DNA of 64,000 nt from Eledone cirrhosa (taxonomy: Eukaryota): NCBI GenBank assembly GCA_964016885.1, contig OZ024740.1, positions 170,624,001 through 170,688,000 of the forward strand, written 5' to 3'. Positions 1 through 64,000 of this stretch are shown here, piece by piece. The position numbers were made by a program, and so were the translations under genes. Every line of letters begins with the position of its first letter. Position 1 is the first letter of the stretch. The notes beneath the pieces were generated by a model. It had not been told where the DNA came from, ran no database searches, and saw nothing but the letters and a program-made list of their open reading frames with translations.

Positions 1-280
1 TGTAGAAATTAGTAGAGATAAAAGAAATTTCTACAAATTTCATACTTGACGACATAATACAGACACACGCTCTACTTATATATCTCCACCTACGCACACA
101 ACAATCATACGAACGTTATGTTATAACGACGCAAGTCATATGGAAGTCACTTTCACAGATATCTTGAAAAAGGGCTAAGAGACATCACTGGCTTTATTCT
201 TAACCTTCATTCGAAACTACTAATATACTAGTCGTATATCAGTAAAGTTACTAATTTTGTTTTATTTATTGTTGTTTTAA

Positions 281-590
281 ATAAGTTTTTTAAAAAAGGA
301 TTGATAATCTATAAATAGATGAATGTGATGCACACACACACACACACAGAGAGACACATACATACACACACACACACAGACTCACACACACACACTCACA
401 CACACTCACACAAATACACACAGATGCATGCAAATACACACGTTTTTTTCTGATTTTTTTGTCTGTTCTTTTCTCTTCTCACTCTTTAATTTTCTATTTC
501 ATCTTTTATTTCTCGTTCTTTCATCTGATGAAGGAATAGTGTCCGAAATGTTGAGATTCTTCTCATATTATTTCAAATATTAGACTAATA
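281..590 (+). mobile_element. Non-coding repeat with a degenerate hammerhead core, followed by (TTC)n; second copy at 19524-19790 (-)
   Basis: ataag..aaaaaggattgataatc.ataaatagat, a CA-rich middle and tttcatcttttatttctc.ttct..ctgatgaagga.ta.tgt.cgaaa match the reverse complement of 19524-19790. Confidence 0.65.
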
Positions 591-743
591 TTCTTCTTCT
601 TCTTCTTCTTCTTCTTCTTCTTCTTCTTCTTCTTCTTCTTCTTCTTCTTCTTCTTCTTCTTCTTCTTCTTCTTCTTCTTCTTCTTCTTCTTCTTCTTCTT
701 CTTCTTCTTCTTCTTCTACTACTACTACTACTACTACTACTAC
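591..743. repeat. (TTC)n followed by (TAC)n microsatellite
   Basis: Direct reading. Confidence 0.95.
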
Positions 744-1710
744 TGCGGTCACCACCACAAGGAGAGGCTTCCACGTTGAATTCATATAGCTTAGCCAGAA
801 GATCAGGATACATTTACGCTAGTAATGTTCTTAAGAAAAATATAAAGGTCACAGCTCCTATTTCACCGCATAACATAAATTCTCCTGTAAACCAAAAGGC
901 CCCCTTCTGTCAAATGACCATGGCTTAACACTTGGAAATTTCCTCTCCTAGGTGCAAGCCTGTACATGGTACTTTGTGGAAGATCATCAGTCACCCAAGC
1001 ATGTCTTCCCTCTCTAGAAGTTATCCAAGGGAAATACAAATACGGTAGGCCTTAGCACTTATGACGTCTCTGCCAAACTCAGAACACAAAGGGTGAAAAG
1101 AGATATTTGAAAGCATTACGTCTGCCAGTCCCTAGACTTGTAACTTTATTTATCGAACCCAACATGATGAAAGACAAAGTTGGCTTCGACGGAATTTGCA
1201 TTCAAAAGCAGTAATTTAATGACTTTGCCATTCAGCTGTATTTCGATGTCTACATATGCACATGTCTTAATTGATAGATGAGAGTATATGATATGTTGAA
1301 CGATGAACGGCAAGTAAGATTGGTCGGCTGTCATCAGGCATTTAATTACAATATATTAGAGACTTCCCTCATTACTGTGCAGAAGAAACAGGATTATTGT
1401 TAATCAAATGAGCACGAGATTACTAAGGCTATTGAGTAAGAAACAAATCGAAAGCTAGATTCAACCGTTGAATTTAAAAAGGATTCTTGATTCGATTTCA
1501 TAAAATAAACCTCGATTCACTATACAATGTTTCACTGGTCTACTTAAATATACATCATTGTATACAAGTATTGACATAAGGGGAAACGTTTTCGAGAAGA
1601 GATATTTAAGTATAACTGTTAATTTATGTAATATAATACAATATATATATATGTATATATAATATTAATAAATGAATGATGACTTTCGAAAAGCCAGTAC
1701 AATGTGGTAG

Positions 1711-1753
<43 letters not shown>

Positions 1754-1962
1754 CTTTTATCCTTCTATGTTGTTTACTTGTCTCACTCGCTTTACGCGAT
1801 TTACTTGTCCCAATAGCTTTTTTTAGTTATTGCTCGCACCAACCTGAGGTATATGATTTTTAGTGCGATGAAATATCAATGATGGTTGGCAAATCACTGA
1901 CGAGGGACTAATTTTATCATATGTAACCCATGTACAACCACGCAGTATTCCTCTTTCTTCTC

Positions 1963-2003
<41 letters not shown>

Positions 2004-2263
2004 TCATATTCTTACATGTCCACAATGTTTTAGCAAAACGTGTGTATATGCTAAATTTCATTTGAGAAATATGTAAATTTTGTAAGATGGAGAATATATA
2101 TTTTCATTCTACATCCAACTTTTAATAGACTTTTCTCCTAATTTTAAGTAAAAGGCAAAAACGAATGATTGAAAAGTTACCTTAGCAATTTATTTTCCCA
2201 CTTATCTTTCGGCACATATCTTTCGCATTAGCCATCCATATACATATATATATATATATTTTC

Positions 2264-2334
2264 ACCTGATGAGATCAGTGATAATTGATCATGGCTTCAC
2301 GATCGATCTATCTCTTATTGAAACCTGTGTCGGG
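2264..2334 (+). ncRNA. Hammerhead ribozyme-like motif in a (TA)n-flanked module
   Basis: CTGATGA ... GAAAC ctgt GTC. Stem I is imperfect (tcac/ggga). Confidence 0.45.
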
Positions 2335-2797
2335 ATTAAAATGATTGGAAATTTTACCTTGCCTTCGGATTTTCATTTTGATATATATATATTTTATTAA
2401 ATAAACATATAGTATATTACCAAATATACTATACATTCATTCATACATACATCGGTATTTCAGGGCACTGATACTAATTTCTAATTTGTGCTGGACCGGC
2501 AACTGCTCTGCTTAATCAGCTCTTAAACATCACTGGAATTCTATAAGAATCCAGCTTCGATAAGTCTCGGCAGAAGCGAGGGGATAAGCAATCTTGATAA
2601 CCGTTAACAAACGAGAAACAGCTGTCGGTTGCTTCCCTTTATTTTTGCCGAGACAAAGTAAGTGACATAGTCACTACTCTAAAACTCATAGCGAATGATC
2701 TTCAAAATGTTTTTAAATAAACATACAGTATATTACCAAATATACTATACATACATTCATACATACATCGCTATTTCAGGGCACTGATACTAATATA

Positions 2798-2854
<57 letters not shown>

Positions 2855-2861
<7 letters not shown>

Positions 2862-3459
2862 TTAGTTAAGCAAAACAAGACCAGAAATTTCACAAGGAAG
2901 ACATTATTAAAAGATTGTCAACATATTTTAGTTTGATGTAAGGAATATAATAATAATAATAATATCCGTTTACAATTGTTTCGCTACTCCATATAATATT
3001 TCTGGATCAAATGACTATATATCATTATTGATCTGGTTCAGTTGAAAATAATTAACATAGTTAAAGACAGAGCGGCTCATCGGAAATTCAAAGGAATATA
3101 AATTAAAATAAGGAAAGAATGTTACATAAATTTAATGTTCCATATATTGGTATTTCACTATGGTGTCTTGGGTGTATCAATTGTCTGCCATAATCTTCTT
3201 CTTCTGTCGAGGCTGCATTGTGTGAGATCTGCCTATGGGTAACATGATGGCCGCCAATGGACATATTTACCTTACTAATTAGAGGGTGGTTTCAGGGGAA
3301 GTAACTCCTCGAGAGATTGTAAACGGACATTATTATTATTAATATTATTATTATTATTATTCTCTACATTCCTTACATCAAACTAAAATATGTTGACAAT
3401 CTTTTAATAATGTCTTCCTTGTGAAATTTGTGGTCTTGTTTGGCTTAACTAATGAATAT
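2855..3459. mobile_element. PLE pseudo-LTR-like module with ~120-bp inverted arms and a CCGATGA-core HHR-like motif on the minus strand (~2965-3086)
   Basis: 2855-2976 is the reverse complement of 3316-3459. The minus strand reads ccgatga gccgctct..ggagtagc gaaa caattg ta. Confidence 0.55.
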
Positions 3460-3641
3460 TTCCAGCTCTGCGCGCCTAACTTCTGCATGAACCCATCCAC
3501 CTAGCTGCTTTCCACTGCATATTGCACATTGAGCACATGCCTTTACGCTTTGGCTTCTAACTAATTCACCAATCTCTCCTCTCCTATCTCCTCTCCTATC
3601 TCCATATCTCTCTTTAAGATTGGTTACTCTTGAACTGTGTG

Positions 3642-3672
<31 letters not shown>

Positions 3673-3865
3673 CAAAGGTATACTTTGAGTTAGAAACGCA
3701 AAATAGTCTCTTACAATAAAATAGCTCTAGGAAAGAGATTTTTCCGAGCCGTGTAATTGAATATAAAAGGTCTCTTTTAAAGAGAGATAAACACAGACAT
3801 ATGTGTTCAAATCGTACGGTCCCTTACGATTTAAACACATATATGTATATGTCTGTGTTTCTCTC

Positions 3866-4662
<797 letters not shown>

Positions 4663-4680
4663 ATAATAACAATTTCTAGT

Positions 4681-4752
<72 letters not shown>

Positions 4753-5096
4753 AAAAGAGACTGAAAATGCAAAGGGAGTCTTTTAAGAATATGTATTGAC
4801 TTACTTTACCGGTTTCACAGTTCTTTTGTTTTTCAAAATAAATTTGAGATGGAGGGTTTGTGTTTCTTTGTGGTTTGTCTCGTATATATATATATAACGA
4901 AGGAAGTGTGGTAAGGAACCAGATGGACCATAACGCACCAGAGTACTCAATACTTAGGGTAGTAGAGTGGGTAGTAGGAAAATATTCAAGACCCCGACGG
5001 CAAAGCTCAAGCGGTTTCGACTGCTATTTCTGAACTAGTCCAGAAATAGCCCTCGAAACGCCTTGAGCTCTGTCGTCGGGGTCTTGAATATTTTCC

Positions 5097-5177
<81 letters not shown>

Positions 5178-6017
5178 TGTGCGTGTGTGTTTTGTGTGTG
5201 TGTGTGTTTGTATATATGTATATGTGTGTTTGTGTGTCAGTGTATGAAAGTTTTATTTTATAGTGTATCATAATTTTAGTTTTCTTTTGAAATTCCGTTA
5301 TTTATATTAAATACTTCTATTTCTTATCTAAGATGTTTGACCTCATTTCAAGGTTATTTTTCCAATTTACTTGTTCTGGCCTGCACAGTACAGGTTTACA
5401 TTTAATAGATACCTATTACATATTTTGATTTGGGTTTGCTTTCATCAATCAGCAAGAAAATATTGAATTAAAATATCCGCATGAAAGTTTTTAAAAAAAT
5501 ATTTTTTTCTTTAAAACATTGTTTTGTATTGCTTTGTTGTTGGTGTCTTGTTTTTTTCTGATATATACTGCTGAAATTCACATAAAGCGATTATTGTGAT
5601 TGAACACCAAATAGTTTACCCAATTTGGTGATCCTTTGTTTATGAGTTAAATGTAATTTGTTTGCCCTCTTCAGCCAAGAAGCATAACTGAGCTTAGGAC
5701 ATAAGCTAATAGGATACTTGTTAATTGTCTAATATTTCCATATCTTAGAGCAAGTCCCAATGTACAATGACATTGAAAGCTAAAGTCAGTCATGTTGAAC
5801 ATAAGCGCAGAAAACTACGGGTGATAGAATCCATTTATTTTCTCCTTCTGTATTTGGTGTACGACTTCTCAATTCTGATACGAAAAAAACCTATCGAATT
5901 CGACGTTCTTCTTTGGGTTTAATAAATCTAACAACGGTCGTATATAATATTTCCCTTCCAATATTATCTTCACCTTGCATAAAAAAAAAAAAAATAATAA
6001 ATAAATAAAACAAAAAA

Positions 6018-6200
6018 TAATTGCTTCACAGGGCCAGCAATTACCTCCAGTGCATTACTGGTACTTTATTTTATCTACCCAGCAAGGATGAAAGGCAAAG
6101 TTAACCTCAGCGGGATTTTAACTCAGAATGTAAAGAACCATAACTTTATGCTACAAAGCATGGTGTCCAATACTCTACAGATTCTGCCAATCCACCGCCT
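6018..6200 (-). mobile_element. tRNA-derived SINE, near full length
   Basis: Reverse complement of the SINE consensus seen at 18109-18297. Confidence 0.85.
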
Positions 6201-6562
6201 ATTATAACGAAACAAAAAATAATAATAGATCAAATGAAATAAATCAAAGTTCTCAACTTACCTTTTGGTGTAGAGTTGCATTTAGATTTCTGGTGTTTTA
6301 AAACTACGATTAAGTTTGAACTTTATGTTGTAGGATTGTAAATTATTCAGATAAAAACGTTAATTAATAATTTTGATTATTTGAATTATCTCTTTTGGTT
6401 TTTATCTTTAGCTACGATGTTTATTCAGGAATTTCTAATTTCACCTGGCCGAATTAAAAATTTATAAAGATGAACACAGAAGAGAATTATTTCTAGCAAA
6501 TTTTATTTATTTAATTACATTTTTCCCGGTTCTGTATACTTACCTGCTTATCTATCTATCTA

Positions 6563-6628
<66 letters not shown>

Positions 6629-7860
6629 TCATCTATCTCTATCTCCGCGATCAGCTGACCAACCTCACATGTTATGCATTCGCAAGAGGAATTTATGTCC
6701 ACTCTATATTTTCTCTCCCCTCCGCTCCCCCTCTCTTTTCCCTTTCTCTCTCAAGATCTCTCTTTTGTCACTTCTTTACACCTTTGTTCAAATGCAAATG
6801 CGCGAAAATAAAAGGAATACTGATGTACTCTTATCCTTGAAATATATCCACAGAGAAATAGTTAAAGGGGAGCTAGAATATAGTCCTATAAAGTTATAGG
6901 CAGTAGAAACTGATCTAGTTTACCAAGAATTGAAGACCAGCAAAAGCATAATCGGTTTATATGGTTTCAATAACGACACTTAATTGTGAATAGGCCTATT
7001 TGATTCTCCTTAGTGATACTCAAGCATAGTATTAGATGTGATGGCTAAAAAGATACAGAACTCAAAACCTTTTGGTTGTCAATATTTGCATAGAATGATA
7101 CAGTGGCTCAAGGGAGAATTAGAATTCTGGAGTTTGTTCTCATTACTGGATTGATTTGCTTCAACAAATTTCTCTTCAGATCTACCTCTTTCAGGTTGGT
7201 TATGCACTCTACTGATATTAATCGAACTCAATTTCAATGCAATCACGCTAGAGGCTCTCATGGGACAATGCAAATATGAATAGAGACAGTTGAAAATGCG
7301 AATTATTACGAAAAAGCCCTAAATTGAATTAATATTTCGTCCTCATATATATGGTATCCGCCGTTAGAATCGTGACTAGTTCACATCTGCCATCTCTGAG
7401 CACCGAGTGTGATCAGCTTCTCATCATGGTTTAGTAACGTCACTGGTTTGAATCAACACAACCCAAACAGAGAAAGTCTTGAATCAACCGATACTTTATG
7501 AGTGAAATTTGAAATACGGTTCCTGTGTGGATGAACCATACCGGTATTCATAAAATATATCTTTGTAACATACTGTGACACTGTGATTCTACGTGAGGAT
7601 TACTTTAACTCCATACGTATTTATAAGAATCATCCACATAAACAATAGTTCAATGAGCAAATATTTCAGTCGATTGAACTATTGAATCCTTATCGTAGAA
7701 ACCGATGGGGGTATTTTTGCTGTGTAATCTCTAACAGACACAAAGTAAGCTCAAATTTCACCTGAGATAACTTCAATAAGTACTTCTTCCCAAATAAAAC
7801 ATTATGTTAGGCGTCGTTGAAAAATAGCTTAATCAATCTGGTGAAACTCATATGGCTCTT

Positions 7861-7982
7861 TTCGTTCTGAGTTCAAATCCCGCCGAGGTTAACTTTGCCC
7901 TTCATCCTTACGGGGTCTATAAAATAAAGTACCAGTAATGCACTGGGGTAATTGCTGGCCTTGTGCCAAAAGTAGAAACAAT
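7861..7982 (+). mobile_element. SINE, 5'-truncated (also 9134-9233 +, 12910-13017 -, 17557-17700 +)
   Basis: gagttcaaatcccgccgaggttaactttgcc.ttcatccttacggggtc.ataaaataaagtaccag...gtagaaacaatt. Confidence 0.85.
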
Positions 7983-10310
7983 TATATTATATTATTCCTA
8001 TATATAGGTCTTAAATTTTTCAGCAAACATACAAAAGATTCATCGGGTATACAGCTCTACTGCTCCCTACAGTAATGAATTCCAACTTCTCAAGTCAAGG
8101 ATTTATATGTAGATATGCAGTTCTGCAAGTGTTTAGTGTCATCTCAACGCCAGTGACAGGAAAGTAAACGCTGAACCTTCACCCGAAAAGTTGACACTAA
8201 GTCATTTCAACCAGCTGCGGCTCTCAAAAAAGACAACTTTCGAAGAAAATCTTTAGATAATTCAAATCAGCTTTGAAAGAAATATAATACACTTGCTTCT
8301 TAATCTAACGCGAATTCGGGGAGTTTTGAAATAGAATTAATAACATTTCATGTTATTTGCGATGTCATTTATCTGTGGATATGACAGGACATTGCTATTC
8401 TATCAATTGTCGTTTCTGACAGTGATTATCAAGCGTCAGTGCATTTAGCTGCAGTTTACCTATACAGGACATTGGCGATTAACATTAGATGATGATAATC
8501 CTAGCCATGACTGATTTAAGCCAACTTATGAAGGGGCTTCCCTCGCTCGGTTCACTATAGGTCAGAGGAATGGCAAGGCCAGTATGTCTGATAGAGATAA
8601 CTATGTGCAAGATATACCGAGTGATTCACCAATGAAAGCTTTAACGAGGTTTCACTCCATTTGTAGAAACGATGGATAACTATTGACACAATATTCAGTT
8701 TATTTATCATTGTAGATAGTTATTCTTTTTTATCCTGACAAAGGGTTTAGCCATGCTCCGCTTATGGGGGTGACGCCTTAGAGTGACGATGCTAGTTTAG
8801 TAACCAACGGCTCGACTATGAAGCAAGATGCACTGGTTTACATCATGTTTGATCTGACCAGCCTCATATTACAATTGTGATAAAGAAAAGTGATTCTCAA
8901 AATTATATGAAACATCTCAACAATATTCACGGTCCATAAAGAAGACATATTAAGAAGAAAACGATACACTAACACATTATGTCAACAAAAGGAAACAATG
9001 TTAATGTACAAATGATACTTTGGATGCGTAATCTTCCAGTTTAATATTAATATACAAACGAGACTTTCCACTTTTAATATTATTCAGGCTGTAGCAATGT
9101 GAAGTATACTATTTTATGTTCATTATACATTGTTGAGGTTAACTTTGCCTTTCATCCTTACGGGGTCGATAAAATAAAGTACCAGTAATACACTGGGATA
9201 ATTGCTGGCCTTGTGACAAAAGTAGAAACAATTAGAGATTGTTGTGATTTGATGTGAGCAGGTTAATCAGAGCCTTCATACTAACCACTGACAAAATAGA
9301 GAAAATCAAATCATTAAAACTGGAAGATAAGGATTCTTAAAATAAAATAATCAGAGAAAACAGGACATTATCGATAACCTATGTAAACCTTTCAAAATAT
9401 ATGTAAGAAGGAAATTGGTTGTCGCATCGTGCTCCAAATCTAACAGTCCTTTCAACAATGTGCATATCCTCCTTCTTTACATAAATACCCTAAAACTGCA
9501 TCAGCCTAAAAACAAGATCCTACCTACTCTGTCAAAAAACAATAACAAAAAAGAAAATAGATTATACCAGTGTTGAGATGTACAAAAAATAACCTCATGC
9601 TCTGAATAAACTAACTGCGCACACTTCTGCTGTGATATGCACCAGAATCTACATGAGTTTTAGAAGTAGGCCTGAAAATGTCAAGAGTTAGATATGTTCA
9701 CTGAACGTATGATTAAACAATGTATATACGAATGTTCAATACGATTCTCATCCAAAGACTGAATACATTATCAGCAGCGGTAGAATTGTGGATGATACCT
9801 TGTTGTATTACTGATTACGTCAGTGCTGTGGGCCTACCCATCGAGCAGTGCTCTCCTAGGGCTATAAAAAACAACAACAACTAGTGAATAAGATTAAATA
9901 AAAGTTTAATATTTGCACAAAACTATAAACTTGTAAAGAAGAGACAAAAGAAAGCGACGGAGCTGATATTTCATATAAATTCATTTATCGTTCCTGATGT
10001 CAAAAAGGAACACAAAATAGAAACAGTAATAATATATTCCAGTAGGAATATATTAAGCAATATATAATTCAGTATCACATGTATTTATACTTGGCGATAA
10101 CGGTTGGTGATATTTACTTCAAAATTGTATATTTTTTTATAGATAATATTTTAATAATACGTTTTAAGAGATAATATAATGATACTAATGAATTGAATAG
10201 ATTATTAATTTTAAACACTGGAAATTGGTGAAAGTTATAAACTACGAATGGAAAATTCAAACTCTTGTATTTTATATCTAAACACACACACACACATACA
10301 TACACACACA

Positions 10311-10342
<32 letters not shown>

Positions 10343-10366
10343 TACATACACACACGCACACACACA

Positions 10367-10406
<40 letters not shown>

Positions 10407-10421
10407 TACATACACACACAT

Positions 10422-10503
<82 letters not shown>

Positions 10504-11578
10504 CATCGATCCTAGAAGGTTGAAACCTTGGCTCGACAAAGCCTTAAACCCTTAACATAGAGGAACATGATGCAATGTTTTCTTTATTTCTGTTCTGAGC
10601 TGCACTGTACATCAGAGGATCCTTAAAATGCTCTAATGGTATGTTAGTTCTTCTATGAAGAGATTGCTAGCCAGTCACTCAACTCGGCTTGAATTTTGAA
10701 CGTAAATGAGAAAACTGAAAATGAATTCCGTCGCGCTACAGATATATATTGATCATCATATTGGTTTCTAATTCATGCGCAAAGTCAGAAATTATTGACG
10801 AAAGCCAATCAAATTGATCCTATTACTTGAATGGTGTTATATTTTATTGACAGATGAAGGCAAGTTAGTTTTGGTGAGGTTTGAAGTAAAAAAAAAATAA
10901 AGTGACTTAGCAAATACCACAAAGGTATATTCGGACGGTCTAACAACATTGACATTTTTCTGCCATCAAGCAGATAACAATAAGGATGTCTAACCCTGAC
11001 ATAAAGACGGACATTTTAAGTTGAGAGGAAGTTCTATCTATCAAATAGACCCTAGTACTTTACGGTTACGCCCTTGAAGGCTGAAACGTAAATCGACTTA
11101 GGCGTGAATTCACACATCAAAGAGGCGCAAATATATACCACAAATAATTTAATCCGGTGGTTCTTCATTTCCACTTATCCACTACGAACTTGAAGGATTT
11201 TAAAATTATCTTACTATGTTTAAAAACATAAAAAATAATGTAGTAAGAAAATTCATATTAATTAATCAACGTCAAATATAGAATTTTGATATTATCGCAC
11301 TGTAAGATACACGTAATGAAATATAACTCAAAACACACACATACACACTCACGCACACATATATCTATTTATATATACTAGTAGTAGTCATAGGTAGGTA
11401 GAAATATCCAAGGTATAGAGCAATTCAAGTCTGTAAGGCAAGTTTGAAAATAATTATTAAAGCCAGTTACAGATTCATTTTCATTGGCACAGGTTGAACA
11501 GCTTGGTCCACAGGACTAACGGAACGTACGTACCTGGCTTGGCACCGTTATAGTAACTGGCCTTAATAATTATAATTC

Positions 11579-11805
<227 letters not shown>

Positions 11806-11866
11806 CCCAAGGCTCTGATACCATCAACACTATAAACACAGAGCTTGGATATCTAAGAACTGACTA

Positions 11867-11922
11867 ACTGCCTGATGAGGTCATAGCCATTCAATGGCTA
11901 TCATCGAAATATATATAGCAGT
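11867..11922 (+). ncRNA. Type I hammerhead ribozyme, intact core
   Basis: Stem I actgc/gcagt; CTGATGA; stem II ggtcatagccat-tca-atggctatcatc; GAAA; palindromic stem III tatata; predicted cleavage after AUA. Lies in module 11802-11970 between (TA)n runs. Confidence 0.85.
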
Positions 11923-11968
11923 AAATAAAGGATTATGAGTTCATGCAATTGACTTATGTTTCGTCACT

Positions 11969-12061
<93 letters not shown>

Positions 12062-13380
12062 CATTATATACACACCCACAGCAAGTTAGGGGAAGCAATA
12101 ACCTAAAACATCGAAGCCACATCCATTATTCTCTTCAGAAAACAAACTTTCCTCACACGTATTGAGATCTCATTCAAGAAGTGTAAGCATGCTTTACGTA
12201 TAAGGGTATTTTAAAGACTCACTTCGGTTTGTATATATATATATATAGTTCTACGTTATAAACGTGGTTGGCGTAAGGAAAGGCAGATAGCTGCAAACAT
12301 CCAAGTCAAAATAGAGTTCCGTTTGAGCATGTTATGTCGTGGCCGACTGGCCAAACTTGTCTCATAATATGGACAACCCGTCTAGTCCATGCAAGCATGG
12401 AAAATAAAAGTTAAACGTTGATGATGATGTATACATATACGGGTGTGGGTGTGTATATATGTACATACACACACATATATATAATACATATATGTAATCT
12501 CTCTCTCTATATATATATACATAGGAGTCGTAGGAGCATCGTATTGATATCCGTATTGGTATATAGCGGATTTCTTTCGGGAAAAGATATGAAATGAAAA
12601 AGATATAGAGGAATAATCGACCACAGTACTAGACTGGTACTTTTTTTGTCGACCTCGAAAGGAAGAAAGGCGATGTTGACCTCACCGGGATTTAAACTGA
12701 GAGAGCCGGAACGAATGTCATAAAGTATTCTATCCGACGTTCTAACGACTCTGCCAATTCGTCTCCTTCATATATACAGATGTATATGTGTAAATATATA
12801 TATATATATATTTGGATATACATTTTTGTCGTTAATTAATTAATATGAATTTTTGTAATCCAATGTGTATGTTTACAAATATAATATATGTATACATATG
12901 TAAATATATAATTGTTTCTACTTTTGGCACAAGGCCAGCAATTACCCAGTGCATTACTGGTACTTTATTTTATCGACCCCGTAAGGATGAAAGGCAAAGT
13001 TAACCTCGGCGGGATTTATATATAATAACATATGCATGTATGTGCGTGTGTGTGCGTGTGTGTACACATCTATGAATATATGGGTGCGTATGGGGTTGCT
13101 GAGTCTTTCTACACCAGCGTATGTGAGAGAGATTCTTTAACATCTTATGCACGTGAAAATTGCGTTCCGAATATATGTATATGTTGATGTGTCTTAGAAT
13201 TCTCTGGAGAAATTATCCCGTTGAATGTAATTGTTAGAATTAAATATTCTAGTAGCATAGGTGTTAAAATGTCTATTGAGGAATATTTTAGGAAATATAC
13301 AATTTATCATCAAAAGTATTACAACTTTAACAAATACGGCGGTTATAGTTAGTTAAATCAAAATGTTTGTTTTGTTTTAT

Positions 13381-13572
13381 AATTGTATCTACTTTTGGCA
13401 CAAGGCCAGCAATTATCTCAGTGTATTACTGGTACTTTATTTTATCAACCGCATAAGGATGAAAGGCAAAGTTAACGTCGGCGGGATTTCAACTCAGACC
13501 ATAAAGGGCCGTAACTCTTTGCTGCAAAGCATGGCGTCTGACCCTCTACCGATACTGCCAATCCACCACCCT
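13381..13572 (-). mobile_element. tRNA-derived SINE, full length
   Basis: Reverse complement of the consensus including A and B boxes. Confidence 0.85.
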
Positions 13573-13749
13573 TTTGTTTTATAATGAAGGCCAATGAATT
13601 TAAAATATAATTTTAATCACAGGGAATTATCGAAATTTATCAACTACAAATGGAAATTTCAAATTTCTTACTTAAAAAAGACTTTACAAAGAACCCCCAC
13701 CTCACATATATATGTGTGTGCGTATGTGTGTCTGCATATTTGTATATAA

Positions 13750-13809
<60 letters not shown>

Positions 13810-16085
13810 ATAGAACATTCTACACATTTCTGTGCTGACATAAATATATGACGTTTGGATACTGTCATGTGGTCTCATCTCGAACAAAACATACTTCATT
13901 GAATATATACATATATTTTACTGGCGTATGAACATGCACACAATCACACATTTATAAATATCAACAACATTTAATCATACATGCGTGCATACATGCGATA
14001 CACACACAAACACACAGATATATAGATATATATACACCTTTGCTCACACGATAAGCATTCTTCTTATCAATCGTCTATAATTTTGTGAGGGACACGACAT
14101 AAAGAAATAAGATTTTTGTTTAAGAAAATTCTCTTCAAATACATACTCACGACTTCCTGGGATTATCTATGCTTCATGACTTCTTGATTTATGTTTCAGT
14201 TACATGAAAGAAATGCTCTATTCTCTAAAACATACGTATATACGTAATATTTTCATTGCTGTTATAGTTTCTACATTCCTTTCAATGTCAATTACTTTTC
14301 TCGGTCGTTGTTGTTTGTTTTTTTTTCCTCAACGTTATGTCCTTTTGTTTAAGTTCCTTGTTGATATTTATTTATGATTCTACATTTTATTTCAACCTCA
14401 ATTAGTTGTCAAAATTTTCGCCATTTTAAGTTACTCTGTAGATTTTCAATTCCCGTTACATTTCCTCTTTCTTCCAACTTTATTAAGATTTTAGTAGGTT
14501 GTCACCAATCACTTTTAAATTATTTATTTTATATAAAAATAAAATGAAATAAAATAAATGTAAAAGATATATTCTTACATAGAAAAACAACAAACAGAAA
14601 ACTTTCTTTCCACTTGCCTTTCATATTTTCCTTCTCTTTTTGCTTTAACTCACGTGAAACAACCTACAATGTTAAAATGAAGGCCATTCAGGAAACTTTA
14701 ACGATATTTTAATTGTCAGGAATATGGCTCCTTTAAATCCAAAAACGCAGTCTTCGGTTCAAATAGAGTACTACTACTAATAACGACAATCGTTATACAT
14801 ATCTATTACATGCTTCTAATCACACAATCCTCAAAATTCTGATAATTGTTTTTGTAGATATTTCTTTTCAGCATTTTGTTTTTAATTTTTTCGTATTGCT
14901 GTTGTTGTTGTAATTGTGTCTTTTTTTATTATTGTTCTTGTTCGTGGTGTCAGTTTTTTAATGTTTTTCGTTTTGATATCGTTATTTTCACAGTACGACA
15001 AGTCGACGTTTGCCATTATATATTAAGTTGTACGCTAAGCAACCGAAGTTATATCTGTATTCATACAGAATAGAAATAAGCCAGCCTGCTTATATGTGTG
15101 TAATAAATTTACACATTGTTACACAAATTTACACTCATTTGGCATGTTTACTTGTCTATATATTAAACATATGTAAATTTATATACACATTTACGCACTC
15201 TCGGTTACTTCTATTCTGCATACTGTATAACTTCGTCATTATCACGTTCATGATTGTTCTTGTTACCTTCAACATTTTTTATTGTTATTGTTGTTCTAGT
15301 TGTCACTGAACATTACTATTATATAATAGTTTTAAAAGATGTTTTGAAAACATTTTTATATTATTTTACTCCTTCGATAAAAATAAATTGTATATTATAA
15401 AAACCCTCCGTAAGAAATAATATACAAAATCTTTCCTCTTGTTTCAGTTGTTTTTCATTTTGCTGTTGTTGTGTGTTTTTAAAGGTTATGATTCTGGATT
15501 ACCTTGTGTCCATATTTCTCGTGACTTCACTTTAACTGCAATGAATAACCACTTTGTTACCCTATTTCTTATGAAAAGCATAGCCTATGATTTTCAATTA
15601 ATTTGGAAGATAAACATGAATTCGGGAAAATTCAATAAAAATAACTTTCCCATGATTAAGCTGCAGTTTAGAATATTATATAACAGAGATTCTTGAATAG
15701 AGTTATGATGCCAAGTTTTTTAATAAACATAAACATTTCAAAACACACTGTTTGTATTGTAGAACGATAAGCAGTCTCAGGCGGTTTATTATTAAAATGG
15801 ATAAAACCCTGTAAGGCTGAAATAAATATTTTCTCATATTTCCTATTTCTGTACATCCGTTATATGAAGAAAGTCATTGTGGATGAAGGCGCAATAATTG
15901 AAGATTTGTTATACTTTCATCAGTTACGAACTTATAAAAACATATGTCACAACATTATTTTACAAAAAGGTGTCATAATTTTTGAGGATGAGAAGCTATG
16001 GCTTTCTTGCCATGGACACAGTGACAGCTACCACTGTTTGATACAGCTAAGCAAGTGTCACACACGCGCACACACACACACACAC

Positions 16086-16120
<35 letters not shown>

Positions 16121-16221
16121 GACACACACGCACACACACACAGACACACATGCACGCGCGCACGCACACACGCACGCGCGCACACACACACACACACACA
16201 CATACACATACACACACACAC

Positions 16222-16267
<46 letters not shown>

Positions 16268-16292
16268 ACACGCACGCGCGCACGCACACACG

Positions 16293-16349
<57 letters not shown>

Positions 16350-16398
16350 CACATACACACGCACACCTATACACACACCTACACACAAACAAACATAC

Positions 16399-16429
<31 letters not shown>

Positions 16430-16430
<1 letters not shown>

Positions 16431-17010
16431 GGTGGCTGCTAACTCGTTTTCGAGTACGGCCACTACTTTATATCCATGTACGAGTGTGTCTTTTTAGTCC
16501 AGCCAGCGACTTGAAAACTCTGGTACAAACACTACACCTGTGACAATTATTGACACATAGTGCTGGGCCCATGGTACCATGATATACATACATACATATA
16601 TGGTGGCTGCCAACACGTTTTCGAGTACGGCCACTACTTTATATCCATGTAGGAGAACCCCTACCGATGCGCTGAACGAGTGTGACTTTTTAGTCCAGCC
16701 AGCGATTTGAAAACTCTGGTACAAACACTTGCGACAATTATTGACTCATAGTGCTGGGCCCATGGTACCATGTGACGACAAGTGCAGAGAGATCTCCAAA
16801 TATAAAGCAATGCCTGTGCCGTGAAGCTTTTATAGTGAGCAAAGGCACTGCACAAAGCCAGTCCCACTCTCTTAACCAAGATGATATGTACCAAAAAGAA
16901 GAACAAGTCAACATCATTGGATACCATCAGTGTTGCAGGTGTTATATCAGAGTTTTCCTTCTCCTAGAATTCTGCCTTGACAAAGGCTAAGGGGTCATCT
17001 CTCCCGGTGA
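16430..17010. mobile_element. Partially tandem-duplicated non-coding module embedded in (CATA)n
   Basis: 16430-16581 is repeated at 16601-16772, and (TACA)n runs flank both copies and the end at ~17010. Confidence 0.6.
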
Positions 17011-17054
17011 TGTATATACATACATACATACATACATCATACATACATACATAT

Positions 17055-17089
<35 letters not shown>

Positions 17090-17119
17090 CATACATACAT
17101 ACATACATACATACATACA

Positions 17120-17150
<31 letters not shown>

Positions 17151-17296
17151 GTATTTACATACATACGTATGTCTGTATGTAAATACATATGTATCTATGT
17201 TAGAAACCGACTCTCTATTGGTAAACATTTGTGAAATTATAAAACCAGACATTCAAGAAATACAACCATAGGCTGCTCTGCTATTACTACTACTGT

Positions 17297-17365
<69 letters not shown>

Positions 17366-17450
17366 CAGAGCTACCACTGCTACTGATACTACTACATACA
17401 CATGCATGCATACTAACACACTCAAACACATTTAAAATATACGTGTGTGT

Positions 17451-17522
<72 letters not shown>

Positions 17523-18108
17523 AAGAAAGAGGGGAGGGAAGGAAAGAAAGAAAGTCGGTCTGAGTTCAAATCCTGCGAGGTTTAAATTTGCTTTTCACCT
17601 TACGTGGTCGATAAAATAAAGAGCCAGTAACGCAGTGGGTAGTTGAACGCGACTTACTCCTTCCCTTCCAATTGCTGGCTAGTGCCATAAGAAGAAATTA
17701 TTATTTTTGGCAGAATGATTGGAGTATCGGAAGAAATGATTAATGGTATTTGTGGTATTTGTCCCCAATCTTTACGCTCTGTGTTCATTGCACCGAAGTA
17801 AACGTTGTCTTTGCACCACCCGGAAGAAATACCTTATAGTAACATTTCAAGTCCTGGAATGGATACAATTGACTATCTCCTCTTGCTCTTTTACCTAAAT
17901 TTGAAACCCCTCTTTTGTATAATTGTTGGTTTCTGTGTGAATGAGTGTACGTTTGTGTGTTTGTGTTTTACAATACATTCTGTGTAAAAACACATTGCGT
18001 TGAAACTTTATCCTTTTTATGTTTTTCCATCTGTTGTGCTTGTTACAAAAATGTAATTATCACTATTATTGCACAGAAGAATAAAGAAAACATTTTTATT
18101 GCACAGAA

Positions 18109-18297
18109 GGCGGTGGATTGGCAGTATCGGTAGAGGGTCTGACGCCGTGCTTTGACGCATAGAGTTACGGCCCTTGTCATTCTGAGTTCAAATCCCGCCA
18201 TGGTTAACTTTGCCTTTCATCCTTACGGGGTCGATAAAATAAAGTACCAGTAATGCACTGGTTAATTGCTGGCCTTGTGAAAAAAGTAGAAACAATT
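18109..18297 (+). mobile_element. tRNA-derived SINE, full-length reference copy, with a Meta-like central domain
   Basis: A-box tggcagtatcgg, B-box gagttcaaatcc, then gcctttcatccttacggggtcgataaaataaagtaccag. About 20 copies in the window. Confidence 0.85.
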
Positions 18298-18524
18298 ATT
18301 GCAGAGAAGATTTGCAAAGTCGTTAAAACGACGTACAAAATGACTTATGGTATATATTTATGGCTCTTTGTTCAAACACCGCCGAAGTCAACTTCACCTT
18401 TCGCTTTTTCGGTGTTAAATTAACCAAGGACACAAAAAATGCCCACCTTGTCTCTAAATTAGGAATTATTATTATTGCTCCTGTTACTGTCAGACCGGTG
18501 GACTGGTAGAATCGTTAAAGCCAG

Positions 18525-18815
18525 TCGCAACCTGATGCAGTCTGCTACTAACCCGGGTTCTGCTGCACGTCGGACTGGGGAGGCCAAACTCTTCAAATAC
18601 CGGTTGCTCTCCGACAGGTTTGTGGTTGTACTCTTGGCAGTGGAGACTTCTGGTGTCCTCGGCCCGAAGTCTACCTCCCTACTCACCACCATAGGCGCTG
18701 AGCTGACCAGCCGCAGGTGTGAGCCTCGCGAGCTAGAATGGCTTTTCCAGCGCGTCTCCCTTGCCGTCCTCCGGAGAAAAGTCTTCTCCATTCTGTCCGC
18801 TGGGGATATGGGAAG
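18525..18815 (+). mobile_element. 3' fragment of a CRE-clade non-LTR retrotransposon (restriction-like endonuclease C-terminus)
   Basis: Translates PGSAA..EAKLFKY..LAVETSGVLGP..WLFQRVSLAVLRRKVFSIL, a typical CRE RLE tail. Confidence 0.75.
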
Positions 18816-19523
18816 GCCACCGACATGATTGACTGACTTGTCATTTTATCAGTCAGATACTCACTCATCCACTCTTCACCCCAATTCTACACTTACCAAG
18901 AACATTTTGTAAACAGCTCTTTATATTGTGAGTTTAATATCTGTCAAGTTTAATTCGACTTTCCTCCCACCTGGCCCAATTAAATAAAGTAGCAGTCACA
19001 CACTGGAATCGATGTATTCCGTAGATCCCGAAGATGCTCGTGCGGAATGCTTTCGTCATCTTGCACAGAATGGTTTTGTCACCCCATGCAGTTTGGCTTC
19101 AACACCGTTAGGGAAGCCCGTCATACTAGCATTTACACCAATCGGCATGTGCACCAACTCATCTGTTTAGAAAAGGAATCCTGGAACATATTTGAAAGTT
19201 GGTTTATGTTGATTCTCGACATTATGTCTTGGAAGTCCTTGATTCTTCGAAGTAATTTATAGAATGCTAACGTAGGAATTCTGACGATTGCATTACCCGA
19301 CTAGCAGAGGGCTTTGAGCCTCTCACATCAGATGGCAGCCACCCAATTTCCATCTTCGCTTAACCCAGGTGAGAGGCTCCATCAATAATAATAATGATAA
19401 TGATTGCTAATTGAGATACAAAGCCAACAATGTGTGGCGCAAGGAGGTCTAATAAAGAAGAAGAAGAAGAAGAAGAAGAAGAAGAAGAAGAAGAAGAAGA
19501 AGAAGAAGAAGAAGAAGAAGAAG

Positions 19524-19790
19524 ATTAGTTTAGCGCTTCTTTCGAACAATAGTCCTTCATCAGAAGTTAGAATGAGAAATAAAAGATGAAAGTGAAAGGT
19601 ATAGTAGAGTAAGAAGAGGAAGCAAAGGAAAAAATGATAAAAATACGTGCGTGCGTGTTTGCATGCGTGTGTGTGTGCATGTGTGTGTATATATATATAT
19701 GTGTGTGTGTGTGTATGTGTGAGTGTGTGTGTATGCTTAACATTTATCTATTTATTGATTATCAATCCTTTTTGACAAACTTATTTAGAA
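19524..19790 (-). mobile_element. Second copy of the (TTC)n-tailed HHR-like repeat
   Basis: Homologous to 281-590 and abuts (GAA)n at 19455-19523. Confidence 0.65.
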
Positions 19791-19959
19791 ATTATGATCA
19801 GTGATCGCAGAACATCGGTTTCCTTAATATTTTATAGAATGGCTAAAATCACTTTATTCTTTGTAAAAGTCAACCAACAAAACGCATATGTTCTGCACAA
19901 ATGGTATCGTAATTCAACAGAGGTTACTCAAGCATGTATGGTTTTCCAAAGAGGGTTTT

Positions 19960-20690
19960 AAAGACATAGTTAAAATCACTGGAAGAATGGTGACCAATCT
20001 CAAGTATGACGACCATACTGTCTTTATTGCAATCAGTTAAGAGAAATTTAGTTTTTTCTATCGAAAGAAAATCAACGGAAAAATTAAGAATATGGTTTAT
20101 TCATTAAATTTGATTGACTTCTAAATACGCTGAACGAATCATTGAGTTTCCAGGTTTCGTCTTACAGAAAGAAGAGCAAATTAGTATGTGACGAAACACA
20201 TTAGAATTGAGTGGAACCTCGGAAAACAGAAAATGTGTGGTCAAATGGTTAGGATATTTGACTTACAATAACAATATCACGCGATCAATTCCTGGACTGC
20301 GTGGCACTTTGTGTTCTTGAGGTCACACTTCGCTTTACGTTGCTTTAGTCTGCTCAACCGAAAAATATACCAGCAGTATCAGGAAGTTACACCGTTGATC
20401 GACTAATGTCCTCTCCATGGTGAAGTCTTGTACTGTCAGTCATTTAACGCCAATAAACCGGGCTTGGGGGAGATTTAGCCTTTTTAGCAAAAGGTGTTTT
20501 AGGCGTATGCTAAAAGCAGATGTGATATAAAATGTTTTGGCCACAAAAATATTCCTATATATGAAGCCAAGTAAAGACCAAGTAGAACCTTAGCAACTGG
20601 ATTGACAGGATCATGGAGATGACAGAATTTAAGATACAACAAATAATAATTGCAGCAGAATATAGAGATTCGTGGAAAAGTGTTATCGGG
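19960..20690 (+). mobile_element. Highly decayed RTE-clade LINE remnant
   Basis: 19981 reads GRMVTNLKYDDHTVFIA (like NLRYADDTVLIA). ~20594-20680 reads W.D.I.E.T....AAEYRDSW, an RTE-type C-terminus. Confidence 0.5.
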
Positions 20691-22414
20691 TGAAACTACT
20701 ACTTCACAAGAGCTTGCGGTTGTAGGTGATGATATAAATTTGATGAATATAAATTTGATGAAACACGTGTAAGACCGCTTGAGGGGATGTACATTTTCTT
20801 AAGTGGTAGGTTTATTTCGTCTTTATTTAACATCGCTACCTTGCACTTAGTGTACTCATCTTCTGCAAAGAAGTCCTTTATTCCTTCCACTTTTATTGGG
20901 TCACTGATAATGGGTAAGGAGCACTGACCTTCATCCTCTGAAAACGAATTGAAAACATATGTACTGTCAAGGCATATGTAATGTTACTGATATACCCACA
21001 TTACTGTACTTTTATTGTCTCAAAAACCGTATCGTTCTAAACACTGTATTCCTGATATATTCCATTCCCTGCAATGCTATTATTGATCTTAGAAAAAAAA
21101 ATACTTTTCTTATTACGCAAATGGTATTTTCTATTATAGGTTTGTGGTATGATTAAATGATTTTCCTATATATAAAGTGATATTTTCTGTCCTATATGCT
21201 GTTCGTTATACCATAAACGATACTATTGGTAACTTGTAATAATCTTTATCGTCATTTTGCCATACGCTCATTTATGTACAAACATTGGAACTTTGATAAA
21301 TTCCTGTAAGAATATGAACAGTATGTATTAATATCTTTATGTGAGCTCAAATTTCCACGAAGACTTACCTGGAATGAAAGAGTTGAACATTAAATTGTAC
21401 TGTTGTAGGAAAGAACAATTAAAATGGTTTGGTGAAGTTACAGAGACGGGGAAAAAAGAAATTCAAGTGCAAGAAAAGAGAAATGTAACACCACTTTTTA
21501 GCTATGATTTTAATATTAAATGTATTAGATTTAAATACAATTAAATCAAACGCCGAAATCATTTTAGAATATAGCGAATGTAATCAATTCCTTTTAACTC
21601 AGTTTTGTACACCACAAAAACAAACCTATACCGATTGAGAAGATATATAATAATGACATATTGCTCACATTACAATGTTTGATCTGCAAGGAGAAATATG
21701 TTTGTAAATTAAGGATTATGGCCCAAATTGCGTTCACACATATGAATGAGTAAATTATTGAAACGAGATATATCAAACTACAAATTATAGCACCATCTTC
21801 AACTTATCACAAAAATCTATGCTGTTTCAATATACATCAAGCAGGATATTATGTCGAAGAAAAGGCTTTTATTCTTATTTAATTGGGAGAAGAAAATATA
21901 AAGAAATTTCTAAGTTTATTTGATCAATTAGAACAGTGTATAATATATTCTAAATAAAAACATAGATGATGCCCTTTCAACGAAGAATTTTCAAAAGTAA
22001 AATGTATGATATAATCTAGTAATTTTTTGTGTATTTTTCAAGAAAGTTAAGTACTACATGATGCAAAAATTGAATGGGTGGGAAACAAAGTGAAACTTAT
22101 ATTTCACAAAATTTCTTATTCGAATTAGTGTCCATGTGCACTCTAACCAAACATCTTTGCTTTGACAGAAATGTAAATAAAATAAATTATTCTTTCCCTA
22201 CAAAATTGAATTATAGTTTTACTGATGGTAAAGTTAACTTGCATCGTCAATGTATGACATTTTCATATCGATAATACGTTGATTTCTTTTGCATATCTCC
22301 ATTGAACTTTTGGTATTTCAATGATACGTTTGCATTTGTAAATATACTTTAGTTGTAGAAGTGACGTCAGAACGAGTATCCTCCACGACCAACTAACCTG
22401 TTCTCCGCCTCAGG

Positions 22415-23080
22415 GTCCCGGCCGACAGGACGGAGAATGCATTGTCTCGGAGGACGGCGAGGGTGACGCGCTGAAACAGCCACTTCACCTCGCGGGGCTC
22501 ACACCTGCGTGGGAGAGGGGTAACTTCACACCGATAGCAGTGAGTAGGGATGTGGTCCAGGGGCCAAGAACTTCTACAGGCTTACCACAAACCTCTCCGA
22601 GAGCGACCAATATGGGGACAGTTTGCCCTCTTCGGCTTGGCAGGCAGCAGAACCTGGGCGTGTAGCCCAACGCACCAGGTTGCCACTTGAGTAGGTGTCA
22701 CAGCATGTGGCATTCCCAATGAGGGGCCAACCCCCACGGAACGGGAAGATTGTAATGCCGTCTTGCGTTTTGTCGTCCCATCCAGGCAATTCCTTATGAT
22801 CTCTTTGAGAGCAGCAAGGCATGGAAGGCGGCCAGCACTATAACGGCTTGACGTGGGTGTAGACCGAAAGGATGCACAATGTTACTGCAGCGGCATTTGT
22901 GAGGTTCACAGAGGTAGAGGCCGAGCATCTGGGAAACCTCAATTCGCAAGCCATCGCTGTCCAGCTGAGCGCCGGTCGCGAGTGAGGGAACTACGTTAAG
23001 CTATGTACTACTATGGATTTGAGAAGCCGAACAGAAGCATGCCAGACGGTGCTGGTTGAACCGGTGCACCAGCCCGTCTG
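22415..23080 (-). mobile_element. Decayed CRE-clade non-LTR retrotransposon 3' fragment
   Basis: Frameshifted translation EPHKCRC..HPFGLHP, DGITIFPFRGG..ATCCDTY..PGSAA..AEEGK, PVEVLGPW..FQRVTLAVLR. Related to 18525-18815. Confidence 0.7.
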
Positions 23081-23663
23081 AAATCAAGTTGCAAATTATG
23101 ATGTTCTATTTCTTTTGGGGATAGACATTGACAGAGTGAAAAATTCTATGTGGACATGGAGGAATTATATCATTACTAGACTTAAAAAGAACAATTTAGA
23201 AGATATTATTTCAAATGTTTCTGTCAAAAGAGGCGCGCAGTTCTGCCGCCTTCTTAACGTTTTGCAGAATTAATTATATTCCAATTTATAGAATATCGTA
23301 TATTATCCTTTTTTTAAACTCCATATTAATTTAGCTAAACGAGTAGTGTTATTTTAGATTTTCTTTCTTAAAAGCATGTAGATGTACATAGATTCCAGTT
23401 TTAAAAGTATTAGCATCTGCTCCTATTATATGATTTTTTTATATGTTCAGACCTCACACTTATATACATTACTTCTAAAGCAACTAGCCCTAAGCGAACA
23501 AGAATCTTGGACCCTACAATTACAATTAGCTACTGGAGTATTAGTATTTAGAATTCTATTTACTGTATTACACAGGGGTCTAAAAAGGGATATACGATAC
23601 TCTATTAAATGGGATGTTATGTGTGTGTAATATATATGTGTATATATATTTATATACATATAT

Positions 23664-23738
<75 letters not shown>

Positions 23739-23739
<1 letters not shown>

Positions 23740-24009
23740 ATTGAATATATGAATATATGAGAGGGATGAACACCGATACAAGTATACATGTGTTCCAATT
23801 GTAAATGACCAAGTTAGCTAGGTTGAAAAGAATATTAAATTAGTATTTTTTCAACCTAGCTAAGTTGGTCATTTGCAATTGTAACACATGTATACTTGTA
23901 TCTGTGTTCATCCCTCTCATATATTCAATTGTATTACACGGCTCGGAAATATTTCCTTCTTTGAGCTATTTAATTGTAAAAGACTATTTGGAGTTTCTAA
24001 CTCAATCTA

Positions 24010-24011
<2 letters not shown>
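23739..24011. mobile_element. Fold-back copy of the ~500-bp (TA)n-associated family F (other copies ~3685-3762, 55141-55703, 59535-60330)
   Basis: ~190-bp palindrome at 23739-23930 followed by the family tail ...gagtttctaactcaatctatga(TA)n. Confidence 0.8.
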
Positions 24012-24080
<69 letters not shown>

Positions 24081-24094
24081 AATTTGTGAGTATA

Positions 24095-24561
24095 TACCAG
24101 TATTCGCGGAGGTTACCTTCCTAGAGCACCTGCGAAGAGTGAAAAACCGCGAATATTGGACATGGTCCATAAAAATGCCTATAAATATCAAAATATAAGG
24201 TAAAATATAATTAAAAAAAGAAAGACCATCGTATCCAAAGAGCGTCCAATAGACCGGTAAATGTGGTATATTGTTATTAATAATTTAGCGTAAAAAAATA
24301 AATATTGCCACGAAAAAAGCCATTAAAAAAATCGCAGAAGATATTTACGATTCCGCGAATATGCGATTGTTTTCATTGGATTGGCAGTATCGGTAGGTTA
24401 ACTTTACCTTTTATCGTTACGGGGTCGATAAAATAAAGTACCAGTAATGCACTGGGTAATTGCTGGCCTTGTGCCAAAAGTAGAAACAATTATTAGTTAG
24501 CTTCTACTGAAAATTCCATAATTAACCGGGATCGCGAATGCCGGGGGGCGGGGGCATTGTA
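24095..24561. mobile_element. pogo/Tigger-like MITE with a SINE (24377-24492) inserted
   Basis: Repeated ttcgcg/cgcgaata subterminal motifs, and the right end gcgaatgccggggggcgggggcattg-TA. Confidence 0.5.
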
Positions 24562-25343
24562 TATGATCGAATCTGATTTCCTTTACTATTTATTCTGTTA
24601 ATATATCTTCAGTTATAAGTTTCTTAATAACTAGACCATCACTTAATTATTAATATATTTATTACTGAATATATTACTTTTCTTAATATATTCAATTAAT
24701 ATTAAATTTGTAATTTTCATAATTTCAATCAAGTCTTATTAAACGTATATGCTCTCGTTGTATACCTATAACTTTAATTTGGTGTATCAGTGTGTAAGTT
24801 TCGAATAATATTTTTAGTTACTGCACATTATATTTTTATCACTAATAAATTCTAATTGCGTATTTAGTCTTCCATAAACTTTTAACGTTTTCCCAACAGT
24901 ATTTGAATTTGTTTACATTTTCGGACTTCTGTGATGTTTTTATGGAACTGTAATGGGAAATATTACTTATATTTAACGGATTCTGAAAAGATTATTATAA
25001 CAGATATAATCATTCCTCTTAGTGTATCGAAATGGCCAGCAATCAATTAAATTTTATTTTTACTCATATATATATATAAAGAATGAATAATAACAGGTAG
25101 ACATCATAAAAAGGTAGACATCATAAAAAGCCTAGTTATGCTGTATAACCACCGTGGAAACATTTGTAAGCACACGGAATAAATTACCTTTTTATGATGT
25201 CTACCTGTTATCTACACTCCGGAATACAGAAGGATCAGGAACTGAGTTTCTTCAACTATTCTTCCATAACTCGTTGAGTAACCTCTCACCGTACGTCAAC
25301 TTTATCCAGTGTAGTAATTAACCATTACTGCACCCAGGATAAT

Positions 25344-25449
<106 letters not shown>

Positions 25450-25503
25450 ATATTTCCATGTTATTGTGACACACATACACATACACACACACACACGACA
25501 CAC

Positions 25504-25616
<113 letters not shown>

Positions 25617-26079
25617 ACAATAACATTGAAATATAAAATTTGATTTTTATTCATTGTTCTACAATTGTTTCTGTACTACATTCCGCTTCTCACTCGTTCT
25701 TTACGTAATTGGTTTCAATATAAAGTTTTCTATGCGGATGTATTTATGTATGTGTGTCTGTCTGTATGTATGTATGTATGTGTGTATGTATGTGTGTATG
25801 TATGTATGTATGTATGCATGTATGTATATATGTATGTATGCATGTATTAGTTCTTGTTGCTTCTTACCACAAAGAAGGGGGTAATGTATGACGTAATTTT
25901 TTGTTTGTTTGGGGGGGGGGAGCAAAACATTTGAAGTCGACACTTCAAAGACTGAAAGAATAAATATGTTCAGCAATGGTGCGATTCAAACCAAACCAAA
26001 AAAGAAAATCGGTAGTGTGATCTTTGTCAAATAAGGTAAATCGAAGGGAAGTATAAGCTTAAGAGAGGGGTCATGGCAA

Positions 26080-26740
26080 CAATAGAAGTAAAACCTGCTA
26101 AATGGCTGGATACGTTGTATTATGAGCCACTTAATTATAGAGATAAGGGAATTGAAACAAAGAAGATCACCGAGGGTGGAAATTCAATGACTGATAAAGC
26201 AGCTTCTAGCTCTGCTGTATACTGATTGTACTGTGTCCTAAATATAAGTACCAACTGATGTTGTACGACGTCATTCTAACACGTCTTGAGACTTTTGACA
26301 TCCTAAATAGGAGGAGTACCTGTGAGATCTCAGCTAACCTTGATAGGAAATTTTACTTCAACCTTTTTGCCACCAATAGACTCGACCTCGTCGTGTCATT
26401 AAAGGAACGGAATGTGGGGAGGATAGTAGAGCTGACTCTCTCCTGGGCGGTGAGTATTAATGATGTATATAAGAAGTAAGCCAGAACGTATAGTGAGGCG
26501 TTTTAATTCTGTGAAACAAGCGGATGTGAGGCATCATGTATCCCTACAGTGATAGGTATTAGGAGATTTGTCAGAATCAGTGTTGAGTTTCTGTGCAAGG
26601 GCCTTGGACTGGCTGCAAAAGAAAGGATAACTCTTTCTAAGAAATTGTCAGAGGCTGTAGAGAGAACCAGTCCTTAAATTCTTCTCAGAAGAGATGAGTG
26701 GTGCAGCAGAAGCGTTGCGATGCATGGGGACTTGTCGAGT
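26080..26740 (+). mobile_element. Decayed HERO/NeSL-type non-LTR 3' fragment (RLE domain)
   Basis: TNRLDLVV..RIVELTLSW....YKK, then IG.RRFV..LSEAVERTS..ILLRR, matching the RPD..ELT.PW..K..KY pattern. Confidence 0.6.
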
Positions 26741-27259
26741 GGAGTCACAATACCTGACTCATTTAATTTCGTGTTGTTGTACAGGATTTTTATCACCTAT
26801 ATTGAATGAATACATTATATAAAAACATAGGTTATTAAACCGTCGACATATAAATAGAGAAATACTAACACTAACACATTTGTATGCGGATAAAAGATAA
26901 AAGAAAGAAAATATAGTTTCAAATGCAGAACCTACATTTAAAAAGGAAACACAAAGCATAACATTACAGATAAACCCCGAGGAAAATGTTGGTATACATA
27001 GATGCAAACCTTTAACGCAAAAGACCTACAATTTGCTAATAGTATATCACAATTGTAAGTCAAAGACAACAAATATGATTTACATGTATTCGCAATATGC
27101 CCAATATTGCTTCACAGAGATAGACTGGTGTGGTTATTTTTAGAAAAAAGCACATGCTTATAAGAACAAGCAAACATGCAGGTTTATATATATTTGGCTA
27201 TAGCACTAAGATAGCATATAAGTAAAATGGAGGAGTATACGAAAATATATATAAACATG

Positions 27260-27441
27260 TGAATTGGCAGTATCGGTAGAGGGTTGGACGCCATGCTTTC
27301 TAGCATAGTTACGTCCCTTTACAGTCTGAGTTCAAATCCCGCCGAGGTTAACTTTGCCTTTCATCCTTACGGGGTCGATAAAATAAAGTACCAGTAATGT
27401 ACTGGTAATTGCTGGCCTTGTGCCTAAAGTAGAAACAATTA
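27260..27441 (+). mobile_element. tRNA-derived SINE, near full length
   Basis: Matches the consensus at 18109-18297. Confidence 0.85.
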
Positions 27442-28231
27442 TATATTTACATACAATAAACATATGGGTAGCCTTGCTATCAAAAAGAAATTGTTTTCCT
27501 TAACGAAACAAAATGATTTTTCTCTGCATTCCTCTGTGAATATATCACAGAGTGTTGTTTCAGTTAATCTTTCATCAGTTTATCAGTAACACTCACTCAA
27601 CCCTTACTGGCCTGGAAATAAAATAGTGTCTCTATAGCTTTCGGTGATGATAATTTACTGGAGATGCTCATTTGCTGCAACGTTGTCTTAATGCTATCGC
27701 CATTTACATATAAACAGCAAAGTTTGTACTATATGCAAATGAGCATTACCAGCCGATGTTTTCTATTTGCTAATTAGCATCTTCAGAAAATGATCTCACG
27801 CAAAAAGTTTATATAGACTTTAGTTCATTTCCAACCCAGTAAGAAATTCATAGTGAAACGTAAATGATAAAAATAATAGTTGCTGATGTTATAGATTTGA
27901 TTGTGCAAACAATGTGCCCAGAATTGTAAATGCAAATGTGTCATCAATGCAATACATTTACATCAAAGCAGATCACAGAAACAAATATTTTACAAGCAAA
28001 TATGGTTCGCGAATTGTAATAACATGGATGCGGGTTCGAGTATACTTGTAAAGGAAGATTACTCAGCATAGGTGACTGGAAATTGTTCAGAAGAAAATTT
28101 CTTCGAGGACGACAGTTAGATAATAATTAGGTTCTCCTACTTAAGCATCACTGACTGTTTCATGATCTTGACACAAAGTCGTGATATGATGAGTATGCCC
28201 AATCAACACATGTACACATACACACCTACAA

Positions 28232-28293
<62 letters not shown>

Positions 28294-28960
28294 GAACACA
28301 AAATCAGTGTTGCATCATATACATATGTAATTACATATTACATGTTTCACTGTCGATCAGCTCCAGGAATAATCTATTAATGATCGGACCTGACTCTGGA
28401 ATTGGAAGCTCTTCTGATAGGTTTTAACATGTAAACTCGCGTATATATATATATATATATATATAATAAGTTGATGAGATTAGCATAAGTTTCTCTGTTA
28501 GTACCGGTTGCATCTCAGTGTACTCTTCGCTGTTATTATGGCCCCAGGGTTTAAACCCAACAGCTTTTTTTCGACTTGGATTTATTTCTTCTCAATTACT
28601 CACTTACATGTGCCATTGTCCTGTGTTTCCCCCTTCTATCGGTATGTTTACTTCTCTTTTTTTTTCTTCTCTCATTTTTTTTCTCTCTCTCTTCGCTATC
28701 ACTTCTTCCCCTCCAATCTTTTTGATCGATAAAAGGCTAATGGCGCGCTTCGGCTAGATGTATTGTCTATAATGCATTGAAACATCCGTGACTCGCAGTG
28801 GAGAACTGACGAAGGGAAACTGTCCATCTCCTGTTTGTGTCACCTTACCTTCTAACACTAGTTATCAGTAACCACTCAGGCTCGTCTGCCTCAATTCATA
28901 TATATATATATATATTAGAATTGTTGCTCTGAAATAGCTATATATATATGAATGTATATA

Positions 28961-29275
28961 TAGTGTATTTTGCAAGACACTGTATGCTTAATAAAAAGCA
29001 TTTTGAATACCTCATGCTATTGTTTTAGAGTAGTGACAGACTCACTTACTTTAATTTCAGCAAACATATAAGAACCAAAACATCCAGGTTTTCAGTAAAC
29101 GGGGGGAGTAGTTGGCTTTGATACGCATCAATAAATGCAGAAACAAGGCCTTGTCAGCTTTATCTCCCCCTGTTTGCTGAAATTAAAGTAAGTGAGTGTG
29201 TCACTACTCTAAAACAATAGCATAAGGTCTTCAAAATGCTTTATAATAAGCATACAGTGTATTGTACAATACACT

Positions 29276-29278
<3 letters not shown>
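28961..29278. repeat. (TA)n-flanked fold-back module with ~105-bp inverted arms; related to 2655-2750
   Basis: tgtatgctta.taaaaagcattttgaa.acct.atgctattgttttagagtagtgaca.actcacttactttaatttcagcaaaca and its reverse complement. Confidence 0.8.
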
Positions 29279-29308
<30 letters not shown>

Positions 29309-29490
29309 ATATATAAGTGTGTGTGTAGCTATATATATATATATATATAACCAAAGATTAATATGGCTCATTGATTACTCACTGAATATAGTTTTACAAT
29401 AGATTAAAAGCACTCTAGAGTGAAGTGTTCTGGAGTTATTAATATTATTCAGAATATTAATAAATGAAGACATTCACATAATCAAAATAT

Positions 29491-29560
29491 ATGTTTTATT
29501 ATATATATTTCGAAGGTACTGTGCTGTTTTTTCAGTACGTCCTCGTCAGATAAAATACAT
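29491..29560 (-). ncRNA. Type I hammerhead ribozyme, intact core, in fold-back module 29445-29699
   Basis: Minus strand: ttttat CTGACGA ggacgtactg..cagtaccttc GAAA tatata TA ataaaa. Stem I is 6 bp; stem II pairs at 9 of 10 positions. Confidence 0.85.
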
Positions 29561-29694
29561 GAATTGATAGTTCAATTCCAGTATTGGCAATACTGGAATT
29601 GAACCATCAACAGAACCATCAACAGTACCTTCGAAATATATATAATAAAACATATATTTTGATTATGTGAATGTCTTCATTTATTAATATTCTA

Positions 29695-29756
<62 letters not shown>

Positions 29757-29787
29757 ATATATATAGATATATAGATATATATGTATG

Positions 29788-29823
<36 letters not shown>

Positions 29824-29949
29824 AATAGCTACATAAATGCATGTATTTACATATATAAAATACACGCATGTATATAAACATATACAGACACACACGATTT
29901 TATATGTGCGTACATAAGTGTGTATGTTAATGTATACACACACACACAC

Positions 29950-30037
<88 letters not shown>

Positions 30038-30130
30038 GTTTATATATATATATATATATACACACACACATATATATATATATATATGTGTATATATATA
30101 CACACATACACACACATATATATATGAATG

Positions 30131-30172
<42 letters not shown>

Positions 30173-30195
30173 CATATATATACACATATATATAT

Positions 30196-30231
<36 letters not shown>

Positions 30232-30372
30232 ACAATTGTTTATGTGAGTGTATATGTGTGCGTATGCATATGTATTGCATGTATGGAAGGGAAATGTGAA
30301 AGGATAACATGCGTATATAAACCTGAATATGCATGTATAGGTTCCTGATATTTACTGTCATAAACACGCAGA

Positions 30373-30487
<115 letters not shown>

Positions 30488-30576
30488 ATATATATATATG
30501 TCCCAAAAAGTATACACATTTCAACACCATTCTAAAAAATATTTCCTGTACAGGAAATCAAATTATGCGGGTACAC

Positions 30577-30608
<32 letters not shown>

Positions 30609-30762
30609 CGTATGTATGTATGTATGTATATACAAACATATATTGTAGAGCAAATGACAGGACGCTGGTCAGGTTGTATTTCTTTAAATTTTATTACTAC
30701 AAACACTTCGAGAAAAGACCAATTCTACCCAGTGGTGAACTATATATATATATATTGGTTCA

Positions 30763-30846
<84 letters not shown>

Positions 30847-31500
30847 ATAATAATAAATGTGAAGACTAAAATCCAAAGAGGGCTCGATACGGATAAATAT
30901 ATATGAAATATATAAGAACCCTAGAGCAAATATTTATTAAAATAACAGATTAAAGTTTAAGCAAAGAATCGCTACTTTCACCCTTAACGGGATCTTCTGA
31001 AACTAAAATATATATATATATATATATATACTTATACAGGAAAAATTCGGGACCAGCCGTTTCAACCGCTAGATCGGAACGTTCGGATCTAGCCGTTGAA
31101 ACGGCTGGAGCTCAGCTGTCTAATCTACTACACCAAGTACCAAATTCTCTTGTGAGTAATGGTCAAACTGATTTTTACCCCGTCCATTCTCATCTATACT
31201 TATACATATATATATATGTATAGATAGTTCGATGGCTAGAGAGAAAAAAAGAGGTGTTTGCAAAGCAAGTTTGGCCAAATTTGGAAATCACTCTCAAATA
31301 TTTTAAATGAATTATAACTCTGCATTAATTATTTTTTATTCAGTCTATGTTTTAATTAATTATCTATGTAAGCGCAGACACACACACATTCAAACAGAGA
31401 CACATACACGTACACACACATACACACACACACATACGCAAACAAACACACATGTATAAGTGTATGTGTGTTTGTGAGAGTGTGTGTGTATGTGTGCGCG

Positions 31501-31536
<36 letters not shown>

Positions 31537-31549
31537 CGCGCGCGCGCGC

Positions 31550-31586
<37 letters not shown>

Positions 31587-31704
31587 CGTGTGTGTCTGTA
31601 TCGCAAACACGTATCGATTGTGGTATGGATTTATTTATATGGATTTATTTCAATCACACATACGCAAACGTATGGACATATGGAGTTACATAGGTATATG
31701 TATA

Positions 31705-31766
<62 letters not shown>

Positions 31767-31993
31767 TATATGTATACATATGTTACATATATAAACTTAT
31801 ATATATCATACACTACACGCACACACATATTCGCATATACATATATATATATATATATAGATATATATATATATACCTTGCAGTGACTTCGAAGTATCAA
31901 CTGTTTTTCTGGTCAGAGAATAAAATTTACGCTTTTGATAAAAGTATTTAGTACTCAGGCAGTTAACGTCTAGAGTAATTTAAGCACATTTTA

Positions 31994-32197
<204 letters not shown>

Positions 32198-32713
32198 TTA
32201 TGTGTATGTTTATGTACCGTAAATTCACGGTCCTATAAATATATACTTGGGTGATGATATTCATTAAAGCATTGCTCCAGCTTGGCAACAGCCTAATAGT
32301 GAGACAATAAAAGAAATATGTAAAAAAACAAATGTATATATACCAGTACGTATTCCTAAAAGGGAATACATAAATATTTAGTTATTAGTGATCATGTTCT
32401 CACATGAGAATTATTATATAACTTCTACGAAATATTCCACACATTTCATTTCGCCTCAAATACCATTCTGTAGGTTCAGCTTTCTTACTAAGGTACTTAA
32501 GGAAACATATCTACTGCGTAGTAAGGTGTGTGTATATCTAGACTGTATGTTCGTTGTTATTCATGATATGTATATTGTTTTATTTGTGTGTATGTGTGTG
32601 TGCGTGTATGCGTATGTGTGTGTATGTGAATTTGTGTGTGCTCAGGTATTTTTTATAATGCGCGTTCGCATGTATTTCGTCGGCGTGAGATTGCATATGA
32701 CGCGAAACGTGCA

Positions 32714-32756
<43 letters not shown>

Positions 32757-32914
32757 TATATAAGGACTATTTTTATCATATGTACCCATGTGCAACCACG
32801 CAGTATTCATTCTTCTCATGTTTTTATTTATATATATATATATACAAACATCAATAGATGCGCACACACACAAACATATATATATATATATATTAACTCA
32901 CATATTTAAATATG

Positions 32915-33013
<99 letters not shown>

Positions 33014-33497
33014 ATATATATGCATGCATACATTCATATATACAACATCAATATATGCATATATTATGTATGTACGTACGTACATACATACATGCATATA
33101 TGCATACATACATGCATACATACATACATTAATATATACATAGATACAAACATGTATACATACATACCCACATAAATATGCACTTGTATATGCTCATCAC
33201 CCTAAAGTGCGTGTATAGTTTTAATAACAGATTACAAAATGAAAAACAATATAACACGTCTATGTGTCAGTGCACGTTTTTGCCTGTATTGAGTACTAAA
33301 ATAGGAATTACAGATTGGAATATAGATAGACAGATTTATGTGATAGGTATGTGGGTACACAAGTGAAACACCACATTAACAAGACATAGTCATATTAACC
33401 ATATTAAAGAAGATTATTAAACATCACATCAGTATTGAGTACTCATTCTCGCATCCGTCAGCATCATGTGCATATATATGAATATATAAATAAATAC

Positions 33498-33623
<126 letters not shown>

Positions 33624-33886
33624 CTTCTGCCCAAGCTTGAACCTAATAAGTCTTTTAGATTTTGCATCTCTATGTCTTGTTTGTTCTTGAAATATATATA
33701 TATACCTTTTCTACGGAAATACTTAACAGACATATATATATATATATATTATATAATGTAATATATATATATATATTTGAAGACTAAAATCCAAAGAGTA
33801 TCAGAAGATCCCGTTAAGGGTGAAAGCAGCGATTCTTTGCTTAAACTTTAATCTGTTATATATATATATAGACACATATACATATT

Positions 33887-33994
<108 letters not shown>

Positions 33995-34356
33995 TATATA
34001 TATATATACATATATATATGTGTGTGTGTGTGCGTGTTTGCATTTTGCATACATACATATATATACAAACTGAGAGGGAGAGAGAGACATGGATATTTAA
34101 CATATTTACATATAAAATGAACATACCTATATAGATACAGACCTGCAAACATGTACACATATACACCAGTCGTGCGTCCGAATATACCCATCGCTCAATG
34201 GGCTAGAGGTTCTAATTGAGAGATAAATTTGACGTCGAGGCCTTTGAGTCAGACTGAGTCCCCACCCCCCTGAAGTCACATATATATTTATAATATATAT
34301 ATACATATATAAATACCTAAATCTTTTGATTTGTCATGCAGTTAGACACGTAGGTA

Positions 34357-34422
<66 letters not shown>

Positions 34423-34442
34423 GATGTATTTATATACACACG

Positions 34443-34493
<51 letters not shown>

Positions 34494-35765
34494 AGAGATG
34501 GAGAGAGGGGCAGAGAGAGAGAGATTAATATGAGCCAAAAATTGAACTAAATAATTCTACATTTGTTGGACTCGTAAGCCAATTGTAATTGCGTAGTACT
34601 GTTAGAGACACGTTAGAATTGCATAACAATATTTACACACATGACCAATTTTAATCCGAACACATACACACTTATAGAAAACGGAGAGAGAGATGTTCAC
34701 AACATGGTCACTCAATTTGCTAGAAATGCCAGCCCAGTCTCTCAAGAATCACTCCCTGCCCTCTCAAAGACCGAATAAGTCATTAGATAAAGTAGCCTAT
34801 ATATATGCAGTGTCTGGATAAAGTACGAGGCAGCCACGTTTGTTGCAACATCTGTGGTTGTCCCTTATTTCATCATTGACTTACTGTATCTCACCTCCAG
34901 CTAGATAGTAACAACTACAACAACTACGAATTACATTAAACAGCATATGTCACTTTTGTCTAAAATTACTTAATATTTGTTTTTAACTTTCGTATAGAGT
35001 TTTGCTAGTAGACAATTTGTAATTGCCTAACCGTTCATAAATTGATTTATTTGGAGGAGAAAGTAAATAAAGAATGATTATGAATCAACCTCGGTATATT
35101 TTCTTTACCATAATTTTAATGAAATACATGGCAGATAATTTTCAAATATTTATGAATATAATTAAGTATTTGATGAGATTTAGTAAAATAACTAACTTTC
35201 TTATTACTAAGCTCACGTTTGGAACAAAGGTTCTTCCATAAAATTATTATGAAAGGTATTTAGATAAATATGAACACGTTAAAATAAACAGGGGTTCTTC
35301 TAGGCTGTTTGGTGTGAAAAGGATTAAACATTTTAGCGAGGAAAATTTTCGTCGGATAGAGAGAGAGAGGGGGGGCCAGAGAGAGAGAAAACATTTTTTT
35401 CTGATGTATTTATCTGCTTATTATTTTATCGACCATAAAGAAGGACTGAATGGAATAACCTCACGTAGACATAGCATATGAACTCAGAACATTGAGGAAT
35501 GAAACTAAATAGTCTGGTGCTCTACACCTCGTAGCATAGCAACAGACAGAACTTTAAGAAAAATTAATCTATTTCTGTACACGTCTTCGATCTGTGGTCA
35601 AAAGTTATTTCCCTTCACTTACATAAACAACCAATATGTTTTGTAAAACGCATGAATGTCACAACATCGTATTTTCCTTTTCATCTGCATGTCTGTCTTT
35701 ACAATTACTAACAAGACATACGCACACAATATTGTCCATAAGATTATTAAGTTAGTCTTAATAAT

Positions 35766-36185
35766 TGTTTCTTATATAGGCACAAGGCCAGCAATTTTGG
35801 GGGAGGGGAAAGTCGATTAATTCGACCCCAGTGCGTGACTGGTACTTTATTTTATCGACACCGTAAGGATGAAAGGCAAAGTTAACCTCGGCGGGATTTG
35901 AACTCAGATCATAAAGGGCCATAACTTTATGCTGCAAAGCATGGCGTCCGGCCCTTTACCGATACTGCCAATCCACTGCCCTAAGTTAGTCTTAATAATT
36001 GTTTCTACTTTAGGCACAAGGCCAGCAATTACCCAGTGCATTACTGGTACTTTATTTTATCGACCCCGTAAGGATGAAAGGCAAAGTCAACCTCGGCGGG
36101 ATTTGGACTCAGATCGTAAAGGGACGTAACTATGCTGGAAAGCATGGCGTCCGACTCTCTACCGATACTGCCAATCCACCGCCCT
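35766..36185 (-). mobile_element. Two tandem SINEs at one site, with a triplicated 18-bp target duplication
   Basis: taagttagtcttaataat at 35748, 35982 and 36186 brackets two full SINE copies. Confidence 0.9.
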
Positions 36186-37529
36186 TAAGTTAGTCTTAAT
36201 AATGATTATTTACCTGGGACCATAATGACACCATTGTCATGAAGTTGCACAATTCATTGAATCGTTACAATTTAGGACTGGTATTGATTGTAATGACATA
36301 GAATTAAGTAAGTCAACGTATTACGTGATTAGATGCTCAATACGAAGAAGAGACAAAATAAAATACTAGGAGATATTCAGTCAAACTGTCCTTCCCTTAT
36401 ATATATGCAGTTAACCAATTCTTTTGTCGACTTGCTAAAAACAACAACCAAATCTCCTGTGAATTACACACTGACATTTTCAGTGTGCTAAGGATAATGT
36501 ACTTCTAGATACATTGTCTACACATGAATTGTATTGTCACGACTGGAACGCCTTTCATCCTAAATATATTCTATTAGATTTGAGCCCGAATTAAACAGCA
36601 ACGGCGACAGCAAGAACAGCTAGCAGCTTAACACCCACAGAACGATCAAATCACTGATCAAATGGCAATTGTAGAATTTTTTTGACGTTGGGGTATGTCA
36701 TAATTAGTTTTGTGTTAACTATTTGAGTTACATAATGTGGTACACATGCAGGACTTAACCACAGAATATACAAAGGTAAACTTAAATAATGATCACGAAG
36801 GTATATAATCCAGAACTTGACTGTCTTTTCTGCTAAATTGTGGCTTACGTCCTTTGTTTAAGAAAGGTACGAGTGTCACAAAATTGTAAATTATCCTTTA
36901 ACTTATGAAAATTTATCTTTGGAATAAGCAATGTGAGCCTTTAATGCAGCAAGATTACTTGCTGCATTAAAGGCTCACATTTTATCACATTTATCACTTT
37001 AAAATTTATCGACTCCTTATGCAGAATAATGAGTCTTCTTAGTAAGCAAAGCTGTGCCGTGGTTTGCTGTTAGTAGGAAGGAAAGAGCCGCTCCTTTCGG
37101 TCCTTACTGGCATTCGATTTTAGCACCCATGATTGACTGACCATGGATTTGTCTCTCCATGGCACAAGCTAGGACAGAGCTTTTTCTGGAGGATCATGAG
37201 TCGCCCATCCGTGCATGATTCACCATTCTATGACATGGATGTTGTCTAAGAGAAAGGCAAATGCTGATACACTTTAGCATCAGTGTCTTGGCAACTCAAC
37301 TTTTCTGGATACATGGACTAAAACAACATGAAAAAAGTCTCAGGGATATATTGCAGTGTCCGTCCCAGAAACGAAGCTCATGACCTTATAATCGGGAATT
37401 CAATACCCTAAACCTTAAACCACTCGTCTTTAATTTGTAACTGTTAATTACTATGGGGTCTGATTCTCTGGACGTTATTACAGTAAATGAATTACACTCA
37501 TTTACACATATCGTTCCATTTGTTTTTAT

Positions 37530-38975
37530 TGTGGTAAAATGACATTATTGCTAGATGTGTATGGACTGTTAAGATTTTAGAGTAGCTTTCAACTGGACAT
37601 ACTTCAGTGGGATTTAAATGTGTTTGTAGTAGCGACTGCAGGGAAAAACATAGATGTGTAATAGATAATGCGGCTATTATTCTAAAGATGGATATGTTCC
37701 GTGGGGGAAGGCTATTCTGTAAATATGCTTGTAGCTGTACATGGAACTATTGAATTATTGAAAATGCTACAATAATGCTAAATGTTTTAAAGTTGTTATT
37801 GTTTTTGTTTCATCTCAGATCAGCTCTGATTAAGCTGACCGATATCTCATTGGATTGTTTTGTATGATAAATCCTTTAGAGAATGTAATTATGGAACAAT
37901 GTATTAGTGGGATTCTTTGGTGTAGTACATTCTTCAATAGAATTTATTGTGTAACACTGTATCAAGAGCAGTTACTACTGTAGCAAATTAGCAAATTCTT
38001 CAATGGATATCATTGTGTGACCCTATATCAGAAGCGTTGTCAGTGGTAAAACATTAAGTAGATATTATTGTAAAATGCTTTATTAATGATGTTACTGCTT
38101 TGTGGGTTTCATTGTAGACTAATTTACCAATGGAAACTTTTGGTGAATCAAATTATGGAACGCAGTAACTGTGGAATTTACTGATACGGTAAATCCTTCA
38201 TTGAGTCTGTTAAATATTTTATCAATGAAGGATTTATTGATGTGGTAAGTCCTTTAGTTGGTATCATTATGGAAATGTTCTCCAAGAAGACATATTGTGG
38301 TAAATGCTTGAGTGGAGGTAATTCTGGAATGTATGATGAATTGGCAGAGTGGTTAGAATGTCGGAAAGAATGACTTGTGTCATTTGATCCTGAAGTTTAA
38401 ATCCTGTTGAGATCAATTTCGTCTTTCATCCTTTCGAGGTCGATAAAACATTACTCGTCCAGTACAACGGTTGATTCTTCCTCTATATCTCTTTCTCACT
38501 TCCCCACACTCATTCATCCTCTCTTCTTCTTTTGAAAGAAATTGGCTGTATTCTGCTCTGGAGAACAGATGGGCTCCGGTACCCTTAAAGTGTCTCTGAA
38601 GTGTCCCTACATTGTCCCTGCAACTCAATCAGGAGTTACGGGTCCATACAAACAATTTATGGAACACTGCATGAGTAGAATGTACTGCTGTGGTAAAACT
38701 TTCAGTGGATGTCATTGTGCAGGTCTATATCAGTAGAGGTTATTGTTGTGGTAAATCCTCCGTTGAGTTTCATTGCGGAAAACTGCAACTGCGGGAGTTT
38801 GGATTTTGGTAGAACCGTAGAAGATTGTCGTCATGGAAAAGTGCATCATGGAAGTCATTTAATGTCAATTTGAAGCACTATATCACTAGCACCTTTAATG
38901 TCAGTTTGAAACACTATATCACTAGCAGCTGTGTGGTAAATCTTTCGGTTGATTTGAATGTGGAACAATGTTTCT
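37530..38975. repeat. Ancient degenerate minisatellite (~27-30-bp unit, tgtggtaaatccttcagtagatgtcat-like)
   Basis: Recurrent gtggtaaa..tt.agt.gat.t.att.tggaa units, interrupted by a SINE remnant at ~38335-38470. Confidence 0.5.
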
Positions 38976-39799
38976 GAATGCAAGCATTCAGTAAATAGAT
39001 CATGTTCAACGCTATAGAAATTCCACTAATCCACCGCCCTTCACTGGTACTTTAATTATCGACTCTGAAAGGATAAGAAGCAGTTGGACTCTTTGAGATT
39101 TGAACTCAAAATTCATAGAGCCAGAACAAATACTACAAGCCATTCTATGTGACGCTCCATCAACTCTGCTAAATGTCCACCTTTAGTGGGGAAACTAGAA
39201 CTATATGTTTTGGTATATTTTTCTTATATTAAGAGTAGAGTGTGATTGGAGAATTAATTTGACTAAAATTTCAAGCAGGTTGAATAGATTTTATGGCTTT
39301 GGAGTTCTTGGTAGCAGTATTGCTGTAGTTAATGCATGTATTGTGATGTTTGAAAGGATAGTAGCTGCTGCTATTTATCCTCAATTTCGTTGTTGTTCAA
39401 ATACACATATGGCAACAGTCTTTTCAGTCATGATCATTCCCTTCGTTCTGTCCTTTATATAACCATGGAGTGTGACATGATGAAATTTTTGTTAATTTTC
39501 AGTAGATTGAACGAATAATGTCTTTGGTAGTTGAAGATCCCCGATGATTTATGATGGTAATCGCTGTTGTTGCTTAGTCGCAAGTAATTTTTGATTAAGA
39601 AGTCCTATGAACAAACGTGTTCTACTAATCGTCATCCTATATTTCTTCTCTATTAAGAACTATATTATATTTGTCCTTCGATGTAAAATGCAATTCAAAC
39701 ATGGCTGATTAGCGGATATTTCTAGATGCCATTCGTTCGCATTAATGTTGGGTAAAATTGATGTTAGATTTTAACATCATTATTAAACACTTTATGGCG

Positions 39800-40290
39800 T
39801 AGGTGAATTGGGAGTATCGGTAGAGGGTCGGATACCATGCTTTCCAGCATAGTTACGTCCCTTAACCGTCTGAGTTCAAATCCCGTTTTACTGGTAGCAT
39901 ATACTTTCACAATTATATGTCAGTAATTTATTCATAGCTAGGCATTAACTTTTTCAGTAGTTTCAAATGGGTTACCATTGATAACCAAGTGGTTGTTAGT
40001 GTTTTAGTTGTGTGCACCATTGTCTTACAGCAGTGTAGAACAGTTTTGTATGTCACATTAGTGTTGCTTTGATTTAGGGGTAAGTTATTCTTCTTTTTCT
40101 GTTAATGTAACGTTGTATGTGTTTTGTAGAATATATGTTGTGACAGTGAGGTGGTGAATCTGATTTGTAATTGCTATATGAGTTGTATTATGTCTTTTAT
40201 TGCCTTTCATCCTTACGGGGTCGATAAAATAAAGTACCAGTAATACACTGGAATAATTTCTGGCCTTGTGCCAAACGTAGAAACAATTGT
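39800..40290 (+). mobile_element. SINE split into head (39800-39885) and body (40200-40290) by ~315 bp of unrelated DNA
   Basis: The head ends at gagttcaaatcccg and the body resumes at ttgcctttcatccttacgggg. Confidence 0.7.
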
Positions 40291-41269
40291 CTTTTATTGT
40301 CGGTCGATGATCGCAGAGAGTATGTGATGTAAGTATTGTGTATAATATTGGGTGGTACTTGTGAAGCATGGGTGTTTTTTAAGTTGTATGTTGTAAACAA
40401 GATATCTTATTGTTGTTTATGTAAGAGTATGAGGTGTGTTATTTTATTGAGTGGTGACTGTGTAGTGTATGAACTGCGTGGGTTATGTTGTTTTAATGGA
40501 TTATGATTTTGTAGAGTAAACTTTATGAGGTGTGCAGAGTGTGTTCTATGTGAGTTGTGCTATTAAATCAACTAAAGGTCTTCTTTTCTTGTATGTGTAG
40601 GTTATGAGATGTATCTAGTGGGGTGTATCATTTGGTCATTGCAATCCTGGTACTTAGCATATTTTTTTATTATTTTACTTTCATACCCCATATTCAGGTT
40701 TGCATTTCAAAATGATTGTGATTTGAACGCTTCTTCCTCTAAGGTTTCCTGGTAGACATTTTGGTTAGAAAGGATCTATATTTTCAAAATACAGCAATTT
40801 TCCTTCCTGCCCTTGGTAATTATATCTAAATAGTTTGCGTTGATTTCTTTCTTCGTCTAAACAGACATGATGACCCAGTTTTGTGGCCGGGTCATTGTTC
40901 TATATCTGCTTGGTAGATACATAACACGATTTCTCATCTATTTTTATGTCGAGGTGTCGAAATTTTGCTAGTGTTGTAAATTTTTTTTGTTCACTTCCTT
41001 TGTTTTCAGATTTTAGAAGAACTGTACGCGTAGAGTTTTTTTTTTTGTCATCGTTTTATCACGACAGTCTGATGGACCGTTTCTAGCTTGTATCTTGTCT
41101 TTTAACTATTTCTGCTGTTGTTTTTCTTTTTTGTTCATATTCTGGGATTCCAAAGTATATCCAGATTTGATTTTCTTGCAATAGCATTAGAATCTAAGTG
41201 CAATTTAACATCACAATTAAAACAGACAGTACCAGACAGAATGAGATGGACCTCGTCTTTATAGTTTCA

Positions 41270-42215
41270 CTTTTGTCTATATGAGTCAAATGCCACCGAG
41301 CTCAACTTTGGCTTTCATCCTTCTGGGATCGATAGAATCTAGTACCAGTTTGGCGTTGAGTTAGTTGACTTTACCCTTTGTTCTTTATCCAAATTTGCTG
41401 GTCTTGTGTCTCACCAGTAATGCACTGGGGTCGGTTTAATCGACTTTTCCCTCTCCCCCAAATTGCTGGCATTGTGCCTATAGTAGAATCTTTATTGTTA
41501 ATATTATTTGAAACTTGCTTTCTAGCATAGAGTTACGTCCCTTTACGGTCTGAGTTCAAATCCCGCCGAGGTTAACTTTGCCTTTCACACTGATTGTGTC
41601 GATAATATAAGTACCAGTAATGCATTGGGATAATGGCTGGCCTTGTGCCAAAAGTAGAAACAATTATTTAAAACTTGCTTTCATTTTTGCTTCTTTCCCA
41701 AATCATGCCGAGTGTCAACCTGTCACCCGAGACAAAATTTGATAATGCATATGTTTTACAATCAATTGTCATACAGATGATGCCACTAAGGCACACACAT
41801 CAGTAAATGTCTTTGCGGGGTCTTTAAATTAATAATACCATCCTCAGGACATGGACAGTGTTAGTCAGCACAATATTCTGTATCTCTTCCAGAGGTATTC
41901 CGGTATTTAGTCCAAATATTTTTCAGTTCACTTTTTTATCATTCCAAGTGCGCTGGCTACTTTGCCTTTCATCCTTACGTGGTCAATAAAATAAATCACC
42001 AGTAATGCACTGGGGTCGATTTAATCGACTTTCGCCTCTCCCAAAATTTCTGGCCTTGTATAAAGTTTTGGACAACATGCTCTGCAACATAGACTTATGA
42101 CTCTTTATGTTTTGAGTTCAAATCCCGCCGAGGTTAACTTTTCCTTTCATCCTTACGGTCGATAAAATAAAGTACCAGTAATGCACATGAGTCGATTTAA
42201 TCGACTTTCCCCTTC
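41270..42215 (+). mobile_element. Cluster of four to five SINE copies or fragments
   Basis: Consensus matches. The copy at 41523-41662 is flanked by a ~20-bp TSD attattt(g/a)aaacttgctttc. Confidence 0.8.
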
Positions 42216-42247
42216 CCTGCGACAATAGCAGCAACAGCAGCAGCAGC

Positions 42248-42331
<84 letters not shown>

Positions 42332-42949
42332 TTAATATTTGCTGTAGAAGAAAGCTTAAAATATTTCCATTTGATATAATCAATTACTCGACGAAATATG
42401 GTAGAGAGATTATACGTTAGGATCTAACTTGTTATTTTTATAATAAGGTATCATGATTACGATTGTTGATACTTCTTTTACTTCTGATCTGATTTATGAG
42501 CTGCCTATGCTATCATTCTCTGTTACATATAATCTATGAAGTGTGTCTCATGTCACTGCATATAAATATGCTTTATATGCAGTGGTTGAGCATAATTTTT
42601 ATATGCTAATGCTCCCAGTTTGATATTTTTGCTTTCTATTGTTTTCGATTTTACTATTGCTTTGTTTTAAATCTCTCCTTCAATCAATGTTAATATTGAT
42701 AATCGTTTTGAAAACTTGTTTTACGGCATTGCAAAAAGATGACTGCAGGTTATGGCGTACATGCCTTTAAATTATTTTATAGAAACAGCCCAGTTTTCAA
42801 GCTGATGCATGCTATTTGAACTCAGATCAATGAAAAACAAAGAGAAGAATTAATTAATCCTAGCTATTTATTCTAGATGTGTACCGTTGCAGCCATCCAG
42901 AAATCACCTCATCTATAGTAATAAGGGGTCACTAATATGGATGTTTGTC

Positions 42950-43510
42950 TATGTAGTCGCTTGATATGCTAGGAAGAGCAGCCAGATTTCCTTCAAATCA
43001 CACCTTGCTACTTTACTACATATGCTATCTAAAGATTATATTTGATAATATAATACATGATATCTGAAAGAAAACGATAGAATAGAAATGGCTAGAACGC
43101 TTTTGATCACAGATGTAACCCATCAGAGAGATGAGCTGGGACCAACATAAACACTAATAGGAATTTAAATTTCTTCATTGAATATGGTCACATATAAGAC
43201 TAATTTGACTTCGGTGATGTTTCAACTCACAACAGAGATGGGGGAAACAAAATATTATTAAACATTCTTTCTAGCTTTTCATCCTTATTATATTGTCTGA
43301 AATGTACAATCAGGAGTGCATTAATGTGGTCGCTAGATCTGTAAGAAGCATCATCCAAATCTTCCTCAAAACACACCCTGCCATCGTAAAAACAGAACAG
43401 ATAAACTTATTGGATAATAATGTCCTACATATATGGACGGTCATGATTAGGTAGCTTAAGACCATATTCTTGCTCTATACGGTTGCCATGGAGATAAGAC
43501 TAACAACAGC
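42950..43510. repeat. Old interspersed repeat family (also ~34705-34900, 36410-36600, 43680-43790)
   Basis: Shared gtggtc.ct.ga..tgctagaa..agcagccaaatct.cctcaaa.cacacc.tgc motif. Confidence 0.55.
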
Positions 43511-44677
43511 AACACCAATAATGTTTATCTTGATATACCGAGAGTATTATACATGGAACGAGCATGGATTGCTCATTGATAGATGTATGGGAAGGGTACT
43601 AGAAATCGGATTATGTTTTGTGTTTCATACTATTATCATGGAGAAAATTTTAATTCGAACAAATGAGGGAGTTCTACCTTCTAGAAATAGCTGTTAAATT
43701 TACCTCATCATCGTACCTTATCTCTAAACATAGAGACATCGAATAATGTAGTTTTAAGCGAGTTATTTGACAAGATGGTCACGACTGTAATGAGGTGAGG
43801 AAGAAAATAAATGTATCTCGGTTGCTGATATGCAACTACTACAAATTACCAGAGGAGAGCCGAATTCATTATAGAAGTAATACGGTAAGCAAAGCATCTT
43901 TGAGTCAGAGATGGTAGCATGTTGGTAGGTTTTTGTCAACCGTACGATTGACTTTCTATTTGTTGCGATCTGTTGATATATGCATGTGCGGCAATATTCC
44001 CGCCATGTGTATGAGTCATATTCTGTTCAACACTCTGTAGTGCTGCTGATTAAAGTATCTTAGTCTCTCTCCTTTAACTTCCCCCATGAAGTAAATTTTG
44101 TAAGTGTACAATGCAATATCTACTATGGGTGTGTTAATTAAGACATTATATTTAGCTCAAATGACAAATTCTTCAAGAGTAATTTATATTTAAATATAAT
44201 TTCATATAGTACTACCCTGATTTTACTTTTGTTTGTTTACTCGTGCAGTATATTTCATTCAATGTCGGAGAAATTAATATAATATACAATATCAGTATAT
44301 CAGAAATATCAGTAAACTAGAAATGTACCGACTCGTTGGGATTGTTTCTGAAATCTCAGCAAAGAACAAGAAACCCTTTTCTTGTCCCTAAAGCGCATAT
44401 CTTTTGGCTGGTTTGTAGCCACATTTCACTCTGGGAACAGAGGAAGGGGATAATTATCTTCTGATAAACATATTCAAAGAACCGAAACCTACCAGTATTA
44501 TCCCTAGAATTTTTTTCATTGGCAGAGGATAAAAATGCATTTCTTCGCCTACATTTACATTCCAGAGAGTGGCAAAACTTTTATTGAATTATTAAATTTT
44601 AAATTTATTTGAATTATTACATTGATTTATCATTCATCCAGTAAGCACACATGCAGGCGCACACACACACACACACT

Positions 44678-44791
<114 letters not shown>

Positions 44792-44871
44792 GATAAGCAG
44801 AACAAGCAAGATTCAAACAATTTTTTTAAATAAATTAAAAAAATATTATTTAAATATTTACCTATTCTAAT

Positions 44872-44955
44872 TGCTTTTACCGATCGGTTTCACTTCACAA
44901 AAGATTGAAGATCCATAGGGACCTCCAATGGAAAAGTTTAGATCATCAGAAAGCA
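44872..44955 (-). ncRNA. Type I hammerhead ribozyme
   Basis: tgcttt CTGATGA ... GAAA ccgatcgg TA aaagca: 6-bp stem I, palindromic stem III, GUA site. Stem II pairing is weak. Confidence 0.75.
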
Positions 44956-45359
44956 TTTTCCTTTCCTAGGACTAAAAGTCCCAGGAACGGCAAAATATAT
45001 TGCCATCTGCCAGATAGCACAGGATCGAATGGGGCCGAAAATTTGACCTATGCATGAACCAGTCCGTAGTATAAGCGGAAGTAAACATAGACGTGTTGTC
45101 TACCTCACCACTAAAAATAGCACCTAAATAGAACAACAGATTTGTTCTCTACATAACGGAGGATATTAAAAGAAGTTAATATGCCCACAGGTACTAAGTA
45201 CCCCTGGAAATATATAGGGTGTCTATGATACATGGGTTGTTCTATGGTATTAATTTGACATACCAGAACTATAATATTGAGATAAGCAGAACAAGCAAGA
45301 TTCAAACAATTTTTAAAAATAAATTAAAAAATATAATTTAAATATTTACCTAATCTAAT

Positions 45360-45443
45360 TGCTTTTACCGATCGGTTTCACTTCACAAAAGATTGGAGAT
45401 CCATAGGGACCTCCAATGGAAAAGTTTGGATCATCAGAAAGCA
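45360..45443 (-). ncRNA. Type I hammerhead ribozyme (second repeat)
   Basis: Same architecture as 44872-44955. Confidence 0.75.
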
Positions 45444-45567
45444 TTTTCCTTTCCTAGGACTAAAATATATATATATACGATGAGGATAATGATAACTTCA
45501 TACGACTAAAACAGCCCGAGTGTAAATGTCATTTTTATATGAAATAAATATGTATCATCTCTACTAA

Positions 45568-45661
<94 letters not shown>

Positions 45662-45820
45662 ATATTATAAAGTGAAATGACAGGAGGCCAAATGATCCAT
45701 TCCGCAGCACCAACATGATTCAACATCGAAAATGGATCAGTTTCATAACGTCAAGTGCTTTTCTCGTATTAGGTTGCAGAATGACCAATTCTACCCAGTG
45801 GTAAACCACCAAATTTAAAC

Positions 45821-45855
<35 letters not shown>

Positions 45856-46016
45856 AAAAAAGGAAAAAATGACTTCACTTGTAGTTCTAAAATTTTATAA
45901 TATTATATTATAAAATGAAATCAAATTATTTAGAACTAGAAGTGAAGTCATTCTTTTCCTTTTTTTCAAATATACCTAACTGTACCAAGGATCTCACACA
46001 TTATAAAATAAATAAA

Positions 46017-46059
<43 letters not shown>

Positions 46060-46146
46060 AAGGAAGTGTGGTAAGGAATCGGGTGGACCATAACGCACCA
46101 GCGTACTCGATACTTTCGGTAGTAGAGTGGGTAATAGGAAAATGTT

Positions 46147-46181
<35 letters not shown>

Positions 46182-46429
46182 CCAGGAATGCCTTTGTGAA
46201 AATCAGTGATATGGAACTATTGTCATCTTGCCTGACGGTTTGAACTATACAAAACCACCTGCCTCTTTCAGGTTAAATACCAACCCTACTACCATCTACA
46301 ATCTGACCAATGAGAATCAAGACTATTCCTGCTGACAACATTAATTTATTCCTAACAAGCTCATATGTCCCAAGGCTCTGATACCATCAACACTATAAAC
46401 ACAGAGCTGGCATATCTAAGAACTGACTA

Positions 46430-46485
46430 ACTGCCTGATGAGGTCATAGCCATTCAATGGCTATCATCGAAATATATATAGCAGT
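46430..46485 (+). ncRNA. Type I hammerhead ribozyme, same family as 11867-11922
   Basis: actgc CTGATGA ggtcatagccattcaatggctatcatc GAAA tatata TA gcagt. The module ends at gtttcgtcac(TA)n, as at 11970. Confidence 0.85.
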
Positions 46486-46551
46486 AAATAAAGGATTATG
46501 AGTTCATGCAATTGACTTATGTTTCGTCACTATATATATATATAGAGAGAG

Positions 46552-46604
<53 letters not shown>

Positions 46605-46960
46605 TATTTCTTTATTAGCCACAGGGGCACAAAAGAAGGGGACAAATACAAAGGGGGAAGTTTACATACAATAAAAACGTGTAAAATGTTATCACAGATG
46701 GAATTTAAAAGTTAGTCGATTTTCCCCAATAGAGGGAGACAGTTTATATGGGTAACACATACCCCCGAAAAAATGTGCAACCCTCATCTCCAGGAGTACG
46801 AAGAGCTTGTACTCCTTTCCTCTCCTCCTCCTTTTCCTCAATCTACAGGCTGATATAGAGAGAAGGCCCATTCACTCGGGCCATTCTCGCCACTTTCACC
46901 CACCTTTCATAAAACTTGCTGCGGTACAGCACCTCTCTCTCCATCCTGATTCTTCTTCCA
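46605..46960 (-). mobile_element. 5'-truncated Tx1-like retrotransposon copy (diverged subfamily) in (GATA)n
   Basis: Encodes GRRIRMEREVLYRSKFYERWVKVARMARVNGPSLYISL*, nearly the same as the C-terminus of the adjacent ORF2. The 3'UTR is related and ends aataaagaaa then (TATC)n. Confidence 0.9.
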
Positions 46961-46971
46961 TATAGAGAGAG

Positions 46972-47061
<90 letters not shown>

Positions 47062-47329
47062 CTATGTTTCTTTTATTTGCCACCAGGGCATCAAAAGTGG
47101 AACAAGTACAATGGGGGGAGTTTACAAAACAAGGCGTCCTCAATAAGGAGGAGGCAATAACAATATATAAAAATAAAATAAAATATAACAAAAAATAAAA
47201 TTTATAACAAAGTCCTCAATAGAGAGGAGGCGCCTTGTGGGGTCGCACACACCCCCGAAAAAAAGTGTGCAACCCTTTTCCTCGGGAACACAGAGAAGGG
47301 GTGCTGCCTTGGTCTTTCATCTTCCTCAC

Positions 47330-50300
47330 CTATAGTCTGATGTAGAGTGAAGGCCCATTCACACGGGCCATTCTCGCCACTTTCACCCATCTTTCATAAA
47401 AACGGCTGGGGTGCAGCACCTCTCTCTCCATCCTGATCCTTCTTCCGAAATGATATCGGAAGAAACGGACCAGTTGTTGGCCAGAGAGAAAGGTGTCTGA
47501 CCTCAGTCCTTTCAGACTTGTCCACCATACAACCTCTTTCACCATGGCTATTACGCACAGAAACACCGCATCTTCTTCGTTTTTGAAGAGGGGAGGCGGC
47601 TTGATCGTTACAATAGACTCGGTGGTCAACCGGATCGGTCCCACCCTTGACAGCAGTTGTTCGACATAGCCCCACAGATCAGCAATGCCCGAGCAGTGTA
47701 CCAATGCGTGTGCAACGGTTTCCTCGTCGCACACGCATCTGGGACAGATCTTTTTCGAGGGGTCCCTACCCGGGCGCCCGTGTCTGTAGAGCCTTTCTCG
47801 AACGGATAGAGCCCTTCTGTAGCATTGCCAGGCCAGGGACCTCTGGAAGTTATCCATGGGTCCCGGGTTGAATGTCCAACCGAACAGGTTGGCCAGTTCG
47901 TCATCCTCCATGCCTAGGGCTTCTCCGAGGGCGCCGTCGCACCTGCTAACCACCAGCCCTCTATAGAATGACGAGGTGGATTCTCCACTGACAGCCGGGT
48001 CCGCCTGCCAGAGAGCCGTGAGCGCCTGGGCACACTCGGTGTGCCAGGCGCCCAGTTTTCTCGGTCTTTGCTTGACCCAGGATTGCAGCTCGGTGAGTGA
48101 GACGAGTCGGGGAAAGGCTCGCCTCACAAACGGGGCCCACACCGGTTGACCGGAGAGGAATACCTGAAGGTGCCGTAGCCTTAATGCGTGTTTACGTATC
48201 ATTAGCCACGGCATCCCCAGCCCTCCTTTCGAAGGGTGTTGACAGCAGATGGATCTCCTCACCATAGGAGCCCACTTCTTCCAAAGGAATTGGAAGAGTG
48301 CGCGCTCCATTTTGGTGAGCGTTTCCCTTGGGCAAGGCACAGCGGTCAGGCGGTAGTAGATGACGGACGCTATATAAGTGTTCGCCACCTCCGCCCGACC
48401 TTTCAGGGACAGTTTGCACTCGGCCCACTTCTGGGTCAGTGCAAACACCCTGTTCGTTACCTCACCCCAGTTCTTCTCCACCTGGAGGTCTGGTCCGAAC
48501 CAGACCCCGAGCAACTTCACCGGGCCCTCCGTCCAGCGCCCGACGACGCCATCGGAGGGCATCGATCTGCCCCTCCACGTGCCGAGTTGCAGACTGATCG
48601 ACTTGTCCCGGTTCAGCTTATCCCCTGTAAACCTTTCGTACTCCTCCAGTAAGGTGCCGATCGCCCCGATTTCCGAGGCCGTCGACACCATTACTGTTAC
48701 GTCATCGGCGTAGGCTGAAACCGCTTTCCGCAATCCCGGTTCCAACGGGATGCCCTGCAACAACTCCAACTTCCGCAGCAGTGGCTCTAGAGTCATTACA
48801 TACAGAAGGGAGGAGAGAGGGCACTCCTGTCGGATGGACCGCGCGATTTCGAACGGCTCCGAGAGGTAGCCGTTCACCTTGACCCTAGAGCAGATGCGGC
48901 TGCTGTGCATGGCATTGATCCAGCCCTTGAAAACGGGTCCGAAGCCTGTCGCTGCTAGCACCGCATCCAGGTAACCATGGTCGACCCTATCGAATGCCTT
49001 AGATTGATCCAAGTTGATCAGAGCCCCACCAAAACCGGGTTCGTTCCCAACCCTCTCTATGATGTATCGCATGAGGTGGATGTTGTCGTGGATGGACCTG
49101 GACGGGATAGCACATGTCTGCGCATCTCCCACCAGGTTACCCACGACAAGCGCCAACCTCTTTGCTAGCACCTTGGCCAAAATCTGTAACTCTGTATTTA
49201 GCAGAGTTATGGGCCTGAAATTATTTATATCGTCCCCCTTGTTCTCGTCCTTCCTCACTAGCGTGACTACGCCCTTGGTCACAGCACAGTGAATTCTCCC
49301 GTTCTGTTGCTAGTTGCAGTAGACCGCCTCGAGGAGATCGGGGAACAAGTCCGGCATAGCTAGATATAGTTCGTATGGAAGACCATCGAGACCCGGGGAT
49401 TTGCGTTTGCCGCATTGGCTCAGCACGTCCTCTATCTCAGCGGCTGAAATCGGCTCCTCACAGGACTTCGCCTCCCTGTCCGAGAGACGCGGCAGGCCGT
49501 CGAGGTATGGACCGAAGTCCACATCCCCAACCGGCTCCCCGCCCCTTCCGAACAATCCGGCAAAGTGCTTTTGAAAAGCCTCGCACATCTGCTTAGGTTC
49601 AAGGATCACCCGTCCATCCTGGTCTCGCAAAGACCGGATAGTAGATCTGCTCCCTCTTTTGGCTTCTGTTACGCGGGCGCAGCTAACAGCTTTGGTCCCC
49701 TCGTTTCCCAGAGCACGTATTTTGCTTCGGACGATGCAGCTTTCGTGTTTCGCGTCGAAGAACTGGCCCAGGGCCGTTCTCGACGCTAGCACTCTGGCCA
49801 CGTCGCCGCTTCTAATTGTCTCTTCTACATTATCTACCAACACCCTTTCCTTCCTATTTCTATTTGAGGCTAACTCCTTACTAAATTCTATAGAGACTAC
49901 TCTAATCTCTCTTTTGAGAGATGCCCACCACCTGCTGTTGACGATGGCGCCCGTCAACCGCTCCTTAACTAAAGTGCTAATCCGGTCCCTATAAGCCTTA
50001 CTTGCCGGTAAGGACAAGTTGAGCTTCCAGTAACCGGGTCCCTGTCTATGAGTTCTGTCAAGGTTGACCATGCAGGTCACTAATTTGTGGTCTGAATAGC
50101 CAACCATGCGCATTTTTGGACAACTTAAAAAGTCCTTATCCTTAATTCTAACTAAGAACCTATCTAGGTACGACCTAGATGATCCGCTACTATTTGCCCA
50201 AGTCCAGGTTGGCGCAGTCGGAAAATCTAGTCGATATCTATCGGCCAGGTCAAATCGACCGATTAACCCTTTGAGGCTATTACACCCCCTCTCTATCGGG

Positions 50301-50765
50301 ACAGGTCCCTACGTAGTCCCAGCGTGCATCTAGGATACCATTCCAGTCCCCCACTAATAGCAAGGAGCGGGACGTCCCTAGAAAAGTCTCCAGACGATGG
50401 AAGTCCTGCCGCATTGACCCGAAAGGGCCGTAGGCGGCTACCAACCTAAACGCTCCGCCTTTACCACTGCCAAGGTCCAGAACCACTAGTCGACCTTCCG
50501 GGTCCAAATGTACCATCTGTGTTGCGAGACCCAGATGTTTTTGCAGCAGAACGACAACTCCACCCCCACCTCCTGGCTGACAGAGAGATGCGTGCATCTC
50601 AAAGTCATCAAAGGTGGGGGCCAGTTGTCGCACGTTGCTGATCCGGGCCTCGCAAATAACCATCACATCTATACGTTGTGACCTGAGGTCATTTAGAAGC
50701 ATTGCTTGCTTCCAAGTTGAGCCCAGACCACGCGCATTTAAACAGCCTACTCTTAGCATAGCCAT
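47330..50765 (-). pseudogene. Tx1 ORF2 (AP endonuclease, reverse transcriptase, CCHC), with a frameshift near 50290 and a nonsense codon at 49310-49312
   Basis: APE: LNARGL, GDWN, YLDRFL, YSDH, GPGYWKLN. RT: KSPGLDGLPYE, FRPITLLN, LDQSKAFDRV, YADD. C-terminal CPRC..ETVAHALVHC. ORFs 49310-50113 and 47330-49282 are in frame across a single TAG. Confidence 0.92.
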
Positions 50766-50789
50766 GTTGGTGGTGAAGAGAAAAGGCAC

Positions 50790-52586
50790 TTACCTCTCTG
50801 CGTCCCGGGTATCGGGCTGCACAATTTCCATTAGGGTGGGGGATGGGTTGTTGGGTGGGGTGGTGGTTTGTGGAAGTGTAGGGGCATCAGTGTGTTGTGT
50901 GGTTGGGGAGTTTGGAGTTGTGTGGGTGTTTGGGGAGGGGGTGGGGTAGTTTTTTAGGAGGACGCGGTTAATGGGCCCGACGCAGGGGGGACCCACGTCC
51001 TCTTTAAAGTTGTTTTTTAAAGTTTTATAGGTGTCCTGTGGGGCCTTAATCATTTTGAGGTGGGGGAAATCCCCTGCCTGGGTGAAGTTAGGCCCTTGGG
51101 TTTTTATTAGATTGTTGTTGTACACAATGTTTAACAGTTTTTTGTTTCTTGTGTTTATGTATGTGTATGCATGTTTTTGTTTTTGTGTGGTGTTTTTTGT
51201 TTGCTGTTGTTGTGAGCTCTTTTGTGTTGGTGTCAGTGTTATGTTTTGGGGAGGGGTTGTTTTCATTTGTGTGTCTGAGGTGTGTTTTCTTTTTTTTTCT
51301 TTTGATTGTGTGGAAGTGCTCCTCTTCGTCTGACGACGAACTAGGGTCATCTTCCGCGTTGGAGGGGAGGGGTATATTTTCGGGTTGTGTTTGCGGTGCG
51401 GGTGTTTTGGAAATTGTTTTTGTTTTTTGAGTGGGGGGATGGGTTGGACATTGTTTTGTTTTGGTTTGAGCTGTGGTGGTTGTTTTTGTAGTGGTAGTTG
51501 TGGTGATTGTGTTGGTTGTGCAGTTGTTGGTGGTGTAGGCAGGATTGGGGTTTTCTTATTAAGTTGGGGACAGACAGCCCTCAGGTGACCTCTGGTTCCG
51601 CAGAGGTAACACACGGGCCGCCTACCCTCAACGGTAATGTTGATGAAAGTTTGATCATCCAGTATGACGCGTTCAGGGATCTGGGCGATCCTTTCGGGCC
51701 TCATTTGAACTACAAGTTCGAGGCTCGTTCCACTGAACGCGTCACCCGATGCCTTTCCCATGGACACCAGCGTGTCATCATCCAGGTCCAGGAAACCTGT
51801 CAAAACCCACCATATGTCCATAATCGGCAGGATGGTGTGGATTTTTATTTTTTGTGTTCTTCTACCCATGTACGTAGGGTAGAAGGTGTATGCGGTGGAT
51901 GTGATTGGTTTGATGGACAGTTTCACTGCTGTGTCCCTGTCCTTCATGAGAATGGATAGACTCCCGTAGAGTCTATCCTTCTGAATGAAGGTGATGTCCT
52001 TCATGACGTCTTTTAAAACCAGCTCTATCTCACTCTGTGATGGTTGAGCTGGTTTTTTGCTTTTATTCGAGATTGTCCTAAACATGACAGTGTTTAGGAG
52101 TCTCTGGCTTTTTAGTTCCGGGGGTGGTGGGTGGATCATGAATGAACCATTTTCCCCGTACACTATATATTTTTTGGCATCTGCCAGTAGCTCCTTCGCT
52201 TTGGTTATATCTACTGGCAGATAGTCGAGGGTTTTCCTTGCCGTCTCGGCGAAGGAGAAATTTTTTTTGTTTGTGTTGCTGTTGTAGTTGGTGGTGTTGT
52301 TGTTATCATTGTTGTTGTTATCACAGTTATTGGTCTTGTTGTTGTTGTTATTGTTATTGGTGTTGTTTTCGTCCGTCGTATTGTTGTTGTTGTTGCTGTT
52401 GCTGGTGCCGCTGGTTCTTTGGGTTGTTGCCATGGCAACGTCAAGTTGTCGGTCAACAGGTGGAGAAAATCCTTCCTCTGGCTGACCTTTCTTTTTGAGC
52501 TCTGCTACTGTGACAGTGGCAGGGGGAAGCTGTAAGTTTATCTTCCCCTTTCCTCCTTCGAATTTTGGTGAAGAAGCTTCAGCCAT
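50790..52586 (-). CDS. Tx1 ORF1p, gag-like nucleic-acid-binding protein with a CCHC zinc knuckle
   Basis: Open 598-aa ORF directly upstream of ORF2. VEGRRPVCYLCGTRGHLRAVCP knuckle; Asn-rich N-terminus and P/Q/T/K-rich C-terminal half. Confidence 0.85.
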   Translation of the reverse strand: MAEASSPKFEGGKGKINLQLPPATVTVAELKKKGQPEEGFSPPVDRQLDVAMATTQRTSGTSNSNNNNNTTDENNTNNNNNNNKTNNCDNNNNDNNNTTNYNSNTNKKNFSFAETARKTLDYLPVDITKAKELLADAKKYIVYGENGSFMIHPPPPELKSQRLLNTVMFRTISNKSKKPAQPSQSEIELVLKDVMKDITFIQKDRLYGSLSILMKDRDTAVKLSIKPITSTAYTFYPTYMGRRTQKIKIHTILPIMDIWWVLTGFLDLDDDTLVSMGKASGDAFSGTSLELVVQMRPERIAQIPERVILDDQTFINITVEGRRPVCYLCGTRGHLRAVCPQLNKKTPILPTPPTTAQPTQSPQLPLQKQPPQLKPKQNNVQPIPPLKKQKQFPKHPHRKHNPKIYPSPPTRKMTLVRRQTKRSTSTQSKEKKRKHTSDTQMKTTPPQNITLTPTQKSSQQQQTKNTTQKQKHAYTYINTRNKKLLNIVYNNNLIKTQGPNFTQAGDFPHLKMIKAPQDTYKTLKNNFKEDVGPPCVGPINRVLLKNYPTPSPNTHTTPNSPTTQHTDAPTLPQTTTPPNNPSPTLMEIVQPDTRDAER

Positions 52587-52798
52587 TTTAAAAAATGTTA
52601 ACTTTTCAACAAAAAAAAACTTTTTTTGTTTAACTATTTCGCCTAAAGGCGTAGAATATTTTGAGAGACTGACCAGATCAAAGTTTGACCTGGCAGTCCC
52701 TCTACAAAATGGTACAAAAATTAAAGTTTACAGACAAGAATTTCTATAGAAATTTAAACAGAACTTACTCAGCAAGTTATACGCGTGTGTCCATCCCA

Positions 52799-52799
52799 G

Positions 52800-52884
<85 letters not shown>
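52799..52884. repeat. (GATA)n microsatellite flanking the Tx1 5' end (also 46553-46604, 46973-47060)
   Basis: Direct reading. Confidence 0.95.
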
Positions 52885-53701
52885 TATTAGGTGATTCAGT
52901 TGATTTGTAGTTTACTGAGGAAGGTACCAATGTTAGCGCTCTATGCTATAGCAGAGTCTATATATATATAAATATACCGTTTTGTATAAGATGTTCACCA
53001 GCCGGGCTGTGTATACCACACTCCAGTCAGTAAACGATGATGCGATTAGATTCAAGCCCTCAGTAACATGTATATTTCCAAATGAGATGTGGTGGTTTAC
53101 GAACAATGATAATAATTGCAAAGGACAAATGTAAGAATTCATAAAACATTTCTTCAAAATTTTCCGTGGTACATATTACTGTAGTCTTCATGATTACGCA
53201 ATACAAACCCGAACACGACTTCATCAGACAGCATCGTTTTTTGACGCTAACACCCTAGTGAGAAAATTTGATCCGAAGTCATTAGAAGTGTCCGTCTAAC
53301 CTCTAAGATCCAGAGTCAGACAGATCCACACATTGATCGTGTCTCGAGCTGTCTGCGCGCGAAACAATTGTAACACAAAATAAATTGAGTTCAGATGCAT
53401 CATTGATTTTTCATTTTATATTATATATATATATATATGTCTGTGTATGTGTGTGTATGTGTATGTGTGTGTGTTTGTGTGTGTGTGTGCGTGTGTCTGT
53501 GTGTCTCTGTATCTGTATATGTGTATGTGTGTGTGGGGTGTAGTGACCGAAACGTTAAGACTTTTCCTGTCATTTCAAGCGTTAAAACAATATATTTCTT
53601 TAATGTTCTGTGTCGTTTTCTTTGGTATTTCTATTTATATATATATATATATACATATATATACATATGAAAATTGCTAACTTGACTGTCACCACAGAAT
53701 A

Positions 53702-53740
53702 TGAACCTGAAGATTGCGAAAGCATGAAAGTACTTGTTCA
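53702..53740 (+). ncRNA. Minimal 39-nt type I hammerhead ribozyme
   Basis: tgaac CTGAAGA t-tgc-gaaa-gca-t GAAA gtac TT gttca: 5-bp stem I, GNRA-capped stem II, palindromic stem III. Confidence 0.8.
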
Positions 53741-53911
53741 ATTAACACTTAACACTTAACATTTAATATTCTACCATAGTATTTCATTCTAATACCATTA
53801 TAAATTTTAAAGGATTGTAAACAAAACGAGTAAATCAGACAAAGTTGGAATTCCTTTTATTAATATATATATATATATATTAATATATATTTTAATAAAT
53901 ATAAATATATA

Positions 53912-54496
<585 letters not shown>

Positions 54497-54502
<6 letters not shown>

Positions 54503-54949
54503 AAGTTAAATAAAAGTCAAATGATTAAAATTTAGCTTCGTTTATTACTGCTATATATATTTTAGTGACAGCCATCTTTGGCTGTGACCTCTTCAGGCAG
54601 TTTGAATTAGTATGGTATAGACAAGTACATATGTTGTTTAGGTGTATAATATTGTCAATACTCTGATATGCCCAGTTCCTAGTTGGGTTGTTAATTCACT
54701 GATATGCCCAGTTCCTAGTTGGGTTGTTAATTCACTGAGGAACTGGAGTCATATGACTCCAGTTCCTCAGTGAATTAACAACCCAACTAGGAACTGGGCA
54801 TATCAGAGTATTGACAATATTATACACCTAAACAACATATGTACTTGTCTATAAGAGGTCACAGCCAAAGATGGCTGTCACTGAAATATATATAGCAGTA
54901 ATAAACGAAGCTAAATTTTAATCATTTGACTTTTATTTAACTTTATTTT
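54497..54949. repeat. ~450-bp spacer-less palindrome containing an HHR module related to 11867-11922
   Basis: Symmetric about gagtcat|atgactc (54752/54753). The left arm (-) reads actgc CTGAAGA ggtcacagcc..ggctgtcact aAAA tatata TA gcagt. Confidence 0.9.
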
Positions 54950-55041
54950 ACACTACTCCGGAGTAACCAAACCAACCTGCGCACTTCGTCGAGTGCTCCA
55001 GCCTGCATACTGAGGTGTTGGTATACAACCAACATAAACTC

Positions 55042-55139
<98 letters not shown>

Positions 55140-55406
55140 TTAGAGTTATAAACTCAACCAGTCCTTTACAATTAATTAGCTCAAAGAAAGAAGCATTTCT
55201 GAGCCGTGAAATACAAATTAATATAAATTAATATATGATAAACACATAAGTGTTTGTATTGTAAATGACCAAGTTAATCCCGTATAAACGGCTGTTATTT
55301 CTAGCACCATGAGTATGGGGATAGCTAGGAGCTGGAAAACCACGTGCGTTAACACTTGAATACTAGTCCTCCTAAATATTTCGAGGTGAAACATGCTAAT
55401 TTTCTG

Positions 55407-55542
55407 GATACCTGCCGATGACCACAGAAATTGGAATCTTTCACTTTTTTAAATTATCGTTGCGAAACTTATTTGGGTTTTGAAATTTAAATTTGTCTGC
55501 GGAACAGGTTTGGATTTTGAAATTTAAATTTGTCCAGGTATC
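55407..55542 (+). ncRNA. Hammerhead-like motif of family F with a CCGATGA core
   Basis: Stem I gatacctg/caggtatc, GAAA, GUC site. Stem III is enlarged by a local duplication. Confidence 0.55.
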
Positions 55543-55703
55543 ACGGTTATTGCCAATATGGGTTTGTTTTTATTGACTTATTATTTTAAATCGAGACAGG
55601 CAAACTGTATTAATTTAATTAGTATTTTTCAATCTAGCTAACTTGGTCATTTACAATACAAACACTTATATGTTTATCATATATTAATTTATATTAACTT
55701 GTA

Positions 55704-55740
<37 letters not shown>

Positions 55741-55750
55741 TAAAATAACA

Positions 55751-55820
55751 GATTAAAGTTTAAGCAAAGAATCGCTGCTTTCACCCTTAACGGGATCTTC
55801 TGAAACTAACAAAGTCAATC
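55751..55820 (-). ncRNA. Type I hammerhead ribozyme variant (CAGAAGA core) at the PLE 3' end
   Basis: gattga..agttt CAGAAGA t-ccc-gttaa-ggg-t GAAA gca-gcgattctt-tgc TT aaact-ttaatc. All three stems pair. Confidence 0.7.
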
Positions 55821-56731
55821 TGTAAACGCAGAACTGGATATTTCAAAAAACGTTGCAACCGGAGGAAGACAGGAAGACGATACTTTGGTTCATGGTGACG
55901 TTCGCTGGCAAAGAACGGGAAAAAACGAATAATACGTCATTAATAGGAGCGGTGAAAACAATTACGTGCAAGGACAGAACCACGTTTATGGTATAAAAGA
56001 GGTCGTAGACTAATGTTCTCTAAGTGGTGCATAGAGACGTTCTCTGGCAATGAACGAAAAAACGAAGATAATAAGTCATATGTGGAGCGTGGAGAACAAT
56101 AGCGTGCAAAGACAAAACCACGTAAATGGTATAGCAGAAGTCGTAGACTAAAATTCTAACTAGGAGACCGAATGAATCTCCGCTACAGAGTTAAGAACAA
56201 AACAAATAAATACAATACAGAAGTAATAGGAGCAAATAAATACATACACGCAAACAGATACGTACATACACAAGCATACGCATAACCTTACCATAGGTAT
56301 ACAAAACCACGCACATATAAATATGTGTATGTGTGTATGCTTGTGTACAAATAAATAAATAATTATATAAACGTATATAAGTAAATAAATACGTATATAA
56401 CAAGCGCACACACATACCTACAAATAAATACATGAAGGTTCGGAGACGTAAGTCAACTAAAACAAGAAGTACACATATACACACACCCACCATACGTACG
56501 AACCTGCATACTCACGCAGACGCAAAACTCCCATATACACATAACCAAGCCCTAAATACCAGAATATGTAAAAATGATACGCCAAAACAGTCAAATATAC
56601 GTACGAGAAGGTATACATACCTTCACAAAACATACGGGTAATATATACTTACCTATGCAAAAAGTAAAGGAATAAACAAAACATATACTTAGCTCCCACA
56701 TCAAGACGTAAATATCCACGTATAGATCGTG

Positions 56732-57226
56732 CTATCCGTTAGGGTATAACGTAGGGCTGTAATACAGGAAAGTTTTGTGCAATTTATGTTTACAAGCCGA
56801 AATTGCCTCAGATTTTTTGTTTAAGATGTGGTCGGTGGCGTAGAGTATTTCCAGGGCCTCAGCGGCGCAGAGGTCACATGGTCTTTTATTTCCGTTATAC
56901 GATCTAGCCCTAGCTAGGATCTCCCAGTGTAACTTATATTGGGTGTGGTTGTCTTTTAGACTCCAGATATAAGCTGAAAGTGACGTCATATTCCTTCTTA
57001 GAGGGTAACGAAAAGAATGGGTATGCATGTAAAGACGCTGCTTGAAACTATTGGCGGTTAACCCTATGTAGGCCCTACGGGACGTGGGTGTTACAACCTT
57101 ACATTTGTAGACAATGTTACTAGAGACGCATTTCCCGGATAGGGGACAATCAGCCCGATTCCTACAATTACAGTTAGTACTAACTACAGGGTTGCACGTG
57201 TTCCTACGACTATTAACTATATTATT
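56732..57226 (-). pseudogene. PLE GIY-YIG endonuclease domain fragment (Naiad-like Cys pattern)
   Basis: The frame is open upstream of the listed Met: CNCRNRADCPLSGKCVSSNIVYKCKV..AYIGLTANSFKQRLYMHTHSF..TSLSAYIWSLK..CDLCAAEALEI..LNKKSEAISACKH. Confidence 0.88.
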
Positions 57227-58102
57227 TCAGAGGACGTAGAAACCTTACATATAATTCCAATAGAATCAATTTTAATATATTTTCTTTGTTTAGTACATTG
57301 TCAATAGAACTCAACTTCTTTGGTAGGAAATAAAGATTTCTAATTTAGGCACAAGACCAGCAATTTGAGGGGGGGGGGGGGGCGATTCGAATCAATCTAA
57401 GTACTTCATTTTATTGAGCCCAGAAGTATGAAAAGCAACTCCAATGAGATTTGAACTTCTGCTAAGTATTTTTCTGGCGCTCTAACGCCCCTGCCTGTCC
57501 ACATTCCTTTACTGAAGTCAATAATAAATATATATTTATACAATTGGTATTTCCGTTATCATTATATCTGTTTCACAAGGAGCCTGAATTTGGTATAACT
57601 GTAAAGGGTGTCAGGAAAAATGGTTGTGACATATGTTCAATCTGTCGGCACTTAGTTCAAATTCACAGTTAACTTCTTTTTTCATCATTTAGGAGTCGAG
57701 AAAATAAAATTACCAATCAAGTACTAGTGACAATATAATCGACTTTCTCGTCTCGGCTGAAATTCTGGTTATGAGCTTCAATTAAAAAACACATTATATC
57801 TATTTCATGGGTTGATATATTTTACATAGGTTGCCGGTGATAAGAGGAAAATGTTAAATTTCAGAGAAACACTTAAAATAGATGAATATAATAAATGAGA
57901 CCTTGGGACGACATTTTGCACATGCAGGTAAATTCGGACAAGACAGGTGAAGCAACGAATAATTGTTGAGGTCTCGAAAATGACAAATGTCAAGAAAAAA
58001 GAGTTGATTGAAAACACAAATGAGAAAATATTGTGTTTTGATAAACTAGCCAGAGGTCACCTTGGAAAGCTCTTATCTCAAGAGCAATGCTAAATTTAGA
58101 AA

Positions 58103-58160
<58 letters not shown>

Positions 58161-58202
58161 TACATATATATATATATTCATATACACACACACTTATATA
58201 CA

Positions 58203-58258
<56 letters not shown>

Positions 58259-58613
58259 GTGTGTGTGTCTAAATATTCTTGATTGAAACTGTTGAAATGC
58301 ATTCTGTTATACTTGTGTGGGTCATGGTGGCGGTTATATATAACGTAGAGTTCTCATGTAAGCGCGTGTGCAAGTTTACCTTTCCGTTATACACAAAGAA
58401 ACACAAACACACAGACATGCACTCACACACACAAACACACACATATATATATATATATATATATGTATATGTATATATATATATTTTTTTTTTGTATATT
58501 TATATATATGTGTGTGTGTGAAGTATATATATATATATGTACACACACATATATATATATATGTATGTATGGATATATATATATACATACAGACAGACAG
58601 CCATATGTATATA

Positions 58614-58661
<48 letters not shown>

Positions 58662-58797
58662 TGTGTAGAAGTAAACACAGTAAATCCTGTGTCTAAAATT
58701 ACGAGGGTAGATTACACCACAAATGTTATATATCATTTAACCTGAATCATATGGGATGTTACAAGATTTCTCATACATACCATATCAATAACCATTT

Positions 58798-58891
58798 CAT
58801 CTCCCAAACAGACTAAAGATTTAATCTGTTTCGCCCTGAATGAATTGTGTTTGTAACAAATAATCCGTAGGCATTTCGTCAGCGAGAGATG
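58798..58891 (-). ncRNA. Type I hammerhead-like motif with a 3-nt insertion before stem II
   Basis: catctctcg CTGACGA aat gcct..gggc GAAA caga-ttaaatctttag-tctg TT tgggagatg. Stem I is 9 bp. Confidence 0.65.
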
Positions 58892-59059
58892 AGATTAAAT
58901 GATACACAACACCTATAACGAGAAACTCACTAGAGTTTACACCTCGTGCGTTGAAAGTCATATGCGGTGCGAGTGGTTATACTAGAAATAATAGCCTATT
59001 TACACTCATTTTTATAAGCTCAACAGATAAGGAGCCGAAATACCAATAATTTGTATTTG

Positions 59060-59103
<44 letters not shown>

Positions 59104-59250
59104 TTCAGATATGCATATATATATAGAGAGATATGCATATATATATATATACATATATATACATATGTATATATATATTCATATATACATGTATACATAT
59201 ATATATATTCATATATACATGTATATTTATATATATATTCATATATACAC

Positions 59251-59324
<74 letters not shown>

Positions 59325-59402
59325 CCCTGGTTCAGTCTGTCGTAACCACAGTAAGTAAGGCACTCAATACGTATCAGAGTATAAATATTTAATATACAAA
59401 TT

Positions 59403-59503
59403 GCCTCTACAGGACTAAAACTGTTTCATTCGAAGGAGATCATCAGGAAATGGGCTTTCTTGATGATTTCCTTCGAATGAATCAGTTTTAGACTTGTAGA
59501 AGC
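59403..59503. ncRNA. Fold-back pair of HHR motifs (core intact on the minus arm, mutated on the plus arm)
   Basis: Minus arm: tttc CTGATGA tctccttcgaat GAAA cag..ctg TA gagg. Plus arm: ggctttc tTGATGA tttccttcgaat GAAt cag..ttg TA gaagcc. Confidence 0.6.
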
Positions 59504-59534
59504 CATTTCTATATTATATATATATATATATATA

Positions 59535-60468
<934 letters not shown>

Positions 60469-60472
60469 TGTG

Positions 60473-60511
<39 letters not shown>

Positions 60512-60927
60512 GTAGATAGATAGATAGATAGATAGATTGAGAGATAGATAGAGAGATAAATTTACAACCCACACGTAATTTTAGTACTAATAAAAACATC
60601 TTATGAGGTTGCGTAAAATATTGCAACATCTGTTGGTTGGAATTGCATCGGGCAAAAGACAGAGAATATTTACAATATTAGACATTCAGACAAAGAAAAA
60701 TTATAACAAAAAAAGAACCTACAAAGGGAGACAAATAGGTTATTGAATTAAGTATAACAAAAGTCTAATCTCACAGAATATTAAACGTCCACACACAAAC
60801 GCACAGACATTATATATGCATATACGATTATCATTATATATATATGCATTTACGATTATCAAAAAATAGTAATCAACAGAAATGACATCCTTACCATTAT
60901 TCATATATACATACTTATTTATACTAA

Positions 60928-60986
<59 letters not shown>

Positions 60987-60987
60987 C

Positions 60988-62240
60988 TAAAGAATTAGTA
61001 TATCTACCAACATATATATACAGATGCATACCTATGCTAGCAAATATATAGGTTTTGTCTTAGTAACTTTGTGGTTCAATGCAAGGGGATGTAGAACAAT
61101 TATATGAAAGACGTAAAATAAGAAAATTATAAAAATTAACTTACTAAAATTTCACTCCAACTAATTAGTTTCTGAAAGGGAATAAACATGGTTTCCGAAT
61201 GGAACACATGGAGAAGGCCTTTCGTCATCAGAAAGTCTGTTCTCAGCTAAGTTCCCAGGCGATGCGTGGACAGAGGGAACTTATACAAAAATAATTCAGT
61301 GGATGGAAAAAAGCAAGCGTGGTCTAAATTCCAAGATATTGAAAAAATCACTGCCTACTTGGTCGGTGGCAAATTCAAAAGAATCAATCACGTGACATCG
61401 AGGTTAATCAGTGAGGAGTGGGGTGTTAAGAAGACAGTAGCCGAACTATTACTATGAACTATAGTAGCAGTTTTGGCAAATTTTTGCTCAACAAAATAAT
61501 TTGGAGATAATTATAAAGAATTAGTATATCTACCAACATATATATACATATGCATACCTATGCAAGCAAATATATAGGTTTTGTCTTAGTAACTTTGTGG
61601 TTCAATGCAAGGGGATGCAGAACAATTATATGAAAGACGTAAAATAAGAAAATTATAAAAATTAACTTACTTACTAAAATTTCACTCCAATTAATTAGTT
61701 TCTGAAAGGGAATAAACATGGTTTCCGAATGGAACACATGGAGAAGGCCTTTCGTCATCAGGAATTCTGTTCTCAGCTAAGTTCCCAGGCGATGCGTGGA
61801 CACAGGGAACTTATACAAAAATAATTCAGTGGATGGAAAAAAGCAAGCGTGGACTAAATTCCAAGACATTGAAAAAATCACTGCCTACTTAGTCGGTGGC
61901 AAATTCAAAAGAATCAATCACGTGACATCGAGGTAAATCAGTGAGGAGTGGGGTGTTAAGAAGACAAAGGCCGAACTATTACTATGAACTATAGTAGCAG
62001 TTTTAACAAATTTTTGCTCAACAAAATAATTTGGAGATAATTATAAAGAATTAGTATATCTACCAACATATATATACAGATGCATACCTATGTGTCCACG
62101 CATCGCCTGGGAACTTAGCTGAGAACAGACTTCCTGATGACGAAAGGCCTTCTCCATGTGTTCCATTCGGAAACCATGTTTATTCCCTTTCAGAAACTAA
62201 TTAGTTGGAGTGAAATTTTAGTAAGTTAATTTTTATAATT
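60988..62240 (-). mobile_element. Retrozyme-like element: 2.1 tandem ~528-bp units plus an inverted ~150-bp segment, between (TA)n runs
   Basis: agaattagtatatctacc recurs at 60991, 61517 and 62047. 62092-62240 is the reverse complement of ~61105-61270. Confidence 0.85.
61154..61236 (-). ncRNA. Type I hammerhead ribozyme (also 61684-61766 -, 62129-62211 +)
   Basis: actt(t/c) CTGATGA c-gaaagg..cctttc-a GAAA ctaattag TT ggagt: 6-bp stem II, palindromic stem III, GUU site. Confidence 0.75.
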
Positions 62241-62255
62241 TTCTTATTTTACGTC

Positions 62256-62330
<75 letters not shown>

Positions 62331-62887
62331 TAAATATATATATATGTGGGAGGGATGTAGAAATGTGACACATAAAGCTGAAACCGGTACACGATTAAAT
62401 TCCCAGCTCTGCTTAATGGAGTTATACTATATAGTACAAGCACCCCAGGAACTCATTAATAGTCGGGCTGAAACGGTTATCAATTGCGGCCACAGACTGC
62501 AGCACTCCTTCTACAGATGGTCCCCAGAACCGGAATAACATCATATCCCCACAGCTCTCTGCATCACACCTCAATTTAGTCCACCTACAATAGGTATACC
62601 AATGAGCAGTGTCTAATGACACTATCGACCAGCCATTGGATTTCCACCAAGGCACCTACTGAGTTAGACTCACTCTACTAATATTTCCCCTGGCTGGGAT
62701 AGGTTAAAATAAACTTAAGGATTCTACGGCCTAGGACCGTATAATTACCTTCCTTAATTTGATTATGCCCCTTTCACCGACGCCATCGTGTTTACTCTTT
62801 TTCGGGTATAATGCAGGGCGATGTCAAGTTAGAGTAACAATTCTCAACGGTATCTGTATTTACTGATGTCTTCATACAAACTATTAT

Positions 62888-62926
62888 CTCTCCGAAGAGA
62901 CCATCTGGGCGAAACATGTGTAAGAG
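62888..62926 (+). ncRNA. Minimal hammerhead-like motif with a CCGAAGA core
   Basis: ctct CCGAAGA gaccatctgggc GAAA catgtg TA agag. Confidence 0.55.
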
Positions 62927-63107
62927 CTATATAAAGAACTTGTTTTAACGGTTGTAACTCCTTCATTCATTCATTTGATTATTCCCGCTCTGCTTAAACT
63001 ATACGCTAAATATTAACTTGCTCTAATATTTAACTCTGCTAACCCAAACATTGAGCACACTACGCTTCCTCCTCTCTGCTTCCTCTTCTCTTACGATACT
63101 TATACCC

Positions 63108-63197
<90 letters not shown>

Positions 63198-63467
63198 TAT
63201 AAAGAGTCGGGAACAACGGCTGAGCTCAGCCGTCGGTGTCCTGACTCTTTATAATATATACAACCATATTCTACTATACCAAGTAAGGAGTACTGTCTTG
63301 AGTAATGTTCTAACCAGTTTCAAACTTAATCCATCCATAATGTGTTCACAACATCAATGGTCCAGAAAAGACAGCTGATGAGCAGGAATTGACCTTGTGT
63401 TTGTGTTTCTCTTAAGTTTTCTAAATAATATTTATTAGTAACTACACAGAGCTGTTCTCACTTTTTG

Positions 63468-63735
<268 letters not shown>

Positions 63736-64000
63736 AATATATACAAATATATTAAACAGGTTATTTATCACTGATGTTCTGAAAATCTCAATAAATGATA
63801 GCTCAAAGAATGATATGCTTATATAGAATAACTTTAACAAAGTTAGCTATGTATGTATATATATATATATAAATATATATATATATGTGTGTGTGAGTGT
63901 GTGTGTGTGTGTGTGCGTGCGCGCGCGCGCGTGTGTGTGTATGTAAAATCTAAACAGAAATAACAACACAATCCGTACAGTATATGGAAGGGATATATTA

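What the first reader, a model, noticed from the sequence alone, without database searches (positions are those of the whole stretch)
55751..55820. Hammerhead variant with U4 replaced (CAGAAGA) fixed in a PLE family
Seen: all four copies (30948-31004, 33797-33852, 54111-54180, 55751-55820) have CAGAAGA instead of CUGANGA, and a U.U pair at the base of stem II. In the two most complete copies stems I (agttt/aaact plus gattga/ttaatc), II (ccc/ggg) and III (gca/tgc) pair and the site is CUU. Established: U4 is part of the conserved core uridine turn. Inference: this is a natural, possibly attenuated core variant inherited from the master element, not copy decay.
Basis: partly seen in the sequence, partly recalled or inferred. 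Interest (0 to 1): 0.75.

Follow-up and report, generated by a model that had tools for sequence, protein, structure and literature searches.

The report
Retrotransposon hammerhead with inherited A4 core
About 20,000 copies of a young jumping gene in this animal genome carry a hammerhead-type RNA motif with A at a core position that is normally U; the rest of the motif stayed unchanged while its loops drifted, so it likely still folds and cuts itself only slowly, which would let the element's RNA be copied uncut.

Summary
Observation confirmed. The motif (minus strand) is a type I hammerhead fold in the terminal repeats of a young Hydra-like Penelope-like element. A4 is in 19,964 of 20,173 exact genome matches and in older subfamilies, so it is inherited, not decay. 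Between subfamilies, changes hit 10 of 20 loop positions, 19 of 100 flank positions and 1 of 56 core/stem positions. There is no covariation. The U.U pair is ordinary for this clade. No CAGA core was found in 77 related loci; 44 had CUGA. Many copies start 5 nt before C3 with an extra G, likely a capped transcription start, so templates were uncut. A canonical-U4 sister family also lacks cut-site starts, so this says nothing about activity. A4 is predicted to extend an inactive helix. Cleavage is untested. The scan noted this family before on two other pieces of this genome, and position-4 changes in other genomes. Verdict: new variant of a known kind, likely slow but still constrained.

The parts
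55748..55823 (-). Type I hammerhead fold in the 3' pLTR, including the 9-bp distal stem I
55796..55802 (-). Core C3 A4 G5 A6 N7 G8 A9; A4 is at 55801
   Evidence: A in 19,964 of 20,173 matches
55783..55795 (-). Stem II: U10.1.U11.1, CCC/GGG, loop GUUAA (last A kept in 256 of 267 copies)
55763..55782 (-). G12 A13 A14, then a 5-bp stem III with a 7-nt loop (monomer-type, unlike the 1-2 nt loops of most relatives)
55761..55762 (-). Predicted cleavage site, CUU|A (untested)
   Evidence: position by the hammerhead consensus; no copy of 101 starts exactly here
55807..55807 (-). Likely transcription start: first base of proximal stem I, in TTAGTT (older subfamilies TCAGTT; likeness to an initiator is recalled)
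   Evidence: 1,985 copies start here after a non-T base; extra G in 17 of 26; 11 of 101 unbiased 5' ends
55779..55805 (-). Predicted inactive helix UUUCA/UGAAA, closed by A4-U11.1
55709..55741 (-). 3' end AAUAAAU running into a (TA)n target
55735..57211 (-). 5'-truncated Penelope-like copy, 95.6-98.8% identical to ORF-bearing copies
56735..57211 (-). C-terminal GIY-YIG-type endonuclease region, residues 551-709 of the 709-aa ORF
54100..54291 (-). Short copy with an identical hammerhead at 54111-54180
54289..54427 (.). Fold-back junction centred on 54316; the right arm carries the ~90-nt tail
30860..31004 (-). Short copy starting at or just before the likely start site, with tail
33797..33860 (+). 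Short copy starting at the likely start site, joined to an inverted tail

Best explanation
The motif is the terminal-repeat hammerhead of a young Hydra-like Penelope-like retrotransposon whose source elements carry A at core position 4, and it likely still folds as a hammerhead that cuts itself only slowly. Shown: A4 is fixed in young and older subfamilies; core and stems are unchanged between subfamilies while loops, N7 and flanks change; many insertions were copied from RNA that began at the first base of stem I and spanned the site uncut. Inferred: that start is a capped transcription start inside the repeat. A4 would lose the U4 contact of the core and is predicted to add a pair (A4-U11.1) to a hairpin that forms before stems III and I are complete. 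Most capped RNA would therefore survive to be translated and reverse transcribed, while residual or protein-assisted cutting would keep the core under selection.
For: A4 in 98.96% of 20,173 matches; the other 209 split about evenly, 38 T, 36 G, 26 C in the 100 rows listed (by eye). 93 of 100 listed older-type copies have A4. Lineage-level changes: 1 of 56 core/stem positions (a CpG site), 10 of 20 loop positions (p=1.8e-6), 19 of 100 flank positions (p=0.002); core alone 0 of 10 against loops p=0.011. N7 varies while G5, A6, G8 and A9 do not. U1.7 (260 of 267) and the last A of loop 2 (256 of 267) are kept, matching the tertiary pair described in PMC11875169 (passages). Extra G before +1 in 17 of 26 against 26% expected, p=2e-5, and not at neighbouring starts. 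The inactive helix has pairing probability 0.37-0.87 in the nascent A4 RNA against 0-0.15 in a natural U4 copy. Literature: a natural U4C variant is slow in vitro yet supports viroid infection (PMC3088659); an anole PLE inserts uncut RNA and its hammerhead cuts only with protein (PMC11167929).
Against: No cleavage data. In a pairwise mutagenesis, all changes in the CUGA turn except the C3/G8 swap gave low activity (PMC9901934). No covariation. Core against flanks alone is not significant (0 of 10 against 19 of 100, p=0.21). The core lies just downstream of the likely start site, so promoter DNA could explain part of the conservation. The old set is small (22 alignments for most positions; 5' positions pooled with the pattern-selected set). 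The folding model ignores tertiary contacts and gives low stem I pairing for the U4 copy too. No copy of 101 starts at the cut site.
Confidence: 0.5

Rival explanations
1. The motif no longer cuts. It is kept as a folded RNA signal for the element's protein (near the reverse-transcription start sites), as internal promoter DNA, or both.
For: CUGA-turn mutants have low activity. Templates are uncut. Cleavage is dispensable for insertion in vitro in the anole element, and Naiad elements reach high copy number without a canonical hammerhead. The start site overlaps stem I. Core against flank constraint is not significant.
Against: The conservation follows hammerhead rules: N7 and three loops are free, all 10 core bases, H17 and both strands of each stem are fixed, out to 60 nt past the start site. 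The canonical-U4 control family also lacks cut-site starts, 1 of 29.
Confidence: 0.32
2. A4 is compensated, by the stable stem III, the U1.7-loop 2 contact or the element's protein, and the ribozyme cuts at near-normal rates for its kind.
For: A4 comes with a 5-bp stem III and G15.2-C16.2, unlike relatives. Perreault et al. suggest tertiary contacts offset variant cores. The constraint on the core persists.
Against: Published mutagenesis, the predicted off-state helix and the abundance of uncut capped templates.
Confidence: 0.13
3. A4 was an accident in a source element and the motif has been a neutral relic since; the apparent constraint is chance or alignment bias.
For: No covariation; no Rfam match; small old sample.
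Against: 1 of 56 against 19 of 100 flank changes (p=0.002) in subfamilies that all carry A4.
Confidence: 0.05

Closest known systems
Hydra-clade Penelope-like elements and their hammerheads (Craig et al. 2021, PMC8557442; section 11 and Files S1/S2 read)
   Same: Single ORF with C-terminal endonuclease, DKT, CxCX5C linker, no CCHH, CxxC and CxH motifs, (TA)n targets, hammerhead near the 3' end, U.U at the base of stem II, H17 often U.
   Different: All 26 File S2 rows read CUGANGA (their descriptor demands it); here CAGANGA. Stem III has a 7-nt loop instead of 1-3 nt. RWR instead of RWK. The unit is 3.26 kb. The listed Hydra-1_Obim hammerhead has another sequence.
Minimal hammerheads of metazoan PLEs (Cervera and De la Pena 2014, PMC4209133; results and discussion read)
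   Same: Type I motif in both pLTRs; most copies are short dispersed ends; low activity expected.
   Different: Their core variant is U3-A8; no position-4 change appears in the text read. This motif has a full stem III and should not need a dimer.
Natural hammerhead core variants (Perreault et al. 2011, PMC3088659; section 8 and passages read, figures not seen)
   Same: Natural single core changes with reduced activity, including U4C in a viroid and U10.1-U11.1.
   Different: U4A is not named in the text. Those are rare isolates; this one is fixed in about 20,000 copies across subfamilies.
Anole Poseidon element PAc (Frangieh et al. 2024, PMC11167929; passages read)
   Same: Two 3' ends defining a tail; uncut RNA is the insertion template; no RNA ends at the cut site.
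   Different: Canonical core with cutting shown in the presence of protein; a different PLE clade.

Membership tests
Hammerhead ribozyme, type I | Three stems around the core in type I order | tested here: met
   the fold can form but is not the predicted minimum
Hammerhead ribozyme, type I | C3, G5, A6, G8, A9, G12, A13, A14, A15.1-U16.1, H17 not G | tested here: met
Hammerhead ribozyme, type I | U at position 4 | tested here: not met
   A in 98.96%
Hammerhead ribozyme, type I | Covariation in stems | tested here: not met
   6 of 4,215 cells; stems are invariant between subfamilies
Hammerhead ribozyme, type I | Match to an Rfam hammerhead model | tested here: not met
   E<=10
Hammerhead ribozyme, type I | Stem I-loop 2 tertiary contact | tested here: inconclusive
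   U1.7 and last loop A kept; the contact itself is not shown
Hammerhead ribozyme, type I | Site-specific self-cleavage | not testable with these tools
   needs an assay; the genomic 5'-end test had no power
EN+ Penelope-like element | One ORF with RT and C-terminal GIY-YIG-type endonuclease | tested here: met
   709-aa ORF with YRDD and IVY..YIG motifs read; Pfam gave no hit
EN+ Penelope-like element | pLTRs, tail, inverted 5'-truncated partners | tested here: met
   motif on both sides of the ORF in 5 of 10 loci; inverted partners
Hydra clade | DKT, CxCX5C, no CCHH, CxxC/CxH, (TA)n target | tested here: met
   protein read
Hydra clade | RWK motif | tested here: inconclusive
   RWR here
Hydra clade | Canonical hammerhead | tested here: not met
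   A4
Hydra clade | Placement in the RT tree with named Hydra families | not tested

The most novel reading that the evidence does not exclude
A4 turned the hammerhead into a co-transcriptional switch. The capped RNA starts on stem I, folds first into an off-state hairpin closed by A4-U11.1, and is refolded and cut only when the element's own protein binds, giving the element feedback control over its RNA.
Probability: 0.18. Interest if true: 0.72.

Novelty: new variant of a known kind. Interest (0 to 1): 0.5.

Why it matters
What hammerheads do for Penelope-like elements is an open question (PMC8557442). This family is a natural experiment. It is very abundant, has a core change expected to cripple cutting, keeps the rest of the motif fixed, and shares the genome with canonical-U4 families as controls. 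One cleavage assay separates 'slow cutting is selected' from 'the fold has a non-catalytic job'. It also shows that searches demanding CUGANGA miss whole families.

Tried and rejected
1) A DNA search of the genome returned nothing, not even the window (common words are skipped), so patterns were used. 2) An apparent U4 sister family with the same stem II was rejected: all 17 such loci among the 30 fetched are fold-back junctions centred on position 4 (16 by rule, 1 by eye). 3) Absence of copies starting at the cut site was rejected as proof of inactivity: 0 of 101 here, about 8 of 100 rows within 1 nt against about 11 if uniform (by eye), but also only 1 of 29 in a canonical family. 4) Sequencing runs: no RNA holder listed. 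Six of the eight runs laid were labelled as other organisms; they gave few, low-depth, mostly near-identical contigs, likely carry-over, and were not counted as other species. In the deepest run no variant at 55801 was among the rows shown (18 rows hidden). 5) A4 in other families of this genome: 23 hits, by eye deletion products of this family or sporadic copies (limited to GC-rich stem II and GAAAC). 6) Rfam and Pfam gave no relevant match. 7) Literature searches for a natural U4A found none, and a search on cap-derived G found nothing. Lunse et al. 2017 was not held, nor one review of hammerhead mutagenesis. PMC11014351 and PMC3376415 passages gave nothing on position 4. 8) The Naiad clade was rejected because the endonuclease is C-terminal.

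Full report
Observation. The four copies are as described. In RNA sense (minus strand for 55751-55820) the motif is stem I, CAGAAGA, U, stem II, U, GAAA, stem III, UU, stem I. A4 is at 55801 and the predicted cut lies between 55762 and 55761. Rfam has no hammerhead match. My descriptor, free at position 4, finds three of the four window copies and nothing in shuffled loci.

The element. 55735-57211 is a 5'-truncated copy, 95.6-98.8% identical to ORF-bearing copies. A protein search gave 150 scored matches at 98-100% identity among 65,256 candidates. Ten fetched loci hold open frames of 698-726 codons. The motif lies about 190 nt before and about 930 nt after the ORF, on both sides in 5 of 10 loci. 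The protein shows DKT, CxCX5C, no CCHH, CxxC and CxH, and copies end in (TA)n. These are the features given for the Hydra clade (PMC8557442 section 11). No tree was built, so I call it Hydra-like. The genome is 3.0 Gb; my guess that the host is a cephalopod is recalled and untested.

A4 is inherited. With position 4 free there are 20,173 exact matches and 0 for the control. Only 209 are not A, split 38 T, 36 G, 26 C in the 100 rows listed, as scattered mutation would give. Loci chosen by the endonuclease protein or an intact ORF give A in 57 of 57. Older subfamilies, about 75-87% identical and with other loops, have A in 93 of 100 listed rows and in 13 of 15 copies anchored outside the motif. 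An apparent U4 sister set is made of fold-back junctions centred on the near-palindrome at position 4, 17 of 17 examined.

How unusual. Of 77 related metagenome loci (several are likely the same family), 44 have a sense CUGANGA motif, one has a second motif with C4, one has U3-A8, and none has CAGANGA; one weak U3-A4-A8 hit lies inside an ORF, and most of the rest gave no hit. Three other families in this genome have U4. The U.U pair is common: 14 of 26 published Hydra rows and about 18 of the 44 loci (by eye). Only A4 and the long-looped stem III set this motif apart. My searches found no natural U4A in print, but the most relevant paper and figures were out of reach. U4C is a known natural variant.

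Constraint. I compared older copies with the young majority and called a change when one other base reached 30%. Changes occur at 10 of 20 unpaired positions (bulge, N7, loop 2, loop 3), 19 of 100 flank positions and 1 of 56 core or stem positions, that one a CpG site (p=1.8e-6 and 0.002). Changes resume at the first base after stem I. Limits: the sample is small, positions before +1 were pooled with pattern-selected loci, and the core alone is not significant against flanks (p=0.21). There is no covariation: 6 of 4,215 cells in 267 copies from mixed samples.

The RNA that gets copied. In 101 copies anchored 3' of the motif, 11 start at the first base of stem I (55807), 30 start within 5 nt of it (positions 55807-55803), and none starts exactly at the cut site. 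Genome-wide, 1,985 copies start at 55807 after a non-T base. That base is G in about 64 of 100 rows by eye, and in 17 of 26 fetched loci once 4 templated fold-backs are dropped (p=2e-5). Reading the extra G as a copied cap is recalled knowledge; my search for a citation found nothing. So templates were likely capped, began 5 nt before C3 and were uncut. The control limits the conclusion: a canonical-U4 family shows 1 of 29 starts at its own cut site. This agrees with the anole element, where uncut RNA is inserted and cleavage is dispensable in vitro.

Mechanism. Position 4 contacts the backbone near A6-N7, and CUGA-turn mutants are weak, so A4 likely slows catalysis. A4 also pairs with U11.1 and extends a helix that buries C3 and G12-A15.1. 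Its predicted pairing is 0.37-0.87 in RNA transcribed to +32, against 0-0.15 in a natural U4 copy, and 0.09-0.21 against 0.02 or less once stem I is complete (secondary structure only). A fast ribozyme here would cut the cap off the element's own messenger, so a slow one is tolerable or useful (inference). Against full loss of function stand the fixed core, free N7, and kept U1.7 and last loop-2 A. I give slow cutting 0.5, a non-cutting structural or promoter role 0.32, near-normal cutting 0.13 and relic 0.05.

Earlier notes and verdict. Two unreviewed notes of this scan describe the same family on other pieces of this genome, and three report position-4 changes in PLEs of other genomes. I read them after my own tests. 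They suggest position 4 is a recurrent tolerated change, which lowers uniqueness; I did not test the other genomes. Verdict: a real, family-wide core variant of a known motif, function untested, interest 0.5.

Noticed in passing
L081-L109; genome-wide: Head-to-head fold-back junctions centred exactly on core position 4 look like a hotspot (17 of 30 fetched loci of a 1,845-match set). They create a U4-reading strand without stem I and could fool hammerhead scans.
   Followed up: partly
window 53702-53740 (+): A canonical-U4 minimal hammerhead with U.U and palindromic stem III, from another family, 370 nt from the 54111 copy.
   Followed up: no
L083/L089/L321-L350; L090/L091; L094/L110: Three further hammerhead-bearing repeat families with U4. 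The first shows subfamily-level compensation in stem II and U/C at position 17 (by eye).
   Followed up: partly
L175, L188-L190, L195, L216, L224: 7 of 101 copies start at one point 47 nt upstream of the likely start site, within TA/GT repeats: possibly a short non-autonomous subfamily or a second start.
   Followed up: no
window 47330-52727 (-): A non-LTR retrotransposon with a zinc-knuckle ORF1 and an endonuclease-RT ORF2 broken by stops (L1/Tx1-like by recall).
   Followed up: no
window 7848-42192, 10 copies: A dispersed SINE-like repeat of about 100 nt (family D20).
   Followed up: no
L362 and L398: Metagenome Hydra-like loci with a C4 motif and a U3-A8 motif.
   Followed up: no
window 55890-56160: An internal direct repeat of about 135 nt in the element's 3' untranslated region.
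   Followed up: no
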